From the IMG/VR virus record IMGVR_UViG_3300006224_000004: 44,994 nucleotides of DNA; one strand, written 5' to 3'. The position numbers were made by a program, and so were the translations under genes. Source of the DNA: a virus. The stretch's first letter is position 1, and the number at the start of each line of letters is the position of its first letter. Positions 1-44,994 of this stretch are shown in pieces. The notes under the pieces were generated by a model. The model did not search any database. It was not told the DNA's origin and worked only from the letters and a program-made list of their open reading frames with translations.

Positions 1-120
1 CGCTCAAGAAGCACGTCGCCTTCTCCGACCTAGCGGGGCCAAAATGAGTGCTGCGTCTCTCGCCGTCGCCATCTCCCTGACTGGCGTCATCTACTTCCTG
101 CTGGCTCTGTGCGTCATCGC
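1..120. repeat. Terminal direct repeat, identical to 44875-44994 (circularisation overlap)
   Basis: Read directly: cgctcaagaagcacgtcgcc...ctctgtgcgtcatcgc occurs at both ends with an offset of 44,874 nt. Confidence 0.97.
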
Positions 121-274
121 CATCCTCGTCGTCGGAGTGCGGTGGCTGCTCGGCCAGATGGGCGTGACCATCCCGAATCCCATCCTTGCGATCTTGGGCT
201 TCATGCTGTTCCTGATCGTGCTGCTCTGGTTCATGGGCGTCATCGGGGGCGGCTCGAGCGTGGTCATCAGGTGA
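44..274 (+). CDS. Small membrane protein, holin candidate
   Basis: 76 aa with two long hydrophobic segments (AVAISLTGVIYFLLALCVIAILVV and ILAILGFMLFLIVLLWFMGVIGG). Its ATG overlaps the stop of the junction-spanning 54-aa ORF (ATGA). It lies upstream of a putative cell-wall peptidase. Confidence 0.55.
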   Translation: MSAASLAVAISLTGVIYFLLALCVIAILVVGVRWLLGQMGVTIPNPILAILGFMLFLIVLLWFMGVIGGGSSVVIR

Positions 275-282
275 GGTCGCCG

Positions 283-543
283 ATGCCAACCAACCACGAG
301 ATCGTCCTGCTCATCGACGGCCTGCGGAAACAGGTGATGGACGTCCTCGCCGCGACGATGCTCCCGCCCGGGATGCACGCCCGGTTGAGCGTCGTCTTCG
401 CGGACGCCACGCTCAAGGCGGCGACCGTAGGTCCGCCCGCCGTGACTCAACCCGTCGCGGCACCGCCGAAGAAACCGTCGGCGCGGCGCATCCTGCCGAA
501 ACCGACGCTTCCCTTGAAGCCGAAGGCCGGGAAACGGGGATGA
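283..543 (+). CDS. Hypothetical protein with Pro/Lys-rich C-terminus
   Basis: Track ORF 109..543 trimmed to the first ATG after the upstream stop, preceded by GGTGAGG. 86 aa ending PPKKPSARRILPKPTLPLKPKAGKRG. No family recognised. Confidence 0.45.
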   Translation: MPTNHEIVLLIDGLRKQVMDVLAATMLPPGMHARLSVVFADATLKAATVGPPAVTQPVAAPPKKPSARRILPKPTLPLKPKAGKRG

Positions 544-547
544 CGCC

Positions 548-859
548 ATGACACAGATCGCCGCCATCGGAGAAAAGGTCGCAGGAGTCCTCGTCGATCT
601 CGTCTGCGAGCACCCGGCGTTCATCGGGTGGGCGGCGGCGATCTTCGTCCTGGCGACCTTCATCACCAACGCGATCAAGATGACCTGGCCCTGCTACAGC
701 GAGATGCCGCCGGCCGCCCGGTTCGTCCTCGGCTTCTGTATGCCGCTGGCGCTCAACTTCTGGTCGGTCGCCAAGCGGCTCGGCGTGAAGCAGCCCGACG
801 ATCCGCCGCTGTCGGCCGCAGCCGTCGCCGCCGCGACGAAAGACGATGGGAAGCCATGA
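548..859 (+). CDS. Membrane protein (two predicted TM segments), second holin-like candidate
   Basis: 103 aa with hydrophobic stretches FIGWAAAIFVLATFITNAI and ARFVLGFCMPLALNFWSV and a hydrophilic C-terminal tail. The stop overlaps the next start (ATGA). Confidence 0.55.
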   Translation: MTQIAAIGEKVAGVLVDLVCEHPAFIGWAAAIFVLATFITNAIKMTWPCYSEMPPAARFVLGFCMPLALNFWSVAKRLGVKQPDDPPLSAAAVAAATKDDGKP

Positions 860-1185
860 CGATGGACGATATGGAAGACGTAGACGTCCAGTTCGAGGAA
901 CGCAGGCGAGACGGTCACGTTACCGTGCGCGTTGTCCCGCTGAAGTACGTCATCTGGACGGCATCGGCGCTGTTCGTTCTCTGGAATCTCATCGGATTCC
1001 CGCTGCTCGACTACTACATCACCCGCCGCCTGGCCGAGCACAACGGCGACGCCGACTCACACGCGAAACTCGTCAACGCGCTCGGCGATGTTCTGCGCTC
1101 CGGCGACCGCCGCGTCGCCGACGAACTGGCAAACGTGAACGAGCGGCTGGCGCGCATCGAAGGCGCGCTCGGCGTGAAGAAATGA
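856..1185 (+). CDS. Membrane-anchored coiled-coil protein (i-spanin-like topology, speculative)
   Basis: 109 aa. An acidic N-terminus is followed by a single TM segment (YVIWTASALFVLWNLIGFPLL) and a helical C-terminus (VADELANVNERLARIEGALG). ATGA overlaps on both sides. Confidence 0.5.
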   Translation: MTMDDMEDVDVQFEERRRDGHVTVRVVPLKYVIWTASALFVLWNLIGFPLLDYYITRRLAEHNGDADSHAKLVNALGDVLRSGDRRVADELANVNERLARIEGALGVKK

Positions 1186-1649
1186 GCGGAGAGTTCAAGG
1201 CCGGCGGCGGCGACTTCGGCGGGGGCGGCGCATCGGCCGACTGGCACGACGAGCCGCTCACGTTCGCGGACATCCGTCTCCTGCAGGAATGGGAGAGCGG
1301 GAACCTGTCGAACATGACGCGGCTGATCGTCCTCGACGCCGCCAGCTTCGCCAGTAACGCGCTCGGCTGGATCTTCAAGGTCACGTCGATCTGGCGCTCG
1401 AGGGTCGAGGACGCCGAGCTCGGCGGCACGGGCATCCATCCCGCCTGGCGGGCCGTGGACGTCCGGACGAAGGACCGGCCGCCGTCGGATGTCGACCGGC
1501 TCGCCGCCTACCTGAACGGCCGGTACGTCTACGACCCGGTGCGCCCGACGAAGCCGGTCGCCTACGCCCGCCTGCACGGGTCCGGCCCGCACGTCCACAT
1601 CCAGAGCCACAACAACACGATCGAGCGCACTTACATGAGGGGAGCCTGA
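1182..1649 (+). CDS. LAS-family (peptidase M15-like) zinc peptidase, putative endolysin
   Basis: 155 aa. VTSIWRSRVEDAELGGTGIHPAWRAVDV gives H-x6-D preceded by an S-x-x-R motif, and GPHVHIQSH gives H-x-H. This is the metal-ligand pattern of VanY/M15 cell-wall peptidases. The gene follows a run of small membrane proteins. Confidence 0.55.
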   Translation: MSGEFKAGGGDFGGGGASADWHDEPLTFADIRLLQEWESGNLSNMTRLIVLDAASFASNALGWIFKVTSIWRSRVEDAELGGTGIHPAWRAVDVRTKDRPPSDVDRLAAYLNGRYVYDPVRPTKPVAYARLHGSGPHVHIQSHNNTIERTYMRGA

Positions 1650-2095
1650 TGGCCTACGCGACAGAAGCCGACCTGGCCTCGCTCATCTCCGAGACGAAGC
1701 TCGCGCAGCTCACGACCGAGTCGGGCAATATGGAAGACTCGCTCGTCCTCACCGCGGCGCTCTCCGACGCCTCGAGCCGGATCGACGGCTACCTCGCCGG
1801 CCGCTACACCGTCCCCGTCACCGACGCGACCTCGCTGGCGATTCTCAAGGCGCACTGCATCGTCCTCGTCAAGTGGTTCCTTTTCCTCCGGAACGACATT
1901 GGCGAGAGTTTCAACGGCTCGCTCGGGAACGAATACAAGGCGACGATCGACTGGCTGATGGCGATCGGCAAGGGGACGCTCTCGCTGCCGTCCGGCGCCG
2001 CGGTCCCGACCGTGGACGTCGAAGTGACGGACGAGGAGGCCATCGCCGACTCGGAAGACCCGGTCTTCGGAACCGACCTGGCGGGAGGTCTGTGA
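1649..2095 (+). CDS. Head-tail connector/adaptor protein (Mu gp36 / DUF1320-like)
   Basis: 148 aa. The N-terminus MAYATEADLASLISETKLAQLT...RIDGYLAGRYTVPV matches the remembered DUF1320 pattern. It is the first gene of the connector block before the tail tube. Confidence 0.55.
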   Translation: MAYATEADLASLISETKLAQLTTESGNMEDSLVLTAALSDASSRIDGYLAGRYTVPVTDATSLAILKAHCIVLVKWFLFLRNDIGESFNGSLGNEYKATIDWLMAIGKGTLSLPSGAAVPTVDVEVTDEEAIADSEDPVFGTDLAGGL

Positions 2096-2769
2096 AGCTG
2101 ACCGCCACCATCGAGGGCAAGGAGGAGCTTCTGGCGAGCCTGAAGGCGATGCAAGTCCGCGCCGAGAAGAAGCTCGACCTCTTCGCCGACGCCGGGCACT
2201 ACATGACCTTCACGGCCGTCCCGATGAACTTCCGGCAGCACGGCCCGGGCTGGCCGTCCGTGCGCCGTGGCGGCTCGCCCCTGATCGACACGGGGCGGCT
2301 CCGCAACTCGATCTCCTACACGGCCAACAGCCGGGACGTCGTCATCGGATCGCGGCTCGCCCAGGCCGGCATCCACAACCGCGGCGGCGAGGTCCGGCCG
2401 CGGGCCGGGAAGTTCCTCGCCATCCCGCTCGTCCCGCCGCTGACGCTGACCGAGGCGCGGACGAAGGGGCCGCGGGACTTCCACAGCACGTTCGTCCGGG
2501 CGGCGAAAGGGATCGCCGGCGGGAAACTGATCGTCTTCCAGCGGATGTGGAAAACGGCGTCGAAGGCTTCGTCGATGAAGGGCATCCGGGCGATCTTCCT
2601 GCTTCTGAAAGTCACCCGGATCAAGCGGCGCCCGTACCTGGTCTGGAAGCCTGACAACCTCCGCACCATCGGCCGGCGGTGGGCGACCTACATCGGCCGG
2701 GGCAAGGAAGCCGTCGTGCCGGCTTCTGGCGGCAGCACCGACATGGGCGGGAAGCGGGGACGCGGATGA
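2092..2769 (+). CDS. Virion morphogenesis / tail completion protein (P2 gpS / Mu gpG / HK97 gp10-like)
   Basis: GTG start overlapping the upstream TGA; 225 aa. The segment GPGWPSVRRGGSPLIDTGRLRNSISY...VVIGSRLAQAGIHNRGGE resembles the conserved core of this family. Confidence 0.5.
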   Translation: MKLTATIEGKEELLASLKAMQVRAEKKLDLFADAGHYMTFTAVPMNFRQHGPGWPSVRRGGSPLIDTGRLRNSISYTANSRDVVIGSRLAQAGIHNRGGEVRPRAGKFLAIPLVPPLTLTEARTKGPRDFHSTFVRAAKGIAGGKLIVFQRMWKTASKASSMKGIRAIFLLLKVTRIKRRPYLVWKPDNLRTIGRRWATYIGRGKEAVVPASGGSTDMGGKRGRG

Positions 2770-3206
2770 CCGACGTCGGCCTGTACGCCGCGATGGAAGC
2801 CGAGATCGTGACGGCGCTGACCGGCATGACGGGCGTCGTCGAGCTGAAGCCGACGGCGTCGGCCGAGGATCTCGTGGCGAAGGACGGCATCCGGCTCCCG
2901 GCCGTCGGCATCATCGATGCCGGGGCCGAGTGGAAAGAGCCGCTCGGCGTCGGCCAGAAGCTCCAGCGGGCGACGTTCCGGTGGGAGATCACGGTCATCG
3001 TCGGCTCGCAGCGGGGGCGGATCGACGCGCGGACGACGCTCCGAACAATCCTCGAAACGGTCCGCGACCGGCTCCACTACTCCCAGAGCGCCGTGGCGCT
3101 CAAGTCCCGGTACTACTGGCGGTCGGATCGGCCACTCGACATCGGACGCACCGACATTCTCGGCACCGTCATCGCATTTGAACTCGACGTACTCGTCGGA
3201 AATTAG
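2766..3206 (+). CDS. Neck / tail-terminator-like protein (possibly Mu gp37 / DUF1834-like)
   Basis: 146 aa with an ATGA overlap, positioned immediately before the tail tube gene. The call is mostly positional. Confidence 0.35.
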   Translation: MTDVGLYAAMEAEIVTALTGMTGVVELKPTASAEDLVAKDGIRLPAVGIIDAGAEWKEPLGVGQKLQRATFRWEITVIVGSQRGRIDARTTLRTILETVRDRLHYSQSAVALKSRYYWRSDRPLDIGRTDILGTVIAFELDVLVGN

Positions 3207-3218
3207 GAGGAAAAGGAA

Positions 3219-4214
3219 ATGGCTGATCCAGCTCTCGGTTCTCAGTCAACAGTCGCGGTCGATTTTGAGACGTCGTGGGGCGTCATCAAGACGACCGGCC
3301 CGTCGCCCGAGGGCCGCCAGCTCTCGGTCGTCTCCTGCAACATCTCGGGCACGCAGGAACTGATCGACAACCCGTCGATCCGGGGCGACTTCAACGCGAA
3401 CGACCCCGCCTTCGGCGTCCGGAGCGGCACGGGCGACATGGCCGTCATCCCGAACGTCCGGTGCCTGCCCTTCTTCACGAAGCTCCTGACCGGGACGCTC
3501 GTCAAGACGGGCGCCGGCGACCCCTACACGCTGACCTCGAAGCTCGGCTCCACGGCCCCGCCATCGGCCGTCATCGAGATCGACCACAACATCAACGGGA
3601 CGCACCGCTACATCCGCGCCATCGGTGCCCGGATGAACACGATGACGATCCCGCTGGCCCCGACCGGCTTCTCTCAGTTCACGATGGGCTTCCAGTCGAA
3701 GAACGTCACCGTCGAGACGACGGCCTACGACGGCACCCTGACCGACTGGCGCACGGGTCCGACCGTCGGCGGCGGCCCGCTCGACACGCTGATGCTCGAG
3801 GCGGCCGACGTGAAGATCGGCGGCTCGGCCGTCACGTACCTCGCCTCGGGCGAGATCCGCATCAACGCGAACCTCCAGAGCGGCTCGGTCGTCGGCGCGG
3901 ACGCCGCGATGGGCTGGCTGACGCCCGGCCGGTACTCGATCGACGGGACGATCAAGTGCGTCGTCAACGACGTCGCGGTCCTCGGCCTCTCGGGCGCGAC
4001 CGCGTCCTCGCTCGAGTTCACTTGGACGGCGGGAGTGAACCGCTCCTTCCGGATCAAGCTCCCGAAGGTCATCTTCCAGCCGAACACGCCGCCGCTCGCC
4101 AACGACGGGCCGGTGTTCATGGATCTCAGCTACCGCGCCGCCTACAACACCAGCGACGCCACGATGCTCATCATGGAAACCATTCAGGACCAGCAGGACA
4201 CGTACTACGCCTGA
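3219..4214 (+). CDS. Major tail tube protein
   Basis: 331 aa with a strong SD (AGGAGGAAAAGGAAATG). It lies immediately upstream of the G/GT chaperone pair and the tape measure. The sequence is beta-rich. Confidence 0.65.
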   Translation: MADPALGSQSTVAVDFETSWGVIKTTGPSPEGRQLSVVSCNISGTQELIDNPSIRGDFNANDPAFGVRSGTGDMAVIPNVRCLPFFTKLLTGTLVKTGAGDPYTLTSKLGSTAPPSAVIEIDHNINGTHRYIRAIGARMNTMTIPLAPTGFSQFTMGFQSKNVTVETTAYDGTLTDWRTGPTVGGGPLDTLMLEAADVKIGGSAVTYLASGEIRINANLQSGSVVGADAAMGWLTPGRYSIDGTIKCVVNDVAVLGLSGATASSLEFTWTAGVNRSFRIKLPKVIFQPNTPPLANDGPVFMDLSYRAAYNTSDATMLIMETIQDQQDTYYA

Positions 4215-4233
4215 GACGGCAGAAGGAGGGCAA

Positions 4234-4563
4234 GTGAAGCAATACACCACGGAATCGGGGGATCTCGTCGAGGTGCATCCGCTGACGCAGAAAAAGGCAG
4301 CCGATGCCTCGCGGGAACTCGCACGCCGCAACCTGGACTGGCGGCCCGGCTCGTCGCCGATGCACGTCGAGTTCGAGGGAGGAGTCGAGCTGGCGTTCCA
4401 GCTCGTCGCCTCGTTCGAGTCGAACGGACAGAAGCTCTCGCCGACCGCCTACCGGAAGCGGATCATCGACGACGACGACCTGCGGGCTTGGATCGTCCAG
4501 AAGGCCAGCGAGCTTCGGGAGGAGACGTCCAAGAAGTCCGAGGTCGAAGGAAAAAACTCCTAG
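4234..4563 (+). CDS. Tail assembly chaperone (gpG-like)
   Basis: 109 aa, GTG start with SD GAAGGAGGG. It sits between the tail tube and tape measure genes and ends just after an A_AAA_AAC slippery heptamer. Confidence 0.7.
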   Translation: MKQYTTESGDLVEVHPLTQKKAADASRELARRNLDWRPGSSPMHVEFEGGVELAFQLVASFESNGQKLSPTAYRKRIIDDDDLRAWIVQKASELREETSKKSEVEGKNS

Positions 4564-4928
4564 AGGCCGTCCGCCGTGCGACCAATGCGAGCGGCCTCGA
4601 TTTCGCCAACTGCGGCGTATGCCGCGAGGCGGGGCGTGCCCGGTACGGGCGCGACGTCTGCTTCCACACGGGCGAGGACTGCCGGAAGGAGCGCGAGGCG
4701 AAGGGCCTCACGTTCCGGCAGATGGAGGCGCTGCGTTTGTGGCGGCACGCCCAGACGCAGTGGCGCGTCGGCTTCGGCGGCGCGACGGGGCTGGACTATG
4801 CCGGCGTCGCCGCGCTTGCCGGGACGATCGACGTGGACTTCGGGTGGGTGTTCGACCTCATTCAAGGGCTGGAGATGGATCAGTTGAACGAGTGGCGCAA
4901 GGAATCTGAAGCGAGGACCAAGAAGTAG
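4234..4928 (+). CDS. Tail assembly chaperone frameshift fusion (gpGT-like), -1 shift at 4551-4557
   Basis: The -1 frame stays open from the slippery site to TAG 4926-4928 and has strong GC3 bias and a protein-like translation (LLEAVRRATNASGLDFANCGVCREAG...). That frame has no start codon until about 4720. It ends one nt before the tape measure GTG. Confidence 0.6.
4551..4557 (+). promoter_or_regulatory. Programmed -1 ribosomal frameshift slippery heptamer A_AAA_AAC
   Basis: Zero-frame codons are GGA AAA AAC TCC TAG. The heptamer is in the canonical X_XXY_YYZ register, 2 codons before the gpG stop. Confidence 0.65.
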
Positions 4929-7900
4929 TGGCTGACTACAACGCTTCGATCCGTTTGACCGCAGAGGACGCCGCCAGTCCGGCGATCCAGCGGATCGGGC
5001 AGACCGTCTCCGGGTTGTTCGGGCAACTGACCGCGCTCGCCGGCATCGCGGGCGGGGCGTTCAGCTTCGGGGCCGCCATCAAGACGGGCATCGAGTTCAA
5101 CAGCGTCATGGAGGACACGAAGGCCGGAATCGCGGCCCTCCTCCTGGCGAACCAGGACTACACGACCTCGACGGGCGAGGCGGCGACGCAGCAGCAGGCG
5201 ATGAACGCCGCGATGTCGCAGGCGTCGGAGATACAGGCGCAACTCAAGACGGACGCGCTCACGACGGCCGCCTCCTACGAGGAGCTGACGAAGGCGTTTC
5301 AGGCGGCGCTCGGGCCGGCGCTGACGGCCGGCGTCACGAACATCGACCAGGTGCGGCAGATCACCGTCGCCGCCGCGCAGGCCATGCAGGCGCTCTCGAT
5401 CCCGACGCACCAGGCAGCGCAAGAGCTCCGGGCGCTATTCACCGGCGAGACCGGCCCGGACAACCGGCTGAACCAGGTGCTTCGGATTACGAGGGATGAG
5501 ATCAACAAGGTTAGAGCCTCCGGCGGCGACCTCGCCGAGTTCTACCTGAACAAGCTGCGGCCGTTCACGGAGGCCGCCGCCGAGGCCACGGCGAACTTCT
5601 CCGTTCGGATGTCGAACCTCAAGGACCGGCTCGGACAGGTGCTCGGCGAGGCGTCGAAGCCGCTCTTCGACGTCCTCAAGAAGCAGCTCGTCCTCGCCGA
5701 CGAGGCGGCGGCCGGCTTCCAGCAGAAATTGAACGAGATGGGCCGCGTCATCGCGGACCTCGTCACCAAGTATTCGCCGCTGATCCAGAGCCTCATCCAG
5801 TTCGGCGTCGTCGCCGCGGACGCCGGGCTGAAGTTCCTGCAAGCCCTCAACCCGCTCCTGCCGGCGGTGAAACTGCTCGTGGACGGCATCACGGCTATCA
5901 CCGATGCGCTCGGGCCGATGACCATCGGGGTCTACCTCGCCGTCAAGGCGTGGCTGGCCTTGCAGGGAGCCGCGTCCGCGCTGGCGGTAATCACGTCAAC
6001 GGTCACGACCGGCTTCATTGGCCTGACCGGAAGTATCTTGACCGCGACCGTCGCATCCGCCCCGCTGGCCGCCGTCCTCGGGACCATCGGCGCCGTCGCC
6101 GTCGTCACGGGTGCCGCGATCGTCGCCCTGAAGCTCTACTTCGTCGATCTTCGGGAGGAGAACAAGAAGGTCGCCGTCTCCTTCGGAAATCTGAAGGACA
6201 ACACGCAGACCCTGATCGACACGCTCTCCGCGAAATTTCCCGACAACGCGAACATCGTAAAACTCGGGAAGGATCTCGCCGCCGCGAAGACGGACGACGA
6301 GATCACGAAGGTCAACGATGCGGCACAGAAACTCGCCCGGTCGTTAAGGGGTACGACCGAGGAAGTCAAGAGCAACGTGAAGGCCGTGGGCGAGGCTGCG
6401 AAGAAGTGGGGCGAGTGGAAACAGCCGATCATCGACATCGCCGACAAGGTCAAGGACTACATCGACAAGGACAGGTCGATGTTCCAGTCGGTCTCGGAAA
6501 ATCTCGTGAAGTTGAAAGGGATGTGGAACCTTTCGGCGCTCGAGAAGATCCAGTTGGACGGCCAGCAGGAGCAGTCGGAGATCCGGAAGATCGAGACCTG
6601 GATGAAGGCGAACAAGGAGTTCTTCGACAAGAATCCGGAACTCCAGAGACAGATGATTGCCGCGATGGAGAGGGCGCGGAAAGAGGCGGGCGATCGGGAG
6701 AAGCTCGCGCTCGACAAGCACCTCTACGAAGTCCAGGGCATCTACGAGAACCACACGCCGCTCTTCAAGGCGGCAATGGTGTCCGGCTTCGTCACCGGCA
6801 TGACCGCCGTGGCGGCGCAGATCCCGACGATGCGGCAGACGTGGGAAGGCGCTCTGACGACGGCGTGGACGGCGCTCGCGGCGACCTTCGACAAGGCGTT
6901 CTTCTCGGTCCTGAAGGGCGACATGGACGGCTTGAAAGAAACCTTCCAGTCCTTCGGCGACGCGCTGCTCGGGATCTTCTCGAAGGTCTTCTCCGACATC
7001 GCGCAGCGGTGGCTCGCCACGAAGCTCGGATTCGAGATGGGGCCGAACGGGCAGTGGCAAGTCGGCAAGGGCGGCGGCGGGCTCGGGATGATTCTCGGAG
7101 TTGCCGGGGCGGGAGCCTTCGCCGGATACGGCTTCGGTAGCAGCGGATCAGGCGCGACCGTCGGATCGAGTATCGCCGGAGCCGCCGGAGGGGCGGCGCT
7201 TGCGACTGGCCTCGCCGCTATGGCGGGCCTGATTACGATCCCCATTGCCGGATGGATTGTCGCGGCCGTCGGCGCCATCCTTCTCGCTGTCTCTTCGCTA
7301 CTCAAGAAGAGCACGCAAGAGTGGAGCACTCTGATCGGCGGGCAAGTCCTGAGCCAGAGCACGGAAGCCGGGATGCAGCTCTGGAACGCCTACGGCAAGA
7401 CGCTAGGAAGTCTCGCCGGCATCATGCGGACGGGCGGCGGCAAGGGAACGGATCTCATCTCGATGCTGCGCTGGAACTCTGACGAGTTCCTCCGCTCGAC
7501 GAACATCAAGTGGGGCTCCGGCGATCCGAAGGACACGCAAGTCCTCTGGGAAACGTACCTGAAGAACTGGTTCCCGAAGACGCTGCTCTCGATGGCCTTC
7601 GGCAGACAGCCGACGGGCGGGTTCGAGAGCTTCGCCGGTGTCGGGGCGAATATGCAGGGCGTCCCGACCTTCGCCGGCGGTGCCGGCGACACGCCGCTGA
7701 CGCGGATGATGAGGGATCTCGGCTTCACGACGAAGGCGCTGGATGCCATCGCCAACCAGATCGACACCCGCGACGCCGAGGAGTTCATCGCCTGGCTCGA
7801 CAAACTGGTCGGCGTCGTCAAGGGCTTCAAGGATCTCTCTGCGAACTTCAAGAAGACGGCCGCCGAGATATGGGGCGACCTCGCCGCGCAGGAGGCGAAG

Positions 7901-8701
7901 ACGCCGGCCGACCTGTTCGCCGAGGGCGCGTCCCGCATCGTCGATCTCGCCGCCGAACTGGATCTCTACACGGGCGACGAGCAGCTCACGAAGGCGGCCG
8001 AGCTCGTCGAACTGGCGCAGCAGTATTACAACGACCAGGTCGCCTACCTGAGCAGTCTCCGCGAGCTCCAGAAGTCGATCACCGAGAGCGTCAACCAGCA
8101 GATCCGCGGGATGCGGCTCGACGTGATGACCCCGGGCCAGCGCGAGAGCTTCCTGATGGGCGAGACGCAGGGGCTCATCGCGTCTCTGGCGAAGGCGACG
8201 TCACCGGCCGAGATCAGCAAGATCATGCAGCAGATCCAGGCCAACATCTCGTCCATCTTCTCGGCCTCCGAGAACAAGGCCGGGATTCTGGACGCGATGG
8301 AGGCGCTGCTCCGGAGCGCCGAGGCCGCCGCGTCGGCACGCATCAAGGAGCTCGGCGACTCGGCCCTCGCCGCGAATCCCGGGCTGGCCGATGCGATGGA
8401 CCGGGCGAAGGAACTCTTCACGAACATGGGGCCGTCGCTGGCGAATGTGACGGCCGCCGCCGTGGACGACGCCGCGGCCCTGACGGCCAATGCGGACGCG
8501 GCGAACGCCTCGGCCAATGCCCTGACCACGCTGGCCGACGTCGTCGATGCCGCCGTTCAGTCCGTCAAGGAGTTCCGGGCCGAACTCAGCGGGCCGCTGT
8601 CCGCCGCGAACCCGGCCAACACACGGGCGATCCTGCGGGAGAACAACCGGACGCTCGTGATGGCGATCCGGCAAAACCCGGCGCTGATCGGGATGGCGTA
8701 G
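4928..8701 (+). CDS. Tape measure protein
   Basis: 1257 aa with a GTG start abutting the GT stop. It is Ala/Leu/Gln-rich and helical, with a central Gly-rich hydrophobic segment (GGGGLGMILGVAGAGAFAGYGFGSSGSG...IPIAGWIVAAVGAILLAV). It is in the canonical position after G/GT. Confidence 0.9.
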   Translation: MADYNASIRLTAEDAASPAIQRIGQTVSGLFGQLTALAGIAGGAFSFGAAIKTGIEFNSVMEDTKAGIAALLLANQDYTTSTGEAATQQQAMNAAMSQASEIQAQLKTDALTTAASYEELTKAFQAALGPALTAGVTNIDQVRQITVAAAQAMQALSIPTHQAAQELRALFTGETGPDNRLNQVLRITRDEINKVRASGGDLAEFYLNKLRPFTEAAAEATANFSVRMSNLKDRLGQVLGEASKPLFDVLKKQLVLADEAAAGFQQKLNEMGRVIADLVTKYSPLIQSLIQFGVVAADAGLKFLQALNPLLPAVKLLVDGITAITDALGPMTIGVYLAVKAWLALQGAASALAVITSTVTTGFIGLTGSILTATVASAPLAAVLGTIGAVAVVTGAAIVALKLYFVDLREENKKVAVSFGNLKDNTQTLIDTLSAKFPDNANIVKLGKDLAAAKTDDEITKVNDAAQKLARSLRGTTEEVKSNVKAVGEAAKKWGEWKQPIIDIADKVKDYIDKDRSMFQSVSENLVKLKGMWNLSALEKIQLDGQQEQSEIRKIETWMKANKEFFDKNPELQRQMIAAMERARKEAGDREKLALDKHLYEVQGIYENHTPLFKAAMVSGFVTGMTAVAAQIPTMRQTWEGALTTAWTALAATFDKAFFSVLKGDMDGLKETFQSFGDALLGIFSKVFSDIAQRWLATKLGFEMGPNGQWQVGKGGGGLGMILGVAGAGAFAGYGFGSSGSGATVGSSIAGAAGGAALATGLAAMAGLITIPIAGWIVAAVGAILLAVSSLLKKSTQEWSTLIGGQVLSQSTEAGMQLWNAYGKTLGSLAGIMRTGGGKGTDLISMLRWNSDEFLRSTNIKWGSGDPKDTQVLWETYLKNWFPKTLLSMAFGRQPTGGFESFAGVGANMQGVPTFAGGAGDTPLTRMMRDLGFTTKALDAIANQIDTRDAEEFIAWLDKLVGVVKGFKDLSANFKKTAAEIWGDLAAQEAKTPADLFAEGASRIVDLAAELDLYTGDEQLTKAAELVELAQQYYNDQVAYLSSLRELQKSITESVNQQIRGMRLDVMTPGQRESFLMGETQGLIASLAKATSPAEISKIMQQIQANISSIFSASENKAGILDAMEALLRSAEAAASARIKELGDSALAANPGLADAMDRAKELFTNMGPSLANVTAAAVDDAAALTANADAANASANALTTLADVVDAAVQSVKEFRAELSGPLSAANPANTRAILRENNRTLVMAIRQNPALIGMA

Positions 8702-8703
8702 CG

Positions 8704-9189
8704 ATGACGTACATCACCGACCACGCCGGCGACGCCAGCCTCCTGAAGTGGCGGCTGCTGCATCTCGACTGGAGCGACGACGACGGGAACGTCGACTTCC
8801 GCTTCACCGACTGCGACGTGCCGCTCAGGTACGACAGCCAGACGTGGGACGTCCGGGCGTTCACGGTCGGCTCGATCACGCAGTCGCCGACCGGCCCGTC
8901 CTGCACCTTCTCCATCCCCGACGCCGACCAGGAGCTCTTCCCGCAACTGTCCGACACGAACGGGGCACAGGGCCGGATGGTGCTGGTCTACGAGGCGTAC
9001 TTCGCCTCCGACAACGCGACGAACACGCCGACGGAGGTCAAGCAGATATACGCCGGGCGCGTCGTCACGACCCGGAAGAACACGGCCGGCGGGACCGACA
9101 CCGTCGAGATCCAGTGCGGGCCGCCGACGACCACCGACGCCGTCGAGATCCCGCCGCGCCTCTACACGTCACTGGTGAGGGCCGCCTGA
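8704..9189 (+). CDS. Minor tail protein (distal tail protein-like position)
   Basis: 161 aa and the first gene after the tape measure. Track ORF 7510..9189 trimmed to ATG 8704. Confidence 0.5.
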   Translation: MTYITDHAGDASLLKWRLLHLDWSDDDGNVDFRFTDCDVPLRYDSQTWDVRAFTVGSITQSPTGPSCTFSIPDADQELFPQLSDTNGAQGRMVLVYEAYFASDNATNTPTEVKQIYAGRVVTTRKNTAGGTDTVEIQCGPPTTTDAVEIPPRLYTSLVRAA

Positions 9190-9827
9190 TGCCGCTGTCC
9201 GTCTACCCGTCCGACCCGCTCCCGGCCGTTCCCTACGAGTGGTCGACGTACCGGCCGATCGCCTCGAGCGGCCCGGCGTGGCGGCCCGTGACCCGCGCCC
9301 TGACGCGGTTCGACTGCTCGACCGTCCGGCTCCCCTACTTCAACCTGTCGTGGGAAGACCTCGAGGATCTCCTGACCTTCTGGAACTCCGTCGGCGGCGC
9401 CAACGGGATCTTCATGTTCATCGACTTCCTCGGGATCAACGACACGCCGGTCGGCGTGCTCTGGGAGAACCTGTACGTCTGCGTCGGCGACAGCACGACC
9501 GGGAGCGACGGCACCGCCGTTTACGACCTCCCCTGCTACGACGCCACCGTGGACGCCACCTTCAAGATTTACAAGAACGGCACCGAGCTGGTGCGGGACG
9601 AGGGCGGCGGGCACATCAACTACACGGTCGACACGACGGGCACGAACGGCGTGAACGAGATCACGTTCAACGACCCGCACCGCCCGCTGACGACCGAGAT
9701 CGTCGCGGTCACGGCGCAGTGCCGCCGGGTGATGCTCCAGGCCCGCTTCGTCGACCAGCGGTTCCCATTCACGCTCAGGGAGCCGTGGTCGGCAACCGGC
9801 ACTCTGTCGATCATGGAGGTCAGGTAG
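9189..9827 (+). CDS. Minor tail protein
   Basis: 212 aa with overlapping TGATG; the second gene after the tape measure. Confidence 0.5.
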   Translation: MPLSVYPSDPLPAVPYEWSTYRPIASSGPAWRPVTRALTRFDCSTVRLPYFNLSWEDLEDLLTFWNSVGGANGIFMFIDFLGINDTPVGVLWENLYVCVGDSTTGSDGTAVYDLPCYDATVDATFKIYKNGTELVRDEGGGHINYTVDTTGTNGVNEITFNDPHRPLTTEIVAVTAQCRRVMLQARFVDQRFPFTLREPWSATGTLSIMEVR

Positions 9828-12800
9828 TGCCCTACGACCCGAACACCGGGCTCTGGATCAACCCGGGACCGGGTGTGACGTGGGAGTACCTTCCGGAGAA
9901 CTACGGCACGCCCGGTCCCGACTGGCGCGGGCACCAGACCCGGCAGCAGCCGTTGCTGAACGGCATCGCCGCCGAGGACCGCCTCCCGCTCGTCTACGGC
10001 AAGGCCCGGCTCCAGTGCAAGGCGGTGACGTGGTACCCGGTGCCGGGCTCCGAGATGATCTGGCTGAAGGCCGTCATCGCCGTCTGCGAGGGCGAGATCG
10101 AGGCGATCGACCACTTCTACATGAACACGGCCGAGTACGCCGTCGGCGACACGACGTACTACAACCAGACGCAGACGAAGATCACGCACTACCACGGCGT
10201 CAACGGCGCCGGGATCAGCAACCTCTTCCCGCCGACCGCGGACACGACGTACTTCACCGACTGCGCCCACATCGGGCTCGAGATGATCGGCTACGCCTCC
10301 GGCGCCGTGATGCCGTGGTGGTACGTCCCACCGGGATTCACCGAGAACCAGGAGATCATCTTCACGGTCGACGTCCGGGGCCGGAAGGTCTACGACCCGC
10401 GGACGACGACGACGGCCTACTCGAACAACCCGGCGCTGATCGCCCGTGACCTCCTCGTCACCTACGGCCACACGCCGACGGCGGCCATCGACGACAGCGG
10501 CTCCTCGGCGACGAGTTTCTACACCGCCGCGGCGACGTGCGACACGAACAGCTTTGCCTGCAACGTCGCCTTCTCGGAAGGGATGACGCTCAAGGAAGCC
10601 CTCCGGATCGTCCTCCAGACCTGTTGCGGCGAGCTGACGTACACCGACGGCAAGGTCGGCATCTACATCGACGCGGCGAACGCCGGCGCGGCCCTCCTGA
10701 CGCTGAACGAGCAGGCCGGGACGATCGACAACGTCAACTGCGAATGGCTCCCGGTGACGGAACGACCGACGCGGGTGATCGTGGAGTTCCTGAACGAAAA
10801 CGCGAACTACGTCCTCGACCGGACGGAGGCCGTGGAAGACCCCGGCGTGGCGGACGGGACGGTCGCGCTCCGCGAGGCCGTCCTGCAGATCGACGGCGTC
10901 ACGACGCTCACGCAGGCGTGCAAGCTGCGGGACTACTACTTCAACGCGAAGTCGATCCCGCTCCGGATCACCGGCCAGTGCGGCTTCCAGGGCGTCCGGC
11001 TCGCCCGCGGGAACAAGATCCACGTCGAGACGCTCGCGGGCATCGACGCCGACTGCTGCGTCGAGCAGGCGACGCTCAACGACGGCGGCTTCTGGTCGCT
11101 CGTCCTGAAGCCCTACGACGCCGACGTCTACAACTCGACGCCGGACACGTCGGCCCCGCCGCTGCCGCCGCCACCGCCGACGACGACGCCGTTCGATCCG
11201 GAGCACCCGCTCGTCGCCCCGTTCGGGGCGAAGCTGGAGTTCGAGCTGGACGGGAACGGCGATCCGATCCTCCCCGCCGTGGCGCTCCTGACCTTCTATC
11301 CGTCGATCGCCTACGTCGATCCGCCGACGTACTACACAACCTCTTACTGGTCGCAGACCGGGTTCGCCACGTTCGACGGGACGAAGATCAACGACAATGT
11401 GACCAACGTCGACGCGGGGAGCATCAATTCGGGCACCGTGGCGTACCTGAAGTTCGACGCCGGCGTCGGTGCGACGAAGACCTTCGGGCGCTGCACCATC
11501 ATCTTCGGGACGGGCCACGCCTGGGGCTTCACGAACGTCGAGTATTCCGACAACGGCACAGACTGGACGGCGGTCGCTCAGGTCAACGGACAGGATAGTT
11601 ATTGGCTGGACAGCCATCTCAACTCGTGTTCCGAGTGGGACACGGGCGTCGCCGGGGCACATCGATACTGGCGCGTCTCGATCGACACGGACGTCTACGC
11701 GACGACGGTGCGGGAGGTGCAGTTCTACGAGGTGCTGGCCGATCCCGACCCGCGCCATATTTACTACGACATCTATGCGTCCGACTCGGCCACCGGCACC
11801 ATCAGATCCTTCCTGGGAACGCTGGAATCCGCACCGCTGGCGAGTGGGGCGGCCGGCGAGCCGTATACCGTGACCTTCGTGGACATGACGCCGACGGTCG
11901 GTGCGACCGCGCTCCTCTGCGCCGTCACGATCAAGGCGCGGACCTCGTTCGTTGAGGCGACGTATCCGAACCGAGCGGTCGTCTCGGACTCCGTCCCCGG
12001 GGACAGTGCCGTGCCGGGGATGATCCTGTCGCAAGACCCCGGATCTGCGACGGTGCAGCAACCCGTTGCCGCGAACATCCAGAGCATCGAGGCCGCGAGC
12101 GTCATCGTCTCCGCGGCGTCGAACAATCCCGTCATCAAGGGGACGAACACGACGAGCGGCAAGATCGGGATCGAGGCGTATGCCCCGACCTCGTCGGTCA
12201 ACGCCGGGGTCGCCGTCCTCGTCGCGGAGGACACGACCACGATGGCGGCGGATGTCGGCGCGGGCGTCCTCCTCCGGGGCAAATACAAGGCGGACGGCAC
12301 GACGGCCGGATTCGGCGGCGTGAAGGCCGGGAAGGCGAACGCGACCGAGGCGAACCTTGACGGGTACGTGGACCTCTACTCGCGGGAGAACACGGCGGGA
12401 CTGCTGGCCCGCGTCCGCATCGACAAGGACGGCGGCGTCGTGCTGGCGAAGAACGGCGCTCTGGCCACGAACGCGACGGGCGGCTTCACGTATCTGCCCT
12501 CGTGCGCGGGAACACCCTCGGGTACGCCGACGGCCTATACCGGCACCGTCCCGCTCGTCTACGACACGACGAACGACTGCCTCTACGTCTACAACTCCGG
12601 CTGGAAGAAGATGGGGCCGCAGGCCGAGCTCCCGTCCGCCTATGTCGAGATGACGACGCAGCGGACGACGACGAGCGCGACGCTGGAGGACATCACCGGC
12701 GCCTCGACCTCGATCACGCTGCCGTATGCCTGCAACGTCGCCGTCTTCCTGAACTGCGAGGTGTCGGCCGCCAGCGCCGCCGCCGACATCGGGCTCGCCG

Positions 12801-13009
12801 TCAATATCGACGGCACGGACCACGACACGGTCGTCACGCACTTGGCCGCCGGAAGTACGGACAGCGGCGTCTCGTCGGTCATCCATCGCACCGTGTCGGC
12901 TCTGACGGCCGGAACCTATACCGTCAAGGGAAGGATGAAGCGGGCCGCCGGGTCCGGAACGCCGGCCGTCGACCGCGCCGATCTGTTCGTCATGGCACTC
13001 AAGGGATAG
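9827..13009 (+). CDS. Central tail fibre / host-specificity protein (gpJ-like) with an internal discoidin (F5/8 type C)-like carbohydrate-binding domain
   Basis: 1060 aa, GTG start overlapping TAG. The N-terminal part (LPLVYGKARLQCKAVTWY...) resembles gpJ/Phage-tail_3 proteins. VEYSDNGTDWTAV ... HRYWRVSIDTDVYATTVREVQFYEV matches the discoidin-domain signature. It is the third gene after the tape measure. Confidence 0.7.
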   Translation: MPYDPNTGLWINPGPGVTWEYLPENYGTPGPDWRGHQTRQQPLLNGIAAEDRLPLVYGKARLQCKAVTWYPVPGSEMIWLKAVIAVCEGEIEAIDHFYMNTAEYAVGDTTYYNQTQTKITHYHGVNGAGISNLFPPTADTTYFTDCAHIGLEMIGYASGAVMPWWYVPPGFTENQEIIFTVDVRGRKVYDPRTTTTAYSNNPALIARDLLVTYGHTPTAAIDDSGSSATSFYTAAATCDTNSFACNVAFSEGMTLKEALRIVLQTCCGELTYTDGKVGIYIDAANAGAALLTLNEQAGTIDNVNCEWLPVTERPTRVIVEFLNENANYVLDRTEAVEDPGVADGTVALREAVLQIDGVTTLTQACKLRDYYFNAKSIPLRITGQCGFQGVRLARGNKIHVETLAGIDADCCVEQATLNDGGFWSLVLKPYDADVYNSTPDTSAPPLPPPPPTTTPFDPEHPLVAPFGAKLEFELDGNGDPILPAVALLTFYPSIAYVDPPTYYTTSYWSQTGFATFDGTKINDNVTNVDAGSINSGTVAYLKFDAGVGATKTFGRCTIIFGTGHAWGFTNVEYSDNGTDWTAVAQVNGQDSYWLDSHLNSCSEWDTGVAGAHRYWRVSIDTDVYATTVREVQFYEVLADPDPRHIYYDIYASDSATGTIRSFLGTLESAPLASGAAGEPYTVTFVDMTPTVGATALLCAVTIKARTSFVEATYPNRAVVSDSVPGDSAVPGMILSQDPGSATVQQPVAANIQSIEAASVIVSAASNNPVIKGTNTTSGKIGIEAYAPTSSVNAGVAVLVAEDTTTMAADVGAGVLLRGKYKADGTTAGFGGVKAGKANATEANLDGYVDLYSRENTAGLLARVRIDKDGGVVLAKNGALATNATGGFTYLPSCAGTPSGTPTAYTGTVPLVYDTTNDCLYVYNSGWKKMGPQAELPSAYVEMTTQRTTTSATLEDITGASTSITLPYACNVAVFLNCEVSAASAAADIGLAVNIDGTDHDTVVTHLAAGSTDSGVSSVIHRTVSALTAGTYTVKGRMKRAAGSGTPAVDRADLFVMALKG

Positions 13010-13022
13010 AGGAGAACCGCAG

Positions 13023-13271
13023 ATGGCAAAACCCGCCGACTTCGTCAACCGCTACCGAGGAGCAGCGAACCAGTTCCTCGAAGCGTTCGAGGCGCTCGAG
13101 CAGATGTCCATCGAGCACGACATCATCCAGCTCGTCGTCACGGACGCGAACATCACGAACGGCGACCTGACCGGGGCCGAGTTCGAGGCGGGGCTCGCCA
13201 GCGTCAAGACCATCTGGACGACCTTCACGGGCTCGGCGCACGCGAAGAACGTCTACAAGCTGAGACAGTAG
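13023..13271 (+). CDS. Hypothetical protein
   Basis: 82 aa with SD AGAGGAGAA; good GC3 coding bias. Confidence 0.5.
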   Translation: MAKPADFVNRYRGAANQFLEAFEALEQMSIEHDIIQLVVTDANITNGDLTGAEFEAGLASVKTIWTTFTGSAHAKNVYKLRQ

Positions 13272-13283
13272 GAGACAAATACG

Positions 13284-13613
13284 ATGCTTCTGAAGACCGG
13301 CAACTCGCCTCCCCCGCCGCGCCCGAAGGTCGAGGGCACGTTGACGCGGCTCGATCCCTGCCCTCACAACGGCCTGCCGACCGGCTTCATCCTGACCGGC
13401 TGGTCGAACGGCAACGTCGACGCCCGCATCCTGCCGCCGCCGGTCCAGATCATCGCGGACGGCGCGTTCCGGCGGCTCGGCGGGCTGGAGGCGCTCCAGA
13501 AGCGGCTCGGCCGGCTTTTCGTCCGCGACCCGGAGCGCAAATCGAAGAAGGACATCGCGAAGTTCCTCGACAAAATCAACGCAGAGACGCGGCGAAGCCG
13601 CGAAAGGAGTTAG
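13284..13613 (+). CDS. Hypothetical protein
   Basis: 109 aa with SD TAGGAGA; basic C-terminus. Confidence 0.5.
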   Translation: MLLKTGNSPPPPRPKVEGTLTRLDPCPHNGLPTGFILTGWSNGNVDARILPPPVQIIADGAFRRLGGLEALQKRLGRLFVRDPERKSKKDIAKFLDKINAETRRSRERS

Positions 13614-13615
13614 TC

Positions 13616-14077
13616 ATGGCTGTTACTGCTGCAATGTTTGGCACGTGGCCGGAGTTCATCCTCGGAGGTAACGCGACCGCTCCCACCACCGTCATCAACC
13701 TCCGGACGTCGAACGGATGCTCCGTCGCCCTCTACACCAACTCGTACTCTCCGTCGCAGGACACCCAGACGGCGTACAACAACACGAACGAGATCGCCAC
13801 GGGCAACAACTACACGCAGGGCGGCAACAACTTCACTTGCACGATCTCGACGCCGTCCAGCCGCGTCGTGACCGTCGACTCGGCGGCCGACCCGACCTGG
13901 GCGACCTCCGTCATCACGAACGCCCGCCGGGCGCTCGTCTACGACACCGACAACAGCACGGACCGGGTCATCTCCTGGGTCGACTTCGGGGCCGACGTCA
14001 GCTCGAACAACGGCGACTTCAAAATCACGTGGGCGGCGGGGGGCATCTTCACCATCACGGTTGCCGCGCTTGCGTAA
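13616..14077 (+). CDS. Hypothetical Asn/Thr/Ser-rich beta protein, probably a virion or fibre-associated protein
   Basis: 153 aa with SD AAAGGAG; located between the central fibre and the tailspike. Confidence 0.45.
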   Translation: MAVTAAMFGTWPEFILGGNATAPTTVINLRTSNGCSVALYTNSYSPSQDTQTAYNNTNEIATGNNYTQGGNNFTCTISTPSSRVVTVDSAADPTWATSVITNARRALVYDTDNSTDRVISWVDFGADVSSNNGDFKITWAAGGIFTITVAALA

Positions 14078-14080
14078 TCG

Positions 14081-16447
14081 ATGGGCCATGTGGCCTCAAA
14101 GCGTAAGCCTCCTCGCGGGAGGAGCGCCGAGGTTCTCGTGCCGGTAGCACGTTCGGCAACAGTCGCGCTGTCGCCAGCCGGCGGGGCACCCGCCCCGCCG
14201 GCCTATGGCTACTTCGTCTCGACGACGGGGTCGGCTACGGGCGATGGGACCGTCGGAGATCCGTGGGACATCGTCACGGCCTTCGCGGGCGGCTACCCGG
14301 CGAACACCGTAGTGGCTGGGGATACGGTCTGGATCAGGGGCGGGACGTATGTAGCGCCTCACGCGGTCGCGCCGAACAGGGGACACTACGAGTGTTCGCT
14401 CAACGGCAGCGCGGGTAACTACATCACGTTCCGGGGCTATCCTGGCGAACGGGCCATCATCGACGGCAACTACGATGTCACGGAGACGGGCAGCAACGGC
14501 CCGACAATCGCGCTCCGGTGGGACAACCTCGGGGACAACGGGCGCTACCTGATCCTGCGGGATCTCGAAATCACGAACTCCAATCCGCATCGTCTCGTCC
14601 CCGTCGATTACGCGACCTCGCTGACGGAGCGCGGCGACTGCATCTGGGTCACGGCACCCCATAGCAAGGTCATCAACTGCGTCCTTCATGACGGCGGTGA
14701 AGGTGCCTTCGTCAACTCCAACGCCGCCGCGTCCGAGTTCTCCGGCAATCTCATCTACTACAACGGCGAGTATTCCCCGGTCGGTGAGCCTGACACGGAA
14801 TGCGCCATCGACCTCCCACACGCCGCCGGGACTCCCGTGGCGATCTCCGGCACTTATTCGATGGCTATCGAGGCGGGCGGCTTGTCCCTGACCTTCGCGC
14901 ACAACAACGTCGCGGGCGACTACGTCGTAGTCGCCGTGGAGAGCACGACAGCCGACTACGCGAACCTCTCCGCGACCTACAACGCCAATTCCATGACGCG
15001 GATCAACGGCACGAACAACGACCACGGCACGGGGATCATCGCCCTGTTCGGACTCTCGACGGCGGAGGGCGCGGCCACGGGGAGCCACGATGTCGTCGTC
15101 TCACTCGCCGGGGGCGTGAACAAGCGCATCGTCGGCCTCGCCCAGTCCTTCGTGAACGTCAACCAGACGACGAGCGGCGGGTGGGCGAAGGGCGGCTGGA
15201 GTTCCCACACCACCACGCTCCCGCCTTACACGAATGACGTTGCCTCCGACGCGGGCCACATGGTCGTCGATGCGCTCTCGATCTACGGCTCCTATGGCAG
15301 CAACTACGATGTGGACCCCGCGGGCGACAACACGCTGATCTACGCCGGAGCGGGCGGCGGCAACTCGACCATCGGGGTGTCCTACGCCGCAGGGAACACC
15401 GCCCCCGCAACCACGGCGATGGGGTGGGACTGGGACCCCATCATCACGGGGCACGGGCACGGCCTCTACACGCAGAACGGGAACCAGATCACGAACGGCG
15501 TGGCCGTCGCCACCGATGCGACGTTCACAGCGTCATCCGGAACGCCGTGGTACAAGACCGATGTCGGCGCGACCATCAAGATTGACGGCGCGGGTGCCGG
15601 GGGAACGCAACTCGTCACCACCATCGCGTCGTACACCAGTTCCAGTTCCATCGAGCTGACCGCCGCGCCGCAGACCAGCGTCAATCCCGCGACCGCGACG
15701 TGGGGCCATCCGAAGCTCGTCAAGAACAACATCTTTCTCGACCAGGTCAACTACTGTATGCAGACCTACGGGTCGAGCGGTCAAGCCTACGTTAACAGCG
15801 AGACGACGGGGAACCTCTTCGTGGCCCACGGGATCATCCTCGGCGGCCTCTCCGGCTTTTGGATGACCGACAGCACGTTCCACGACAACTACTCGAAGGA
15901 CTCCGATCCGAACATCGGCTACAGCATGGCCCACCTGACGAACTTCGAGTTCACGGACAACATCATCAACGCCGACTGCGGGACCGGCGGCGGGGCCGGG
16001 ACGTGGGACGACCTCGTCATCGAGGGGAACACGATCACGGGGACGTTGACGAACTTCACCTCGACGGACTTCCCGACGAACACTTACTCGACTCCCGGTA
16101 CGAACCTCGTCGTCGTCCTCGACAACGACCACGAGGCGAACCGGGCGAACATCTACGTGTTCAACTGGGAAAGCCTGAACAACGTCAGCGTCGATCTCGA
16201 CAGCGTGGTGGCAGACAACACACCCATCTACATCCTGAACGCGCAGGATTACTACGCCACACCCGTCTATTCGGGCACGTACCACACGGGCGTTCCGGTG
16301 TCGCTCCCGATGACGGGCCTGACCGTGGCCGCCGCCATCGGCGGAGCGGGAGGCGACGCGGGCGCGATCTACACGCCCATCGCGGCGACCGGACCGACGT
16401 TCAATTCCTTCATCGTGCGGGCGCAAAGCGAGGAAACATGGCGATAG
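14081..16447 (+). CDS. Tailspike-like protein with right-handed beta-helix (pectate-lyase fold), putative polysaccharide depolymerase
   Basis: 788 aa. GDPWDIVTAFAGGYPANTVVAGDTVWIRGGTY ... YITFRGYPGERAIIDGN ... LILRDLEITNS is the typical N-terminal cap and first coils of pectate-lyase-like proteins. An inserted module is shared with the next ORF. Confidence 0.6.
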   Translation: MGHVASKRKPPRGRSAEVLVPVARSATVALSPAGGAPAPPAYGYFVSTTGSATGDGTVGDPWDIVTAFAGGYPANTVVAGDTVWIRGGTYVAPHAVAPNRGHYECSLNGSAGNYITFRGYPGERAIIDGNYDVTETGSNGPTIALRWDNLGDNGRYLILRDLEITNSNPHRLVPVDYATSLTERGDCIWVTAPHSKVINCVLHDGGEGAFVNSNAAASEFSGNLIYYNGEYSPVGEPDTECAIDLPHAAGTPVAISGTYSMAIEAGGLSLTFAHNNVAGDYVVVAVESTTADYANLSATYNANSMTRINGTNNDHGTGIIALFGLSTAEGAATGSHDVVVSLAGGVNKRIVGLAQSFVNVNQTTSGGWAKGGWSSHTTTLPPYTNDVASDAGHMVVDALSIYGSYGSNYDVDPAGDNTLIYAGAGGGNSTIGVSYAAGNTAPATTAMGWDWDPIITGHGHGLYTQNGNQITNGVAVATDATFTASSGTPWYKTDVGATIKIDGAGAGGTQLVTTIASYTSSSSIELTAAPQTSVNPATATWGHPKLVKNNIFLDQVNYCMQTYGSSGQAYVNSETTGNLFVAHGIILGGLSGFWMTDSTFHDNYSKDSDPNIGYSMAHLTNFEFTDNIINADCGTGGGAGTWDDLVIEGNTITGTLTNFTSTDFPTNTYSTPGTNLVVVLDNDHEANRANIYVFNWESLNNVSVDLDSVVADNTPIYILNAQDYYATPVYSGTYHTGVPVSLPMTGLTVAAAIGGAGGDAGAIYTPIAATGPTFNSFIVRAQSEETWR

Positions 16448-17376
16448 CCTTCGATTGGGGCAGCGGGGCTTCTCTCAAGGTTACTGACGGTGTCACAAAC
16501 AGCGGCGACAATACAGTCACTTCCGCGACGGCTAGTTGGTCGGCCGTAGACATCGGGAAGCAAATCTATATCGAGACGGGTACGCCCTACTCGACATACA
16601 TCACGGCAATCAACAGCGCGAACTCCATCGAGGTCGCCGTCGCTCCGGGGAATACTCTTACGGGAGTGCAACTCGGTTGGTGGGTCGGGAATTACCTACC
16701 GACAAGTACCACTACGAGCCTGACGTGGAAGCACCGGACGACCGGCTCCAATCGCTATCTCGTCGTCGCGGTCTGGTATGCCATCGATGCTGACGACGCC
16801 AATCTCGCCGCGACGTTCAACAGCGTGGCGATGACCTTGCTGCATACTTATCATCAAAGTGGGACGAGGGGTGGCGCGCTGTTCGGCCTCGCCCTCGAAG
16901 GCGTCGTGGCTACCGGGGAGTTCGATGTCGTCGTCTATGACACGACAGTGACAGCCGTTTCAATTGCCGCCACCTCCGCGTCCTATACCGGCGTGCATCA
17001 GACCGTCTCGACAGGGACGGCGGCACACGACGGGAATGGCGGCACGGGCGGAACGACACAGACGGTGACGGTCACATCTGCAACCGGCGAGATGGTCGTG
17101 GACTGCCTCGCGCTGAACTATCAGAACTACCTAGAAACCCCGACCGCTCCAACGGTCGTCGGCTCCACCCTGCGGCCAAGTGAGTGCAAGAAGGGCGATT
17201 TCTGCGGCACGAACGGCCAGCTTGTGACGGGCTACACGCCGGGACAGGCCAGCACGACTGTTACCTATACGTCCGGCGGCACCCAATACTGGGCAATCAT
17301 GGGCATCCCCCTGAAACCGGCCGCTGGCGGCGGTAGCGACGGCACCGTCTCGGCCGTATTCAATGTCACGCCGTAA
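16438..17376 (+). CDS. Fibre / receptor-binding-like protein sharing two modules with the tailspike
   Basis: 312 aa from ATG 16438, a 10-nt overlap with the upstream gene. Segments align by eye with 14081..16447 (details in findings). Confidence 0.5.
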   Translation: MAIAFDWGSGASLKVTDGVTNSGDNTVTSATASWSAVDIGKQIYIETGTPYSTYITAINSANSIEVAVAPGNTLTGVQLGWWVGNYLPTSTTTSLTWKHRTTGSNRYLVVAVWYAIDADDANLAATFNSVAMTLLHTYHQSGTRGGALFGLALEGVVATGEFDVVVYDTTVTAVSIAATSASYTGVHQTVSTGTAAHDGNGGTGGTTQTVTVTSATGEMVVDCLALNYQNYLETPTAPTVVGSTLRPSECKKGDFCGTNGQLVTGYTPGQASTTVTYTSGGTQYWAIMGIPLKPAAGGGSDGTVSAVFNVTP

Positions 17377-17388
17377 TAGCAGGAGGTT

Positions 17389-18087
17389 ATGCGTAAAACC
17401 ATTTACACACTCAACGTAAACAACTACGCGCCGGAAATCTGCGCGTTGACCTATCCGCTGCTGAAGCACCACGCGAAGCGGATCGGCGCCGAGTTCGTGG
17501 TCATCACGGGGCGGAAGTTCGACGGCTGGCCGGTCGTCTACGAGAAGCTCCAGATCAAGGAGCTGGCCGAGCAGCGCGGCGACGACTGGTCGATTTATAT
17601 CGACTCCGACGCGCTCGTCCATCCCGAGACGCCGGACTGGACGAACTTCCTGAAGCCGGACACCGTCGCGCACAACGGCATCGACATGGCCGCGATCCGC
17701 TGGCGCTACGACGCCTACTTCAAGCGCGACGGCCGGAACATCGGCTCCTGCAACTGGAACACCATCGCCTCGTCCTGGTGCCGCGACCTCTGGACGCCGC
17801 TTGACATCACGCTGGAGCAGGCCGTCGAGAACATCTACCCGACCGTCGACGAGCTCCTGACCGTCGTCGAGCGGTCGCACCTAATCGACGACTACACCCT
17901 CTCCCGCAACATCGCCCGGTTCGGGTTGAAGACGAAGTGCCTTCTGGATCTCCAGAAGGAAGTCGGGCTGGCATCGGGCGACTTCTACGACCACCTTTAC
18001 ACCCTACCGATCGACAAGAAGGTCGAGCACATGAAGGAAGTCCTCAAGCGGTGGCGGGTCGAGCAGTTCATGGAGCGGTGGAAATGA
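17389..18087 (+). CDS. Putative GT-A fold (DxD) glycosyltransferase
   Basis: 232 aa with a perfect SD (AGGAGG). WSIYIDSDALVHP is a DxD-type motif after a beta-strand, and the N-terminal IYTLNVNNYAPEI...RIGAEFVVI resembles GT8-like / nucleotide-diphospho-sugar transferases. Assignment rests on motifs only. Confidence 0.4.
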   Translation: MRKTIYTLNVNNYAPEICALTYPLLKHHAKRIGAEFVVITGRKFDGWPVVYEKLQIKELAEQRGDDWSIYIDSDALVHPETPDWTNFLKPDTVAHNGIDMAAIRWRYDAYFKRDGRNIGSCNWNTIASSWCRDLWTPLDITLEQAVENIYPTVDELLTVVERSHLIDDYTLSRNIARFGLKTKCLLDLQKEVGLASGDFYDHLYTLPIDKKVEHMKEVLKRWRVEQFMERWK

Positions 18088-18389
18088 GCGAGATCGAAGA
18101 CCTCAAGGCGCAGCTCGCCCTGCGCGACACCGAGATCGCCGGCCTGCGGCACGTTGTCGAGCTGCTCGAATGGGTCAAGGTCCGGAGCACCCGCGGCATG
18201 GACCCGATGCCCGACGCGATGCGGAGCAACAAGGACGCGGGCCGGACGAAGACGGAACAGGTCGTCTACGACCAGGTCATCAACGAGTCCTGGGTCTGCC
18301 CCGCCTGCGGGGCGATCCAGCCGAAGAAGCACCAACAGGGCTGCATGATCCATGCGGTCCTGACCAGCAAGCCGCAGCTCGGGCCATGA
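18084..18389 (+). CDS. Small coiled-coil plus Cys/His protein
   Basis: 101 aa with an ATGA overlap. N-terminal heptad-like EIEDLKAQLALRDTEIAGLRHVVELLEW; C-terminal CPACGAIQPKKHQQGCMIH. Confidence 0.45.
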   Translation: MSEIEDLKAQLALRDTEIAGLRHVVELLEWVKVRSTRGMDPMPDAMRSNKDAGRTKTEQVVYDQVINESWVCPACGAIQPKKHQQGCMIHAVLTSKPQLGP

Positions 18390-18399
18390 AGGGCTAGCC

Positions 18400-18633
18400 T
18401 TGGCCGCCTCGATCTCCTCCGCAGCCTACGCGGCGCTCCCGTGTCTGCGCTGCGACATTCTTGAGGAGGAGATCGAGAAGCTCCGGGGCCTAGTCCGCGA
18501 CATTCACTACGCGGGGCCGGTCGGAGACCTGTGCTTCCCGCAACACGGCTGCACGCCCGATCTGCGGTGGGAGTCTCACGCGGACGGGTGCCTGACGAAG
18601 CGCGTCGTCGGGGCTATCGGAGAGGGCGACTAG
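18400..18633 (+). CDS. Small Cys-rich protein (TTG start, uncertain)
   Basis: 77 aa: CLRCDILEEEIEKLRGLV ... CFPQHGC ... HADGCL. The only open frame in this gap, with good GC3. Confidence 0.35.
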   Translation: MAASISSAAYAALPCLRCDILEEEIEKLRGLVRDIHYAGPVGDLCFPQHGCTPDLRWESHADGCLTKRVVGAIGEGD

Positions 18634-18634
18634 C

Positions 18635-21600
18635 GTGGCGTATCCGACTGTTCAGACCGCCGACACCAAGTACGGCACCCAGACGTCGAACTCGACGTCG
18701 TGGACGCTGACCTACCCGACGAACCTCGCCAGCGGGGATCTGATTGTCGCGCTGATCGCTCTCGACGGAACTAGCTATACGACCACGTTTCCGGCGGGTT
18801 GGGTTTCGTCAGGCTTCGCCGGTACTGCGAACTCATTTGCCATATCTAAGAAGAAAAGTAACGGGACAGAAACCGGGGACTTCTCTGTCACCACGTCGAA
18901 CGAGCAAGGCGCGTGGCGGATATTCAGGATCACGGGATGGGAAGGCACGCTCGGAACGAATTGGGACAATACCGCGTCTAGTTCTGGCGCTGTTACCACC
19001 GGGGCGAATGTTACCGGCAGCCCCAGCACGACACCAGATCCGCCATCGCTCGACCCCTATAACTGGGCCACGGAGGACACGCTCTGGATCGCGGCGTGCA
19101 GCGTAGACACCAGCCGCACGATCTCGGGATATCCGAGTAACTGTCCCGACCTCAACATAGCAGACGTATCGGGCGGCTCGACCGGCGCAACGCTCGGGAC
19201 CGCGATGGCGAACAGCGCCAGCTCGTCATTCGATCCCGGCACGTTCACGATCTCCAACAGCGACGACTGGGTCGGTTTCACCATCGCCATCCGGCCCGCG
19301 GGCGGCAGCGGAACCACCCAGGCCGCCGTCGTCACGAACCAGAGTGCCGCCACGGTCGTCCCGACGGTCAAGGCTGGCGCGACCGTCGACGCGGTCGTCA
19401 CCAACGCCACCGGAGCAACGGTGGTGCCGGGTGCCGGCATCGCCGCGACGACGGAGGCTGTCGTCACCGATGCTGCCTGCGCGACGCCCGCCCCGACCGT
19501 CAGCGCGGGCGTCGGCATCTCGCCGCCGGTCATCTCGTCCATCGCCGCGACCGTCGCGGCGGCGATCATCGGCGGGGCGGTCACGCTCTCGGCTGTCCTG
19601 ACGAACGCGGCGGCGGCCACGCCCGCACCCGAGGCCACGGCGGGGGCTGGCGCGACGGCGGTCGTCACGAACGCGACGGCAGGCACCCTCGCGCCTTCGG
19701 TCCAAGGCAACGTCGTCCTCGGCGGTCTTACGGCAACGAACGCTTCGGCGGCTACTGTCGTCCCGACAGTCACCGCTGGAACCAGCGCTAACGTCACCGC
19801 TGTCGTTACGAACGCCGATGGCGCGACGATTGTCCCGACCTCTGTCACAGGGGACACCGGGACGACCCAGGCGGCGGTCGTCACCGACGCCGCCGGGGCC
19901 ACGGTTGCTCCAACTCTCGCGGCGGGAGCGACAGTCGCCGCGACCCTGACCAACGCCGACGGGGCCACGGTCGCCCCGTCCAGCGTCACCGGAGGATCGG
20001 TCGAGTCCTACACGGGCGAGCCGCCCACGACGAACGCCGACGCCGCGACAGTCTCTCCGACCGTCTCGGCAGGAGCGACCGTCACGACGGTCCTGACGGA
20101 CGCCGCTGGAGCCACCGCAGCTCCCGCCGTCAAGGCCGACACGGGCGTCACGGCGGTCGTAACGAACGCCGACGGGGCCACGGTCGTCCCGACGCTGGCC
20201 GCTGGCTCGACGGTGGACGCCGTCGTCACGGACGCGGCGGCCGCAACGATCCCACCCTCGAGCGTCACCGGACAGACGGTCGGCAGCTATAACGGTGCCC
20301 CGCCGGTCACGGACGCATCCGCCGCCACCGTCGCGCCTTCGGCCCAAGCCAACACGGTCATCGGCGGCCTGGCGGCCACGAACGCATCCGCCGCCACGGT
20401 CGTTCCCACCGCCTCGGCAGGGGCGACTGTTGCGGCCGTCGTCACGAACGCGACAGGGGCCACGGTTGTTCCGACCGTCTCGGCAGGGGCGACGGTTACG
20501 ACGGTTCTGACAGACGCCGCAGGAGCCACCGCGGTTCCGACCGCCAAGGGCGACACGGGCATCACGGCCGTTGTCACGAATGCGGACGGAGCCACCGTCG
20601 TCCCGACCGTCAGCGCCGGAACCGGCGGGAACGTCACCGCCGTCGTCACGAACGCGGACGGAGCGACCGCAGCGCCGACCGTATCGGCCACGAGCAATGT
20701 CGAAGTCGTCTCGACGAACGCGACCGGGGCGACGATCCCGCCGTTCAGCGTCGAGGGCCAAGTAGCCGGCGGCACCGAGCAATTCCCGCCGACCACGAAC
20801 GCATCCGGCGCAACCGCCGCTCCGTCGGCACAGGGGAACGTCGTTCTCGGTGGTCTGGCGGCGACAGATGCCGCAGCCGCCACACCGAATCCCTCCGTCA
20901 GCGCCGGGGCGAACGTCGACGCCGTCCTGACAGATGCCGCGGTCGCCACGCCCGCTCCGGCGGTCGAGGGCCAGGCAGCAGCCGGCACGGAACAGTTCCC
21001 GCCGGTCACGGACGCCGCGGCAGCGACCGTTGCGCCATCGGCCCAAGGGAACGTCGTCCTCAGTGGCCTGACGGCGACCAACGCGGATGCCGCCACGCCC
21101 GCCCCGGCGGTCGAGGGCGGTGTCGCGTTGAGCGGCGAGGTCACGGCCACGGTGGCGACCGCCACCGCCGGGACCGTCGTCGAGGATGGCGGCGAAGTCA
21201 CCGCCGGCGCGACGGTCACGACCGAGAGCGTACCGGACAGTGCGGGCGCGACGTCGGCACCGACCCTGTCCTCGGCAGCGGATGTCACGGCCACCGTAAC
21301 GAACGCCGACGCGGCCACTCCCGCGCCGGCAGCGTCAAGCGCGGCGAACGTCACCGCCGTCCCGACCGACGCCGCAGTCGCCACGCCGGTCCCCACCGTC
21401 GAGGGGCAGGCGGCCGAGGGCGTCGAGGTCGTGGCGGTCGTTACGAACGCCGACGCGGCCACCATCGCGCCGACGAGCATCGCGGGTGCCGCGGGCATCA
21501 CTGCCGTCGTCACGAACGCCCAAGCGGCCACGGTCACACCCTCGAGCGTCAGCACGGGCGCGAACGTCACCACGGTCGCCACGAACGCCCAGGCGGCCAC

Positions 21601-22273
21601 ACCGGCACCGGCCGTATCCGGGGCGGCGGACGTCACCGCCGTGGCCACAGGGGCCGACGTCGCAACGCCTGCGCCCGCCGTACAGGCCGCCGGGTTCGGG
21701 CAGGTCATCGCGGCCACCGCCGGCGCGACGGGGGCAACCGCGGCACCGACCCTGTCGGCCGGCGTCAACGTGACGGCCACGCTGGCTACCGCGACGACGG
21801 CCACGCTGGCCCCGGTCATCGGCGAGGGGAATACGGTCGCGGCGGTCGTCACCGGCGCAACGGCGGCGACGCCGGTCCCGAGCGTCGCCTACGGCTGGAC
21901 GGTCGCCGGAGTCGGCACCGGGGCATCGGCGGCCACGCCAGCTCCGGCCGTCTCCTACGGGTGGACGGTCGGCGCGGTCGTCTGCGGAGCAACGGGTGCC
22001 ACATGGGGTCCGGCCTTCGGCGGCGGGAAGACCAGCTACGCTGTCGTCGCCACGGCGGACGCGGCCACGCCGGCTCCGGAGGTCACGGTCGGCGGGTCGG
22101 TCCTCGCCACCACGGCCAGCGCGCTCTGCGAGACGAAGCACGCCACGTTCCACATCGACGTCATGTACCCGGGCGCGTGGGCGTCGGTCAGGCCGGTGAC
22201 GTGGAGCTCCGTCACCAAGATCACCCACTCGGCGACGATCACCAGCGAAACGACGGCAGGAGGGATCTCGTGA
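18635..22273 (+). CDS. Giant hyper-repetitive fibre-like protein (N-terminal globular domain plus about 38 copies of a 22-residue repeat)
   Basis: 1212 aa, GTG start with SD GGAGAGGG. The frame is kept open across about 2.8 kb of degenerate 66-nt repeats, and the non-repetitive N- and C-termini are protein-like. Confidence 0.8.
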   Translation: MAYPTVQTADTKYGTQTSNSTSWTLTYPTNLASGDLIVALIALDGTSYTTTFPAGWVSSGFAGTANSFAISKKKSNGTETGDFSVTTSNEQGAWRIFRITGWEGTLGTNWDNTASSSGAVTTGANVTGSPSTTPDPPSLDPYNWATEDTLWIAACSVDTSRTISGYPSNCPDLNIADVSGGSTGATLGTAMANSASSSFDPGTFTISNSDDWVGFTIAIRPAGGSGTTQAAVVTNQSAATVVPTVKAGATVDAVVTNATGATVVPGAGIAATTEAVVTDAACATPAPTVSAGVGISPPVISSIAATVAAAIIGGAVTLSAVLTNAAAATPAPEATAGAGATAVVTNATAGTLAPSVQGNVVLGGLTATNASAATVVPTVTAGTSANVTAVVTNADGATIVPTSVTGDTGTTQAAVVTDAAGATVAPTLAAGATVAATLTNADGATVAPSSVTGGSVESYTGEPPTTNADAATVSPTVSAGATVTTVLTDAAGATAAPAVKADTGVTAVVTNADGATVVPTLAAGSTVDAVVTDAAAATIPPSSVTGQTVGSYNGAPPVTDASAATVAPSAQANTVIGGLAATNASAATVVPTASAGATVAAVVTNATGATVVPTVSAGATVTTVLTDAAGATAVPTAKGDTGITAVVTNADGATVVPTVSAGTGGNVTAVVTNADGATAAPTVSATSNVEVVSTNATGATIPPFSVEGQVAGGTEQFPPTTNASGATAAPSAQGNVVLGGLAATDAAAATPNPSVSAGANVDAVLTDAAVATPAPAVEGQAAAGTEQFPPVTDAAAATVAPSAQGNVVLSGLTATNADAATPAPAVEGGVALSGEVTATVATATAGTVVEDGGEVTAGATVTTESVPDSAGATSAPTLSSAADVTATVTNADAATPAPAASSAANVTAVPTDAAVATPVPTVEGQAAEGVEVVAVVTNADAATIAPTSIAGAAGITAVVTNAQAATVTPSSVSTGANVTTVATNAQAATPAPAVSGAADVTAVATGADVATPAPAVQAAGFGQVIAATAGATGATAAPTLSAGVNVTATLATATTATLAPVIGEGNTVAAVVTGATAATPVPSVAYGWTVAGVGTGASAATPAPAVSYGWTVGAVVCGATGATWGPAFGGGKTSYAVVATADAATPAPEVTVGGSVLATTASALCETKHATFHIDVMYPGAWASVRPVTWSSVTKITHSATITSETTAGGIS
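19320..22100 (+). repeat. Degenerate tandem array, 66-nt (22-codon) period, inside CDS 18635..22273
   Basis: I hand-counted about 38 copies of the core T-(N/D)-A-x-x-A-T-x-x-P. DNA strings such as gtcgtcacgaacgccgacggggccacggtcgtcccgac recur. Confidence 0.85.
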
Positions 22274-22641
22274 ATCAGGAACGGCTCGAGATGATCCGTG
22301 GCGACAATCAGCAGTTCACGATCGCCGCCCAGGTGACGGCCGGCGGCGTGACGACGATCCCCGACATCTCGTCATGGACGATCTGGATGACCGGCAAGCT
22401 CGACAAGGCCGACTCCGATGCGGAGGCCCTGTTCCAGATCAAGACGCCGACCGAGATCGAGATTACGGACGGAGCCGGCGGCATCGCCGTGGCGACCCTG
22501 CCGACGACGGCAACGTCCAGCTTGACGGGCACCACCGTCGTCTACTTCGACGTGCAGGGGAAGGAAGGCGGCGGCGCGATCCATACGCTCGCCATCGGGA
22601 CGATCAAGGTGCTGGTGGACGTGACGGTGGATACGACGTAG
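22270..22641 (+). CDS. Small beta-sandwich-like protein (possible fibre accessory or Ig-like protein)
   Basis: 123 aa from a GTG overlapping the upstream TGA (alternative ATG at 22291). The pattern IRGDNQQFTI...ISSWTIWMTGK...VYFDVQ...GTIKVLVDVT is typical of small phage beta-sandwich proteins. Confidence 0.45.
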   Translation: MNQERLEMIRGDNQQFTIAAQVTAGGVTTIPDISSWTIWMTGKLDKADSDAEALFQIKTPTEIEITDGAGGIAVATLPTTATSSLTGTTVVYFDVQGKEGGGAIHTLAIGTIKVLVDVTVDTT

Positions 22642-22840
22642 AGCGAACCCATCCCGAACCCTTGTCCGCCAACAGCAGCGAAATCACTAAGTAAGTCGCT
22701 CTAGAGCAATTAGTTAGGAAACCATTGCTCTATCCACCTGAGCTACGGGCCCCCGAGGTTTTACTAGGCCGAACGTGGCGCGAACGTGGCCGGGATCGAA
22801 CCCTTTCCGAACCCTTCAGAACCCGGTCCAGAACCCGCCC
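22639..22840. other. Putative attP region (core plus arm-type repeats)
   Basis: A tRNA-like core lies next to the integrase gene. There is a 9-bp inverted repeat, TAGAGCAAT (22702-22710) / ATTGCTCTA (22724-32). CGAACCC-type repeats flank it at 22644, 22655, 22797 and 22808, with AGAACCC at 22818 and 22830. CGAACGTGGC occurs twice (22770, 22781), about 11 bp apart. Confidence 0.55.
22713..22752 (-). other. tRNA-Arg(CCU)-like 5' half (acceptor strand, D-arm, anticodon stem 5' strand and loop); not a complete tRNA
   Basis: The minus strand reads GGGCCCG TA GCTC AGGTGGAT AGAGC A ATGGT TTCCTAA, a canonical 5' half with U33 and a purine at position 37. The following CTAAT cannot pair with ATGGT, and no T-arm or 3' acceptor strand follows. 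Confidence 0.6.
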
Positions 22841-23869
22841 GGCGGACAGCCGCGCCGTCCACCGCTCGGCCACTTCCCGGCTCGACTCGTCGTAGTGCTG
22901 GCGGGTCACGCTGGCGTCCACATGGCCGAGCGTACCCGATACCAACCCGAGCGGCATCCCGGCCTCCCGCGCCATCGTCGCCGCCTGAGCCCGCGTCCAG
23001 CCGATCGTCGTCCGGACGGGCACCTTCGCCGCCCGGCACGCCGCCTCAAGCGTCCGGCGGAAGGACGGGCGACCGAGCAGCGGAGCGTCGGCGCCCACAT
23101 CGGCCGGCATCTTCGCCATGAACGCCCGTAGCGCCCGACCGAGGCCGGGCGAGATCGGTACTACCTCCTCCGACCCGCGCCGCCCAGGGCGGCCCTTGGC
23201 GCGGCGTAGTACCAGCGTCTTGCGCCGGAGGTCGAGGTCGCCGACCCGGATGCGCCGGATCTCGGCCTCCCGGGCACCCGTCCGCAGGCCGATCTCGAGC
23301 GCCGTCCGGGTGACGGTCCCGAGCGGGATCTGGCGCAGGAGCCGGGCGAGCTCGACGCGGCTCATGGTCTTCGGCGTCCGGCCCGGGAGCTCGAGCCGCG
23401 GGACGGCCGGGACGGGCAGATCCGCCCGCCGGAGGGCTGTCCTCAAGATGACCAGCGCGTTGTGGATCATCCGGCCGCGGCTGGACGTGTTGGTTCGGCA
23501 CCAGGCGACGAAGTCGACGAGGTCGGCCCGATGGAGCCCGGCCTCCATATGCTCGCCGCGCCAACGGACGAATAGTGTCCGTGCCGCCCGGATGCTCTGG
23601 ACATGGCGCTCGGAGCGCCCGAGCGCCTCAGACTCGGCGGCGTAGGCGTCGAGGACGGACCCGATCGTCGGCGGCATCTGGGGCTCTGCCGGGACCGGGA
23701 GCCCGAGCCGGACGGCCAGGAGCCGCGCCCGGAGCTGGTCCCGGGCGGCCTCGGCCTCCTCCCGGGTCTTGAACGTGCCCTTCCGGAGCCGGCCGCCGAG
23801 CCAGATCCGGAGTTTGTACCGGCCGTTCGTGGCCCGGGAGACGCCGTCCACCCACGGCCGCGCCTTCAC
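22730..23869 (-). CDS. int: Tyrosine recombinase / phage integrase
   Basis: 379 aa, GTG start. It has an N-terminal SAM-like domain and catalytic-domain motifs (LRTGAREAEIRRIRVGDLDL; ...LGHVDASVTRQHY). The 3' end runs through the arm repeats and ends inside the tRNA-like core. Confidence 0.92.
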   Translation of the reverse strand: MKARPWVDGVSRATNGRYKLRIWLGGRLRKGTFKTREEAEAARDQLRARLLAVRLGLPVPAEPQMPPTIGSVLDAYAAESEALGRSERHVQSIRAARTLFVRWRGEHMEAGLHRADLVDFVAWCRTNTSSRGRMIHNALVILRTALRRADLPVPAVPRLELPGRTPKTMSRVELARLLRQIPLGTVTRTALEIGLRTGAREAEIRRIRVGDLDLRRKTLVLRRAKGRPGRRGSEEVVPISPGLGRALRAFMAKMPADVGADAPLLGRPSFRRTLEAACRAAKVPVRTTIGWTRAQAATMAREAGMPLGLVSGTLGHVDASVTRQHYDESSREVAERWTARLSAGRVLDRVLKGSERVRSRPRSRHVRPSKTSGARSSGG

Positions 23870-24045
23870 TTACGCCGATCTTTCGGCTTCTGGAGCCGGG
23901 GCTCCACTACCTTCTCGACCCGGAGCTTCTTCGTCCCGGCCCCGTTCGTGAAGGTGGCGTCGATGCGCTGGCCGACGCCGGCGGGCGTCAGGAGGTCGAG
24001 GATCTCGCCGGACAGGGAGATCGTCGCGGGGCGGCGCTTCTTCAT
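23866..24045 (-). CDS. Small basic protein translationally coupled to int (possible excision or directionality factor, speculative)
   Basis: 59 aa (MKKRRPATISLSGEILDLLTPAGVGQRIDATF...), below the cutoff of the supplied track. ATGA overlap with the upstream RHH gene and GTGA overlap with int. Confidence 0.4.
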   Translation of the reverse strand: MKKRRPATISLSGEILDLLTPAGVGQRIDATFTNGAGTKKLRVEKVVEPRLQKPKDRRK

Positions 24046-24269
24046 TGCGGAACGAACCGCTTGTGACGGCCAGATCGCGGCCGAGGTGCCGGGTCGTCAG
24101 GCCCTTCCGGTACTTGCGCCCGCCTTGCGGCCAGTGCTTCCGTCAACAGAAGTCGCGCCATGTTCCCGAGACGGCGCATCTCCTTAGAGGCGAAGGACCG
24201 GATCTCCTCGTATTCCTCCAGGGTCAAACGGACGTTGATCTGACGTAAGAGGAGTTCCTGCTCCTTCAT
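24042..24269 (-). CDS. Ribbon-helix-helix (CopG/Arc-like) DNA-binding protein, candidate lysogeny-side regulator
   Basis: 75 aa from ATG 24269. INVRLTLEEYEEIRSFASKEMRRLGNMARLLLTEAL is a typical RHH beta-alpha-alpha pattern. It is the first gene of the minus-strand operon with int. The track ORF start at 24305 would lie inside the opposing promoter. Confidence 0.6.
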   Translation of the reverse strand: MKEQELLLRQINVRLTLEEYEEIRSFASKEMRRLGNMARLLLTEALAARRAQVPEGPDDPAPRPRSGRHKRFVPQ

Positions 24270-24305
24270 GCCCGAAAACATAGCGCCGAAATCACCGCTT
24301 GACAA
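24267..24305 (-). promoter_or_regulatory. Leftward sigma70-like promoter, apparently leaderless
   Basis: On the minus strand: TTGTCA (24305-24300), a 17-nt spacer, TATGTT (24282-24277), then 7 nt and ATG (24269). No SD is present. Confidence 0.5.
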
Positions 24306-24336
24306 AGATATCTTCCGTCGCTATCTTTCGCTTATG
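24299..24336 (+). promoter_or_regulatory. Rightward sigma70-like promoter, apparently leaderless, with a palindromic operator candidate
   Basis: TTGACA (24299-24304), a 17-nt spacer containing the palindrome AAGATATCTT (24305-24314), TATCTT (24322-24327), then 6 nt and ATG (24334). The -35 hexamer overlaps the leftward -35 by 5 bp. Confidence 0.5.
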
Positions 24337-24513
24337 CCCCGAAAGAAACAGAAGCTAGGACCCGGAAAGTTCGTCAGGTTCCCGCGCCCGATTCTCTCCC
24401 GCATCGAAGCCATCGCCATCGCAGAGGACCGAACCGTCTCGGCGACGGTCCGCGTGCTGGTCGAGCGGGCGCTCGCCGCCCACGAATCCAACCAGAAGCA
24501 GGAGGTCGCATGA
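24334..24513 (+). CDS. Ribbon-helix-helix (CopG-like) DNA-binding protein, candidate Cro-like early regulator
   Basis: 59 aa from ATG 24334. FVRFPRPILSRIEAIAIAEDRTVSATVRVLVERAL fits the RHH pattern. It is the first gene of the rightward early operon. Confidence 0.55.
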   Translation: MPRKKQKLGPGKFVRFPRPILSRIEAIAIAEDRTVSATVRVLVERALAAHESNQKQEVA

Positions 24514-24767
24514 CCTACCTCGAGCTCTCCGAAGAGAACGACCGCCTCAAGGAAGAGAACGCCGAACTGAGGGCTCAGGTCGAGCGCATCGGAGTCGCGT
24601 GGAACCAGATGGCCTCGTGGCACGCGCAGATGCACGACTGGCTGTTCCACTTCGGCAAGCACTCCGACGAGTGCCTGTCCGCGCCGGTCCGCGAGCGGTG
24701 CATCTGCGGGCTCTCGGCCGCGCTGAACCCCGACTACTCCAACCAGACCGCGACCAAGGCGGCGTGA
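24510..24767 (+). CDS. Small coiled-coil plus Cys/His protein
   Basis: 85 aa with an ATGA overlap: LELSEENDRLKEENAELRAQVERI ... HFGKHSDECLSAPVRERCICG. Confidence 0.45.
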   Translation: MTYLELSEENDRLKEENAELRAQVERIGVAWNQMASWHAQMHDWLFHFGKHSDECLSAPVRERCICGLSAALNPDYSNQTATKAA

Positions 24768-24771
24768 CGCC

Positions 24772-25059
24772 ATGAGATGCGGACTGGTCGTCCCCGCGTT
24801 TGCGCTCGCACTGGCCGGATGCATCTCGAGCGCGCCCGGAGCCGAGAAGGTGCTCGTCACGACCCGGCCCGAGGACATCGCCGGTTGCACGCTGATCGGA
24901 GAAGTCAAACTCAGTCGGGACGACATCGGCCGAAGCCTGAGCACTCAGTACGTCGTCCCGATGCAGAACGGCACGCTCGCCATCGGCGGCAACGTGCTTT
25001 TCAGGACGTCGCTGTCCACCGGCATCGCCTACCGCTGCGACATCGCAGGGACTCCCTGA
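24772..25059 (+). CDS. Lipoprotein (DUF4156-like), possible superinfection-exclusion or moron product
   Basis: 95 aa with a signal peptide and lipobox (FALALAGC). The body ...CTLIGEVK...NGTLAIGGNVLFRT...GIAYRC resembles the DUF4156 lipoprotein pattern. Confidence 0.6.
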   Translation: MRCGLVVPAFALALAGCISSAPGAEKVLVTTRPEDIAGCTLIGEVKLSRDDIGRSLSTQYVVPMQNGTLAIGGNVLFRTSLSTGIAYRCDIAGTP

Positions 25060-25060
25060 G

Positions 25061-25594
25061 ATGGCCTGCCCGCCACCGGCCGCCGGACCCGGAAGCTCTG
25101 GCGGTCCCCGCCTCGGCACCTCCAAAGACGCCGGCGCCCGGACCTCCTCGGGCGCCGGTCCCGCCGCCGACCTGTTAACGCAAGTCATGGAACTGCGGGC
25201 GCGGGTGGCCGAGCTGGAGCGGGTGCAGATGTGCGGCGACGCCGACCGACCGATGCGGCTGGCCGAGCTGGCGAAACGGATCGGACCCGGCAAGTCGGTG
25301 GCGACTTTGCGCGGCTGGATCAAGCGACCCGCGTCGCGGCGGAAGTACCGGCTCGAGATGCTGCTCCGGCGCGATCCCACGGGTCACTGGTACTCGACGC
25401 CGCGGCTCCTCGCCGCCTGGTCGAACGCGCTGGCGAAAAGTGCCCAACACCTGATCGTGAGGAGGTGGGTCAACAGCCAGATACAAACGCCCAACAGGCC
25501 CCCGGCGCTCCCCGGCGAAGGCACACCTTTGCAAGCCAGACCATTCGGCACGGCCCGGGATGGCGCGGTCCCGGGCACTTTGGAGGACAAATGA
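25061..25594 (+). CDS. Putative HTH DNA-binding protein (MerR/excisionase-like helix-turn-helix)
   Basis: MRLAELAKRIGPGKSVATLRGWIKR is HTH-like. The first 40 or so residues are low complexity, so the true start may be ATG 25187 (MELRARVAELERV). Confidence 0.4.
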   Translation: MACPPPAAGPGSSGGPRLGTSKDAGARTSSGAGPAADLLTQVMELRARVAELERVQMCGDADRPMRLAELAKRIGPGKSVATLRGWIKRPASRRKYRLEMLLRRDPTGHWYSTPRLLAAWSNALAKSAQHLIVRRWVNSQIQTPNRPPALPGEGTPLQARPFGTARDGAVPGTLEDK

Positions 25595-25788
25595 CGATAC
25601 GTCCCGTCCTTCGCCCGGTCCCGGTCACGGAGACGCAACCCCGCCTCGTCCGCGCCCGCAGGCGCCGGCCGCTGGCGCAGGCCCACACGTTCATCGTCGA
25701 GGCGATCCGCGTGATCTCGGCGACCGGAGCCGTCAAGGACGTGGACCCGCGGCGGTGGGCCAAGTACGGCCTCGAGGTCGAGCCGTGA
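25591..25788 (+). CDS. Hypothetical protein
   Basis: 65 aa with an ATGA overlap. Confidence 0.35.
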   Translation: MTIRPVLRPVPVTETQPRLVRARRRRPLAQAHTFIVEAIRVISATGAVKDVDPRRWAKYGLEVEP

Positions 25789-26009
25789 TCGCCCGCTTCA
25801 TGGCCCGCGTCGATGCCCTCGAGCCGATGACGGTCGCGCTCGCGCTGTTCATTTGCGCGATCGTGTTCTTCAGCGAGCTCGGCGCGATGTGCTGGTTGCT
25901 GAACCGGCTCGGCAACCGCAAGGAGAAGCCGCCGACGAACGTCGTCTCGTTCCCGCCGACCAACGCCGAGCGGCACTGGCGCTCGCTGGAGGGGCGATGC
26001 GACTTCTAG
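25785..26009 (+). CDS. Small membrane protein
   Basis: 74 aa, GTG start overlapping TGA, with one TM segment (MTVALALFICAIVFFSELGAMCWLL). Confidence 0.35.
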   Translation: MIARFMARVDALEPMTVALALFICAIVFFSELGAMCWLLNRLGNRKEKPPTNVVSFPPTNAERHWRSLEGRCDF

Positions 26010-26137
26010 GGAACGTATTCCTGCTCGTCCTCGCGGCGGCGACCGCGTACCTGTTGGTCCGGTGCCTGATCGACGGAATGGAGGTGCGGCACAAGGGCAG
26101 AACGCCCGGCCTGAACGACGAACTCGACAACGAATAA
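25997..26137 (+). CDS. Small membrane protein
   Basis: 46 aa (MRLLGNVFLLVLAAATAYLLVRCL...); short, weak evidence. Confidence 0.3.
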   Translation: MRLLGNVFLLVLAAATAYLLVRCLIDGMEVRHKGRTPGLNDELDNE

Positions 26138-26191
26138 CCAGCAACCTGAACCGTACCGCCAGACAACGGGCGGCAACGAAAGGAAACGAGG

Positions 26192-27172
26192 ATGTCCAAG
26201 TTCAGAAAGGCAGCGCCGCAGCAGGCCAAGCTCAAGATGGCCTTCTACGGCTCGCAGGGGACGGGCAAGACCCTCACCTCCCTGCTGATCGCCGAGGGCC
26301 TGGCGAAGCGCGACGGCAAGCGCATCGCCTTCGTCGACTCCGAGCGCGGGACCGATATGTACGCCTGCGCCATCAAGGAGCGGGCCGTCCACCCCGACGC
26401 TTTCGACTTCGACGCGCTCTACACGCGCTCGCTGATGGAGACGCTCGAGGAGGTCAAGGCGCTCGACCCGAACGTCTACGGCGTCGTCATCATCGACTCC
26501 ATCACGCACCTGTGGGACGCCGCGAAGGAGTCCTACACGGGCAAGCGCGGCCCCGCCGGACAGATCCCGATCCAGGCGTGGGGCGCGATCAAGCGGCCGT
26601 ACAAGCAGCTCATCGCCAACCTTCTCGACGCGAACCTCCACGTCCTGATCTGCGGGCGCGAGGCGATCAGCCTCGAGGCGAACGAGTTCGGCGACCTCGA
26701 GGTCACGGGCACCAAGATCAAGGCCGAGTCGGAGACGGGCTACGAGCCGCATCTCCTCGTCCGGATGCGCCAGATCCGCAACGAGGACAAGACGTGGCAC
26801 GTCGAGATGTTCGTCGAGAAGGACCGCTCCGGCGTCCTCGCCGGCAAGACGATCATCAACCCGGACTACACGACGGTCGCGCCGATCGTCCAGTACCTCA
26901 CCGCCGGCGAGCAGGCCCACATGGGCTCGCTCGAGGAGGCGTCCGAGAAGGACGCCGAGGCCATCGGGCGCATCGCCGAGGAGGAGGAGCGGGAGCGGAC
27001 GGCCCTGTTCGAGCAGATCCGGGTCGCCATCGAGTCGGCCAACGACCTCGAGTCGCTCAAGTCGGCGTGGTCGCTGACCGGCGGCAAGAAGAAGCGGCTC
27101 GGCGAGGAGCTGTTCTCCAAGCTGGAAGTCATCAAGGACGCCCGCAAGGCGGCCGTCATGAAGGCGGCGTGA
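26192..27172 (+). CDS. AAA_24 / Sak4-like RecA-fold ATPase (recombination/replication)
   Basis: 326 aa. Walker A is FYGSQGTGKT and Walker B-like is VVIIDSITHLW. The size and the pairing with a downstream SSB-like gene are typical of phage Sak4 modules. Confidence 0.7.
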   Translation: MSKFRKAAPQQAKLKMAFYGSQGTGKTLTSLLIAEGLAKRDGKRIAFVDSERGTDMYACAIKERAVHPDAFDFDALYTRSLMETLEEVKALDPNVYGVVIIDSITHLWDAAKESYTGKRGPAGQIPIQAWGAIKRPYKQLIANLLDANLHVLICGREAISLEANEFGDLEVTGTKIKAESETGYEPHLLVRMRQIRNEDKTWHVEMFVEKDRSGVLAGKTIINPDYTTVAPIVQYLTAGEQAHMGSLEEASEKDAEAIGRIAEEEERERTALFEQIRVAIESANDLESLKSAWSLTGGKKKRLGEELFSKLEVIKDARKAAVMKAA

Positions 27173-27173
27173 T

Positions 27174-27482
27174 ATGGCGAAGAACGAGAACACCGTCCAG
27201 GTCTCGATCGCCTCCATCGGGATCACCCTGACGAGCGACGGGAAGCCGCGGCTGACATTCCGGCTCGACACGCTCGACGGGCGCCCGAGCGCCGACTATG
27301 CAGCCCACCACTTCGCGCTCTATCCGAGCATCGAGCAGCTCCGCGCCCTTGCCGAGCTGGCCGACCGGATCGCCGACAAGGCGACGTGGGACAGGCCGAA
27401 GCCGGAGCCGACGCCGCTGATCGACATGAAACAGTTCGCAACCGAGGCGGCGATGGCGCAGTTCAAGCCGGAGGTGGGCTGA
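27174..27482 (+). CDS. Hypothetical protein
   Basis: 102 aa, tightly packed between the ATPase and the SSB-like gene. Confidence 0.45.
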   Translation: MAKNENTVQVSIASIGITLTSDGKPRLTFRLDTLDGRPSADYAAHHFALYPSIEQLRALAELADRIADKATWDRPKPEPTPLIDMKQFATEAAMAQFKPEVG

Positions 27483-27910
27483 TGGCCTACGAAGTCGGCC
27501 CCCGCTACACCGGCACCGTCACCGCCGCCACGCTGACCGAGTCGTCGATGAAGGGCACGCCCGGCATCGAGCTCGCCATCGAAGGCGACCAGGGCGCCGT
27601 TCGCCACACCATCTACTTGACGCCGAAAACCCGTGAGCGGGCCGAGCGCGACCTCGCGCTGTTCGGCGTCAAGCCGGAGGAGCTCCGCAAGCCGGCGTTC
27701 TGGGAGGCGCTCGAGACGCGGCTCGTCGGCAAGGAACTCGGCTTCGGCTTCGCCGAGGAGGAGTTCAAGGGCGAGACGCGTCTGAAGATCGCCTACCTCG
27801 CATCGCCGAAGAAGGAGACGGCGGCGACGCTGGCCGTCAAGGCGGCGACGCTGTTCGGCGCGAAGCCTTCGCAGCCCTCTCTCTCCGACGACGACTCGGT
27901 CCCGTTCTAA
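27482..27910 (+). CDS. Single-strand DNA-binding-like protein (DUF669-like) with an SSB-type acidic tail
   Basis: 142 aa. The C-terminus LSDDDSVPF mimics the bacterial SSB tip DDDIPF. The N-terminal part is beta-rich. It follows a Sak4-like ATPase. Confidence 0.55.
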   Translation: MAYEVGPRYTGTVTAATLTESSMKGTPGIELAIEGDQGAVRHTIYLTPKTRERAERDLALFGVKPEELRKPAFWEALETRLVGKELGFGFAEEEFKGETRLKIAYLASPKKETAATLAVKAATLFGAKPSQPSLSDDDSVPF

Positions 27911-27941
27911 CCGTTTACCACCTGGGGCGGCAGGATCTCGC

Positions 27942-27971
27942 GCCGGGACCGCCCAACATCCCGGCGCTTTT
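27942..27971 (+). terminator. Intrinsic terminator-like hairpin
   Basis: GCCGGGA (27942-48), a 10-nt loop, TCCCGGC (27959-65), then GCTTTT, directly after the SSB-like stop codon. Confidence 0.4.
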
Positions 27972-27983
27972 AAGGAGAGGACC

Positions 27984-28151
27984 ATGTCCGAAGTCAACCT
28001 CGTCAACGAAATCGAAGCCGTCAAGGTGAAGCTGGAGGAGAAGAAGGTCGAGCTCCGCGCCCGGCTGGCCGCGCTCGAGACGGAGCGGGCTCAGATCAAG
28101 GCGATCCTCGGCCGCGTCCGCAAGCCGAAGGCGAAGGCAGAGAAGCCGTGA
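27984..28151 (+). CDS. Small coiled-coil protein
   Basis: 55 aa (below the track cutoff) with SD AAGGAGAGG: MSEVNLVNEIEAVKVKLEEKKVELRARLAALETERAQIKAILG. Confidence 0.4.
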   Translation: MSEVNLVNEIEAVKVKLEEKKVELRARLAALETERAQIKAILGRVRKPKAKAEKP

Positions 28152-28363
28152 ACCGTGGCGTTCCGAAGGTCCGGGTGCCCGCCACCACGGCGGGCACTTG
28201 TGTCGTCTGCGGCGGCACGGTCGCCGTCTTTTCGTTCGGCAAGAAGTTCGGCCTGAAGGTCGCCAAGTGCGGCAAGTGCCGGCAGAAGGGCTCGTCCGGC
28301 CGGGCGCGGTACGAGGAGCGGCGCAAGGTCGAGAAGGCGCTGGTGCGGCCCGGTGGCAAGTGA
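28148..28363 (+). CDS. Small zinc-ribbon-like protein
   Basis: 71 aa, GTG overlapping TGA, with CVVCGG ... CGKC (CxxC-x21-CxxC); basic. Confidence 0.4.
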   Translation: MNRGVPKVRVPATTAGTCVVCGGTVAVFSFGKKFGLKVAKCGKCRQKGSSGRARYEERRKVEKALVRPGGK

Positions 28364-29423
28364 GCCAGCGTTCCTTTCCCTTTTCAGCGGGATCGGGGGA
28401 TTCGACCTCGGCCTCGAGCGTGCCGGATGGCGATGCGTCGGCCAATGCGAGATCGACCCGTGGCGACGGGGAATCCTCGCAGCGCACTGGCCCGATGTCC
28501 CCCGGTGGGACGACGTGCGAAGCGTTCATCAAGGCGACGAAGACCCACGGGGACGACGCCGACCGATGGGAGAGCGCCCAGAAGGCTCCGACGCTGAACG
28601 GGATGGATCTCCGCTACCCGTCGAACCCCTCCGTGCTGATCTCGTCTGCGGCGGCTTCCCCTGCCAGGACCTCTCCGTCGCCGGCAAGCGGGCAGGACTC
28701 AAGGGCGAGCGATCCGGCCTCTTCTTCGAGGCCATGCGAATCGTTGCCGCTGTTCAGCCCCGATGGGTTCTCCTTGAGAACGTACCCGGACTCCTTTCAT
28801 CTCACGGCGGCAGAGATTTCGCCGTCGTTCTCGCGTCGCTGGCCGAACTCGGGTATGGGGTGGCCTGGAGAGTGCTGGACAGTCGCTACTTCGGAGTGGC
28901 CCAGAGACGCCGCCGAGTGTTCATTGTCGGCCGTCTTGGAGCCAGATCCCCCGCCCCGTTTCGCGCTTTCCTCGAAGGCGGCCAAGGGGATCCTGAGACG
29001 GGCGAGCCGGAGGGGGAAGAGGTTGCCGGGTCACTTGGAGGCGGCTCTGGAAAGCGTGGCTGGTGCAACGACCTCGACAGGTCAGGGGCGTTCGTGACCC
29101 ACGCGCTGACCGGCGAGGGGCATGACGCCAGCGAGGACGGCACGGGCCGCGGGACGCCGCTGGTGGCCCACGCGCTCTGCTCCCACCAGGTCAAGGGCGG
29201 CGACCCGACGACGGACAATTACGTCGCCTGCTCGGGCGTCCGTCGCCTCACGCCCGTCGAGTGCTGCCGCCTTCAGGGCTTCCCCGACGACTGGCTCGGA
29301 ACGCCCAACGAGCCGCCCGACTCGCCGCGCTACGCCGCCCTCGGGGACGCCGTGACCGTGCCCGTGATCGAGTGGATCGGGAGGCGACTGATCGCCAGCG
29401 ACGCACTCGAGGAGGACAAGTGA
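28353..29423 (+). CDS. dcm: DNA (cytosine-5)-methyltransferase
   Basis: Motif I LFSGIGGFDLG, motif IV GGFPCQDLS, motif VI LLENVPGL, motif VIII QRRRRVFIVG, motif X GDAVTVPV. Confidence 0.9.
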   Translation: MASEPAFLSLFSGIGGFDLGLERAGWRCVGQCEIDPWRRGILAAHWPDVPRWDDVRSVHQGDEDPRGRRRPMGERPEGSDAERDGSPLPVEPLRADLVCGGFPCQDLSVAGKRAGLKGERSGLFFEAMRIVAAVQPRWVLLENVPGLLSSHGGRDFAVVLASLAELGYGVAWRVLDSRYFGVAQRRRRVFIVGRLGARSPAPFRAFLEGGQGDPETGEPEGEEVAGSLGGGSGKRGWCNDLDRSGAFVTHALTGEGHDASEDGTGRGTPLVAHALCSHQVKGGDPTTDNYVACSGVRRLTPVECCRLQGFPDDWLGTPNEPPDSPRYAALGDAVTVPVIEWIGRRLIASDALEEDK

Positions 29424-29584
29424 TGGAGCAGGCCGTAGACACCGTCCTCGTGGCGTTCATTGTCGCGCTGGTGGCGGTCACGCTGGTGCTGATCCCGATG
29501 GGGCTGGTATGGCTGGCGCGCCGCGGGCTGGACCGGCTGCTGGCGTGGCACCGACACCGGACGTTTATGAAGTGGAGACGGTAG
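29423..29584 (+). CDS. Small membrane protein
   Basis: 53 aa with one TM segment (VLVAFIVALVAVTLVLIPMGLVWL); TGATG overlap. Confidence 0.35.
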   Translation: MEQAVDTVLVAFIVALVAVTLVLIPMGLVWLARRGLDRLLAWHRHRTFMKWRR

Positions 29585-29713
29585 ATGAGCGACACACCCG
29601 GCTGGAAGCAGGAACTCAAGGAAGCCGTGCTCGACATAGCGTGGTTTCTCGGCGTCGTTTCAATGCTGGTGCTCGTCGTCGGGCTGCTCTGGGCGTGGGG
29701 AGGGACGTGGTGA
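29585..29713 (+). CDS. Small membrane protein
   Basis: 42 aa with one TM segment (IAWFLGVVSMLVLVVGLLWAW); fills the gap exactly. Confidence 0.3.
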   Translation: MSDTPGWKQELKEAVLDIAWFLGVVSMLVLVVGLLWAWGGTW

Positions 29714-30246
29714 ACTGGCTCGACTACTCCGACAGCGTCCCGGGCTTCATGTCCCGCGAGGAGCTGACCTGGCTCCACGACCGCGCCGCGACGATGCAGA
29801 CGGTCGTCGAGATCGGGACGTGGAAGGGCCGCTCGGGCTCGGCGCTCGCGGCCGGGTGCCCGGGCAAGGTCTGGTGCATCGACCACTTCCGTGGCTCGCC
29901 GGATCAGGTGTCCGAGGAGGGCGTGGGCTGCGCCGAGGCGGTCAAGGGCCATGTCGGCGAGCTGGCCCGCAAGAACCTGGCGCGGTTCCCGAACGTGACG
30001 ATCCTCGAGATGACGAGCCGGCAGGCGGCCGATTTGTTCGAGGACGGCTCGGTGGACATGGTCTTCATCGACGGCACGCACGGCTACCGCGCCGTCATCA
30101 GCGACCTGATCGCGTGGCGGCCGAAGGCGCGGAAGCTGTTCTGCGGGCACGACGCCGACTGGGGCACGGTCAGGGACGCCCTCCGGGACCTGAAGGTCGA
30201 GTGGACGGCCGGGCCGGATGCGATTTGGTATGTGGAGGTGGAGTGA
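29707..30246 (+). CDS. Class I SAM-dependent methyltransferase (Methyltransf_24 / TylF-CmcI-like)
   Basis: FMSREELTWLHDRA...VVEIGTWKGRSGSALA...VWCIDHF ... VDMVFIDGTHGY matches the remembered pattern of this small-molecule/sugar O-methyltransferase-like family. The GTG start is at 29707 or 29710. Confidence 0.6.
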   Translation: MVNWLDYSDSVPGFMSREELTWLHDRAATMQTVVEIGTWKGRSGSALAAGCPGKVWCIDHFRGSPDQVSEEGVGCAEAVKGHVGELARKNLARFPNVTILEMTSRQAADLFEDGSVDMVFIDGTHGYRAVISDLIAWRPKARKLFCGHDADWGTVRDALRDLKVEWTAGPDAIWYVEVE

Positions 30247-30452
30247 TGGCCGGCAAACTCACCGTCGCCGAGCGGCTGCGCGTCGTGAGAGCCGCCATGC
30301 CCTGGCTGGCCGAGCGGCCGGCGCACCAGTTACTGACCGAGCAGTTGGACGTCGAGATTTGCCTTGCCGGCGGATCGCCGCCGAACATGACGATCGAGAC
30401 GCGGCTGCGGGTGCTGGACGAGGCGCGGCGGGTGCAGGAGGCGGGAAAATGA
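30246..30452 (+). CDS. Hypothetical protein
   Basis: 68 aa with a TGATG overlap. Confidence 0.35.
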   Translation: MAGKLTVAERLRVVRAAMPWLAERPAHQLLTEQLDVEICLAGGSPPNMTIETRLRVLDEARRVQEAGK

Positions 30453-30784
30453 AACCCAAGCGCACCCGCCGCTCCCTGTTCGCCACCGGCCACCACGACG
30501 AGAACCACGCCGCCATCGTTGCCGCGCTGACGCGACTCGGGCCGGAGCCGATCGACACGAGCAAGGTCGGCTCGGGCTTCCCCGATCTGGTCTGGCCGTT
30601 TCAAGGGCAGACGGTGCTCGTGGAAGTGAAGGCATGGGACGGGTCGCTGACGCCGTCCCAGGAGCGGTTCCACCGCGAGTGGCGCGGCGGGCCGCTGATC
30701 GTCGTGACGTGCGAGGCGGACGTGCTGGCGGCGGTGAAGTCGCTGACGGGACGGACGGAGATCAGGGCGGGGGTAAGGGGATGA
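30449..30784 (+). CDS. VRR-NUC domain nuclease (PD-(D/E)xK)
   Basis: 111 aa: GSGFPDLVW ... VLVEVKAWDGSLTPSQERFHREW. Typically partnered with phage SNF2 helicases. Confidence 0.7.
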   Translation: MKPKRTRRSLFATGHHDENHAAIVAALTRLGPEPIDTSKVGSGFPDLVWPFQGQTVLVEVKAWDGSLTPSQERFHREWRGGPLIVVTCEADVLAAVKSLTGRTEIRAGVRG

Positions 30785-32286
30785 GCGACGAGCTCTATAC
30801 CTGGGCCTCCGCCCGCAGCCGCACCGACTCGAAATCCGCCGCCGCGCTGGAAGCCGAAGGTTGGCAAGAAGCGGGGCGGCATCCGATCTATGGGACGAGG
30901 CTGATGAAGAAGGATGCATCGCTGGACTACGGACGGTTCATCGCCGAGAAGCACAAGACGCTCGAATTCCCCGGGATCGAACCGGGCGAACTGAATCCGA
31001 AGCTGTTCGACTTCCAGCGGGACATGGTCCGGTGGGCGCTTCGGCGGGGACGGGCGGCGATCTTCGCTGACTGCGGGATGGGCAAGAGCTTCATCCAGCT
31101 CGAATGGGCAAGGCATATCCCGGGCCGCGTCCTGATCCTCGCGCCGCTGGCCGTGGCGCAACAGACAGTCCGCGAGGCGCACAAGTTCGGCCTCGAGGCC
31201 CACTACGCCCGCGACGGGAAAGCCCACGGTCAGATCACGGTCACGAACTACGACATGCTCGACCATTTCAACCCGGCCGACTTCGCCGGCGTCGTGCTCG
31301 ACGAGAGCTCGATCCTGAAGGCGTTCGACGGCAAGACGCGGACGCGGCTGATCGAGGCGTTCGGCGCGACGCCGTTCCGGCTGGCTTGCACGGCGACGCC
31401 GGCCCCGAACGACTTCATGGAACTCGGGAACCATTCGGAGTTTCTCGGTATCGCCTCCCGTTCGGAGATGCTGGCGACCTACTTCGTCCACGACGGCGGC
31501 GACACGTCGCAGTGGCGGATCAAGGGCCACGCCGTCACCGAGTTCTGGCGATGGGTCTGCTCGTGGGCGGCGATGCTCCGGCGGCCGTCCGATCTCGGGT
31601 ACAAGGACGACGGGTTCATCCTGCCCGAGCTCGACACCCGGGAGCTTCTGGTTCCGCTTGAGGTCGAGACAGCGCACTCGGCCGGGATGCTGTTCCCGAT
31701 GGATGCCCTGACTCTCGTGGATCAACGCGCCGTGCGGCGGGCTTCCGTGGGCGACCGGGCGAAGGCCATCGCCGCGATCGTGAATGACTCCGAGCAGCCG
31801 TGGGTCGTCTGGTGCGAACTGAACGACGAAGCCGACGCGATCGAGGCTGCCATCCCTGACGCCATCCAGATCAAGGGCGCGGACGAGAACGCCGACAAGG
31901 AGGCGAAGCTACTCGCCTTCGCTTCCGGGGACGAGCGCGTCCTGGTCACGAAGCCATCCATCGCCGGCTTCGGAATGAACTGGCAGCACTGCGCCGATAT
32001 CGTCTTCGCGGCCCCGTCCCATTCGTTCGAGATGACGTACCAGGCGATCCGCCGATGCTGGCGCTTCGGCCAGAAGCGGCCGGTGACGGTCTGGATGACG
32101 AGGACGGACGCGGACGGCGCGATCGTCGAGAACCTTCGCCGGAAGGAAGCCGACGCCGAACGGATGGCCGAGCGAATGATCCAGAGCGTCGCCGGCTTCC
32201 AGAACATCACGGCGCGGGCGATCCGGCAGATGACGGCCTACGCCCCGGATAAAGCATTGGAGGTGCCCAAGTGGCTGGCAGCGTGA
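30781..32286 (+). CDS. SNF2-family DEAD/DEAH-box helicase
   Basis: 501 aa. Motif I ADCGMGKS, Ia LILAPLAV, II VLDESS, III CTATP, VI QAIRRCWRFGQ. Confidence 0.85.
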   Translation: MSDELYTWASARSRTDSKSAAALEAEGWQEAGRHPIYGTRLMKKDASLDYGRFIAEKHKTLEFPGIEPGELNPKLFDFQRDMVRWALRRGRAAIFADCGMGKSFIQLEWARHIPGRVLILAPLAVAQQTVREAHKFGLEAHYARDGKAHGQITVTNYDMLDHFNPADFAGVVLDESSILKAFDGKTRTRLIEAFGATPFRLACTATPAPNDFMELGNHSEFLGIASRSEMLATYFVHDGGDTSQWRIKGHAVTEFWRWVCSWAAMLRRPSDLGYKDDGFILPELDTRELLVPLEVETAHSAGMLFPMDALTLVDQRAVRRASVGDRAKAIAAIVNDSEQPWVVWCELNDEADAIEAAIPDAIQIKGADENADKEAKLLAFASGDERVLVTKPSIAGFGMNWQHCADIVFAAPSHSFEMTYQAIRRCWRFGQKRPVTVWMTRTDADGAIVENLRRKEADAERMAERMIQSVAGFQNITARAIRQMTAYAPDKALEVPKWLAA

Positions 32287-33179
32287 TCTCGCAGGAATCC
32301 GGCGACGGGTTCGTGATGTACCAGGGCGACTGCGTGGAAGTCCTCGCGTCGCTCCCGCCTGACTCGGTGGACTACTCGATCTTCTCGCCGCCGTTCGCGT
32401 CGCTGTACGTCTACTCGGACAGCCCGAGGGATTTGGGCAACTGCAAGACGCACGAGGAGTTCTACGAGCACTTCCGATTCGTGGTCGATGGCCTGATGCG
32501 GGTGACGAAGCCGGGCCGGCTTCTGTCCTTCCATTGTATGAACTTGCCAACCAGCAAGGTCCGCGAAGGCTTCATCGGCCTGCGCGACTTCCGGGGCGAG
32601 ATGATCCGGTTGTTCGTCGAGGGCGGATGGATCTACCACTCCGAGGTCTGCATTTGGAAAGACCCCGTGACGGCGATGCAGCGGACGAAGGCGATCGGGC
32701 TGCTCTACAAGCAGATCAAGAAGGACTCGACGATCTCGCGGCAGGGAATTGCCGACTACCTCGTGACGCTGAGAAAGCCCGGAACGAATCCCGATCCGGT
32801 CACACACACGCCTGACGACCTGTCGCTGCCGACCTGGCAACGGTACGCGAGCCCGGTCTGGTCTGACATCCGGCCCTCGCGGACGCTTCAGTATCGGTCG
32901 GCCCGGGAGGAGAAGGATGAGCGGCATATCTGCCCGCTTCAGCTCGACGTGATCGAGCGGTGCATTCATCTCTGGTCGAACCCGAACGACATCGTGCTCT
33001 CGCCGTTCGCCGGCATCGGCTCCGAAGGCGTCGTGGCCCGGCAGATGGGCCGGCGCTTTGTCGGGATCGAACTGAAGCAGAGCTACTTCGACCAGGCCGT
33101 CCGGAACATCCTGCGGGCAAAAGAGGAACAGCCGACCCTCGTGGAGCCTCCCGTGGAGGCCATCGAGGCGGCCGAATGA
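32271..33179 (+). CDS. DNA methyltransferase, N4-cytosine/N6-adenine family (beta class), SPPF motif
   Basis: Motif IV IFSPPF precedes motif I LSPFAGIGSEG. An S rather than D in motif IV is more typical of N4-cytosine enzymes. The start is GTG 32271 or GTG 32283. Confidence 0.85.
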   Translation: MAGSVISQESGDGFVMYQGDCVEVLASLPPDSVDYSIFSPPFASLYVYSDSPRDLGNCKTHEEFYEHFRFVVDGLMRVTKPGRLLSFHCMNLPTSKVREGFIGLRDFRGEMIRLFVEGGWIYHSEVCIWKDPVTAMQRTKAIGLLYKQIKKDSTISRQGIADYLVTLRKPGTNPDPVTHTPDDLSLPTWQRYASPVWSDIRPSRTLQYRSAREEKDERHICPLQLDVIERCIHLWSNPNDIVLSPFAGIGSEGVVARQMGRRFVGIELKQSYFDQAVRNILRAKEEQPTLVEPPVEAIEAAE

Positions 33180-33556
33180 CCGCCTCGCCCTCCACCGCCG
33201 CCCCGGAGCCCTCCCCCGTCGTCCTCGAGGTCGAGAAGTCGCTCCTCGGCTCCATCCTGATCTGCGGACGCGGCTGGCTCGCCAAGGCCGACGGCCTCGA
33301 CCGCCGCGACTTCGGATACGAGCCGCACCGCCTGATCTGGGACGCCATCTGCGAGCTCGACGCCGACGGCGAAGGGATCGACCTCGTGACCGTCATGTAC
33401 CGGCTCGAACGCAAGGGGACGCTCGACCGCGCCGGCGGGGCCGGGTACGAGTCGTCGCTGGTGGACCGGGTGCCCGACGTCGAGAACGTCGCCGCCTATG
33501 CGCGGATCATCCGCGAGGCGTCGTTGATGAGAAGGCGGCGGGCATGGGGGACGTAA
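33176..33556 (+). CDS. DnaB helicase N-terminal domain protein
   Basis: 126 aa: EVEKSLLGSILICG...DFGYEPHRLIWDAICEL...IDLVTVMYRLERKGTLDRAGGAGYESSLVDRVPDVENVAAYARIIRE is the DnaB_N pattern. Confidence 0.7.
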   Translation: MTASPSTAAPEPSPVVLEVEKSLLGSILICGRGWLAKADGLDRRDFGYEPHRLIWDAICELDADGEGIDLVTVMYRLERKGTLDRAGGAGYESSLVDRVPDVENVAAYARIIREASLMRRRRAWGT

Positions 33557-34752
33557 AGGACTTCCCCGGCCCTGACCCGCGCCGCGGCGGGGACGAGCCG
33601 CCCGGCGGCATCCTCGAGATCCTCCGCAAAGACCTCGCCGAGAACGACCGCAAGCGGGAGCTGATCCTCGCCGAACTGGCGAAGTGGGAGCCGGCGACCG
33701 GCGCGGCGAAGCTCTGGCTCGAGTACCGCGACCTGTTCGACGCCGCCCTGGCCGTCGGCGAGCAGTTCGGGACCGGCTTCCCGACCGTGGACAAGCACAC
33801 GGACGGCGGGCTGGCCCGGGGCACGATGACCGTGATCCAGGGCAAGCCCGGCATCGGCAAGACGCTGGTCGCCACGCAGATCGCCAAGGCGCTCGCCCCC
33901 CGCTGCGCCGTGGCCGCCCTGTTCGCCGACGAAGGGCTGGCCGGCGCCCGCGTCAGGATCGGCCAGCAGATCGGCCAGGACCGCCGCAAAATGCGCCGAC
34001 CGGATACCCTGGCCCGTGACGAGGCTACCCGGGCGTTCGGGGCGCAGGCGGCCTTCTGGCGGTTCCTGCAGCCCCGCAGCCCTCGAGCGACCATCGAGAC
34101 GCTCGCTGAGGAGTTCGACCGGATGGCCCCGCCCGGGATGCCGCGGGTGTGGCTCTTGGACTCGGCCCAAGTGATCCGGGCCGAAGGCTCGAGCCGCCAG
34201 CCCGACCGCCGGCTCCGGACCTCGGACGTCATCTGGCGGACCCGGGAGCTCGCCGACAACTACGGCGCCATCGCCCTGCTCGTCAGCCAGGTCGGCCGGG
34301 CCGCCTACGGGTCGAAGGACAAGGACAAGCGGGTCGAGGATCTGGCCGCCGGCCTCGAGACGTCCGCCATTGAGTACGCCGCCGAGCTGATCCTGCACAT
34401 CGACGGCAACCCCAAGAAACAAGTGGAGATACGGTGCGCCAAGAACCGCTACACGGGCGACCTGTTCAACGTCCCGTGCCGGATCGACTTCCCGACGGCG
34501 ACGTTCCACGAGCTGGACGTGAACGCGCTGGAGCAGGAAAAGGAGCAGGAGCACGAGGTCGAGATCCACGAGGCGAAGAAGAAGGTGCTGATCGAGGTCA
34601 CGAGAAACCCCGGAATCACGTCGAATCAAGTAGTTGGCGGCGTTCTGCTGAATCGCGGGATCGTTTTCGCGGCGCTCAAGTCGCTGAAAGGCGAGAAGGC
34701 CCTGAAATGCCAGCCAGGCCCCCGGAACTCGATGCTCTGGAGCCCCGCATGA
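33544..34752 (+). CDS. DnaB-like replicative helicase ATPase domain with a C-terminal winged-helix-like extension
   Basis: GFPTVDKHTDGGLARGTMTVIQGKPGIGKT (Walker A in DnaB_C context), Walker B WLLDSAQV. The C-terminal VLIEVTRNPGITSNQVVGGVLLNRGIVFAALKSLKGE looks wHTH-like. Confidence 0.7.
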   Translation: MGDVKDFPGPDPRRGGDEPPGGILEILRKDLAENDRKRELILAELAKWEPATGAAKLWLEYRDLFDAALAVGEQFGTGFPTVDKHTDGGLARGTMTVIQGKPGIGKTLVATQIAKALAPRCAVAALFADEGLAGARVRIGQQIGQDRRKMRRPDTLARDEATRAFGAQAAFWRFLQPRSPRATIETLAEEFDRMAPPGMPRVWLLDSAQVIRAEGSSRQPDRRLRTSDVIWRTRELADNYGAIALLVSQVGRAAYGSKDKDKRVEDLAAGLETSAIEYAAELILHIDGNPKKQVEIRCAKNRYTGDLFNVPCRIDFPTATFHELDVNALEQEKEQEHEVEIHEAKKKVLIEVTRNPGITSNQVVGGVLLNRGIVFAALKSLKGEKALKCQPGPRNSMLWSPA

Positions 34753-34759
34753 GACGTAA

Positions 34760-34925
34760 ACGACTGGTCTCGGATGACTGGTCTCGACTGGTCTTGACTG
34801 GTCTTGGCACCAGTCTCGAAAATGCAAGACTTAACTGGTCTCGACTGGTCTCGACCGGTCTAGATAAGAGACCGGTCGGACCAAGACCAGTCGAGACGCC
34901 CACCGGTATCAGTGACCGGTCTCGG
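34760..34925. repeat. Iteron array, putative origin of replication
   Basis: (G)ACTGGTCT(C/T)G occurs at 34762, 34777, 34787, 34798, 34833 and 34844. Variants ACCGGTCTAG (34854) and GACCGGTCTCG (34914) follow. Inverted copies lie at 34810-16, 34867-76 and 34881-97. Adjacent copies are 10-11 bp apart. Confidence 0.7.
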
Positions 34926-34942
34926 GAAATGGGCGGCCCGGG

Positions 34943-35185
34943 ATGAGTTTCCCCGCCTGCCCGTCCTGCACCTTCCCCGACGTCCCCGTAGCCGACCGGG
35001 CGATCGAGGTCGCCGAGCGGGTGGTCGTCGTCGAGGGCGTCGAAGCCTTGAGCCGGCATACGACCGTCCACCGGGGCTACCGCTGCGCCGGGTGCGGCGG
35101 GGCCTTCTGGACGGCCGAGACGGTCCAGGCGATGGGCACCAAGACCGCACACGTCCGGCCGCTTTACTCCAACCGGCTGCGCTAA
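34943..35185 (+). CDS. Ogr/Delta-like zinc-finger protein, candidate late-gene transcription activator
   Basis: 80 aa: CPSC-x38-CAGC followed by GAFWTAETVQAMGTKTAHVRP. My recollection of P2 Ogr is C-x2-C...C-x4-C followed by SATFITYESVQRYIVKPGEVHAVRP. The gene sits directly upstream of the terminase/head operon. Confidence 0.45.
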   Translation: MSFPACPSCTFPDVPVADRAIEVAERVVVVEGVEALSRHTTVHRGYRCAGCGGAFWTAETVQAMGTKTAHVRPLYSNRLR

Positions 35186-35226
35186 CCCTCTAGCACGCCA
35201 TCGGATTCCGTCCCTACGCTTTCCGC

Positions 35227-35679
35227 GTGGCGGAAGACCGTTCGGACACGACACACTCACTTGACGGCGCCGCTTTAGCCGCGCCTGCCAACGAAGTCGT
35301 TTCGCCCGAGGCGTCTGAAGCCACATCTTCACAAGACAGCGCGGAGGCCATTCCCGGCTTCCGCGAATCCCTACAGCGGGCGCTGAAGCTGTTCGTCCGG
35401 CGGCACAAGGGCGAATACAAACTCGACTTCGACTGGACGCTCTCGCGCCTCGAGCGGAACATGGAGCGGCCAGCGACGCTGCTCGACGCCATCGCCGTCC
35501 GGATGGTCTGTGATGCGGCCTACGGCAGTCACCGCGCCTGGAAGGAGCTGCTCGACCGGCTCGAGGGCACGGTGCCGCAGAACGTCGCCATGCGGGCCGA
35601 GGTTGTTGACGTCCGCTCCGTCATCCGCGAAGCCTACGAAGGCGCGAAGGCCGATCTTGACGAGGAGCGGGCGAATTGA
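35227..35679 (+). CDS. Putative terminase small subunit
   Basis: 150 aa, GTG start, immediately upstream of and overlapping the large terminase. The call is positional. Confidence 0.4.
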   Translation: MAEDRSDTTHSLDGAALAAPANEVVSPEASEATSSQDSAEAIPGFRESLQRALKLFVRRHKGEYKLDFDWTLSRLERNMERPATLLDAIAVRMVCDAAYGSHRAWKELLDRLEGTVPQNVAMRAEVVDVRSVIREAYEGAKADLDEERAN

Positions 35680-37061
35680 CCGCTCGCTACCAGATCAGCC
35701 TCCTGATCGCCCGCTCGTACCGTCGTCCCGCCTTCTTTTTCCAGCACGTCCTCCGGACGCCGCTCCGCAAGTGGCAACTCAAGGTCTGTGCCGACATCAG
35801 CGAGCAGCTCATGGGCGGCAACGCGCACCCGCGGGCCGTCATCCGCACCTGTCACGGCGCCGGCAAGACCTTCATGGCGGCCGGGCTCGGCCTCTGGTGG
35901 ATCGCCACGCGCCCGGAGAGCCGCGGGCTGACGACCGCGCCGACTTGGGCCGGCGTCGAGAACCTTCTCTGGCCCGAGATCAACAAGCTCTACAACGGCT
36001 CGCTCCTGAAGGATCTCGGCTTCGCCCGGCTGCTGAACACGAAGCTCGAGGCGACCGCGTCGTGGTACTTGATCGGCGGCGCGTCTGACCGCCCGGAGAA
36101 CCTCGAGGGCCATCACTCTCCCGTCGCGTCCATCCGGATCGTGGACGAGGCGAAGGCCGTGCCGGACGACGTCATCGTCTCCACGTCGGGAATGCTCGAC
36201 GCGCCCGAGACGTTCGACCTGTGGATCTCGACGCCGAGCATCGCGTCCGGCTCGTTCTACGAGCGCGACACGGCCGGCGGCGAGGACATCATCCGCGCCG
36301 TCGTCACGATCGACGACCTGATCGCCGAAGGGCTGCCGGGCAAGGCAGCGAAGAAGGCCGAGTGGCTACGGGAGTGGGGGCTGGACTCGCCCGAGTACCA
36401 AAGCCGCGCCTTGGCGAACTACATCGACGACGCCGAGGGCGCGCTCTTCCCGTACTCGTGGATCGAGCGGGCGATGGCGCAGCAATGGGACGGCGACGGG
36501 CCCGTGGTCGCCGGCTTCGACGTGGCCGGGTCGAAGGATGGCGACGAGTCGGTCGTAGCGGTCGCCGCCGGACCTGACCTTCACGACTGCTACACCGTCA
36601 CGTCGCTCGTCGGCTGGCGCGAGCGCGACACGATGCTGTCGAAGGGCCGCGCCATCAAGGCCGCCGCCGGCGCGATGCTGCGCGTCGACTCGATCGGCAT
36701 CGGCAAGGGCGTCCACGACGCCATCCGCGAGAGCGGCCGCGTCACCCAGGAGTACCGCGCCAGCGACCGGGCACGGGACGACACCCGCTTCCTGAACCGC
36801 AAGGCCGAGGACTGCTGGCGCGTTCGCGGCCTGCTCGAGAAGGGGATGCTCAAGCTGCCCGACGACCACGAGCTCAAGCGCCAGATGGCGGCGATGCGGT
36901 TCGAGATCACCAGCGCCGGTAAGATCCGCGTCCGCGACCCGGACGACTCACCCGACCGCCTCGACGCCGTCGTCATCGCCCTGTCGGGCGGTCCCGTCGG
37001 CGACTTCGAGCTTCTGACCGAGCCCGCGATGGGCGCGGGTCGAGCGATGGGAGCGTTCTAG
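35676..37061 (+). CDS. Terminase large subunit
   Basis: 461 aa (TTG start overlapping TGA). Walker A TCHGAGKTF, Walker B IRIVDEAKAV, and a C-terminal nuclease-like region (GFDVAGSKDGDESV...). It precedes the portal gene. Confidence 0.85.
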   Translation: MTARYQISLLIARSYRRPAFFFQHVLRTPLRKWQLKVCADISEQLMGGNAHPRAVIRTCHGAGKTFMAAGLGLWWIATRPESRGLTTAPTWAGVENLLWPEINKLYNGSLLKDLGFARLLNTKLEATASWYLIGGASDRPENLEGHHSPVASIRIVDEAKAVPDDVIVSTSGMLDAPETFDLWISTPSIASGSFYERDTAGGEDIIRAVVTIDDLIAEGLPGKAAKKAEWLREWGLDSPEYQSRALANYIDDAEGALFPYSWIERAMAQQWDGDGPVVAGFDVAGSKDGDESVVAVAAGPDLHDCYTVTSLVGWRERDTMLSKGRAIKAAAGAMLRVDSIGIGKGVHDAIRESGRVTQEYRASDRARDDTRFLNRKAEDCWRVRGLLEKGMLKLPDDHELKRQMAAMRFEITSAGKIRVRDPDDSPDRLDAVVIALSGGPVGDFELLTEPAMGAGRAMGAF

Positions 37062-38717
37062 ATGGGACTCTTCTCCAGGCTCCTCACCTTCGCCGCCAAA
37101 GCGCCCGCTCCGAAGAAGGAAACGCCCGACCTCTACGTCGAGTCCTACCAGGACCGCTCGCTCGTCAGCACGGCCACGACGCTGTCGCCCGAGACGCTGC
37201 TCTCCTACCTCCGGGCGGCCGAGACGGGCAACACCCCCTACCGCGACGCCTTCTACGACGAGATGCGGAGCCGCGACGCCCACCTCGACGGCGAACTGTC
37301 GAAGGCCACGCACGCCATCTCGGGCGCCAAGATCGACATCCTGCCGTACCCGACCTCGCTCCGGACGCGGGCGCTGATGAACACGGCCGAGGCAAAGCGG
37401 GCGAACGAGATCGTCGAGTACGTCAAGGAGCAGCTCTTCGCGCCCGAGATCCGGCTCGACCGCGCCATCGGGGCTCTCTGCACGGGCTTGTGGAAGGGCC
37501 TCGCGGCGCTCGAGGTCGAGGTCGTGCCCGGCGGCTCGCCCGGCGGCAAGGAGCGGCTCGTCGGCCTCGAGCAGATCCCGTCGCAGCGGTTCCGCTACGA
37601 GACCAACTCCACCGAGCTGCTCTTCCAGCCGACGGACAACTACAACGTCACGATCCCGGTCGAGCAGCTACAGCAGGAGGGCCGGCTCGTCCTCCTGATC
37701 GACGACGAGTCGAATCCCAACCCGGCGCGGCGCGGCCTTCTGCGGCGCTGCATCGCCACCTGGATCATCCGCAACGAGGGGCTCCGCTGGTGGGCGCGCT
37801 ACGTCGAGCTGTTCGGCATCCCGTACCGCATCGGCAAGCACGCCCCCAACGACATCAAGACGCAGCAGGCGCTCGTCAACGCAGCCAAGAACGCCGGCGC
37901 GGCGGGATGGGCCGTCATTCCGGACTCGGCGTCGATGGAGTTCCTGAACGCCGTCGTCGGCACGGCCGGCGCGAACGCACACTCAGAGATCCTCGACTGG
38001 TGCGCCCGCGAGATGTCGAAAGTCATCAACGGCGGCACGCAGACGACCGACGTACAGGTCGGCGCCGGCTCCAAGTCGTCCGCGTCCGTCCACGACGAGC
38101 AGCGGCAGAACCTCGCGGAAGCGCGGGCGGTCGAGATCGCGTCCGTCCTGCGCGAGCAGCTCGTCAAGGGCCTCGTCGTCCGTAACTTCGGACCCGAGGC
38201 GGAAATCTACACGCCCGAGATCAAGATCCGCGTCGAGGACGAGGAGGATCTCCTCACCCTCTCGCAGACGGTCAAGAACCTGACCGACGCGGGCGTCTCG
38301 ACGCTCCCGGTGACGTGGTTCCACGGCCTCAGCGGCATCCCGATGCCCGAGGAGGGCGACCAGGTCATCGCCAAGCCCGCGGCACCCTCGCCGTTCGGGC
38401 AGGGCGTCCCGACAGGCGCCCAGGTCATCCCGTTCCGCGCCGCGGCCTCCACGGCAACCGTCGACCCGCTCGTCGATCGCGCCACGAAGCTCGCTCCGGG
38501 CGCCGCCGAGGAGATCGTCGGCCCCTACCGCGCCGTCATCGACAAGGCCGTCGCCGAGGGCGTCGACCTGACGACCGTCCTCGTCCGCGTCCTGCACCAC
38601 GCACGGTTCGAGGCGGTCACGGCCGAGAAACTGCAGGATCTCCTCGCCGCCGTCATGCTCGACGCGACGATGCGCGGCGTCGTCGACCAGCGGAAGGAGC
38701 GCGGGCGGAATGCCTGA
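37062..38717 (+). CDS. Portal protein (Mu gp29 / DUF935-like)
   Basis: 551 aa. LLSYLRAAETGNTPYRDAFYDEMRSRDAHLDGELSKATHAISGAKIDILPY matches the remembered DUF935 N-terminal pattern. It lies between the terminase and the gpF-like gene. Confidence 0.8.
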   Translation: MGLFSRLLTFAAKAPAPKKETPDLYVESYQDRSLVSTATTLSPETLLSYLRAAETGNTPYRDAFYDEMRSRDAHLDGELSKATHAISGAKIDILPYPTSLRTRALMNTAEAKRANEIVEYVKEQLFAPEIRLDRAIGALCTGLWKGLAALEVEVVPGGSPGGKERLVGLEQIPSQRFRYETNSTELLFQPTDNYNVTIPVEQLQQEGRLVLLIDDESNPNPARRGLLRRCIATWIIRNEGLRWWARYVELFGIPYRIGKHAPNDIKTQQALVNAAKNAGAAGWAVIPDSASMEFLNAVVGTAGANAHSEILDWCAREMSKVINGGTQTTDVQVGAGSKSSASVHDEQRQNLAEARAVEIASVLREQLVKGLVVRNFGPEAEIYTPEIKIRVEDEEDLLTLSQTVKNLTDAGVSTLPVTWFHGLSGIPMPEEGDQVIAKPAAPSPFGQGVPTGAQVIPFRAAASTATVDPLVDRATKLAPGAAEEIVGPYRAVIDKAVAEGVDLTTVLVRVLHHARFEAVTAEKLQDLLAAVMLDATMRGVVDQRKERGRNA

Positions 38718-39366
38718 CCTCCGCGACCTCCCGGGCGTCCTCGAGTCGTGGCAGCGCCGCAAGGTGCTCCCGACGGGCGTCTTCAACGCGCTCGCGGCCG
38801 AGGAGAAGGCGAAGGCGTTCGGTCTGGCGACCGTCTGGGACAGCAAGCTCCTCGAGGCGCTCTACGCCTCGCTGACGAACGGCATCCGCGACGCCTTGAC
38901 GTCGAAGGAATGGACGACCGAGGCGAACCGCATCCTCGCGGCCTTCGGCGGCGAGGTCTACAGCGGCGAGGAGTTCTCGGCGTGGTACGCAGACCTCGTC
39001 TTCCGCCAGAACACCATGACCGCCTACAACGCCGGGCGCTACGCCGAGATGTTCTCGCCGGCGTGGATGCAGCGGGCCGGATTCTGGATGTACGCCACAG
39101 CCGAGGACGAGCGCGTCTGCGAGATCTGCGGGCCGCTCGACGGCAAGGTCTTCGCCAAGGCCGACGCCGGGGCGAGGAACTTCCTGCCGGGCGTCCACTT
39201 CAACTGCCGATGCCAGGCGATCGAGCTCGATGCCGAGGACGTGCGGGCGGGCGAGTACCAGGTCAGCAGCAGCGGCGCGATCAGCGTCCCGATGGACCCG
39301 GACTGGGACGTCGACCGCGTCATCTCGACCGTTCCGCCTGAACTCCTGATGGGGAGGGCCGCATGA
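38710..39366 (+). CDS. Head morphogenesis protein (Mu gpF / SPP1 gp7 family)
   Basis: 218 aa: TAYNAGRY ... CEICGPLDGKVF ... PGVHFNCRC is the characteristic gpF-like core. It follows the portal gene. Confidence 0.75.
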   Translation: MPDLRDLPGVLESWQRRKVLPTGVFNALAAEEKAKAFGLATVWDSKLLEALYASLTNGIRDALTSKEWTTEANRILAAFGGEVYSGEEFSAWYADLVFRQNTMTAYNAGRYAEMFSPAWMQRAGFWMYATAEDERVCEICGPLDGKVFAKADAGARNFLPGVHFNCRCQAIELDAEDVRAGEYQVSSSGAISVPMDPDWDVDRVISTVPPELLMGRAA

Positions 39367-40532
39367 GCGAACCCATGACTGCCGACCTTTTCCGGCCGAT
39401 CCACGGCCCGCACCGGAAGCTCGCCGAGGCCGAACGCGCCGAGACGACCGACGGGATCGTCCGTCTGACCTTCTTCCCGATGGGGATGGCGCGGATGGAC
39501 GAGGAGGACTGGCGGCAGTTCGAGATCACGCCCGAGAACGTCCTCAAGATGGCCGACCTGGCGAACGCGAAGCTCGTCGGCGGCCAGAAGATCCGCGTCA
39601 ACTACGGGCACGACGGCAGCGGCCGCAAGGCCGGCGAAGTGCTGAAGTTCGAGGCGGACGGCAGCGGCCTCCACGGCTACGTCAAGTGGACGCCGGCGGC
39701 CCGTGCCGCGATCCGCACCGACCCGCCCGAGTGGGACGGCTTCTCGCCCGAGTTCTTCGCCGAGCGCGTCATGGACACGGCCGAGCGCAAGCCCGTCATG
39801 CACGAGGGCCGCGAAGTGCTGCGTCCCTACGAAATCACCGGCGGCGCGTTGACCAACACGCCGGCCATGCCCGACCTACGAGTTGCAGCCAACAAAGCGA
39901 CGCCGGCCGATGCCGGCGATCGAATCGGAAACGCGCCGTCCGCTGAGACGGCCAAGAACGAGGAGACAGACATGGCGCTCCCCAAGGAGACACTCGCTCG
40001 TCTCGGCCTCGCGGAAGACGCGGGTCCGGAAGACGTCCAGAAGGCGATCGACAGCCTCGCCGACAAGCTGGCTGCGCTGACCCCGGCGGTATCCGTCGCC
40101 GTCGAGCCGCCCGCGCCCGTCGTGGCAGCGGTCGAGCCGCCGCCGGACCTGACGGCGCAGATCCAGGCCGAGGCCGCCAAGCTCCACGAGAAGGCCGAGC
40201 ACGAGCGCAACGTCGCCGCGGCCGTCGAGAAGGCGCTCGCGGACGGCAAGATCACGGCCGCGCAGAAGCCCGACGCCGAGACGTTCGCCGCAGCCAACCT
40301 CGAGGGCTTCAAGAAGTTCGTCGAGGCGATGCCGGTCGTCGCGCCGGTCGGCAAGGACAAGCTGGCGACGCGGACGGCGTCGAAGACCAAGCGGGCCGCG
40401 AACGACTACATCGGAGACGCGGCGGTGGCGTTCAACCCCGAGCGTCTGAACCTCCACCTGGCCGCCGTCGCGTACTCCGAGGAGAACAAGGTCAGCTACG
40501 CGCAGGCCGCCCTCGCGGTCAGCCGCAAGTAG
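39363..40532 (+). CDS. Prohead protease / scaffold protein (Mu gpI-like with a helical scaffold C-terminal half)
   Basis: 389 aa. The N-terminal half (RVNYGHDGSGRKAGEVLKFEADGSGLHGYVKWTPAARAAI) is Mu-I-like. The C-terminal half is Ala/Glu/Lys-rich and helical. Confidence 0.6.
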   Translation: MSEPMTADLFRPIHGPHRKLAEAERAETTDGIVRLTFFPMGMARMDEEDWRQFEITPENVLKMADLANAKLVGGQKIRVNYGHDGSGRKAGEVLKFEADGSGLHGYVKWTPAARAAIRTDPPEWDGFSPEFFAERVMDTAERKPVMHEGREVLRPYEITGGALTNTPAMPDLRVAANKATPADAGDRIGNAPSAETAKNEETDMALPKETLARLGLAEDAGPEDVQKAIDSLADKLAALTPAVSVAVEPPAPVVAAVEPPPDLTAQIQAEAAKLHEKAEHERNVAAAVEKALADGKITAAQKPDAETFAAANLEGFKKFVEAMPVVAPVGKDKLATRTASKTKRAANDYIGDAAVAFNPERLNLHLAAVAYSEENKVSYAQAALAVSRK

Positions 40533-40547
40533 GAAGAGGAGAGAACA

Positions 40548-40925
40548 ATGGCTCACACTCGGGGACTCGAGAACCAGCCCGGCGGCCGGACGATCAGCGG
40601 CGTGGCCGGTGCGAACCTTTCAAAGCATCTGCTCTATCGCATCGACGCGACGAGCAACGCGACCATCACCCTCGCGGGCGCGGGCGCGGTCGACTGCGGC
40701 GTCGTCCGCCAGGCGGCCCTGTCCGGCCAGCCGGTGACGCTCGACTGCAACGGCGTCCTCGTCGTCACGTCGGGCGAGGCCCTCGCCACGGTCGGCACGC
40801 CGGTCAAGTGCGACGCCGCCGGCAAGGTCGTCACGGCAACCGCCGGCACCGATCACATCATCGGCGTCACCCGGACCCCGACCGCCTCGGGAGCGAACGA
40901 GCTCATCTCGATCACGAAGTTCTGA
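40548..40925 (+). CDS. Head decoration / cement-like protein (DUF2190-like), paralogue 1
   Basis: 125 aa with SD GGAAGAGGAG, located between scaffold and capsid. Clearly homologous to the next ORF. Confidence 0.5.
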   Translation: MAHTRGLENQPGGRTISGVAGANLSKHLLYRIDATSNATITLAGAGAVDCGVVRQAALSGQPVTLDCNGVLVVTSGEALATVGTPVKCDAAGKVVTATAGTDHIIGVTRTPTASGANELISITKF

Positions 40926-40938
40926 CGTGGAGGAGTAG

Positions 40939-41316
40939 ATGGCTCATACACGCGGACTCGAATACGAACCCGGGAACCGGAAGGTCAGCGGCCTCGCCGG
41001 CCTCGACCTGACCGAGCATCTCCTCTACCAGATCGACGCCACGTCGAACGCGACGGTCACGCTCGCGGCCGACGGCGCGATCGACGTCGGCACGCCCCGC
41101 GTCGCCTCCAAGAGCGGCCAGCCCTGCGCGCTCGACTGCGACGGCGTCCTCATCGTCACGGCCGGAGAGGCCCTCACGACCGTCGGCACCGCCGTCAAGT
41201 GCGGCAACGGGACCGGCAAGGTCGTCGAAGCGACGGTCGGGACCGACCACGTCATCGGCGCGACGCGGACGCCCGCGGCCGCCGACGGCGATCTGCTCTC
41301 CATCACGAAGTTCTGA
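40939..41316 (+). CDS. Head decoration / cement-like protein (DUF2190-like), paralogue 2
   Basis: 125 aa with SD GGAGGAG. It shares MAHTRGLE, HLLY.IDATSNAT.TLA, SGQP..LDC.GVL.VT.GEAL.TVGT.VKC, GKVV.AT.GTDH.IG.TRTP and L.SITKF with paralogue 1. Confidence 0.5.
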   Translation: MAHTRGLEYEPGNRKVSGLAGLDLTEHLLYQIDATSNATVTLAADGAIDVGTPRVASKSGQPCALDCDGVLIVTAGEALTTVGTAVKCGNGTGKVVEATVGTDHVIGATRTPAAADGDLLSITKF

Positions 41317-41339
41317 CGAGAAAAAAAAGGAGTTAGAAA

Positions 41340-42302
41340 ATGATTGGCCCGAATCTCAGCGAACTGCTCCCCGATCCGGTCCTCACGAACGTGGCGACGG
41401 ACACCTGGAAGAACGGCGGATGGGTCGCCGACCGCCTCGCGCCCGTCAAGCGCGTGCCGAAGGACAAGTACCGCTGGGCGACGTGGGACGCCAGCGTGCT
41501 CGACGTGACCTACGAGGCCGTCCGGAGCCCCGGCGCACGCGCCAACATGGTCCCGCGCCCGGCGAAGACCTGGAGCGAGGGCGTCATCAAGGAGTCCGCG
41601 CTCCGCGTCGAATACTCGCAGGAGGACATCGACAACTCGATCTCCCCCGACGAGCCGCGGGTCACGGGCACGCAGCGCATCGTCAACGCGCTCCAGTACC
41701 TCGTCGAGAAGGCGATCCACACCAAGTACCTCGCGTCCGGCTTCGCCGCCGGCAACAAGGAAGCCGCCGCGGCCCACTGGCACGAGTCGACGACCTACAT
41801 CCAGTCCGACATCGAAGACGCGAAGATGAAGTTCTTCAAGCGGACGGGCATCGAGGCGAACTACCTCCTCATGCCGCGGCACATCTGGCCGATCTTCGCC
41901 GCGTCGTCCGAGATCAAGACGCTCCGCGTCTACACCGAGCCGGGCCTGCTCGCCAAGGGCCTGCCGGAAGGGCCGATCTTCGGCCTCCAGCTCATCGTCC
42001 CGGGCGCCCGCTACGACACGCTCCCGACCGGCACCTACACGCCCGCCTTCGTCTGGACCGACAACGACGTATGGATCGGCTACTCGCCGACCCTGAACGG
42101 CGGCACGTGGGACGGCGTCGCGCCGTGCGCCTTCGGGCAGTTCGAGGCCACGCTCCTCGGCGAGTCCCCGTTTGCCGTGCGCGAGTACCAGAGCCCGTAC
42201 TTCGCGGAGGACAAGACCTACATCATCACGGCCGACTTCCGCCGCACCGCCGAGACGATCAACGCGGAGTACGCCTACGCCATCACCGCCGTGACCGCCT
42301 AG
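41340..42302 (+). CDS. Major capsid protein
   Basis: 320 aa. The AT-rich leader has an A8 run and SD (GAGAAAAAAAAGGAGTTAGAAAATG), unusual in this GC-rich genome and consistent with very high expression. It sits after the protease/scaffold and decoration genes. Confidence 0.75.
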   Translation: MIGPNLSELLPDPVLTNVATDTWKNGGWVADRLAPVKRVPKDKYRWATWDASVLDVTYEAVRSPGARANMVPRPAKTWSEGVIKESALRVEYSQEDIDNSISPDEPRVTGTQRIVNALQYLVEKAIHTKYLASGFAAGNKEAAAAHWHESTTYIQSDIEDAKMKFFKRTGIEANYLLMPRHIWPIFAASSEIKTLRVYTEPGLLAKGLPEGPIFGLQLIVPGARYDTLPTGTYTPAFVWTDNDVWIGYSPTLNGGTWDGVAPCAFGQFEATLLGESPFAVREYQSPYFAEDKTYIITADFRRTAETINAEYAYAITAVTA

Positions 42303-42327
42303 TCGATGGAGTGAGGAGGGCGGCCCA

Positions 42328-42963
42328 ATGCAAATTCGTTCTCCCGACAAGATCATCGGGGCCGTGCTGCTCCTCGGGATGTTCATCCTCCTGATGAACG
42401 TCCCCACGAGCCACGCGCCGGCCGACACGACGACGGTGACGCTGATGTCGGCGCAGACCACCACCGGGCTCGGCAAGGCCAGCGTCGGCACCCTCGGGAC
42501 GCCGGCGCCGGGCGGCGGGGACCACTTCACCTTCCAATTCACCGGCGTCGGTACGGCGACGGCCCGCATCGAGCTGTCGAACGACGGGACCAACTGGGCG
42601 CCCGTCTACACGTTCAAGGCGATCTCCGACTTCTACCAGGCGCCCGTCTGCGGCGCGTGCCTGTACCGCGCCTACGCGATCATCGCCGACGCGACGAACA
42701 CCGTGACCATCACGGCGACGCTCGGCGGCGCGGCGATGTTCAACGCGCCGACCTACACGCCGACGAACACGCCGACGACGACGCCGACGCCGACCCGGAC
42801 GCCGACGGTGACGCCGAGCAACACGCCGACACGGACGCCGACCGTCACGCAGACGCCGACGGCCCGCCCGACGTGGACCCCGACGCCGGCCGTTCCGCCG
42901 GGCTTCCCGACGGCAACGCCGACGCCCACCGCGACACGCACTCCGACCGTGACGCCAACCTGA
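42328..42963 (+). CDS. Signal-peptide protein with a beta domain and a C-terminal Pro/Thr repeat tail
   Basis: 211 aa with SD GTGAGGAGGG. N-terminal signal or anchor MQIRSPDKIIGAVLLLGMFILLMNVPTSHA. The C-terminal 70 aa are (T-P-T)n: TYTPTNTPTTTPTPTRTPTVTPSNTPTRTPTVTQTPT... Confidence 0.6.
   Translation: MQIRSPDKIIGAVLLLGMFILLMNVPTSHAPADTTTVTLMSAQTTTGLGKASVGTLGTPAPGGGDHFTFQFTGVGTATARIELSNDGTNWAPVYTFKAISDFYQAPVCGACLYRAYAIIADATNTVTITATLGGAAMFNAPTYTPTNTPTTTPTPTRTPTVTPSNTPTRTPTVTQTPTARPTWTPTPAVPPGFPTATPTPTATRTPTVTPT
42748..42960 (+). repeat. Pro/Thr (TPT) low-complexity coding repeat
   Basis: acgccgac-type units repeat across the last 71 codons of CDS 42328..42963. Confidence 0.8.
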
Positions 42964-42979
42964 TGAGAAGGAGAGGCTG

Positions 42980-43369
42980 ATGCCGACCCATACCAAGCTC
43001 GTGGAATACCAGGTCGGCGGTGCGAGGATCGCCTACACCGCCGACGCCGTCAGCGCAGACGGCGAGGTCGCCTATGAAGGCACCATCGTCAAGAACACCG
43101 CTGACAACGAGATCGACCTCGCGTTCGACTACGCCGACGTCAAGGCGTGCTCCATCTACGCCACGACGGCGATGGTGGTCGAGACCAACAGCACGACCGT
43201 CCCCGACGACACGTTCACCCTCGCGGCGGGCGAGCAGCTCGCCTGGACCAACAACGAGACGGCCACGAACCCGTTCACGGCCAACGTCACCAAGTTCTAC
43301 GTCACCAACAGCGACGCGAACAACGACGGCACGCTCAAGATCCACGTCCTCCTCGACGTGACCCCGTAG
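42980..43369 (+). CDS. Hypothetical beta-rich protein
   Basis: 129 aa with SD AAGGAGAGG. Confidence 0.5.
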   Translation: MPTHTKLVEYQVGGARIAYTADAVSADGEVAYEGTIVKNTADNEIDLAFDYADVKACSIYATTAMVVETNSTTVPDDTFTLAAGEQLAWTNNETATNPFTANVTKFYVTNSDANNDGTLKIHVLLDVTP

Positions 43370-43376
43370 ACCAACC

Positions 43377-43403
43377 GGGGCGGCGGTTGCGAGCCGCCGC
43401 CCC
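43377..43403 (+). terminator. GC-rich hairpin (terminator-like, no U tract)
   Basis: GGGGCGGCGG, a 7-nt loop TTGCGAG, then CCGCCGCCCC, 8 nt after the stop of 42980..43369. Confidence 0.35.
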
Positions 43404-43427
43404 ATTACCCGAGCAGAGAGGAACTCA

Positions 43428-44994: not shown

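Follow-up and report, generated by a model that had tools for sequence, protein, structure and literature searches.

Phage host range is decided by receptor-binding fibres, yet most of those encoded by uncultured phages from soil and water lack annotation. The majority of phage fibres are trimeric, beginning with an anchor at the N-terminus, continuing as a repetitive shaft and ending in a C-terminal knob or folding domain. The adenovirus fibre, reovirus sigma1 and T4 gp5/gp12 combine an N-terminal anchor, a short-period Pro/Gly shaft with alternating hydrophobic residues, and a C-terminal terminal domain. Another elongated β-fold is the right-handed parallel β-helix, which carries Asn ladders and, in the pectate-lyase type, has coils of 22 residues; tailspikes are phage adhesins. 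Here, we analysed a fibre candidate built from about 40 repeats of 22 residues, encoded in a 44,994-nt viral sequence (IMG/VR record IMGVR_UViG_3300006224_000004), which we call the window.

Results

The candidate gene occupies positions 18635-22273 of the window on the plus strand, begins with a GTG start codon and encodes 1212 aa. Its start matches the N-termini of homologs (MAFPTV...) in an alignment. The three-part anatomy set out in the original prediction was borne out: an N-terminal conserved domain of 225 aa (aa 1-225; 18635..19309, + strand), which forms a predicted all-β sandwich and is a putative virion-anchoring head; a tandem array of about 40 Ala/Val/Thr units of 22 residues (aa 231-1154; 19325..22096, + strand), a putative β-rich shaft; and a unique, non-repetitive tail of 58 aa (aa 1155-1212 plus the stop codon; 22097..22273, + strand), a candidate distal tip or folding nucleus. 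After the N-domain, aromatic, His and Met residues cluster nowhere but in the tail, which shows no repeats and for which no homolog turned up in the fetched loci or in the protein database. Judged from sequence, the protein has no signal peptide or N-terminal transmembrane segment. A Pfam scan of the whole protein returned 0 families at E<=0.1, and neither the repeats nor the whole protein matched a named family in Pfam, PHROGs, NCBIfam or PDB sequences, in agreement with the earlier failure to recognise a family. Two contigs from ENA (29 kb and 16.6 kb) aligned to the window without a single mismatch, over 20.4 kb and 16.5 kb respectively, and covered the array, making the assembly collapse considered earlier unlikely; the array DNA was identical across three assemblies.

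The repeat period was clear, with a lag-22 self-identity of 0.292 compared with 0.149 in shuffled sequences (z = 12.7). A profile HMM made from 13 canonical units found 38 units between aa 231 and 1154, the same number as had been counted by hand. Start-to-start spacing was 22 (11 times), 23 (8 times) or otherwise 20-30 residues, plus gaps of 45 and 48; since these gaps conceal degenerate units, we put the total at about 40. The consensus was A-V-V-T-(N/D)-A-x-(G/A)-A-T-(V/P)-(V/A)-P-T-V-S-A-G-A-x-V-T. Among 24 hand-picked well-formed units, A9, T10 and P13 were invariant and T4 and A6 at least 90% conserved, and P13 was present in 26 of the 38 HMM units. Position 5 was mostly N or D, with G in the last units. 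Each unit had a core of constant length (13 residues), and insertions occurred only in its second half. The description of the array as 'ultra-regular' was overstated, because units range from 20 to 27 residues in length and three stretches (about aa 296-319, 830-867 and 1048-1069) are irregular. The reported higher-order block recurring four times was found as APSxQGNVVLGGLxATxA at aa 353, 567, 729 and 800, and the motif PP[TV]T[ND]A also occurs four times.

Eight residues (A, V, T, G, S, P, N and D) account for 90.2% of array positions, with about 24% Thr + Ser and 35% β-branched residues. In a charge-hydropathy plot, its composition fell on the ordered side, unlike the Pro-Thr linkers of the same phage. 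A collagen-like Gly-X-Y fibre was rejected: there was no lag-3 signal, and Gly accounts for 10% of the array at fixed unit positions. Between units, DNA identity averaged 59% and reached at most 85%, which is why Tandem Repeats Finder (TRF) reported just two short 66-nt arrays. Synonymous differences exceeded non-synonymous ones (pS 0.59, pN 0.33). The units are old, and their divergence with pS above pN favours selection on the protein over recent slippage, as originally proposed. The 22-mer had no database match.

Described earlier as globular, the N-terminal part proved to be a conserved and informative module. Its AlphaFold (AF2) model, based on a 13-sequence alignment, was an all-β sandwich with a pLDDT of 89.1 and a pTM of 0.89. 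Compared with 13 homologs, the domain was 30-63% identical, with the conserved motifs SNSTSWT, GDL, DG, GW, SEQGAWR, PDPPSLDP..W.TEDTLW, DPGTFTIS and IAIRP. A profile of the domain matched 12,470 representative clusters at E<=1e-3, yet there was no Pfam or PHROG match and no PDB analogue; the N-domain is a very large, phage-specific, unnamed domain family. Structural searches of BFVD gave 63 matches at E<=1e-3 (TM up to 0.77), including the 'minor tail protein' of Mycobacterium phages Tonenili, Tweety, DroogsArmy and MooMoo, with TM only moderate (0.49-0.58) for matches to named proteins. Some BFVD matches bear enzyme or carbohydrate-binding names (GDPD, CenC carbohydrate-binding domains). Two partial copies of the N-domain (HMM 31 and 20 bits) were found in Rhodococcus phage Madraxi gp26, a 'minor tail protein' encoded directly after the tape measure. 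The name 'minor tail protein' is a GenBank annotation and is not experimentally based.

Within the family, the N-domain begins no later than residue 40 in 114 of 153 representatives, and at residue 1 in the 1212-aa protein. Tandem arrays were present in 48 of the 76 representatives with a C-terminal extension (63%), compared with 1/76 shuffled controls. These arrays are unrelated to one another and have periods of 14-23 aa, with base periods peaking at 20-22. The 1212-aa protein is one instance of a recurrent design, found in many uncultured phages, in which a conserved head is followed by a lineage-specific short-repeat shaft. This recurrence had escaped the original prediction; the virion fibre or adhesin role suggested there fits the evidence from the N-domain family. 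In several homolog loci (L001, L002 and L008), the family gene is placed between the genes for capsid and for head-tail proteins instead of at the tail tip, so in such phages the protein could be anchored to the neck, collar or head.

The tail module of the window starts at a tape-measure-sized gene and continues with a J-like central fibre (phrog_31, phrog_5616) and then a minor tail protein (phrog_553), after which come the 1212-aa gene, a 123-aa gene and an integrase. The tape-measure call is based on position and size, its PHROG match having unknown function. As stated previously, no further large gene of the tail module follows the 1212-aa gene, which is co-oriented with the tail genes and flanked by Shine-Dalgarno-like sequences and by TAG-n-GTG and GTGA junctions, which indicate translational coupling to its neighbours. 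The start of the 123-aa downstream gene (22270..22641, + strand; phrog_1084, unknown function) overlaps the fibre gene stop at GTGA, and this gene is not conserved beside N-domain family genes in other loci. Upstream, two small Cys-rich ORFs (101 aa and 77 aa; gene calls at 18084..18633, + strand) separate the fibre gene from a conserved 232-aa partner gene, g232 (17389..18087, + strand). By eye, only a few residues distinguish the 101-aa protein from its counterpart in sister contig L081, a contig with a different protein in the downstream fibre slot.

The g232 gene lies 548 nt upstream of the 1212-aa gene and belongs to an unnamed, highly conserved family of at least 1,502 clusters, with the top matches sharing 58-81% identity. 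It is a candidate fibre-modifying enzyme, with weak hints of a GT-A glycosyltransferase (GT) only. Residues D72 and D74 (D-x-D) are invariant, and sub-threshold matches were obtained to Glyco_transf_21 in 4/22 family members (best E 0.028) and to Glyco_tranf_2_3 in 1/22. Searches with g232 found no Pfam domain and no PDB match, and no GT family or structure was matched significantly. In viral loci, a large repeat-array protein was found downstream of the g232 family in 26/67 cases and upstream in 3/71 (Fisher p = 1.2e-8 at the ORF level). These array proteins usually bear a Gly_rich_2 (PF21722) head (46-61 bits; PHROG tail categories), and in sister phages the slot after g232 holds such a head with arrays of ~21 aa instead of the 1212-aa protein. 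The g232 family is absent from other N-domain loci. In 12 other loci, that of the closest homolog (P0001) among them, an N-domain gene has a GT or epimerase gene within 10 kb.

Discussion

We consider it probable, with moderate confidence, that the gene encodes a late-expressed, swappable virion fibre, either a minor tail protein or a side fibre, of a temperate siphophage whose complete circular genome is ~44.9 kb; the fibre would be anchored at its N-terminus, extend through a β-rich repeat shaft and end in a small distal tip. The N-domain would dock the protein onto the tail tip, and the ~40 β-rich 22-mers would stack into a long, thin, acidic, Thr-rich shaft. Shaft and 58-aa C-terminal tip could then reach toward a repetitive host surface polymer and make a reversible first contact, with host range being retuned by cassette swapping and repeat diversification. 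The array might instead be a flexible, heavily O-glycosylated, mucin-like stalk or 'hair' that is modified by g232 and serves as a glycan shield or in environmental adhesion, and not as a rigid receptor-binding rod. Such a stalk would accord with the Thr + Ser content, with the D-x-D, sub-threshold GT matches and downstream repeat proteins of g232, and with the GT and epimerase genes near other N-domain genes; virion glycosylation is on record for mycobacteriophages (Freeman et al. 2023, as cited in PMC11256854). We regard it as unlikely, however, because the array, in contrast to the linkers of this phage, has a hydrophobic composition that plots as ordered, its strict period and conserved Val/Ala positions favour a folded unit, and g232 has no significant GT family or structure match and is missing at other N-domain loci. 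A non-virion moron or lysogenic-conversion product, e.g. a cell-surface or superinfection-exclusion protein, appears highly improbable: the last large gene before the integrase is a classic moron position and the position of the family gene varies among other phages, but the protein lacks a signal peptide or transmembrane segment, its gene shares the strand of the tail genes and is translationally coupled to them, the N-domain occurs within annotated tail proteins, and tail-category Gly_rich_2 proteins fill the slot in sister phages.

Modelling gave limited guidance on the fold of the array. As the array is without homologs, its AF2 model was made from a single sequence and reached a mean pLDDT of 37 and a pTM of 0.29. 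Because this confidence is low, even the term 'folded β shaft' is grounded in composition and periodicity. One possibility, which we hold tentatively, is that the array is monomeric and winds into a right-handed parallel β-helix or β-solenoid in which each coil takes up one 22-residue unit, Asn/Asp residues form a ladder and Pro sits at one corner, making a rod of ~18-19 nm. The period equals the coil length of pectate-lyase-type β-helices, insertions outside the constant 13-residue core are placed as loops would be expected, and the best part of the model (pLDDT 50-64) repeats, at intervals of 22 residues, a strand of 7-8 residues together with short strands. β-Helix proteins dominate the Foldseek list for the array model, which is itself non-significant (best E = 0.44); Thr/Ala-rich proteins of the ice-binding type are also present in it. 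Against a solenoid, beyond the poor model scores and Foldseek result, the 1212-aa protein did not match PF13229 (Beta_helix), the would-be core is probably nearly all Ala/Val and thus small for a three-sided 22-residue coil, and the N/D of position 5 gives way to G in the last units. AlphaFold also tends to over-predict solenoids from repeat sequences, so even a confident model would need caution. A homotrimeric intertwined β-fibre of the triple β-helix or β-spiral type, with the C-terminal 58 aa as trimerisation or folding nucleus, fits the data as well as the parallel β-helix and is likewise possible but far from assured. The three-part anatomy matches the usual layout of trimeric phage fibres, as in shaft repeats, the period is short, Pro/Gly are conserved and small hydrophobic residues alternate, and failed monomer prediction is common for obligate trimers; yet there is no sequence similarity to any solved fibre, and the period is 22 rather than 15 (triple β-spiral) or 8 (T4 gp5 needle).

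Three elements were identified here: an unnamed head domain of >12,000 clusters with a confident predicted fold and without a Pfam, PHROG or PDB counterpart; a design rule, common to Gly_rich_2 proteins, of a conserved head followed by a lineage-specific array of 14-24-residue units; and a conserved, functionally uncharacterised partner gene that accompanies fibres of this kind. A more ambitious proposal, which we consider doubtful, is that 14-24-aa arrays behind interchangeable heads (N-domain or Gly_rich_2) form an unrecognised, very widespread class of fibre shafts with a new fold, modified post-translationally by a dedicated and highly conserved 232-aa enzyme (e.g. by glycosylation), with the 22-mer as an extreme example. 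If the fold is new or the shafts are enzymatically modified, annotation rules for thousands of metagenomic phage proteins would follow, as would a modular scaffold on which fibre length and specificity could be tuned by engineering. As its units are diverged enough for cloning and sequencing, the 22-mer protein is a good target for expression and structure determination.

Several known systems share features with the protein. The actinophage 'minor tail proteins' (Madraxi gp26 and those of Tonenili, Tweety, DroogsArmy and MooMoo) share the β-sandwich domain and tail-module position, but are without a 22-mer array, and in gp26 the domain is internal and partial. Right-handed parallel β-helices such as pectate lyase and the P22 tailspike have ~22 residues per coil, like the array period; the array differs in its much smaller side chains, and has no PbH1 signature, HMM match or confident model. 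Triple β-spiral and β-helix shafts resemble the 1212-aa protein in anatomy, but have periods of 15 or 8 compared with 22-23 and no sequence similarity. Thr/Ala-rich β-solenoid ice-binding, antifreeze and ice-nucleation proteins are, like the array, rich in Ala/Thr/Gly with T-x-T-like motifs on short repeats; their periods are 12-19 aa, no match was significant, and their context is not a phage tail. By eye, the sole protein found that may share the repeat type is P0013 (904 aa; Logan assembly SRR22868768), whose repeat tVtAVaATaTAaalAPtv.aG has the length and skeleton of VtAVvTnA.aATvaPtvsaG without the N/D position. This kinship is visual only, because neither the 22-mer repeat HMM nor a double-unit profile search detected the P0013 repeat. 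The N-domain of P0013 is ~30% identical to that of the 1212-aa protein and is duplicated, and a GH16 gene lies upstream. Finally, the Gly_rich_2 proteins (phrog_863, phrog_356) have a head unrelated to the N-domain (hhalign probability 0.08% between the two profiles, A5 and A1) and repeats unrelated in sequence to the 22-mer, and their glycine-rich motif (W-G-G-G-G-G and further Gly clusters) is found in no frame of the window. Nevertheless, they occupy the same slot after g232, replace the 1212-aa protein in sister contigs, and share its plan of a ~225-aa head followed by an array, in their case of 18-28-aa units.

A diverged 22-residue repeat array in a 1212-aa ORF

The ORF at 18635–22273 (+) has a GTG start and encodes 1212 aa: an N-terminal domain (aa 1–225, N-domain), a 22-residue repeat array and a 58-aa C-terminal tail. 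Its N-terminus (MAYPTVQ) matches those of its homologs (MAFPTV/MAFPVV) residue for residue, which fixes the start codon. Self-identity of the repeat region at a lag of 22 was 0.292, compared with 0.149 ± 0.011 in shuffled sequences (z = 12.7), with harmonics at 44 and 66; higher-order peaks lay at 71–72 and 94. An HMM seeded with 13 exactly spaced units of the array detected 38 units across aa 231–1154, and degenerate units occupy two gaps (45 and 48 residues), bringing the total to ∼40. The first 13 residues of the unit, A-V-V-T-(N/D)-A-x-x-A-T-x-x-P, are constant in length, and length varies in the second half only. Unit starts were spaced by 22 residues (11 times), 23 residues (8 times) or otherwise 20–30 residues. 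Eight amino acids (A, V, T, G, S, P, N and D) account for 90.2% of array residues, and the blocks APSxQGNVVLGGLxATxA and PP[TV]T[ND]A each occur four times. The original prediction, made from sequence alone, had therefore anticipated the ORF, the approximate unit count, the tail, the composition and the four-fold recurrence of the longer block; its term ‘ultra-regular’ was too strong for an array with this spacing and these gaps.

Such an array could in principle reflect assembly collapse, recent slippage or a non-coding origin, and TRF did detect a 66-nt period in the window DNA, as originally proposed. TRF recovered only two short pieces of the array, however, because the units have diverged in DNA: identity between units averages 59% (maximum 85%), and comparison of the units at the DNA level found no long exact repeats. 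Synonymous differences between units exceed non-synonymous differences (pS 0.59, pN 0.33), which, with the mean identity, bears out the earlier view that the repeats are diverged and not products of recent slippage; GC3 is 0.84. In addition, two ENA contigs belonging to other assemblies agree with the window, array included, with no mismatches over 20.4 kb and 16.5 kb. The window ends share an exact 120-nt overlap (1–120 and 44875–44994) and so close the assembly into a circle, giving a complete temperate siphophage genome of ∼44.9 kb. Unit divergence, the excess of pS over pN, the identical contigs and the circular assembly together make collapse, recent slippage and a non-coding origin all unlikely.

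The N-domain belongs to a very large unnamed family

Among 5.8 billion proteins, we found 13 homologs, all aligning to aa 1–225 only (30–63% identity). When 1.84 billion representatives were searched exhaustively with an N-domain profile, 12,470 proteins were matched at E ≤ 1e-3, of which 1,953 reached E ≤ 1e-30. Despite the size of this family, no Pfam, PHROGs or NCBIfam model matched the protein and phmmer with the whole protein found no PDB sequence match, consistent with the original prediction of no recognisable family. Neither the whole protein nor the N-domain had a tblastn match at E ≤ 0.01 in 50,697 phage records. Using the homolog alignment, AlphaFold2 (AF2) predicted a confident all-β N-domain (pLDDT 89.1, pTM 0.89). 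Foldseek found no solved analogue of this model (best E = 0.013, every TM-score ≤0.36) and 63 predicted viral proteins resembling it at E ≤ 1e-3, with TM-scores up to 0.77. These are mostly uncharacterised; some are mycobacteriophage ‘minor tail proteins’ and others bear glycerophosphodiesterase or CenC carbohydrate-binding domain names.

In 114/153 representatives, the N-domain begins at or before residue 40. Family genes lie on phage-like MAG contigs binned with many phyla and on 53 IMG/VR contigs. In Rhodococcus phage Madraxi, the gene next after the tape measure encodes gp26, a large ‘minor tail protein’ with two partial N-domain copies (31 and 20 bits). Most simply, the N-domain would serve as a head domain that docks the protein onto the virion.

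Two neighbouring gene families were also observed. In two fetched loci (L001, 3577–3969; L009, 7588–8004), the gene for PF23140 Gp80, the podophage GP4 fibre I protein, which matches PDB 8JOU, lies two or three genes before an N-domain gene, hinting that neck or collar fibre sets include some family members. A link between the 1212-aa protein and GP4 fibre I was rejected: the window has no PF23140 Gp80 homolog, and its phrog_644 gene (13616–14077, in the tail module) is unrelated to Gp80 by BLASTP. The phrog_644 family, of unknown function, immediately precedes N-domain genes in two unrelated loci (L008, 3662–4054; L055, 7620–7985) and could possibly supply a docking partner or adaptor.

Family members carry private repeats on a shared architecture

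All 13 homologs have their own unrelated array, with a period of 14, 18, 20, 21 or 22, and the same pattern extended across 77 fetched loci. Among the 76 representatives with ≥150 aa beyond the N-domain, 48 (63%) had a tandem array, compared with 1/76 shuffled controls. Base periods in these 48 were 14 (4), 16 (3), 18 (6), 20 (12), 21 (7), 22 (13) and 23, 25 and 28 (1 each). The 22-mer itself had no match in any fetched locus, and its repeat-unit profile found nothing in 5.8 billion proteins. In the PDB, this profile matched only a DARPin, an artefact of summed weak repeats. Judged by eye, the repeat consensus of a distant 904-aa homolog has the length and skeleton of the 22-mer, so this homolog alone may share the repeat type; its repeats were not detected by the HMM. 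We found no description of this head-plus-array architecture in the literature.

The 1212-aa gene occupies an apparently swappable slot

Terminase, portal, protease and capsid genes lie at 35.7–42.3 kb. A neck protein gene is followed by a gene at 3219 that matches phrog_290 (‘minor tail protein’) and is placed where a tail tube gene would lie, a 1257-aa gene placed like a tape measure (the function of its PHROG match is unknown), a J-like central fibre and other tail genes, one of them for a phrog_553 minor tail protein. Then come a 232-aa gene (g232; 17389–18087, +), 548 nt upstream of the 1212-aa ORF, two small Cys-rich, zinc-ribbon-like ORFs (18084–18633), the 1212-aa ORF and a 123-aa ORF, past which lie an integrase on the opposite strand and the early genes. 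The junctions of the 1212-aa gene (TAG-n-GTG upstream, overlapping GTGA downstream), both with Shine-Dalgarno-like sequences, indicate translational coupling. Inspection of the protein revealed no signal peptide, and the window contains no tRNA. Among cultured phages, the nearest are Roseobacter phages, which are very distant: they match only a part of the J-like protein, at 25–30% identity. Apart from phrog_644 in a few loci, neither the tail genes of the window nor the 123-aa gene recurred beside family genes elsewhere.

Two further features lie around the head module. Just upstream of the packaging genes, an intergenic segment (34760–34880) holds six or more direct copies of a 10-nt unit (GACTGGTCTC/T) together with inverted copies; iterons, a pac site or a regulator-binding array are possible identities. 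Two ORFs that directly follow the major capsid gene (42328–42963 and ∼43970–44347) begin with sequences resembling signal peptides and contain long Pro-Thr linkers (TPTNTPTTTPTPTRTPT...); secreted or lipoprotein-like products of this kind are unusual within a head module.

The g232 family comprises at least 1,502 clusters (top matches 58–81% identical) and has no Pfam, PHROG or NCBIfam model. In a sister contig (L081), g232 is 81% identical and the counterpart (3591–3896) of the 101-aa Cys-rich ORF differs, by eye, at only a few residues; the next gene encodes a different protein with a glycine-rich head. This near-identity beside a differently filled slot suggests that the fibre gene marks a recombination boundary. 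Two further contigs share the layout, one with C-terminal ∼21-aa repeats. Across 80 IMG/VR loci encoding a g232 homolog, a large tandem-array ORF lay within 2.5 kb downstream in 26/67 and upstream in 3/71; counted as ORFs, 31/116 downstream and 3/129 upstream neighbours had arrays (Fisher p = 1.2e-8), mostly with periods of 20–23. All five heads tested from these g232-linked proteins matched PF21722 Gly_rich_2 (46–61 bits; cutoff 24.3) and fall in PHROG tail categories, and most remaining heads have, by eye, a Gly_rich_2-type N-terminal motif. No glycine-rich protein was found in the window. Together, the sister contigs and the g232-linked Gly_rich_2 array proteins place the 1212-aa protein in a swappable fibre slot. 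In two IMG/VR loci (L134 and L138), a g232 homolog precedes a ∼1,436-aa protein with an internal N-domain (from residue 764), a second example tying g232 to the N-domain family.

A probable β-rich shaft in a putative phage fibre

As the array has no homologs, AF2 was run on aa 221–1212 as a single sequence without an alignment, and was uninformative (mean pLDDT 37, pTM 0.29). Only model residues 350–480 (∼aa 570–700) reached a pLDDT of 50–64; there, this low-confidence model has one 7–8-residue strand and short strands every 22 residues. Foldseek returned nothing significant for the array model, its weak list being mostly β-helix proteins. In a charge-hydropathy plot, the array falls on the ordered side (mean hydropathy 0.565; boundary 0.431) and the phage's own Pro-Thr linkers on the disordered side; 35% of array residues are β-branched. 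The array probably folds into a β-rich shaft, which may be a monomeric solenoid (the shape originally proposed), here ∼19 nm long, or a trimeric intertwined fibre.

The g232 family has an invariant D-x-D, and 4/22 members had sub-threshold glycosyltransferase matches, so g232 might be a GT-A glycosyltransferase. It had no PDB match, and a Kelch-like match arose artefactually from repeated weak hits. Within 10 kb of their N-domain genes, 12 other loci (L001, L006, L007, L080 and eight more, including that of the closest homolog) carry clusters of glycosyltransferase, epimerase/dehydratase and nucleotidyl-transferase genes, which are especially frequent among the closest relatives of this N-domain. 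Virion glycosylation is documented in mycobacteriophages (Freeman et al. 2023, as cited in PMC11256854). We therefore offer glycosylation of the Thr/Ser-rich shaft as a hypothesis, not a finding.

Indirect but consistent evidence supports the 1212-aa protein as a virion fibre. The wider pattern of interchangeable heads, 14–24-aa arrays and a conserved partner gene may be of greater interest than this one protein. Like the Gly_rich_2 fibre proteins, it occupies the slot downstream of a g232-family gene and carries a tandem array, but its head is unrelated to theirs, and the possibility that the N-domain is a glycine-poor Gly_rich_2 relative was ruled out (hhalign probability 0.08%). As a phage fibre with a repetitive shaft, it would be of a known kind, one that here combines an unnamed and very large head family with a private repeat.
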